Shown here in pieces: positions 1 through 27,608 of a stretch of DNA of 27,608 bases (the first letter of the stretch is position 1; the number at the start of each line of letters is the position of its first letter). The translations under genes were made by a program, and so were the position numbers. The stretch comes from a candidate division WOR-3 bacterium (GTDB lineage: Bacteria > Hydrothermota > UBA3072 > B12-G15): positions 4,540 to 32,147 of the forward strand of contig CBFGJG010000021.1 of NCBI GenBank assembly GCA_965649055.1, in the 5' to 3' direction. Below the pieces are notes generated by a model. It did no database searches. It saw nothing but the letters and a program-made list of their open reading frames with translations, and had not been told where the DNA came from.

Positions 1-21
1 GGCAATCCTCTCTTCATTCAT
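1..21 (-). CDS. Possible 5' end of a divergent gene running off the window (MNEERIA...)
   Basis: On the - strand, ATG at 21 is preceded by a purine-rich GATAGGGGTA and the frame is open to the window edge. Only 7 codons are visible. Confidence 0.3.
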
Positions 22-91
22 TACCCCTATCTTCACTATCAAAACTTTCCACCATGTGCATGAACTTTTCCAAAAATATTTATTATTTTTC

Positions 92-107
92 TTGACATTG
101 TTATAAT
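92..107 (+). promoter_or_regulatory. Putative sigma70-type promoter region for the 146..4362 operon
   Basis: TTGACA at 92-97 and an extended -10 TGnTATAAT at 99-107. These two are too close to belong to one promoter, so the assignment is uncertain. SD GGGAGG lies before ATG 146. Confidence 0.45.
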
Positions 108-145
108 TTTTTATAAAAATAACTAAAAAATAAAAGGGAGGATTT

Positions 146-652
146 ATGAGAAAAGTTACTATATTAATACTTAATTTGCTTATAGTTATTGCTTTTATAG
201 GACTTTTATATTTGATTGTAAAGCCACAGTACATAAAGTATAACGAGATGGTTTATCAGGCTCATATAAAGAAGAATATATATACCGTCAAAGCTGCTAT
301 TGAATTCTATTTAGCAGAAAATATCGGTAAATACCCAAAAAATATAGATGAAATATATCCATATATACAGAAACTTGGTGGTATTGTAAATCCACTGACG
401 AAAAAAGAGATTACATCAAGCGAGATTAAGGTTTTTTTCTATTCTCTTCCTAATGAGTATAAGAAAGATGATGAAGCCAGTGAAAATGCTATGGTGAAAG
501 GGATACCTGGTTCTGTTGGAATAGGATTATTCATACCTATCGGTGATTCAATTGTAAAAAATTATGGTGTGATAGGTTTTATGAGGGACTCAACTTCACT
601 TTACTATCTTGACCCTGCTAAGAAAAAACATATCTTCCTTCTAAATGGGTGA
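146..652 (+). CDS. Type IV pilin/GspG-like membrane protein with a degenerate prepilin cleavage motif
   Basis: The N-terminal hydrophobic helix NLLIVIAFIGLL...P aligns with the pilin consensus ELLIVIAIIGIL...P, keeping G14 and P22. It is followed by a GspG-like segment K-N---K-AIE-Y--EN-G-YP and NPLT. Good SD. Confidence 0.6.
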   Translation: MRKVTILILNLLIVIAFIGLLYLIVKPQYIKYNEMVYQAHIKKNIYTVKAAIEFYLAENIGKYPKNIDEIYPYIQKLGGIVNPLTKKEITSSEIKVFFYSLPNEYKKDDEASENAMVKGIPGSVGIGLFIPIGDSIVKNYGVIGFMRDSTSLYYLDPAKKKHIFLLNG

Positions 653-1518
653 AAGAGTTTAACTATTTAAAACCCGAAATCCTTTTAAAGATAAAAAATC
701 TTGATATCAGAGCAAGATTAATAGTTGAAGGAATTCTATCAGGAATTCATTATAGTTCAAAAAAAGGGCTATCATGTGAATTTACCGAACATAAAGTTTA
801 TAACTCCGGTGAACCTGTAAATCTTATCGATTGGAAGGTATACGGTAGAACTGAAAGATTATATCTAAAAAAGTTTGAGGAAGAAAGTAATATGAGGGTT
901 TTTATACTACTTGACGTTAGCAACTCTATGAATTACGGGGAACCCAAGAAGATAGATTATGCTAAAACAATAACTGCAACACTATCACTTCTGTTTTCAA
1001 GACAGAATGACTCTGTAGGATTGATAACTTTTAACGAAGAAGTGGTTGATTTTATTCCTCCTGCCCTTAAAAGGAATTATTTTCATATTATTCTTTCTTC
1101 CCTTGAAAAAAGAAAAACTTCAAGAAAAACGAATATTTCAAATGTTCTGTATTATTTATCACGGAAGATAAAAAGAAGGGCATATATAATCATTATATCA
1201 GACTTCCTTGCTGATTACGAAGATTTTATCAAACCATTAAAAGGACTTTCGTCTTCAAAAAATGAAGTAATATGTATTCAGATACTAACACCTGAAGAGA
1301 TTGAATTTAAAGGAGAAAGAGCTACATATATGATAGACCTTGAAACAAATAAAAAAATATTTGTAGAGCCGAAATTAATAAAAAATGAGTATAAAAAGTT
1401 GTTTAAAAACTATCTTGAGAGATTGAAATTTCTTTTCAGTGAATGCAATGCAAAATACAGTCTGATTACGACTGATACAGAATTTGACAGGGCAATAATG
1501 AGGGTTTTTCTAAATTGA
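649..1518 (+). CDS. DUF58 domain / vWA-like protein (MoxR-associated family)
   Basis: EF-EH--Y--G-----IDWKVYGRT-RLY-K-FEEE signature, DVSNSM MIDAS-like motif and IISDF. GTG start overlaps the upstream stop (GTGA). Confidence 0.9.
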   Translation: MKEFNYLKPEILLKIKNLDIRARLIVEGILSGIHYSSKKGLSCEFTEHKVYNSGEPVNLIDWKVYGRTERLYLKKFEEESNMRVFILLDVSNSMNYGEPKKIDYAKTITATLSLLFSRQNDSVGLITFNEEVVDFIPPALKRNYFHIILSSLEKRKTSRKTNISNVLYYLSRKIKRRAYIIIISDFLADYEDFIKPLKGLSSSKNEVICIQILTPEEIEFKGERATYMIDLETNKKIFVEPKLIKNEYKKLFKNYLERLKFLFSECNAKYSLITTDTEFDRAIMRVFLN

Positions 1519-3053
1519 TTTATAAAATATTTCTGCTTTTTCCTTTATTTATAATAATCCCCGCAATAATACATTTTTTATCAAGAAGGAAGATTAAAGA
1601 GGAATTTTTCCCTTCACTTCTTTTTCTTTATGAAAGGGAAAAGAGGTTAAGAAACTATATTAAATTTGAAGAAATAATACTTTTTTTAGTTAGGGTTCTT
1701 TTAATTTTTGCACTTTCCTTTGCTGGTGGACTTATTTTAATTCCTTTTAAATTTATAGGGAAAAATGAAGTTAAAAGAATCTACGATACTTCATTATCTA
1801 TGGAGGGAAGAATACAAGATAAGGTAAAATACGAGACGGTGAATATAAATGGCATAGCAGATTTTGAAAAGACATTTGAAAAATATAGGTTTGGTATAAT
1901 AGTTTCAGATATGCAGGAGATAAATTTTAAAAGTATACTGAAGAAGAATAAGAAATATAAGTATTTTATACCGGATATGGTTATTTTGCCGGAAGAGAAT
2001 AATTCAATAAGAGATATAGAATATAATTTTGGGGAAAATTTAATAATTTCTGTGAAAATAAAAAGAGAAGGTAAAACAAAAAGGGAAGATATTGTTTTAT
2101 TTTTTGACGATGTTAAGTATAAAAAGACTGCATTACTTAACAATGGTGATAATATCGTGGTATTCGAGATTGATGAAAAGATAAAGGGTTTCCATAGGAT
2201 TACATGTGTTATAAAAGATGAACTCATATTTGACAATTTTTATTATAAGGTGATTTATTCACCTGAAGGAAGAACAGTAAAAATCTTAAGTAGCGATGAA
2301 CCAAAATTTTTGATTAAAGCACTTAAGAAATACAGGATTGAATGGATTAAAGAATTAAATAGAATAAATAAAAACGATATATTGATAATAGATAATTACA
2401 ATAGTTTTGTAGATATTAATTATTTATCAAAATTATGTTTTAATGTTATCTTATCAATGAATGATTCAATTTATATAAGTGATATTAAGGTTAAAAAGAT
2501 AAACGACAAATATTCAGATATTGAAAATGATAAAATGTTAATATTTACAGATGAACCCGTAAAGTATAATTGGGATATAGAAGGTGGTAAAACACTAATC
2601 AGTTTCAAAAATGGTGATAATGCTATAATAAAGAAAGATAATATATTCATCTGTGCTTTTTCTTTGCAGTCGGAGGAACTGGTTTATCATACATATTATC
2701 TTCCATTTCTTCATTCCCTTATTCAGGAATCATCAAAAGATATTGAGTTAAATGTTGAAATAGGTGATACAATTTCAGGTGATTTTGATGAAGTTTTAAC
2801 CCCTGATGGAACAAGATTTTTTAATATTAAAGAAATAATTACCGATAAAAGGGGTTTTTATACTATTATTAAAGGTAAAGATACACTGTTTGTAGCTGTA
2901 AATCCAAGGAATGAAGAATACAACCTAAAAATACTTGAAAAAGAAAAAATCGAATCTATACTCAGTAGAAAAAAACTTTACGATGGGACGAGTTTTTTCC
3001 TTTTTATATTTTTAACACTTTTAATATTAGAAAAGATTTTGGAAAGGAGGTAG
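1515..3053 (+). CDS. BatA-type N-terminal double-TM domain protein with a reduced vWA-like region and a C-terminal TM anchor
   Basis: P-IIHF-SRR-----FPSL-FL...LF-VR-L-I--L-FA pattern, DTSLSM and VSDMQ motifs, and a hydrophobic C-terminus ending LE-ILERR. TTGA overlap with the DUF58 gene. Confidence 0.75.
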   Translation: MIYKIFLLFPLFIIIPAIIHFLSRRKIKEEFFPSLLFLYEREKRLRNYIKFEEIILFLVRVLLIFALSFAGGLILIPFKFIGKNEVKRIYDTSLSMEGRIQDKVKYETVNINGIADFEKTFEKYRFGIIVSDMQEINFKSILKKNKKYKYFIPDMVILPEENNSIRDIEYNFGENLIISVKIKREGKTKREDIVLFFDDVKYKKTALLNNGDNIVVFEIDEKIKGFHRITCVIKDELIFDNFYYKVIYSPEGRTVKILSSDEPKFLIKALKKYRIEWIKELNRINKNDILIIDNYNSFVDINYLSKLCFNVILSMNDSIYISDIKVKKINDKYSDIENDKMLIFTDEPVKYNWDIEGGKTLISFKNGDNAIIKKDNIFICAFSLQSEELVYHTYYLPFLHSLIQESSKDIELNVEIGDTISGDFDEVLTPDGTRFFNIKEIITDKRGFYTIIKGKDTLFVAVNPRNEEYNLKILEKEKIESILSRKKLYDGTSFFLFIFLTLLILEKILERR

Positions 3054-3054
3054 G

Positions 3055-4362
3055 ATGTTTAAAAATGTGTGGGAAGTTATAACAGAAAAGGAAAAACAGG
3101 AAATGGAAAAGTTTGTTTCTGATTACAGAAGTTTTATTGAAAGATGCAAGACAGAAAGACTTGTTGCAGAAGAAGCGGAAGAGGTTGCAAAAAAATGGGA
3201 CATACCATATATTCTTTTCAGAAAAAAGACTATAGCAATGTTCAAACCATATGGTGACCCAATAAAAGATGGAATAAGGATTGTTGTAGCACATTCCGAT
3301 GTACCAAGGATTGATTTAAAACCAAGACCAGTTACAGAAGAAAATGAATTTGCTATGTTTAAGACAAGATACTATGGAGGGATTAAAAAATATCAGTGGC
3401 TATCTCTTCCACTTTCACTCTTTGGTGTTGTTTACAAAAAAAATGGTGAAGAAGTCAAAATAAAGGAAGACGAGATTGCATTTGTGATTCCAGACCTTGA
3501 ACCACATCTTTCGAGAAAATACGACGAAAAAAAGACAAATGAATACATAGAAGCAGAGAAACTTATGCCAATTGCAGGCTCAATCCCTTCAAAGATAAAA
3601 GAGGAAAGGTTTAAGAAAGGTGTCTTGGATTATCTTAAAAAGAAATATGGTATAGAGGAAGAAGAACTTGTTTCAGGTGAACTTGAACTTGTTCCTTCTA
3701 TAAATTCTATGGAAATAGGTGTTGATAAAGGTTTGATAGGTGCCTACGGACAGGACGATAGGGTCTGCTGTTATACTGCTTTAAGGGCATTGATGGGAAT
3801 GGGTGGACAGAAAAGGAGTGCACTACTTATACTTTTCGATAAAGAGGAGATTGGGAGTGTTGGGAACACAGGAGCACAATCAAATATAGTTGAGGATGCA
3901 GTTATAGAAATCCTTGAGAAACTGGGTATCGAAGCAAGCTATAAGAATGTGAGGAAGGCACTATTAAAATCAACATGTATTTCAGCTGATGTTAATGCTG
4001 CTGTGAATCCTCTTTTTTCTGATACACTTGACCCTAAGAATGCTGCAAGGCTCGGCTATGGTCTTGTTGTTACAAAATATACAGGTCATGGAGGAAAAGG
4101 TGGCTCTAATGATGCAAACCCAGAATTTATATCAGAAGTGCTCAAGATATTCGACGAAAATAATGTTCGTTGGCAGACTGGAGAGCTTGGGAAGGCTGAT
4201 GAAGGTGGTGGTGGAACAGTTGCAAGATTCCTTGCTTTTTTTGGGATTGAGATAGTAGATGCAGGGGTCCCTTTACTTTCTATGCATTCACCATTTGAGA
4301 TATCAAGTAAGGTTGATATATATGAAGCATACAAAGGATACAGGGCATTTTTTGAAAATTGA
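3055..4362 (+). CDS. M18 family aminopeptidase
   Basis: Motifs AHSDVPRIDLKP, YYGGIKKYQW, DDRVC, DKEEIGS, SADV and SMHSPFE. Confidence 0.93.
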   Translation: MFKNVWEVITEKEKQEMEKFVSDYRSFIERCKTERLVAEEAEEVAKKWDIPYILFRKKTIAMFKPYGDPIKDGIRIVVAHSDVPRIDLKPRPVTEENEFAMFKTRYYGGIKKYQWLSLPLSLFGVVYKKNGEEVKIKEDEIAFVIPDLEPHLSRKYDEKKTNEYIEAEKLMPIAGSIPSKIKEERFKKGVLDYLKKKYGIEEEELVSGELELVPSINSMEIGVDKGLIGAYGQDDRVCCYTALRALMGMGGQKRSALLILFDKEEIGSVGNTGAQSNIVEDAVIEILEKLGIEASYKNVRKALLKSTCISADVNAAVNPLFSDTLDPKNAARLGYGLVVTKYTGHGGKGGSNDANPEFISEVLKIFDENNVRWQTGELGKADEGGGGTVARFLAFFGIEIVDAGVPLLSMHSPFEISSKVDIYEAYKGYRAFFEN

Positions 4363-4381
4363 AAAAAATAAAAAATACCCC

Positions 4382-4409
4382 TTGACATTTTACTGTTTTA
4401 GTATATTTT
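4382..4409 (+). promoter_or_regulatory. Putative sigma70 promoter of the candidate sRNA
   Basis: TTGACA (4382-4387), 16 bp spacer, TATTTT (4404-4409). The same spacing recurs at other promoters in the window. Confidence 0.55.
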
Positions 4410-4412
4410 TTT

Positions 4413-4497
4413 ATTACTATTTTAACCCCCGATTATTTTCTCTTCATTTTTGCCCTCCTTCTGTAGGCTCGGATTTCCGAGCCTACAGTTTTTTTTT
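4413..4497 (+). ncRNA. Candidate small regulatory RNA with an anti-SD/anti-AUG pyrimidine tract (5' end approximate)
   Basis: Lies between a promoter and a perfect intrinsic terminator, has no credible ORF, and contains UUUUCUCUUCAUUUUUGCCCUCCUU immediately 5' of the terminator stem. Confidence 0.5.
4461..4497 (+). terminator. Intrinsic (Rho-independent) terminator
   Basis: Perfect 12-bp stem CTGTAGGCTCGG/CCGAGCCTACAG with an ATTT loop, followed by 9 T. Confidence 0.92.
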
Positions 4498-4505
4498 GTT
4501 AAACC

Positions 4506-4533
4506 TTGAAAAAATCAAAAAATCTAATATAAT
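4506..4533 (+). promoter_or_regulatory. sigma70 promoter of ppdK
   Basis: TTGAAA (4506-4511), 16 bp, TATAAT (4528-4533). SD AGGAGG at 4544-4549. Confidence 0.75.
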
Positions 4534-4553
4534 GTGAAAAAACAGGAGGTTCT

Positions 4554-7232
4554 ATGAGAAAATATGTATATTATTTTGGTGGTAAGAAAGCAGATGGAAG
4601 TATTAAGATGAAAAATATTATAGGTGGAAAAGGTGCTGGACTTGCAGAAATGACAAATATTGGTATACCAGTCCCACCTGGATTTACAATTTCAACAGAG
4701 GTATGCACTTATTATTACAAGAAAGGCAAATATCCAGCAGGTTTAAAGAAAGAAGTTGAAGAAGGGTTAGAAAGGATTGAGAAACTAACAAAGAAGAAAT
4801 TCGGAGATAAGAAAAATCCATTACTTGTTTCAGTCCGTTCAGGTGCAAGGGCGTCTATGCCAGGTATGATGGACACAATACTTAATCTTGGTCTTAATGA
4901 TGAAACAATTCAGGGTCTATTGGAAAAGACTAAAAATCCAAGATTCTGCTATGATTCTTATAGAAGATTCATCCAGATGTATGGTAATGTTGTATTGGGT
5001 ATAGAACATGAAAAATTTGAAAAGATTATAGACGAGGTTAAAGAGAAAAAAGGTGTCAAACTCGATATAGAACTTACAGGGGATGACTGGAAGGAAGTTG
5101 TGGAAAAATATAAGTCTATGATTAAAAATGAGATAAAGAAAGAATTTCCAAAAGAACCTTACGAACAGCTTTGGGGCGCTATTGAAGCGGTTTTTAAATC
5201 CTGGAATAACCAGAGGGCAATTGAGTATAGAAAAATTCACAACATACCTGATGATTGGGGAACGGCATGTAATGTTCAGGCAATGGTTTTTGGTAATCTC
5301 GGAGAGAATTCAGGGACAGGTGTTGCTTTTACAAGGAATCCTTCTACGGGTGAAAATGAGTTTTATGGTGAATATCTTATGAATGCCCAGGGAGAGGATG
5401 TTGTTGCAGGTATCAGGACGCCGCTCCCGCTGAGTAAGAAACAGAAAACAAACGGAAATGAGATAAGCCTTGAAGAGGCATCCCCGAAGATTTATAAGCA
5501 ACTACTTGATATCAGAAAGAAACTCGAATCCCACTTTAAAGATATGCAAGACCTTGAATTCACAATAGAAGATGGAAATCTTTATCTTTTACAGACAAGG
5601 TCAGGTAAAAGGACCGCAATGGCAGCAGTGAAGATTGCGGTTGATATGGTGAAAGAAAAACTGATAGATAAAGAAGAAGCTGTATACAGGGTAAAACCTG
5701 AGCATGTCGACCAGTTATTACACCCCATGATTGACCCAAAAGCAAAATTTACAGTTCTTGCAAAAGGACTCCCTGCTTCTCCAGGTGCAGCGACTGGAAA
5801 AGTCGTATTATTCCCTAAAGATGCTGTAGAAGCAAAAAAGAACAAAGAAAAGGTTATACTTGTAAGGCATGAAACATCACCCGAGGATGTTGCAGGGATG
5901 CATTCTGCTGAAGGTATATTGACAGCAAGGGGTGGAATGACATCGCACGCAGCGGTTGTAGCAAGGGGTATGGGTAAACCATGCATTGTTGGTTGTGAAT
6001 CTATTATAGTTGATTACGAAAAGAGGGAGATAAGGGTTAATAACGAAATCATTAAAGAAGGTGAATTGATAACAATAGATGGAACTACCGGTTCTGTTAT
6101 AAGAGGAGATGTTCCAAAGATAGAAGTATCTATAACAGGTGAATTTCAGAAGATATTGAAATGGGCAGACGAGATAAGGGTGCTTGGGGTAAGAACAAAT
6201 GCGGATACACCTTTTGATGCAGAAACAGCAAGAAAATTTGGTGCAGAAGGTATCGGGCTTGCAAGAACAGAGCATATGTTCTTCAAGGAAGACAGAATAC
6301 CAGCCATGAGAGAGATGATACTCGCAGATACCCTTGAAGAAAGGAAAAATGCACTTGCAAAACTTCTTCCTATGCAGAGGGAAGATTTTGAAGGTTTATT
6401 CAGGGCTATGGATGGTTTCCCTGTTATAATAAGATTGCTTGACCCTCCTCTACATGAATTCCTGCCAAAGGAAGAAGAAGCTCAGATAAAGATGTCCGAG
6501 ACTATGGGTATACCTATTGAGAAGATAAAAGAAAGGGTCCATCAGTTATCTGAACTTAATCCTATGCTCGGCCTTAGAGGGTGCAGACTTGGAATACTAT
6601 TCCCTGAGATTACAGAAATGCAGGCAAGGGCAATCTTTGAAGCTGCATGTAATGTTAAGAAAGAGGGAATAAAGGTTATCCCTGAGGTCATGGTTCCACT
6701 TGTAGGTATGGTGAATGAGTTGAAGCTCCAGAAAGAGATAATAGTAAAGGTCGCAGAAGAAGTAATGAAAGAGAAAAACGTAAGGATAAAGTATATGGTT
6801 GGAACAATGATTGAACTTCCAAGGGCTGCATTAACTGCGGATGAGATTGCACAGGAAGCTGAATTCTTCAGTTACGGAACAAATGATATAACGCAAACCA
6901 CATTTGGTTTTTCAAGGGATGATGTTGGAAAATATGTCCCGAGATATATAGAGCTTGGAATCCTGAAAAATGACCCGTTCCAGACACTTGACCAGATAGG
7001 TGTAGGTGAACTTATAGAGATCGGTATAAAGAAAGGGAGAAAGACAAGACCTGAACTTGAAATAGGAATATGTGGAGAACATGGTGGGGACCCGGATTCA
7101 ATAAAATTCTGTCACAGGGTTGGTATGAATTATGTTTCCTGTTCTCCTTACAGGGTTCCAATAGCAAGACTTTCTGCTGCACATGCAGCAATTGAAGATA
7201 AAAAAGGTGTTAAAGCAGACGAAACAAGATAA
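4554..7232 (+). CDS. ppdK: Pyruvate, phosphate dikinase
   Basis: [38 protein letters not shown] (phospho-His with adjacent regulatory Thr) and [10 protein letters not shown]. 892 aa. Confidence 0.98.
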
Positions 7233-7242
7233 TTTAATTGTT

Positions 7243-7271
7243 AAGCCCGCAGGTTTCAAGCCTGTGGGCTT
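7243..7271 (+). terminator. Hairpin between convergent ppdK and diguanylate cyclase genes; likely ppdK terminator
   Basis: AAGCCCGCAGG / CCTGTGGGCTT stem (11 bp including one G-U that forms only in the + strand RNA), 10 nt after the ppdK stop. The U-tract is weak. Confidence 0.6.
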
Positions 7272-9202
7272 CCCTTTATAACCTTATTTCTGCCTTCCTC
7301 TTTTGCCTTATAGAGTGCATTATCAGCAATCATTATCAGTTCATCCTTAGTAATACCTTCTTTGTATGTTGCGGTCCCTATACTTACAGTTACATTTATC
7401 GCCTCACTCTGACCGTTCAGAATAATTGAATGATTGTCTATATTCATTCTGATTTTTTCTGCAGTTCTTACAGCATTCTCTTCATTTGTATCTATAAGTA
7501 TAACAGCAATTTCTTCACCACCATACCTTGCTGCAATATCAGAACTTCTCAAAGAACCAATTATCACATTTGAAATCTCTCTTAATACCTGGTCACCAGC
7601 AAGGTGACCGTAAGTGTCATTGAATTTCTTAAAACGGTCTATATCAATTAGAAGTAATGAGAAAATAGATTTATCCCTTTTTGATTTTTCTATCTGTTTT
7701 GATAGGAATTCCTGGAAGAACCTGTGATTGTAAAGGCCAGTAAGTCCATCTCTTAATGCCCTCTTTTTTTCCTTTTCATATAGAGCTGCCTTTTCAAGCC
7801 CTGTGTCCATAATATCTGTTATTATAGAAAGAATACTTAAATCAGATTCTTTAAATCTGTTTTTTAGATTTGAATACACGGTAATTCCACCTTCAACATT
7901 TCCGTGAAAAGGTGCAAAAATAAATGAAACAATGTTTAAATCCCTTTCATCCTTTGAAATGAAAGGCCTCTTTATCTCTTCCTTCATATTATCTTTCTTT
8001 AATGCCAGATTATCTTTTATCGCACTCCCGAATAAACTATCTTTGAGATTTTTTAGATATCTTCTTCCATCACTTTCTATCACAAGGAATTCATCAGAGG
8101 ACCTTATAAATATTATTTGTTCGGTATTTGTGAAAATCTCTTTTAATGCTTCAAAACAGGATGCTATCATCTTATCCCTTTCAAGATATGATGATATTTT
8201 GTTTGTAAGAGATTGTATAATGCTAAAATTAACTGCTTCAATCATAGATGCTTCAGTGTATCTATAAAGATGAATCAGAATTTCTATCTCTCTTTTAGCG
8301 AGTGATACGAGATTTTTTTTGTCTTCACTGAAGAAGAAATCCTTTCTCGAATCAAGGACAAGTATTCCTTCAACACTTTTTTCAGGTATTATCGGTAAGG
8401 CAATAATTGATTTAATAAAGTATTCTCTCTCATAATAAGAAAGGTTCTTTGAAGAGCCAGAAAAATCGTCAAGGATTATGGGCTCCTGTGAATTATAGAA
8501 TAGAGTAAGGGGACCTTTATCAATTACTGCATCTGGAATAACTGAAAGAGATGATTTTGCAAACTTCAGGTAGAAATGTCCATCTTCTTTATTCTTGATA
8601 AAAAGACAACATGATGAAGGGAGGACGGCTTTGTATAGATTGTCAATTATATCAAAGATTGAATTATAATATAAATCAAAGAGATTAAAGGTAATAGTAG
8701 CATCCTTCATTTCTATCATTTTCTTTATTTCTTCAGTATGTTTTTCACCGGAGCTAAACGAAAACTCTTTAAAATCCTTTACTATTTTTTCAAAATTTTT
8801 CTTTTCTTTTATAATTTTCCTGTTTAGAAGATAAACAGGGATAAATACTGAATAGGTTATCAGCATATAAATTGGTTCTTTTGATTTAAAGATTGATACT
8901 ATTGGGAAAAATATATAAGGCAGGTAAAAATCTTCTTTGTTAAGTTTTGTATAGAAGAATATTGTGAACATAAAGAAAACAGGTGAGGATGAACCACCTC
9001 CTAATTCAATCACTGATGCTAATATGAATAAGGATGTAAGAAAATTTATCTGTGGTAAGAAATAAAATAGAATAATTAAAATTCCAGTTAATACAAAGAA
9101 TATATAATCTTTTAAAGGTATATTAAATTCAAATTTGAAAAAAAGAAGCGATAAAAAAATAAGCAACGGAATTATAAAGATGAAATCCTTTATCTTTTTC
9201 AT
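7256..9202 (-). CDS. Membrane-anchored diguanylate cyclase (N-terminal TM helices, two probable GAF domains, GGDEF)
   Basis: DGLTGLYNHR, DIDRFKKFNDTYGH, RSSD I-site, RYGGEEI, VSIG and ADNALYKAKEEGRN. Hydrophobic N-terminal ~125 aa. GAF-like segments SIIALPI...GILVLDS and SFIFAPF...F-ESDL--L. Confidence 0.92.
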   Translation of the reverse strand: MKKIKDFIFIIPLLIFLSLLFFKFEFNIPLKDYIFFVLTGILIILFYFLPQINFLTSLFILASVIELGGGSSSPVFFMFTIFFYTKLNKEDFYLPYIFFPIVSIFKSKEPIYMLITYSVFIPVYLLNRKIIKEKKNFEKIVKDFKEFSFSSGEKHTEEIKKMIEMKDATITFNLFDLYYNSIFDIIDNLYKAVLPSSCCLFIKNKEDGHFYLKFAKSSLSVIPDAVIDKGPLTLFYNSQEPIILDDFSGSSKNLSYYEREYFIKSIIALPIIPEKSVEGILVLDSRKDFFFSEDKKNLVSLAKREIEILIHLYRYTEASMIEAVNFSIIQSLTNKISSYLERDKMIASCFEALKEIFTNTEQIIFIRSSDEFLVIESDGRRYLKNLKDSLFGSAIKDNLALKKDNMKEEIKRPFISKDERDLNIVSFIFAPFHGNVEGGITVYSNLKNRFKESDLSILSIITDIMDTGLEKAALYEKEKKRALRDGLTGLYNHRFFQEFLSKQIEKSKRDKSIFSLLLIDIDRFKKFNDTYGHLAGDQVLREISNVIIGSLRSSDIAARYGGEEIAVILIDTNEENAVRTAEKIRMNIDNHSIILNGQSEAINVTVSIGTATYKEGITKDELIMIADNALYKAKEEGRNKVIKGSPQA

Positions 9203-9678
9203 AATTTAAATCTTTTCTTTATGAAGTAGAGTAGAGGTAACCCGATAAAATAGGTTGCAATGGTCTCACCTATAAATATAGATATCACGAAAAGAAAATA
9301 AGGGTGTATTTTTAATGGTATTTCAGGTGGTTTCAGCAGGAAATAGAGATATGCGCTCACTCCAAATGAATTTAAAATTACCGGTGGTAATGGTGCCAGA
9401 AATATTTTCTTTGTCTTTGAAAGAAAAAATGTCAGAATTGCTGCAAGTAATGTTATTATGCTACCAAAGAAAATATCATAGAATCCAAGACCACCGAAGA
9501 TATTTGAAATAAGACACCCCAAAAATAACCCCCATATAGCCTCAGGGAAGAAAAATGGCAGGAGTGTTAATGCCTCTGATATTCTAATCTGAAAGGCATA
9601 GTAACTTAATGGATGAAGCAACACAGTCAAGACTATATACAATGCAGCAATAAGACATCCTCTTGTAATTCTTTTCAG
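9199..9678 (-). CDS. queT: QueT-family transporter (ECF S-component, predicted queuosine precursor); probable CTG start at 9678
   Basis: IAALY-VLT---P-SY---Q-R-SEALT-LP, GLFLGCL-SN, DIFFGS--TL-AA, PPV-LN and GE motifs. The frame is open upstream of the ORF-track start (9642) as far as GGAGGT-agt-CTG. Confidence 0.85.
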   Translation of the reverse strand: MKRITRGCLIAALYIVLTVLLHPLSYYAFQIRISEALTLLPFFFPEAIWGLFLGCLISNIFGGLGFYDIFFGSIITLLAAILTFFLSKTKKIFLAPLPPVILNSFGVSAYLYFLLKPPEIPLKIHPYFLFVISIFIGETIATYFIGLPLLYFIKKRFKL

Positions 9679-9693
9679 ACTACCTCCCGAAAA

Positions 9694-10233
9694 TCAACTA
9701 TAATAGATTTTGTAAATCGCATTTATGGTATCCAGTTCCACTCTCACATTCTTTGCGCCTACAAGTTCCCCTGCTTTTTCTATCCAGCCTGCAATAGAAT
9801 ATAGATGAGCAACAGAGGTATTTATTCCATCAATCTTTAGCTCTATATAATTTTCTTCTTCCTTCAGGAACTTTATTGTGCTACCCCTGTAATATGTAGA
9901 ATACAATACAGGCCCTTTATTTATAAATAGTTTTATTGAACCAAATTTCAAAAAGAACTTATAAATCCTGTTAAGACCATACTCGGCAGAATATCTTCCA
10001 ATTTCACGGCATATCTTAAAATCTCCTTTGCCAATTTCCTTAGAGATTTCAGTGTAAAGAGTGGAAAGAATCTCGAGTGGATACCACTTTACATCAAAAA
10101 GTTCGTTTAATGCCTCTTGATGTTCATCTGGTAGTCTTTTAAGGATGTTTGAATAAACTTCTTCACCAAATTTTTCCTTTATGTATTCTATAACAGGAAT
10201 TATTCCTGTTCCTTTTACAAGTTGTTCGCCCAT
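9694..10233 (-). CDS. DUF2378/TIGR02265-like soluble protein (H-NOX/V4R-like putative ligand-binding fold)
   Basis: Pattern VKG...FG-E----L--L...WYP...GR--A...Y-TY...GW--A-EL-GA--V-V recognised by eye. No YxSxR heme motif. Confidence 0.55.
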   Translation of the reverse strand: MGEQLVKGTGIIPVIEYIKEKFGEEVYSNILKRLPDEHQEALNELFDVKWYPLEILSTLYTEISKEIGKGDFKICREIGRYSAEYGLNRIYKFFLKFGSIKLFINKGPVLYSTYYRGSTIKFLKEEENYIELKIDGINTSVAHLYSIAGWIEKAGELVGAKNVRVELDTINAIYKIYYS

Positions 10234-10239
10234 ATTATT

Positions 10240-10268
10240 ATTTTAAATCAAATTTTGATAAATGTCAA
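10240..10268 (-). promoter_or_regulatory. sigma70 promoter of the DUF2378-queT-DGC operon (leaderless)
   Basis: TTGACA (10268-10263), 17 bp, TAAAAT (10245-10240), 6 nt, then ATG at 10233. No SD. Confidence 0.7.
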
Positions 10269-10283
10269 GAAATAAATTTTCCC

Positions 10284-10310
10284 TTGAAAATTGCGAATCC
10301 ATTGTATAAT
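10284..10310 (+). promoter_or_regulatory. sigma70 promoter of nth (leaderless)
   Basis: TTGAAA (10284-10289), 15 bp, TATAAT (10305-10310), 7 nt, then ATG at 10318. Confidence 0.6.
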
Positions 10311-10317
10311 TAAAGAT

Positions 10318-10962
10318 ATGAAAGATAAAATAGATATTATTATAAAAATATTAAAAAAAGAAGTTAAGAAGTTTAAAGAACCTATTGTAACTAAATTCAG
10401 TATTGATTTTAATGACCCTTTTATAATACTTATCTCAACTGTTCTGAGCCAGAGGACTAAGGATAAGATAACAGAAAGAGCATCGGAAAGACTTTTTAAT
10501 AAAGCCAGGACCCCATATGATATCTTGAAACTTAAAGTGGAAGAAATAGAAGAATTGATCTATCCTGTAGGATTTTATAAGATAAAGGCAAGGAGGATAA
10601 AAGAAATAAGCAGGAAATTGATAGAAGAATACAATGGGAAGGTCCCTGATAACCTTGAAGAATTGTTGAAGATAGAAGGTGTTGGAAGAAAGACTGCAAA
10701 CCTTGTTATTACACTCGGATTTAATAAGGATGGAATATGTGTTGATACACATGTTCACAGGATTTCAAACAGAATTGGTTATGTTAATACAGAAACTCCT
10801 TTTGAAACAGAAATGGAATTAAGAAAGAAATTACCCAAAAAATACTGGAAGATATACAATGACCTACTTGTTACCTGGGGACAGAACATATGTAAACCTG
10901 TAAAACCATTATGTGAAAAATGCGCAATATCAAGATATTGTAAATCCTTTGTTAATTCTTAA
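10318..10962 (+). CDS. nth: Endonuclease III (HhH-GPD, 4Fe-4S)
   Basis: LSQRT-D, HhH motif [15 protein letters not shown] and C-x6-C-x2-C-x5-C cluster. Start moved from TTG 10291 to ATG 10318. Confidence 0.95.
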
Positions 10963-11014
10963 CTTCAAACCTTTATAAGATATTCTGAATTTATAATACA
11001 GATATTTTAAATAC

Positions 11015-13903
11015 CTATCCTATTAGAATCAGTTTTTTTATCCTCTTGATATTTCCAGCCTCAAAATAGAGAAAATAAACACCTCTTGGAATTTCATTCA
11101 TTCTTTCATAACTGATTTTTATCTTATGAAAACCTTTAGTCATTTTTTCTCCATTAATAATATTTTTTACATTCCTTCCAGTAATATCAAATAAACTTAT
11201 CGAAACATGTTCATCTTTTTTCAGTAAGAATCTAACTTCTAAATCTGAATAAAAAATATTACCTGATATATCAAAAATATCTTCCTTTATTTCATCAATA
11301 CCAACATACCTTGAAAGGTTTCCAACTTCAAGCCTTAAAAGTGATGGTTCTGAACCGGACTTTGCGAATTGTGTATATCTTTTAAATAATACCTTTACCC
11401 TTATTCTATTGTATGTCAATGTATCAAGTAGATTAAGAGAGATTGTATCACTCTTCTTTGCCGTAAATATTCCAATAGAGTTTCCTGGCAATAAATTATC
11501 CGGAACATTCTCCCAACATGAACCATTGTAATATTGGATCGTTATTCCTATTGAATCTTCTTCATCACTTTTCTCGAATATTAAATCTCCCCAGAAATCT
11601 CTTTCAAACAATCCTGATAATTCGCAGAATCTTATATCTTTTGTTAACATCTCTCCATAATTATTCTCGAAAGTTATCGTCTTAACAAATAAAACATTAT
11701 CAATAGCACATCCATACCCTCTGTGGTTAATTGTGGATGCATCTGTGTATGTCCATTTTACCTGTAATGATTCTAAAGGAAAATAATTTGATGGTATCTG
11801 GTATGAGTATGTCCCGAAAGAAGATTGATAATGAGTATATCTGTTTATCCATGAGCTCCATGAGCCTGAATTGAATTTTCTTGTCTTTAATATCATTTTT
11901 TCACCTGATTCTAAACATCTTATCCCATAATCGTAAATTATCTTTATATCTGTTGAACCTGCAGGTATATAAACTGGTGGAGATATTATCTCCTCTGCTG
12001 TATTATTTGTAAAACCAGCAGGGTAATCATCATAATATGCATATTTTGAATGGTAATTTGGTGGTGTATAGATACCAAGGTAATCTGATGTTCCGTTGGT
12101 CCAGTAAATTCCATCATTGTTACCATCATTTATTCCCCAATTTTGAGGGAAGACATCTTCGAAATCTTCATACAATAATGTATCGTAGATATAACCATAA
12201 GTTTCAAGCATAACACTGTCACCAACAATCTTAAGATTTATAAGATTATTTTTTGAAAACTGATTAAAATTACACTGTAAAAATGAACAGGTATTATATG
12301 GAAGTGTTGTATCAATTGTAAAAGAATGAACATCTGAAAATAAGGACCAGTAATTTGTTCCATACGGGTCTTTTGCCTTAACCTTCCAGAAGTATACATT
12401 TCCGTGTTCCAAGGGGCTTGTTAACTGATATTTTACGATTGTATCACTTGGGTAAATTGATGTTAATATTGATTCAGGAGAAGAGAAGGTTGCTGTTTCA
12501 TCTATTAGTATCAGATATTGAATACTATCTCTCTGTGGATCTGTTGAGGAAAATGAAAATTCAGGGTAAGGTGAGTAAAATTTGGAACAATCAAAAGGTT
12601 GAATTAATAAAGGAGGAATAGGCGCTTCGGGTAATGGACTTAAACAGGAAATAGATGCAATCGTTGCAATAATAGTTTTTACAACTTCTGTAGCAAAAAG
12701 ATTATTGTTATAACTCAATCCAATGGTATCCTTGGAGCTGTGAACATATGGATTTGCATTACTTCCTATTTCTTCAATGAGACCAATTGCATTAAAACCT
12801 TTATCCCAGAAAGAAGCATGGTCTGAGAATGGGATTGAATTTATAATTTTTAAACATAAGAGTGATGTATAATTTTCAGCACATTCTATGAAAAGTTCTG
12901 CAAGTGTATCGGATGGGGAAAGGGAATCATCTGCAAATACACTGATTGTATCAGGAGAGTGATTTGTATAACCTATCATATCAGCGTTTATGACACCTAC
13001 TATCGTATCATTCATTATTCTTGCAAAATCTGCGTATGTTTCACTACCATATAATCCAAACTCTTCACCTGAAAATGCAATGAATCTGATCGTGTATTCA
13101 AAACTACAGTCTTTCAATACCCTTGCGCATTCAAGGACAGATGCTGTTCCACTTGCATTATCATCTGCTCCGGGAGCGTTAAGGGAGTCTTCAAAACAAA
13201 AGGAATCAAAATGTCCGCATATTATTGAATAATGATCTGGTGAATACAGTGTTCCATATTTTATTCCTATTACATTCGGTGCATGATGATATGTATGATA
13301 TTGAAGAATTACAGTATCGCACCCATATTCGTAGAATTTATCTTTAATCCAAATAGCTGCCTGGAAACAGGAATCATAAGTTGAATATCTTGATTTGAAA
13401 TCCTGCAACCTCATTACGAAGCTCAAAATTGTATCCGGATTAACACTATTAACTATATTTTGAATCGTCTGGTCGTATTTAAACTTAACATTAAACTTTC
13501 CTTTATTTGGTGAAATAGGTTTTAATGTTAGATATTGTAAGAATATTTTTTGTTTGATTATTTCTTTTAAATTTTTATCATCATAAATTTTTATTAAAAA
13601 AATATCATCTTCATTAAATATGACCTTACAGTATCTTGATAAATCAGTTCCTTTTTCTTTTATTGTTACCAAATAATACTTTCCTTCGTCAATCCTGTCC
13701 AGAGTTTCAAAATTGAGACCTTCCAGTTTTTTTTGTTCACCTTCTTTAATAACGACAAAAGCGTAGTTTTTCAAGATTTTGACTATGTGAATATTTTTTG
13801 CCAATAAGATTTTGAGTGTATTATCTTCCAGCTTTATCTTTAAAAGTTCCTCACCTTTTATAGATGAAAAAATCAAAAAAACGAAAAAAATGTTCAGTCT
13901 CAT
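11015..13903 (-). CDS. Secreted M28 family metallo-aminopeptidase with accessory beta-rich domains and a C-terminal sorting-type domain
   Basis: Signal peptide; GHFDS, APGADDNASG, GEEFGLYGS, NADMIG, SDHASF and VHSSKDT. Fn3-like Y-WKVKAKD...WS segment and adhesin-like EDFE--FP-NW segment. C-terminus FDITGR...GVYF...KKLIL. Confidence 0.9.
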   Translation of the reverse strand: MRLNIFFVFLIFSSIKGEELLKIKLEDNTLKILLAKNIHIVKILKNYAFVVIKEGEQKKLEGLNFETLDRIDEGKYYLVTIKEKGTDLSRYCKVIFNEDDIFLIKIYDDKNLKEIIKQKIFLQYLTLKPISPNKGKFNVKFKYDQTIQNIVNSVNPDTILSFVMRLQDFKSRYSTYDSCFQAAIWIKDKFYEYGCDTVILQYHTYHHAPNVIGIKYGTLYSPDHYSIICGHFDSFCFEDSLNAPGADDNASGTASVLECARVLKDCSFEYTIRFIAFSGEEFGLYGSETYADFARIMNDTIVGVINADMIGYTNHSPDTISVFADDSLSPSDTLAELFIECAENYTSLLCLKIINSIPFSDHASFWDKGFNAIGLIEEIGSNANPYVHSSKDTIGLSYNNNLFATEVVKTIIATIASISCLSPLPEAPIPPLLIQPFDCSKFYSPYPEFSFSSTDPQRDSIQYLILIDETATFSSPESILTSIYPSDTIVKYQLTSPLEHGNVYFWKVKAKDPYGTNYWSLFSDVHSFTIDTTLPYNTCSFLQCNFNQFSKNNLINLKIVGDSVMLETYGYIYDTLLYEDFEDVFPQNWGINDGNNDGIYWTNGTSDYLGIYTPPNYHSKYAYYDDYPAGFTNNTAEEIISPPVYIPAGSTDIKIIYDYGIRCLESGEKMILKTRKFNSGSWSSWINRYTHYQSSFGTYSYQIPSNYFPLESLQVKWTYTDASTINHRGYGCAIDNVLFVKTITFENNYGEMLTKDIRFCELSGLFERDFWGDLIFEKSDEEDSIGITIQYYNGSCWENVPDNLLPGNSIGIFTAKKSDTISLNLLDTLTYNRIRVKVLFKRYTQFAKSGSEPSLLRLEVGNLSRYVGIDEIKEDIFDISGNIFYSDLEVRFLLKKDEHVSISLFDITGRNVKNIINGEKMTKGFHKIKISYERMNEIPRGVYFLYFEAGNIKRIKKLILIG

Positions 13904-14035
13904 AATTAGCCCATATGTTAAAATTCAAGAGAATCTACTCTCTTGGTTTAAAGTTTCATAACTATACTCTTTTTTAAAAATTTAACTAAAATTACAAAAT
14001 TTACAAATAAAAGAATTCTTTATCTCGTTAATCCA

Positions 14036-16780
14036 TTACTTTACAAATATAAATTTCTCTTTTGTCAACCTGTCAGCATTTTTTAGTATCACAAAGTATA
14101 TTCCATTTCTTTCAATATCAAATTCCCTTTCGTTCAATCCTTCAAAATCAAATCCCCTGTATGAACCAACGATTCTTCCTGAAATATCCATTATCTTTAT
14201 TTCTGTTTCTCCCATAGCAGGAACAAAATAACTTACTCTAACCTTGTTCTTTATTATATTGTTTTTTATGGTAAGTTTTATATTATCTTCTTCTATACCA
14301 GTTAAATTTGCTGTGAGAAGATAAAGTGTTCCGTTATCTGTTGAGAAGACAATATCAACATGACCATCATTGTCAATATCCCCCAATGCAGGTGTTGCTA
14401 TTGGACCATCTGCATTGAATTCCCAGATTAATGATGCGTCAGAAAATTTTATTGCAAAAAGCTTTCCATTCGTTGATGGAACTATTATATCTTTTATGTT
14501 ATCTCCATCTATATCTGCAACGACAGGTGAAGAGCGGACCATTCCACCACAGTTGTATGACCTTAAAAGATTTCCCTGATAGTCGAAGAAATAGACATAT
14601 CCATCATCGGCACCAACTATAATCTCCTTATACATATTTCCATCCACATCGCAGACTGCGGGTGTTGACCTTATCTTTGAACCAATATTGTATCTCCATT
14701 TAAGTGTCCCATCATAGTTTATAACATAAAGATATCCATCGTCTGAACCAAAGATAACTTCATATCTTCCATTTCCACCGGTGCTGTCTATATTTGCTAT
14801 TACAGGTGATGAATAGATTGAGTCTCCTGTCGCATATGACCATACAAGTGTTCCAGTTGTTCCATTACCTGTTCTTCTTACAGCATAACAGCTCCCATTG
14901 ATTGATGTTACAACAACATCAGGTATTCCATTACAATCAATATCACCTATTGCAGGATTTGAGCGGACAGGATAAACACCACTTGTCGGATAATACCATT
15001 TTGACACACCAGTTGAACCGGTATAAACCCTTATTGATTTACTTTCACCAACTGTTATTATCTCAAAATTTATATCACCATCAAGATTTGTTACAAGTGG
15101 GGATGTGCAATCAACATATTGTGGTCTTACTTTTCTTACAACCGAACCATTCGTTCCTTTTAAGATATATGTTGTATCACCTGCATTAAATATAACATCA
15201 AGTGTATCATTGGGTTCAATATCCCCTATTACTGCATTTGACCTTATGTTTGTATAGAAAGGACCTGCTGACCAGAGTGGTGTTAGATTTGAACCTGTAT
15301 ATGCATAAACATATCCATTATAAGTTGTTACAACGATATCTATGTTTCCATCTTTGTTTATATCTGCAAGGACAGGTGTAAAACCAGCAGAACCAAGGTT
15401 TACTGTCTGTGATAGAGCAAATTGCCTTCTATTTGTTGAAAGTATTGTGTATCCTTCATTTGAAAGCATACCATGGAATGCAGGCCAGTGTGTTCTATCT
15501 TTCTCTATAACAATCCTTGTAGTGCACCTATTATTATCAGGTATATTCTTGGGGAGGTCATAAGAAGGTGAGTATGTTCCCCAGTTTATATTCTCAACAA
15601 ATGCAGCATCTAATGTTCCGGTATAACCGTCTGATAAAACATCTCTTGCAATCAGCTGAATTGTATCATCGAAATTATACGGTTCTATCTCTTTTAAAAG
15701 GTCTGTTACATCAAGTGCGATATAATAATTAGGATAAGGCCAGAACGCACCGGGTATCATTGACCAGTTGAAATAATCCCTATAATATCCTGTTTTTGCA
15801 AATCTTATCCTTATATTTATTCTTTCCCTTCTTTGGTGTGTTATCTTCCATCTTATCCTTAATTGTCCATTATAATATCTTTCAAACCTTGAACCTTTTG
15901 ATATGTTCCCGAAATCCTTCCTTTCAACCTGATAGTATGCAGTTGGACTTGTAATCTGCGGATCTTTTAATGCCTGGTAGGAAATCCAGAAGTATCCTAA
16001 TAATGGCCCCCATGATGTTCCCCAAGAGTTTATACATTTTATTGCACCATTACCATCATTGGTAGGTTTATCATCGTCAAAACCTACGACACATATAGCA
16101 TGACCACCTTCGTCAGATCCTGTCTTATCACCGGTATCATATACGCCATCAGCACCAAAATTACCATACCAGAAAGGTGTCCAAACCCTGATCGAAATAA
16201 CTGCATTGAAACCTTCTGAAAGGACATTCTTTAATTGATTTATTCCTGCATCTGTTGATATATTTATTGTATATGTAGTATCACCCCTGTATACAGTTGC
16301 CTTACCGAATGCTGTTTCAGAACCCCAAGAAGTTGAATCGTTCTGGTTATAAGGTTTATCAAGGAGTGGGGCACATCCAATATCAGAAAGACATTTAAAC
16401 CCGTCAGAGTTGTATGCACCACCATCAACTCCACCATTTATAAGGTTATAAACAAATGAAGGAGACATCTGGAATTGGGTTGATGTTACATCCCAGCTTG
16501 AACCGTGTTTCATCCTTAACATATATGTCTTGTAGTAATAAGCTACAGCCCATGCAACACATGAGCCCTGTGCACCCTGATTCCCAACGGGTGGCATATA
16601 AGGAGAATGGTCAACAGATGCCTTGCCAAAATAGAATGTTGGAGCGGGTGATGGGTATACCCAGTCCAGTGTTTTAGGATCTAATTCAAAATCACGACAG
16701 CCAAGGTTTCTTATGCTCCTATCAATCTCAGCAGAAAGCATAAGTGATAAAATAACAAAAATCAATAAACACTTTTTCAT
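14036..16780 (-). CDS. Secreted papain-family (C1) cysteine peptidase with FG-GAP/VCBS beta-propeller and C-terminal sorting-type domain
   Basis: Signal peptide; QGAQGSCVAWA (Q, Cys), GGHAI (His) and INSWGTSWG (Asn). About 8 D-x-D-x-D-G-like repeats. C-terminus DISGR...GIYFV...EKFIFVK. Confidence 0.9.
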   Translation of the reverse strand: MKKCLLIFVILSLMLSAEIDRSIRNLGCRDFELDPKTLDWVYPSPAPTFYFGKASVDHSPYMPPVGNQGAQGSCVAWAVAYYYKTYMLRMKHGSSWDVTSTQFQMSPSFVYNLINGGVDGGAYNSDGFKCLSDIGCAPLLDKPYNQNDSTSWGSETAFGKATVYRGDTTYTINISTDAGINQLKNVLSEGFNAVISIRVWTPFWYGNFGADGVYDTGDKTGSDEGGHAICVVGFDDDKPTNDGNGAIKCINSWGTSWGPLLGYFWISYQALKDPQITSPTAYYQVERKDFGNISKGSRFERYYNGQLRIRWKITHQRRERINIRIRFAKTGYYRDYFNWSMIPGAFWPYPNYYIALDVTDLLKEIEPYNFDDTIQLIARDVLSDGYTGTLDAAFVENINWGTYSPSYDLPKNIPDNNRCTTRIVIEKDRTHWPAFHGMLSNEGYTILSTNRRQFALSQTVNLGSAGFTPVLADINKDGNIDIVVTTYNGYVYAYTGSNLTPLWSAGPFYTNIRSNAVIGDIEPNDTLDVIFNAGDTTYILKGTNGSVVRKVRPQYVDCTSPLVTNLDGDINFEIITVGESKSIRVYTGSTGVSKWYYPTSGVYPVRSNPAIGDIDCNGIPDVVVTSINGSCYAVRRTGNGTTGTLVWSYATGDSIYSSPVIANIDSTGGNGRYEVIFGSDDGYLYVINYDGTLKWRYNIGSKIRSTPAVCDVDGNMYKEIIVGADDGYVYFFDYQGNLLRSYNCGGMVRSSPVVADIDGDNIKDIIVPSTNGKLFAIKFSDASLIWEFNADGPIATPALGDIDNDGHVDIVFSTDNGTLYLLTANLTGIEEDNIKLTIKNNIIKNKVRVSYFVPAMGETEIKIMDISGRIVGSYRGFDFEGLNEREFDIERNGIYFVILKNADRLTKEKFIFVK

Positions 16781-16797
16781 AAAACCTCCTTTTTTTT

Positions 16798-16825
16798 AAT
16801 ATAATTTCTTTCTTAATTTTTTCAA
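16798..16825 (-). promoter_or_regulatory. sigma70 promoter of the C1 peptidase gene
   Basis: TTGAAA (16825-16820), 16 bp, TATATT (16803-16798). SD AAGGAGGT before ATG 16780. Confidence 0.65.
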
Positions 16826-16827
16826 GT

Positions 16828-18150
16828 TTATTTTTCAATATTCAATTCCTTTAGTTTTGAAAGTAATGTTTTATAACTTACCTTCAGTATCTTTGATGCC
16901 TTTAATTTATTCCCTTTGCATAATCTTAATGCCTTTTCAATCACTTCCTTCTCGGCCTTTTTCTGGCCTATCAAACCTGCTTTTTTTAAATCAAGAGGAA
17001 GTTCTATAGTTTCAGAAGGGATATTTGATATCAGGATATCATTTTTGGTTATTTTATCACCTTCTGCTATTATTATAGCCCTTTCAATTGTGTTTTCAAG
17101 TTCACGAACATTACCTATCCATTTGTAAGATTTCAGTATTTCCATTGCTTCATCATCTATACCTTTAATCTCCTTTTTAAGTTCAAAAGAATATTTTTTT
17201 ATAAAAAATTCAGCTAATAATGGAATATCTTCAACCCTTTCCCTTAAAGGTGGAAGATTAATAGGGAAGACATTTATCCTATAAAAAAGGTCCTCACGGA
17301 ATCTTTTTTCTCTGATTTCTTCTTCTAATTTTTTATTCGTGGCAAATATGAACCTAACATTAACAGGGATTTCTTTTCTACCACCAACCCTGACAATCCT
17401 TTTCTCTTCCAGGACCCTTAATATTTTTGTCTGTAATGATATAGGTGTATCACCTATCTCATCAAAGAAGACAGAACCACCTTCTGCAAACTCTATTTTT
17501 CCTATCCTTTCTGAAACATCCGTTGCAGTCCCTTTTTCAATACCAAAGAGCTCGCTTTCTATGAGTGTTTCAGGTATAGCACCTGCATTTATCACAACAA
17601 AAGGTTTGTCTTTTCTTTCACTATTCGAATGAATAAGTCTTGCAAATAGTTCTTTTCCTGTTCCACTCTCACCTGTAATTAAAACATTTGCATCAGTCAC
17701 TGAAACTTTCAATGCGAGTTCCTTAGCCTTTAATATGTCTTCTGATTTACCTATTATATCATAAGATTTTGAAGAGAGTAAAATCATTCTTTTTTCATCA
17801 ATTACTTTTTTTAATTTTATTATAAGTAATTCCGGGTCGAATGGCTTTTGTAGAAAATCACTTGCACCTTTTTTCATAGCGAGAACCGCATTCTCAACAT
17901 CACCATATGCGGTTATAATAAAAACAGGAAAATCTATACCTTTCTTTCTTATTTTTTCAAGTAATTCTATCCCCGTAATCCTCTTCAGTTTAAGGTCAAA
18001 AACACCAGCATCAAATTTTTCATTATCCAGTTTCTTTAAAGCACTTTCAGCATCTGAATAATCACTAACTTCAAAACCATTATTTTCAAGATGCCTCTTT
18101 AGCATATCCCTAAAATTTTCTATATCTTCTACAAGTAAAATCCTTGGCAT
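16828..18150 (-). CDS. NtrC-family response regulator (REC, AAA+, Fis-type HTH) with an atypical GAFTGA loop
   Basis: REC motifs LLVED, D-L-L, ITAYG and KPF. Walker A GESGTGKE, FFDEIG, REDLFYR and GNVREL. HTH GNK-KA---L-VS-KTL. GAFTGA is replaced by GTATDV. Confidence 0.93.
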   Translation of the reverse strand: MPRILLVEDIENFRDMLKRHLENNGFEVSDYSDAESALKKLDNEKFDAGVFDLKLKRITGIELLEKIRKKGIDFPVFIITAYGDVENAVLAMKKGASDFLQKPFDPELLIIKLKKVIDEKRMILLSSKSYDIIGKSEDILKAKELALKVSVTDANVLITGESGTGKELFARLIHSNSERKDKPFVVINAGAIPETLIESELFGIEKGTATDVSERIGKIEFAEGGSVFFDEIGDTPISLQTKILRVLEEKRIVRVGGRKEIPVNVRFIFATNKKLEEEIREKRFREDLFYRINVFPINLPPLRERVEDIPLLAEFFIKKYSFELKKEIKGIDDEAMEILKSYKWIGNVRELENTIERAIIIAEGDKITKNDILISNIPSETIELPLDLKKAGLIGQKKAEKEVIEKALRLCKGNKLKASKILKVSYKTLLSKLKELNIEK

Positions 18151-19337
18151 TATAGCACTATTTTAAATTTTGTTCCTTTGCCTTTTTCACTTGAAACAGA
18201 AATAGCACCGTTATGTGCTTCAATAATCTTTTTGACAAACCATAATCCAATCCCTGTTCCCCTTTTTTCACCCGAATAGAACATCTCAAAACATCTTGAT
18301 AATTCTTCTTCATCCATTCCTTTCCCATTATCCTTTATAGTTATATAAACTTTATCATCTTTTTTCACATCAACAGTTATCTTTCCGTTCTTCTCAATGG
18401 CATTTAAAGAATTTTGAATAATATTCTCTATTGCTTTTTTGAACAAATCCCTATCAACATCAATATATATGTCTTCTTTGCATTTCACCAGATATTCAAT
18501 CCTCTCAGGAACATATATTGAAAGTAACAAAGATTTAAGATTGACGTTCTCTTTTTTTAAGTATACAGGTTTTGATAGGAAAAGAAGACTATCAGAAATT
18601 CTGTTTAAAAGAAACGCTTCTTCAAGTATCCTTGAACCAATATCCTTGTCCTTTAATAATTTTGAATATCCTATGATTGTTCCTGATGAATTCCTAATTT
18701 CGTGTAATATGGTGCTTAAATTCCTGCCTATTTCAAAAAGATATTTTTGGGATTCAATCTCCTCCCTGAACCTTTTCAGTTCCCTGTTTTCGGAAGAAAG
18801 ATTATTTATTCTTTCCTTCAATGTTTCTATAAGATAGTTGTCCTGAGATTCAATTATTTCTTTCTTGACACCTTTTCTTTTAAATATCAAGAAAGCTATA
18901 AAGAAAAAATTTAGATAGAAAAGGATTTTCAGAAACATAATAGTAATAAAAGAATTCCTTAAGGATTTTAATTCATCATCATTTGAACCTATCAAAATAT
19001 AATTTTTATCAGTATTGTAAACTATTTTTCTTAATCCGTAAAATATGAATGAATCAGGAAAAAATTCAAGCCTTGCATCCTGTTCACCTATTGATAAAAT
19101 CATTTCTTTATTTTTGTTAAATATTGAAATTCCACTCAGATTGAATCTTCTTATAAGATAGATTAGTGAATCATATTTTATCTCATTTAAGTTCTCTATC
19201 CTTTTTGCTGAAAAAAGAAGAAGTTCATCTTTTAATTCTAATGTTTTATTCCTTACAATTATTAATTGTTGTGATGTTATGATATCAATCCATAAGAATA
19301 AAAGAAATAACAGAAGGATTGATATTCCTAACTTCAA
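18150..19337 (-). CDS. Two-TM sensor histidine kinase
   Basis: Two TM segments, H-box HEIRN, N-box NIIQNSLNA, DNGKGM and GTGIGL. TTG start directly follows the ahcY stop; TAATG overlap with the regulator. Confidence 0.9.
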   Translation of the reverse strand: MKLGISILLLFLLFLWIDIITSQQLIIVRNKTLELKDELLLFSAKRIENLNEIKYDSLIYLIRRFNLSGISIFNKNKEMILSIGEQDARLEFFPDSFIFYGLRKIVYNTDKNYILIGSNDDELKSLRNSFITIMFLKILFYLNFFFIAFLIFKRKGVKKEIIESQDNYLIETLKERINNLSSENRELKRFREEIESQKYLFEIGRNLSTILHEIRNSSGTIIGYSKLLKDKDIGSRILEEAFLLNRISDSLLFLSKPVYLKKENVNLKSLLLSIYVPERIEYLVKCKEDIYIDVDRDLFKKAIENIIQNSLNAIEKNGKITVDVKKDDKVYITIKDNGKGMDEEELSRCFEMFYSGEKRGTGIGLWFVKKIIEAHNGAISVSSEKGKGTKFKIVL

Positions 19338-20594
19338 CTATGTTCCTTCCTCCCAGGAACTCAAATATTTCTCCTGTTCTTTTGTAAGTTTATCAATATC
19401 AATACCCATTGTCTGGAGTTTCAAGTAAGCTATTTCCTTATCAATCTCATCAGGTAATTTATAAACCTGTTTTTCAAGTTCTTTACTATGTTCTTTTATG
19501 TATTTTGTAGCGAGTGCCTGATTTGCAAAACTCATATCCATTACCATTGCTGGATGTCCTTCAGCTGCTGAGAGGTTAACAAGCCTTCCTTCAGAGATAA
19601 GGTTTATCTTTCTTCCATCTTCAAGAACATATTGTTCGACTTCTTTCCTTACAATTTTCTTTTCTTTAGAAAGGGATTTAAGGTCATTTTTATTTATCTC
19701 CACATCAAAGTGTCCTGCATTACAGATAATAGCATTGTTTTTCATAAGTTTCATCGCATCTTTACCAATCACATCTTTGCAACCGGTTGCTGTTATAAAA
19801 ACATCACCGAAAGGTGCTGCATCTATCATTTTCATAACCATAAATCCATCCATTGCAGCTTCAAGTGCCTTAACAGGGTTCACTTCTGTTATTATTACAT
19901 TTGCGCCCATACCTTTTGCGCGCATTGCAATACCCCTTCCACACCATCCGTATCCTGCAATGACCACATAAAGACCTGAAAAAAGTATATTTGTTGCCCT
20001 TAAAATACCATCTATTGTGGATTGACCTGTTCCATATCTGTTATCAAAAAGATGTTTTGTTAAAGAATCATTCACCGCAATAACAGGGTATTTCAGGACC
20101 CCATCTTTTGCCATACTTTTTAATCTTATGACGCCTGTTGTTGTCTCTTCCGTTCCGCCAAGGACATTTTTTATCTTATCCTTCAAATCTTTATGCAGGG
20201 TTGATATTAAATCAGCACCATCATCCATGGTTATGTCAGGTGAATATGAAAGGACTGATTTTATATGGTCATAATAAGTTCTGTTATCTTCGCCTCTTAT
20301 TGCAAATACAGGTATTTTGTGATAATGAACTAATGCTGCTGCAACATCATCCTGTGTTGATAATGGATTTGATGCGGTTAGGAAGACATCTGCACCGCCT
20401 TCCTTTAATGTTATCATCAGGTTTGCGGTTTCTGTTGTAACATGCAGGCATGCAGCGACCTTTAAACCTTTCAATGGTTTCTTTTTTCTGAAATCCTTAC
20501 GTATCATTTCAAGAACCGGCATGAATCCATTAGCCCAGTTTATCCTGTTCAATCCTTCATCTTTCAAATTTATATCTTTTATATCATATTCCAT
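19338..20594 (-). CDS. ahcY: Adenosylhomocysteinase
   Basis: [50 protein letters not shown] and AEGHP. Confidence 0.98.
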
Positions 20595-20596
20595 AA

Positions 20597-21730
20597 TTAC
20601 ATCTCACTTTTTAACTGTTCAACTTTATCTTTAAGTTCCCATGAGAATCCTTCTTCTTCCCTTCCAAAGTGTCCATAGACTGCGGTTCTTCTGTAAATTG
20701 GTCTTAAGAGATTAAGTGTTTCAATAATTCCACGAGGTGTAAGGTCAAATACTTTCTTTACTGCCTTCAATATCTTCTCATCTTCATATTTTGATGTTCC
20801 GAATGTATTTAAATACATTGCTACAGGATGTTCAACACCTATCGCGTAAGCTATCTGAAATTCAACTTTATCGGCAAGACCTGCTGCGACGATGTTTTTA
20901 GCAACGTATCTTGCCATATATGCCCCTGATCTATCTACCTTTGTAGGGTCTTTCCCCGAAAAACAACCACCACCATGTTTTCCAACACCGCCATAAGAAT
21001 CAACCATAATCTTCCTTCCGGTTAAACCCGTATCAGCCTGTGGCCCACCAATAACGAATCTGCCGGTTGGATTTATCAATATCTTTGTATCTTTTGATAG
21101 AAGATTTTGAGGGATAACCTTCTTTATAACATCTTCTATTATCAGACTTTTTAGTTCTTCCATTTTTACATTTGGATCATGCTGGGATGATACTACTATT
21201 GTTTCTATTCTAACAGGATTATCACTGTCATCATATAAAACTGTAACCTGTGATTTTCCATCAGGTCTTAATATCTTAACACCTTCATATTTTCTTATTT
21301 CAGCGAGCCTTCTTACCAGTTTATGTGCAAGCATAATTGGTAAGGGCATAAGTTCAGGTGTTTCTTTAGTTGCATATCCAAACATCATTCCCTGATCACC
21401 TGCACCACCAATATTAACACCCATTGCTATATCTTGAGATTGTTCCTGTATCATAGTCATAACAGCACAACTGTTATAATCAAATCCGTAATCTGCATCT
21501 GTATAACCTACTTCTTTTATAAGGTTTCTTACTATCCTTGGTATTTCTACATATGCATCTGTAGTAATTTCTCCTGCAACCATAACAAATCCCCTTGATG
21601 TCAATGTCTCAACAGCAACCCTTCCATACTTGTCCTTCTCGAGTATAGCATCAAGTATTGAATCAGATATCTGATCACAAAGTTTATCCGGATGTCCTTC
21701 TGTTACTGATTCACTTGTAATAAGTCTCAT
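20597..21730 (-). CDS. metK: S-adenosylmethionine synthetase
   Basis: [33 protein letters not shown] and YGHFGR. Confidence 0.98.
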
Positions 21731-22725
21731 CTTTCCTCCTTTATTAATGGTTCAATTATTGATGAATCACCAATATTTACAACCTTAAAATTCTCAGTTA
21801 TTACCGCATCAACACCTATTATTGAATCTGACAATAAAACATTTTCTACCTTCCCACCTTCATTTATTATACTATCCTTAATAATCGAATTTTTTATTTT
21901 AACCTTCTTTCCACATGAAACAAAAGGACCAATAATACTATTGGATATATCAACATCTTCAGGTATATATACAGGTGGAATAATAACTGTATTTTTATAA
22001 GATTTGTATTTATTTGTCTTTTTTAATAGAAATCTGTTTGTTTCAAGTAAGGTATCAATTTTGCCGCAATCATACCACCCATTTATCTTTTTTATATAAA
22101 TCTCTTCTGTTTCTAAAAGCAATCTCATACCATCTGTTAACTGGTATTCGTTCTTTGTCTTGATATTTTCGTCTATCAATTTTTTTAGTGCATAAAATAA
22201 TTTAGAACCATTAAGAAAATAATATATTCCAACAATAGCAAGGTTTGATGGTGGTTCTTTTGGTTTTTCGACAAGATTTTTAACCCTTATTCCATCAACC
22301 TCAACTATTCCAAATCTTTGAGGTTCTTCTGTTTCAGCCACTGCTATAATATTTTTTTTCTCTTTTATGGTATCCTTAAAATCAACATCGAATACAGTAT
22401 CACCAAGTAATATTAAAAGGTCAGTTTCTTTATCTATTTTTTCAAGAGATACAAATATTGCATGCCCTAAACCCTGTCTTTTTTCCTGATGAACAAAAAT
22501 AAAATTTTTAAAGATCTCAGAATATTCCCTTTTTATATAATCTTCAATTTTCAGACCATGATGTCCTATAACTATACATATATTATCGGGTTGAAGAGGG
22601 AGAACTGAATCAATTATATGACCAAGAATTGGCTTACCTGCGATATTTATCAATGGTTTGGGAATAGTATGTGTATGTGGCCTTAATCTAACGCCTTCGC
22701 CAGCAGCAGGTATTATTATATTCAT
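21727..22725 (-). CDS. Sugar-phosphate nucleotidyltransferase (G1P thymidylyltransferase long-form-like) with C-terminal hexapeptide repeats
   Basis: [10 protein letters not shown]...PKPL, Q----GLGHA, LGD, EKP and W-DCG, followed by I/V-rich hexapeptide repeats. Substrate cannot be determined. Confidence 0.88.
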
Positions 22726-23702
22726 TCACTCATCCTTCTTTTCAATTCATCTATTCTTCTAACTGGATAAGGGTCAACACCATAATTTACAGCGAGAAAA
22801 TAACTCAAATAATCCCCTTTCTGGATAAAACTGAAAATGTTGGTAATATAAGAATCACCATCCGGATACACAGCTGTAACCTCTCCTGCAAGTTCTTTTA
22901 TCAGTTCTATAGTTATATCTATTCTTTTTTTCATTCTTTCGGTCTCAGAATTACTCCTTAATACTATTATATAGAATCTCTTCATAATCTCTTTAGGATT
23001 TTCCCATCCAACTATTTCGTTGTGGTCAAGTTCTGGGAAAGTCGCAAAATGTGCAAGTGATTTACTGTTTTCATTTATCTGGGTTACTATCCTTTTTGCA
23101 ACAGGAATGAATCTTTCTTCACTGTATATAAACGGAAGTTTCTCTTTTATCTTTAAACTTATTTCCTGTGCCCATTTTTTTGAATTCTCTCTGTTTTCCC
23201 TTAATACACTTATTAGTTCTTTCATTTCTTTCTGCTTTAATTCAATAATATCTGATTTCTCAAGGATTTTAATGATAGGAAAGAAAAGATATGCTATTGC
23301 ACATCTTGGTGCATATCCTTTTGGGATAAGAAGGAAGGGGATTTTCTCCTTTTTTGCAAGGTCTTCAAGAATACCATTACTTGTAATTATAAAAATCTGT
23401 GATTTTTTCTTCCTTCCTTTTTTATAAATACTGATTGTCTCTTCAGTGTTTCCGGAATAACTCGAACATATTAATAATGTTTCTTCGTTAACATAATTTG
23501 GAATTTCATAATCCCTTATTATTTCAACAGGAATATTTCCGTTCTGCATAGCAAAATACTTTGCGATTTCACCACCTATAGCAGAACCACCCATACCACC
23601 TATAACTACATTTTTAATTCCTTTGAATTTTACATCTATTCCTTCAGAAAGGTCGATTGCATTAACGATATCTTCGGGAAGATTATCAATAATTTCTATC
23701 AT
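22722..23702 (-). CDS. Bifunctional phosphoglucose/phosphomannose isomerase
   Basis: GMGGSAIG, SYSGNTEET, PR-A, QINENSK, PELDHNE and D--SY-LA---GVDP-PV--I--LK. Confidence 0.93.
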   Translation of the reverse strand: MIEIIDNLPEDIVNAIDLSEGIDVKFKGIKNVVIGGMGGSAIGGEIAKYFAMQNGNIPVEIIRDYEIPNYVNEETLLICSSYSGNTEETISIYKKGRKKKSQIFIITSNGILEDLAKKEKIPFLLIPKGYAPRCAIAYLFFPIIKILEKSDIIELKQKEMKELISVLRENRENSKKWAQEISLKIKEKLPFIYSEERFIPVAKRIVTQINENSKSLAHFATFPELDHNEIVGWENPKEIMKRFYIIVLRSNSETERMKKRIDITIELIKELAGEVTAVYPDGDSYITNIFSFIQKGDYLSYFLAVNYGVDPYPVRRIDELKRRMSE

Positions 23703-25450
23703 TTCTCAACCTCCATAAAAAAGTTTTTTAAATTGGGAAATCTTTTAAGTAACTCTTCTTTTAAATATTCCCTGACATTTCTACTTGATTCCATATTCAA
23801 TACATTCTCAGCTATTTTCTGTGATTCAATAAAGGTAATTCCCCTTATAATATTTTTAACCTGCGGTATCAATGAAGGTGAAACAGAAAATTCATCTATT
23901 TTAAGACCGACAAGTAGTGGAACTGCCAGTAGATCACTTGCTATTTCGCCACATACACCAACCCAGATACCATTTGAATGTGCTGCTTCAACAGACATTT
24001 TTATAAGTTTTATTACAGATGGATCTAAATGGTCGTAAATATGGGAAACCTTTTCATTTCCTCTATCAACAGCAAGTGTGTACTGTGTTAAATCATTTGA
24101 GCCAATTGAAAAGAAGTCAACATTTTTTGCAAATGTCTCTGCAAGTAAAACGGTGGATGGTATTTCAACCATAATTCCAATCTCTATGTCTTCTTTGAAT
24201 TCTTTTCCTTCCTTTCTCAGTATATTTTTTCCTTCATTCACTATATCTTTTGCCTTAATCACCTCGTCTATATTTGATACCATGGGTAGCATAATTTTAA
24301 CATTCCCAAATTTTGCTGCCCTTAATATTGCCTTGATTTGTGTTAGCATTATATCAACCCTGTCAAGTGTAAATCTTATTCCGCGCCAGCCAAGGAATGG
24401 ATTATGTTCCTGCATGTATTCCCATTTTAACAGCTTATCCCCACCAATATCCAGTGTTCTAATTATAACAGGATTAGGATTAAAAGCAGATGCAGCTTCG
24501 CTGTAGATTCTAAACTGAGTTTCCTCGTCAGGTAATTGATTCTTCATAAAATAAATGAATTCAGTTCTGTATAATCCAATACCCTTTGCACCATTCCTCT
24601 TTGCAGATTCAATCTCAACAGGGAATTCTATGTTTGCGGTTATATCATAAAGCTTCCCATCCATGGTTGTTGATGGTAGTTCTCTTGATGCTTCTATCTC
24701 TTTTTCATATTTCTCATACTCTATCTTTCTTTTCTCATAGGTTCTTTTGGTATCTTCGTCCGCATCAACAATGATTAATCCTCTTATTCCATCTATTATT
24801 AACTCGTCCTCATTTTCAATCTCATCAAGCAGGTTCTCAACACCTACGACAGCTGGAATTCCCAAAGCCTTTGCTATTATAGCAGTATGGGAGTTTTTAC
24901 CACCGATTTCTGTAGCAAAAGCAAGAACATTTTTTACCTCAAGGGTTGCTGTCTCAGATGGAGTAAGATTGTGTGCAACAATTATTGATGGCTCTGTTAA
25001 TTTAATATAATTGTTTTTTTCTCCTTCAATCTTTGAGAGAACCCTCATCGCAACATCCTGGATATCAAAAAATCTTTCTTTTAGATAATGGTCATCAATA
25101 TTTTCAAAATTTTTTTTCATTTCCTGGACAAAATCGTATATTGCAATTGATACATTTTTGCCGGAAATAATTTTTTCTTCAATGGTATTAAGAAAGATAG
25201 GGTCGTTCAATGATAACAATTGAACTTCTATAATTGAAGATAGTTTCTTCCCCATCTCTTTTGTTTTCGCAAGAACTTCTTGTAATTCAACCTTTGTGTC
25301 ATTTAAAGCCTTATAGAAATTTGCGAGTTCTTCTTCCTGTGTCCTGTTCTTTATTAATTTTGGAGACAATTTCTCTTTCCTGTAAACATAGGCTTTTCCC
25401 ATTGCTATTCCAGGGGATGCGTCGATGCCTCTTAATACCTTATTCTTCAT
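23699..25450 (-). CDS. ptsI: Phosphoenolpyruvate-protein phosphotransferase (PTS enzyme I)
   Basis: GIDASPGIAMG, GG-NSHTAI (phospho-His), GIGLYRTEF, RTLDIGGDK, NPFLGWRGIR, SIGSNDLTQY and GVCGE. Confidence 0.97.
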   Translation of the reverse strand: MKNKVLRGIDASPGIAMGKAYVYRKEKLSPKLIKNRTQEEELANFYKALNDTKVELQEVLAKTKEMGKKLSSIIEVQLLSLNDPIFLNTIEEKIISGKNVSIAIYDFVQEMKKNFENIDDHYLKERFFDIQDVAMRVLSKIEGEKNNYIKLTEPSIIVAHNLTPSETATLEVKNVLAFATEIGGKNSHTAIIAKALGIPAVVGVENLLDEIENEDELIIDGIRGLIIVDADEDTKRTYEKRKIEYEKYEKEIEASRELPSTTMDGKLYDITANIEFPVEIESAKRNGAKGIGLYRTEFIYFMKNQLPDEETQFRIYSEAASAFNPNPVIIRTLDIGGDKLLKWEYMQEHNPFLGWRGIRFTLDRVDIMLTQIKAILRAAKFGNVKIMLPMVSNIDEVIKAKDIVNEGKNILRKEGKEFKEDIEIGIMVEIPSTVLLAETFAKNVDFFSIGSNDLTQYTLAVDRGNEKVSHIYDHLDPSVIKLIKMSVEAAHSNGIWVGVCGEIASDLLAVPLLVGLKIDEFSVSPSLIPQVKNIIRGITFIESQKIAENVLNMESSRNVREYLKEELLKRFPNLKNFFMEVEK

Positions 25451-25706
25451 AAAACTTGTTCTCCACTATTTCTTCAACCTTATTAACCGCTTCTACCTCA
25501 TCTATACCATCTGCCTTAACAAGTATTGTGCTACCCTGTTCACAGGCAAGCATCAGGAGCCCCATTATACTCTTTGCATTAACTTCAATTCCATTTTTTT
25601 CTATTGTTACATTTGATTTAAAGTTTGAAAGTGCCTTAACTATCAAAGATGCTGGCCTTGCATGAATACCTAACGAATTTTTAATAACAAGTTTTTTTGA
25701 ATACAT
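25440..25706 (-). CDS. ptsH: Phosphocarrier protein HPr
   Basis: GIHARP (His15) and NAKSIMG (Ser46). 88 aa. Confidence 0.97.
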   Translation of the reverse strand: MYSKKLVIKNSLGIHARPASLIVKALSNFKSNVTIEKNGIEVNAKSIMGLLMLACEQGSTILVKADGIDEVEAVNKVEEIVENKFYEE

Positions 25707-25708
25707 TA

Positions 25709-26524
25709 TTATAATAGGTGTCTTAGAAGGATAGTTACTACTTCTTTCATCTGATTCCTTGGAACTATCATATCGATCATTCCATGTTCAAGCATAAATT
25801 CAGAGCGTTGAAAACCTTCAGGTAATTCCTGTTTAATAGTCTGCTGAATAACCCTTGGGCCCGCAAAACCTAATAAAGCGTCAGGTTCTGATATTATAAT
25901 ATCACCCAGTGACGCATAAGATGCCATTACACCTGCTGTTGTAGGGTTAGTAAGTATACTTATATAAGGTTTATTGAGAAGGTTTAATGCGGTGGATGTT
26001 TTTGCCATCTGCATTAAAGACATAATACCTTCCTGCATCCTTGCACCACCACTGGCATTAACTATAATAAGTGGTAATTCTTTATCTATCGCCCTGTAAA
26101 TTGCCCTTTTTACCTTTTCGCCAACGATTGAACCCATACTACCACCGATAAATTCAAACTCCATTAAACATATCTCAACATCAATCCCGTTTATCTTTCC
26201 CTCTCCGCATACTATAGCATCATTTAAGCCTGTTTTTTCTTTTGATTTCTTAATCTTTGCAGGATAGTCTTTAAATTTAAGGAAGTCAACAGGGGTGAGA
26301 AACTGATCATGTTCATTTAATAAACCTTCATCAAGAAGGAGTTTTTTGTAAAAATTTGAATTAACCCTGAAATGATAACCACATTTATGACATATATTAA
26401 GGTTTGCCTGAACTTCTTTCCTATATAGTATCTCACCACAACTGTCACATTTTATCCATGCTCCGTCTGCAACAGGTTTTTTTTCTTCAATATCTTTTAA
26501 TTCTTTTCTCTTAAAGAAAGCCAT
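25709..26524 (-). CDS. accD: Acetyl-CoA carboxylase carboxyltransferase beta subunit
   Basis: W-KC--C...C-KC zinc finger, GGSMG, SGGARMQEG, GFAGPRVI and EHGMID. Confidence 0.97.
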   Translation of the reverse strand: MAFFKRKELKDIEEKKPVADGAWIKCDSCGEILYRKEVQANLNICHKCGYHFRVNSNFYKKLLLDEGLLNEHDQFLTPVDFLKFKDYPAKIKKSKEKTGLNDAIVCGEGKINGIDVEICLMEFEFIGGSMGSIVGEKVKRAIYRAIDKELPLIIVNASGGARMQEGIMSLMQMAKTSTALNLLNKPYISILTNPTTAGVMASYASLGDIIISEPDALLGFAGPRVIQQTIKQELPEGFQRSEFMLEHGMIDMIVPRNQMKEVVTILLRHLL

Positions 26525-26539
26525 ATTTATTTACCTTTC

Positions 26540-26627
26540 TGCCGGAGGCCGGACTCGAACCGGCACGCCCTTTTGAAAGAGCAGCGGATTTTAAGTCCGC
26601 TGCGTCTACCAGTTCCGCCACTCCGGC
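26540..26627 (-). tRNA. tRNA-Leu, anticodon TAA; CCA not encoded
   Basis: Sequence GCCGGAG TG GCG GAACTGGTAGA CGC A GCGGA CTTAAAA TCCGC, long variable arm, GCCGG TTCGAGT CCGGC CTCCGGC A. The cloverleaf is complete. Confidence 0.96.
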
Positions 26628-26637
26628 TTTTTTTTAA

Positions 26638-26665
26638 AATTTATTTAAAAAAGGTGTTATGTCAA
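26638..26665 (-). promoter_or_regulatory. sigma70 promoter of the tRNA-Leu/accD operon
   Basis: TTGACA (26665-26660), 16 bp, TAAATT (26643-26638), 10 nt before the tRNA 5' end. Confidence 0.7.
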
Positions 26666-26730
26666 GGATAAAATGAAAAAAATTTGGAAAATGTGATAAA
26701 AGAACTAAATTATAAAAAATGGAGGTTTGT

Positions 26731-26880
26731 ATGATTTATTTATGGTTAGACTTTCATAAGAGTCATTCTAATATAACAGGAGTGGATAATAAAGGGAAGA
26801 TTATAGGTATAACGAGTGCATGGTTATTTTTTTCTTTTCCATTGTCCAAATCTCATAATCTTTTTTCAAACCTTTCTTGA
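26731..26880 (+). pseudogene. IS110-family transposase N-terminal remnant
   Basis: SD GGAGGT and ATG give MIYLWLDFHKSHSNITGVDNKGKII, resembling the IS110 start M-Y-G-D-HK--S-----D--GKII. Similarity is lost after about 25 aa and the frame stops at codon 50. Confidence 0.6.
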
Positions 26881-26920
26881 AACATTTTATTAAGTTCATT
26901 TAAATAACATTTTATCAAAG

Positions 26921-27175
26921 AATCTGATTTTTAACATCTTCCTTTATGTAACACCTGAATGAAGTCTTCTTTGAACTTCAATAGATACAACATACCTTGG
27001 AGGTTCATATGTTGATACTATCATTGGAATACCTGAATCCTGCAAGGTGTTCTTTAAATTAAATGATGTATACTTTGTTGAAAAGACAAAGGTTGGGATA
27101 AATATAAATGGTGTGAATGTAGAAAATCTTAAATATCCTGAAGATAATGAAAAAGAAACCTTTGAAATTCTTTAA
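26921..27175 (+). pseudogene. Probable degraded gene fragment of unknown function
   Basis: Protein-like frame ...YVTPE*SLL*TSIDTTYLGGSYVDTIIGIPESCKVFF...ETFEIL* with two internal TGA codons and no 5' start. Confidence 0.35.
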
Positions 27176-27206
27176 ATTTATGTTAATATATGTTTGGAGG
27201 AGAAAA

Positions 27207-27296
27207 ATGAATAAAATGAAATCAATAATATTTTTGGAGGTATCACCCTCACCTATCCTCTCCCATCAAGGGAGAGATGGGAAAATTAGGAGGTAA
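27207..27296 (+). CDS. Possible 29-aa small ORF / leader spanning the palindromic element
   Basis: SD GGAGG at 27196-27200. Translation MNKMKSIIFLEVSPSPILSHQGRDGKIRR*. Its last codons contain the SD of the next gene. Confidence 0.3.
   Translation: MNKMKSIIFLEVSPSPILSHQGRDGKIRR
27243..27281. repeat. REP-like GC-rich palindromic element (CCCTCACC...CTCTCCC-loop-GGGAGAG)
   Basis: Stem CTCTCCC/GGGAGAG (27258-27264/27270-27276), extendable to 12 bp with one bulge. It resembles a widespread interspersed repeat type (recalled, not searched). Single copy in this window. Confidence 0.55.
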
Positions 27297-27297
27297 A

Positions 27298-27608
27298 ATG
27301 AGAAAGATAATGATAATGTTAATAATGTTATTTTTCATTGGATGTTACAGGATAGAGGAATATGAGACAATAAAGGCAGTTGCCCCAAATTGGACATCAG
27401 ATAATAAGATAATATTTGTTAAAGACCATAATTTTGTGAGGAATATATGGGGGACATTTATGTTTGGTTCTTTGAGGACAGAAGGATGGGAGGAATTAAC
27501 ATTGTGTGAAGTAGATACGAATAAAAAGAATTATCGTGAGATATTGGTGTTAGCGAGAGGGAATAAATATCCATATTCAGTAGGTATAACGAACACATCA
27601 TCATCAGG
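27298..27608 (+). CDS. Lipoprotein, possibly TolB/PD40-like beta-propeller; truncated by the window end
   Basis: SD AGGAGGT and ATG. MRKIMIMLIMLFFIGC lipobox, then PNWTSDNKIIFV (PD40-like). The frame is open to the end of the window. Confidence 0.75.
   Translation, partial: MRKIMIMLIMLFFIGCYRIEEYETIKAVAPNWTSDNKIIFVKDHNFVRNIWGTFMFGSLRTEGWEELTLCEVDTNKKNYREILVLARGNKYPYSVGITNTSSS

Follow-up and report, generated by a model that had tools for sequence, protein, structure and literature searches.

A predicted stand-alone small RNA gene with a conserved anti-Shine-Dalgarno seed in an uncultured WOR-3 lineage

Results

A compact unit between an aminopeptidase gene and ppdK

The stretch of DNA analysed here (hereafter the window: 27,608 nucleotides of contig CBFGJG010000021.1, from a candidate division WOR-3 bacterium) carries a short intergenic unit between the gene for an M18 aminopeptidase and ppdK. 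A preliminary description of the window had reported a promoter starting 20 nt past the aminopeptidase stop codon, a perfect 12-bp terminator with nine T residues, and a promoter of its own for ppdK after that terminator; all three are present. The features, in window coordinates, are the following.

3055-4362, plus strand: M18 aminopeptidase ORF, the upstream neighbour, outside the unit (Pfam PF02127, E 3.8e-86)
4382-4387, plus strand: -35 box TTGACA of the small RNA (sRNA) promoter, starting 20 nt past the aminopeptidase stop
4404-4409, plus strand: -10 box TATTTT of the sRNA promoter, after a 16-nt spacer following TTGACA
4416-4497, plus strand: predicted sRNA transcript of ~82 nt (5' end placed from the -10 box; fold and covariance model)
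4426-4430, plus strand: C-rich motif 1, CCCCC, unpaired (sequence and predicted fold)
4440-4447, plus strand: pyrimidine motif 2, CTCTTCAT, with the "anti-AUG" CAT (sequence)
4450-4461, plus strand: anti-Shine-Dalgarno (anti-SD) block TTGCCCTCCTTC, unpaired in the predicted fold (TTGCCCTCCTT invariant in 6/6 copies; likeness to the 16S 3' end)
4461-4497, plus strand: intrinsic terminator, with a 12-bp stem, ATTT loop and T9 (sequence, fold and covariation)
4489-4497, plus strand: T9 tail of the terminator (sequence)
4506-4533, plus strand: separate ppdK promoter TTGAAA-16-TATAAT, outside the unit (11/12 consensus positions)
4554-7232, plus strand: ppdK, the downstream neighbour, outside the unit (Pfam PF01326, PF00391 and PF02896)

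The sRNA promoter (TTGACA-16-TATTTT, 4382-4409) agrees with the consensus at 10/12 positions, and the plus strand from about 4416 reads UUACUAUUUUAACCCCCGAUUAUUUUCUCUUCAUUUUUGCCCUCCUUC, followed by the 12-bp hairpin and T9. The hairpin of the terminator (CTGTAGGCTCGG-ATTT-CCGAGCCTACAG, 4461-4488) has 12 pairs, 8 of them G-C, and is the single hairpin of the predicted 82-nt RNA (-23.3 kcal/mol, z -6.7, with 0/200 shuffles as good), the first ~45 nt of which are unpaired in the predicted fold. Some extra A/U pairing was also seen, and it lies upstream of the predicted sRNA start. On the plus strand there is no AUG or GUG 5' of the hairpin. On the minus strand, the reverse complement of 4435-4461 is AGAAGGAGGGCAAAAATGAAGAGAAAA, as the preliminary description had it, and the frame there ends at MKRK because a TAA follows directly.

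The genome has a G+C content of 31.6%, and the region is AT-rich. Promoter-like sites (3 in the region, versus 4.5 +/- 2.3 in shuffles) and terminator-like sites (2 versus 0.8 +/- 0.8) are by themselves not above chance, and it is the conservation of the unit across genomes, not the motifs, that lifts it above chance.

Six copies in three families

BLAST of window positions 4200-4700 against 40 relatives found the intergenic tract in G001, where it is also upstream of ppdK, and, at unrelated positions, in G002 and G024. A covariance model built from four sequences (R2), and rebuilt from six (R3), detects one strong copy each in the window's own genome (G000) and in G001, G002, G003, G024 and G025. 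R2 gives these copies 44-97 bits and R3 gives them 72-94 bits (E <= 5e-17), the window copy reaching 91.2 bits with R3 (E 1.4e-22, G000:C21:8953-9035, corresponding to window 4414-4496). Of the 26 genomes of the class, six therefore carry the unit: all four of the window's family (f1), and the one genome each of families f3 and f4. In the sister family f2, neither model found the unit in any of its 20 genomes, from which we take the sRNA to be dispensable or replaceable.

In a phylum sample of 151 genomes, G000 included, the best match beyond the six reaches 39.7 bits, and the covariance model did not find the unit in the 125 genomes sampled outside the class. Matches of 25-40 bits in those genomes were set aside as false positives, judged by eye from the alignments read: their reverse complements look like genuine gene starts after a hairpin, for example one encoding MKKLFVL at its beginning. 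An exact-core scan of 185,579 species genomes returned 25 loci, two of which are true homologues (those of G001 and G002); the others are antisense images of genuine gene starts, as in Streptococcus cristatus. A metagenome scan with a looser core, which yielded at least 118 stretches, gave no new homologues among the 80 loci listed, none of which scored above 22.6 bits with R3.

The whole unit shows signs of constraint. CTTGACA is kept in 6/6 copies, with a -10-like hexamer 16-17 nt downstream; by eye, the hexamers of the homologues are TAATTT, TATATA, TATATA, TATATT and TATATT, at matching distance. The sequence of the terminator stem varies by lineage and its pairing is kept (90% of cells are paired across the six sequences): 5/10 pairs have changed on both sides, 0/500 shuffles reach the covariation score, and slid-register controls score clearly lower. 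T-tails are weak in G002 and G003.

The unpaired region, conserved over ~35 nt, is more conserved than the terminator stem. Its most conserved part is the anti-SD block, the seed whose conservation the preliminary description had put forward as a check, and TTGCCCTCCTT is invariant in all six copies. On the 5' side of TTGCCCTCCTT is a T-run of variable length, and further 5' are (C/T)CTCTT(C/T)AT and CCC(CC). Motif 1 is at least CCC in every copy, G025 having two CCCCC runs. Motif 2 reads CCTCTTCAT, CCTCTTTAT, CCTCATTAT, CCTCTTCAT and CCCCTTCAT in the relatives, so that the CAT is not strictly conserved: in RNA terms, CAU is present in 5/6 copies (displaced in G003), with UAU instead in G002, and its distance to GCCC is 3-7 nt across copies.

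At closer range, a relative's contig, from a different hot-spring run, shows 6.3% divergence from the window over 1201 nt (76 differences, 1 gap). The differences listed run in order over 3939-4670, and none of these 40 falls within 4396-4497; TTGACA is also unchanged among the differences listed. This contig differs at 4377, 4395, 4498, 4524-4526 and 4536, and in both flanking genes. A further 32 differences probably lie beyond 4670. One metatranscriptome run, from the same study as the DNA run that best matches the locus, gave 0 contigs over this stretch, which is uninformative about transcription.

A constant unit among changing neighbours

The six loci are arranged as follows.

G000: M18 aminopeptidase gene, then the sRNA, then ppdK, all in the same direction
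G001: TetR gene (other strand), then the sRNA followed by ppdK in the same direction
G002: CobA/BtuR gene (other strand), then the sRNA, converging on an ABC transporter gene
G003: aromatic amino-acid lyase gene (other strand), then the sRNA, converging on the same ABC transporter gene as in G002
G024: FrhB-like gene, then the sRNA in the same direction, converging on the PlsY gene (plsY)
G025: gene without known function (other strand), then the sRNA, converging on a DUF4416 gene

In 4/6 loci the upstream gene is divergent, lying on the opposite strand, and cannot supply the transcript, so that a promoter belonging to the sRNA is needed. ppdK adjoins two of the six copies, and the aminopeptidase gene precedes one. 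No candidate protein gene travels with the sRNA, the neighbours differing in every context. Promoter, core and terminator are thus conserved as a unit in six genomes of three families amid differing neighbours, in agreement with the stand-alone gene of the preliminary description. On the strength of these comparisons, we consider it very probable that the unit is an sRNA gene in its own right, and that its seed is a conserved anti-SD.

A seed resembling the 16S rRNA tail

The 16S rRNA of the window's genome ends in GGATCACCTCCTTTCA, and the invariant block TTGCCCTCCTT resembles this 3' end (CACCTCCTTTC), matching its tail CCTCCTT(T)C. The invariant seed is 11 nt long; CCCUCCUU is invariant, and the predicted fold leaves the tract unpaired. 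Since the seed is close to the anti-SD tail in sequence and matches it in polarity, its partners would be SD sequences and not the ribosome.

The tract had been described as the antisense image of a ribosome binding site. The anti-SD part of that image is invariant, but CAU and the spacing vary, and no mRNA was found in the five genomes searched that matches it in register (see below). The tract is more aptly seen as an open arm that carries two or three SD-binding pyrimidine motifs.

Hfq (PF17209) was found in 0/26 genomes of the class; it was found in 5/14 control genomes, including E. coli and B. subtilis. Any pairing by the sRNA would therefore be independent of Hfq, as in Bacillota.

Pairing with translation initiation regions

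Duplex energies were calculated between the 38-nt open tract and each translation initiation region (TIR) of G000, where 2071 genes were called by a crude ORF-plus-SD heuristic and 2064 TIRs were used. The mean duplex is -13.8 kcal/mol for TIRs versus -10.6 for internal coding sites, and duplexes at -22 or lower are formed with 101 TIRs versus 25 internal sites. The real tract beats 16/16 shuffles, both in mean energy (-12.3 to -13.6 for the shuffles) and in the count at or below -22 (52-91); the margin is narrow, since purine-rich TIRs pair with C/U-rich RNA of any kind. Read as its reverse complement, the tract is similar to the consensus initiation region of the genome, aaaGGAGGaaatATGaaaaaa.

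More stringent searches did not single out an mRNA. Apart from the gene itself, G000 has no site with five or fewer mismatches to the complement of the 26-nt core. The pattern GGAG-N4-11-ATGAAGAGRAA, sought in the five genomes other than G025, has four matches, three of which are the sRNA genes themselves, and no in-register mRNA was found. The fourth match, at G024:C152, was rejected, being a hairpin in a repeat with no gene start. The sRNA-specific part has GGAGGGC as its exact complement, and none of the 40 occurrences of this heptamer is in a called TIR.

Two genes are suggestive as candidate conserved targets on the basis of predicted pairing: rpsD (C29:426) and the gene for a 211-aa membrane protein (C1:88082). 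When each of the five other genomes is paired with its own sRNA, these rank in the top 0.2-7.5%, the ranks being taken against the G000 distribution and both genes having been pre-selected as top matches in G000. The SD of rpsD is GAGGAGGGU in 6/6 genomes. ppdK, the one control gene, has a TIR with a strong SD that pairs poorly with the sRNA (-16.0 kcal/mol, 32nd percentile); over the four genomes tested, its percentile ranges from the 20th to the 56th. Because the candidates were pre-selected and a single gene served as control, their conservation may reflect only that of strong SDs. A third candidate target, the C66 protein, was dropped, as it has an orthologue in only 1/5 genomes.

A mobile-element-like repeat as a possible partner

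A duplex scan of both strands of G000 (166,136 windows, background -8.9 +/- 4.6 kcal/mol) gave as its best duplex, with the antisense of the gene itself set aside, the 5' leader of a mobile-element-like repeat. The G allele of this leader pairs at -43.3 and the T allele at -37.9 kcal/mol, with 0/200 shuffled sRNAs as good for either allele (shuffle mean -26.5); a single unrelated site, in C25, falls between the two alleles at -39.3. At least 17 copies of the repeat are present, each of them at the end of a contig. It starts TGGAAAAGATCATGCACATGG, carries a hairpin and leads into an ORF, the N-terminus of which reads as a helix-turn-helix of transposase-like character; an Rfam search of the element gave nothing meaningful.

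The pairing needs a ~45-nt insert in the repeat, and older truncated copies without this insert score -18.7. The paired region precedes by ~70 nt the likely start codon of the repeat, which has a strong SD of its own, and overlaps a stable hairpin; an upstream AUG that is in frame in the repeat is, by eye, out of frame in copy C24. The sRNA of G000 pairs with the repeat at -43.3, versus -29.5 to -34.7 for the sRNAs of the five other genomes, and a change from CCUCUU to UCUCUU, specific to the G000 lineage, improves pairing with the AUGAAGAGAGGAU segment of the element. The repeat was not found in 4/6 sRNA-bearing genomes (G001, G002, G003 and G025), and its terminal ~30 nt are found in 13/20 genomes of f2, which are without the sRNA.

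Discussion

What the RNA may do

We propose that the locus contains a stand-alone gene for a non-coding RNA of ~82 nt (about 4416-4497, plus strand), the transcription of which would start from a sigma-70-type promoter (4382-4409) and stop at an intrinsic terminator (4461-4497), both its own. The first ~45 nt, predicted to be single-stranded, would present CCCCC, (C/U)CUCUU(C)AU and the invariant UUGCCCUCCUU, the last having the polarity of the 16S anti-SD tail and a nearly identical sequence. The RNA would act in trans, without Hfq, by base-pairing with the purine-rich SD and start regions of mRNAs, and this pairing would compete with the 30S subunit, lowering translation. That the RNA is a base-pairing translational repressor of several mRNAs is the reading that we favour, and from the sequence evidence we consider it fairly probable.

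The sRNA could also be real and independent and yet not block the ribosome binding sites of many mRNAs, if the tract were a protein-binding platform, or a sponge for one purine-rich RNA, which seems to us rather unlikely. Such a role would fit the conservation of ~35 nt of unpaired region, far beyond the needs of SD complementarity, as well as our failure to find a convincing specific mRNA target in the searches described above and the lack of detectable Hfq in the 26 genomes of the class. Sponge pairs of a G-rich and a C-rich RNA do exist, RosA and RoxS being one in the account cited (PMC8216469). However, neither a platform nor a sponge for a single RNA sits easily with an invariant block that is almost the 16S anti-SD, or with the better pairing with TIRs than with coding interiors, and no protein gene travels with the sRNA.

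A more doubtful proposal is that in G000 the sRNA serves mainly to restrain the repeat, whose transposase-like mRNA it would pair with at the 5' leader. The strength of this duplex, which no shuffled sRNA equals, the at least 17 copies of the element, the closer fit of the G000 sRNA than of its five homologues and the dependence on an insert that older copies are without are all consistent with such a role. Against it are the unrelated C25 site of comparable energy, the position of the paired region well upstream of the likely start, its overlap with a stable hairpin, and the upstream AUG that loses its frame in C24. Moreover, because the repeat was not found in four of the six bearers, and f2 genomes have the repeat end without the sRNA, the sRNA family cannot exist for the repeat, which is possibly a lineage-specific extra target and not the family's reason to exist. 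One may also imagine a host-encoded copy of the anti-SD tail that tunes G-rich TIRs and has been tuned in G000 to silence an expanding mobile element. We hold this to be improbable on present sequence comparisons; if true, the host would be defended against transposition by an sRNA that acts in trans and is encoded on the chromosome.

Very improbable, and already contradicted by synteny, is that there is no gene here but only the aminopeptidase 3' UTR and a terminator with a chance promoter, a possibility raised in the preliminary description, or else a ppdK leader or attenuator. In the window the unit does lie between the aminopeptidase stop and ppdK on one strand; in G001, too, it is upstream of ppdK. 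Promoter-like sites are not enriched in the region, and the ppdK promoters of f2 (CCCCTTGCAT...TATATTTT) look like the sRNA promoter of the window. Yet the -35 box is invariant through all six contexts, and since the flanking genes differ, with the upstream gene divergent in four, the unit is not a 3' UTR, a ppdK leader or the relic of a gene start. ppdK also keeps a separate promoter after the terminator, and in G001 a TTGAAA promoter-like site is seen by eye between the sRNA terminator and ppdK. The nine regions upstream of ppdK that could be read in other families, out of 12 loci tried (8 from f2 and 1 from f6), contain no sRNA, only a conserved promoter and leader.

The preliminary description had also raised the leftover start of a minus-strand gene, and such a decayed start (hairpin, SD and AUG), or a minus-strand mini-ORF, is hardly credible: the minus strand does read hairpin-AAGGAGGG-N6-ATG-AAG-AGA-AAA-TAA, the weaker phylum matches (25-40 bits) have by eye this very arrangement at apparent real gene starts, and the AGA to AGG change between G000 and G001 would be synonymous, but the mini-frame is not conserved (by eye, MKRK-stop, MKRK-stop, none with ATA for ATG, MRK-stop, 12 codons and 8 codons), it is the plus strand that carries the T-tails and the invariant promoter, and invariance across three families, or within the 6%-diverged relative, is not what a relic would show.

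Relation to known small RNAs

If the RNA is indeed a base-pairing repressor, it most likely works most like the csRNAs of Streptococcus, and also like RoxS/RsaE and FsrA, while belonging to neither family. The csRNAs have an unpaired region with an anti-SD and an anti-AUG, are proposed to block TIRs, and act without Hfq (PMC3091779); for comC, the block of translation has been shown (PMC4507080). As far as these accounts go, csRNAs share with the window sRNA a short, stand-alone form, a terminator hairpin and an unpaired CCUCC-type anti-SD, usually with CAU, but have two stem-loops flanking the unpaired tract, where the window sRNA has the 3' hairpin only and no 5' stem-loop. The csRNA promoter is CiaR-dependent, whereas that of the window sRNA is a plain TTGACA/-10 promoter. 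No repeat of what we take to be the CiaR type is visible upstream of the latter. Furthermore, csRNAs come as several siblings and the window sRNA as a single copy per genome; the host is Streptococcus in one case and an uncultured hot-spring lineage in the other, and there is no similarity in sequence or model.

The C-rich-region sRNAs of Bacillota include RsaE/RoxS, FsrA and CsfG (PMC8216469, PMC6158497). RoxS and FsrA pair with the G-rich SD sequences of several mRNAs (PMC8216469), and RoxS is under the control of Rex and ResD (PMC8216469, PMC6158497). In the accounts cited, RsaE/RoxS and FsrA resemble the window sRNA in having several unpaired C-rich motifs, a single conserved gene with its own promoter and terminator, and independence of Hfq; the window sRNA has two or three such motifs, unpaired, for which duplex energies predict SD pairing. 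The motifs of RsaE/RoxS are placed by those accounts in loops and linkers, whereas those of the window sRNA are in one long unstructured 5' arm, and its anti-SD runs to 11 invariant nt that resemble the 16S tail.

The RsaE covariance model, Rfam RF01820, which we take to cover RsaE/RoxS, had no match in the window or in a 301-nt scan. No other Rfam family matched the sRNA: at gathering score the window gave only a tRNA, and the 301 nt searched at E <= 10 gave 14 chance-level matches, none of them RsaE. The earlier proposal was of an undescribed repressor sRNA, but as a mechanism the idea has already been described for csRNAs in the account cited above (PMC3091779). A literature search with the seed sequence brought up nothing relevant among the matches listed.

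Antisense control of transposase translation is known from RNA-OUT of IS10 and art200/STnc490 of IS200, which are cis-encoded inside their own element and perfectly complementary to their target. The likeness of the window sRNA to these is limited to the possibility of a small RNA pairing with the transposase-like 5' leader of the repeat; unlike them, it is chromosomal, conserved without the element and only partly complementary.

Implications

sRNAs are normally found by transcriptomics in cultured strains, and to our knowledge regulatory sRNAs are almost unknown in uncultured candidate lineages. In the present case, a complete sRNA gene, with promoter, seed and covarying terminator, is defined in a candidate lineage by comparative genomics alone. 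Very few sRNA genes can be defined in such a lineage, and this one has an unusually exact mimic of the 16S tail as its seed. The window sRNA defines a new family within a known kind of regulator, and the mechanism proposed for it is not surprising. The 82-nt RNA, its 11-nt invariant seed, the two candidate targets and one mobile-element leader are concrete material for experimental tests. If our proposal of a base-pairing repressor is true, the "anti-RBS" design of the csRNAs and of RsaE/RoxS would have arisen independently in a distant, Hfq-less, thermophilic lineage, lending support to the idea that mimicry of the ribosome's mRNA-binding tail is a general, easily evolved route to translational repressors.

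Predicted pairing partners of the sRNA within the source genome

Within the source genome (G000), the top predicted pairing partner of the sRNA is a multi-copy repeat, of which there are at least 17 copies and at whose copies the assembly is broken. One copy lies in the window and others are found at contig ends:

1-71 of the window, minus strand, repeat copy
Ends of contigs C1, C3, C6, C20, C24, C38 (both ends), C41, C44 and C47, repeat copies
Ends of contigs C49, C50, C58, C68, C69, C73 and C82, repeat copies

The repeat starts at its 5' side with TGGAAAAGATCATGCACATGG, preceded by TTGTCAAG about 20 nt before, and the GG-N10-GC spacing in its first bases resembles that of a sigma-54 promoter. 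Downstream of this start are a hairpin, GGATTGCCC-N6-GGGCAATCC, and then an open reading frame (N-terminus MTYNILANNK...) whose predicted product has a helix-turn-helix of the transposase kind. The first 30–56 nt of the G000 repeat are also carried, at 90–96% identity, by 13 of the 20 genomes of the sister family f2.

Two loci hold short GATTGCCACGC...GCTCGCAATGACA-type repeats, which form a tandem array on C4 of G000; in the target search these emerged as false, purine-rich matches:

G000, C4, 2300-2420, short repeats
G024, C152, 8990-9030, short repeats

Convergent genes over the sRNA gene

In two other genomes that carry the sRNA, a gene convergent with it, plsY in G024 (locus L071) and a DUF4416 gene in G025 (locus L073), has an open frame that continues past the end of its Pfam domain and reaches approximately 23–24 codons into the sRNA gene; the sRNA may therefore overlap the 3' ends of these mRNAs in antisense.

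A similar promoter and a second C-rich element

In f2 (loci L015, L017 and L021–L026), the region upstream of ppdK carries a promoter with its leader, CCCCTTGCATTTCT...TATATTTTGTGAGCA, that is very well conserved and lies some 90 nt upstream of the start; the promoter part is similar to the sRNA promoter of the window, CCCCTTGACA-N16-TATTTT. Outside the window, G000 has a second C-rich, hairpin-terminated element:

C53, 11633-11705, plus strand, C-rich element

It reads UUUCCCCC...UUUCCCC, followed by the stem GTGGGGAAAG/CTTTCCCCAC and T4, adjoins a tRNA gene on the opposite strand, and is matched weakly (25 bits) by R3, the covariance model of the sRNA family. This element may be another C-rich sRNA.
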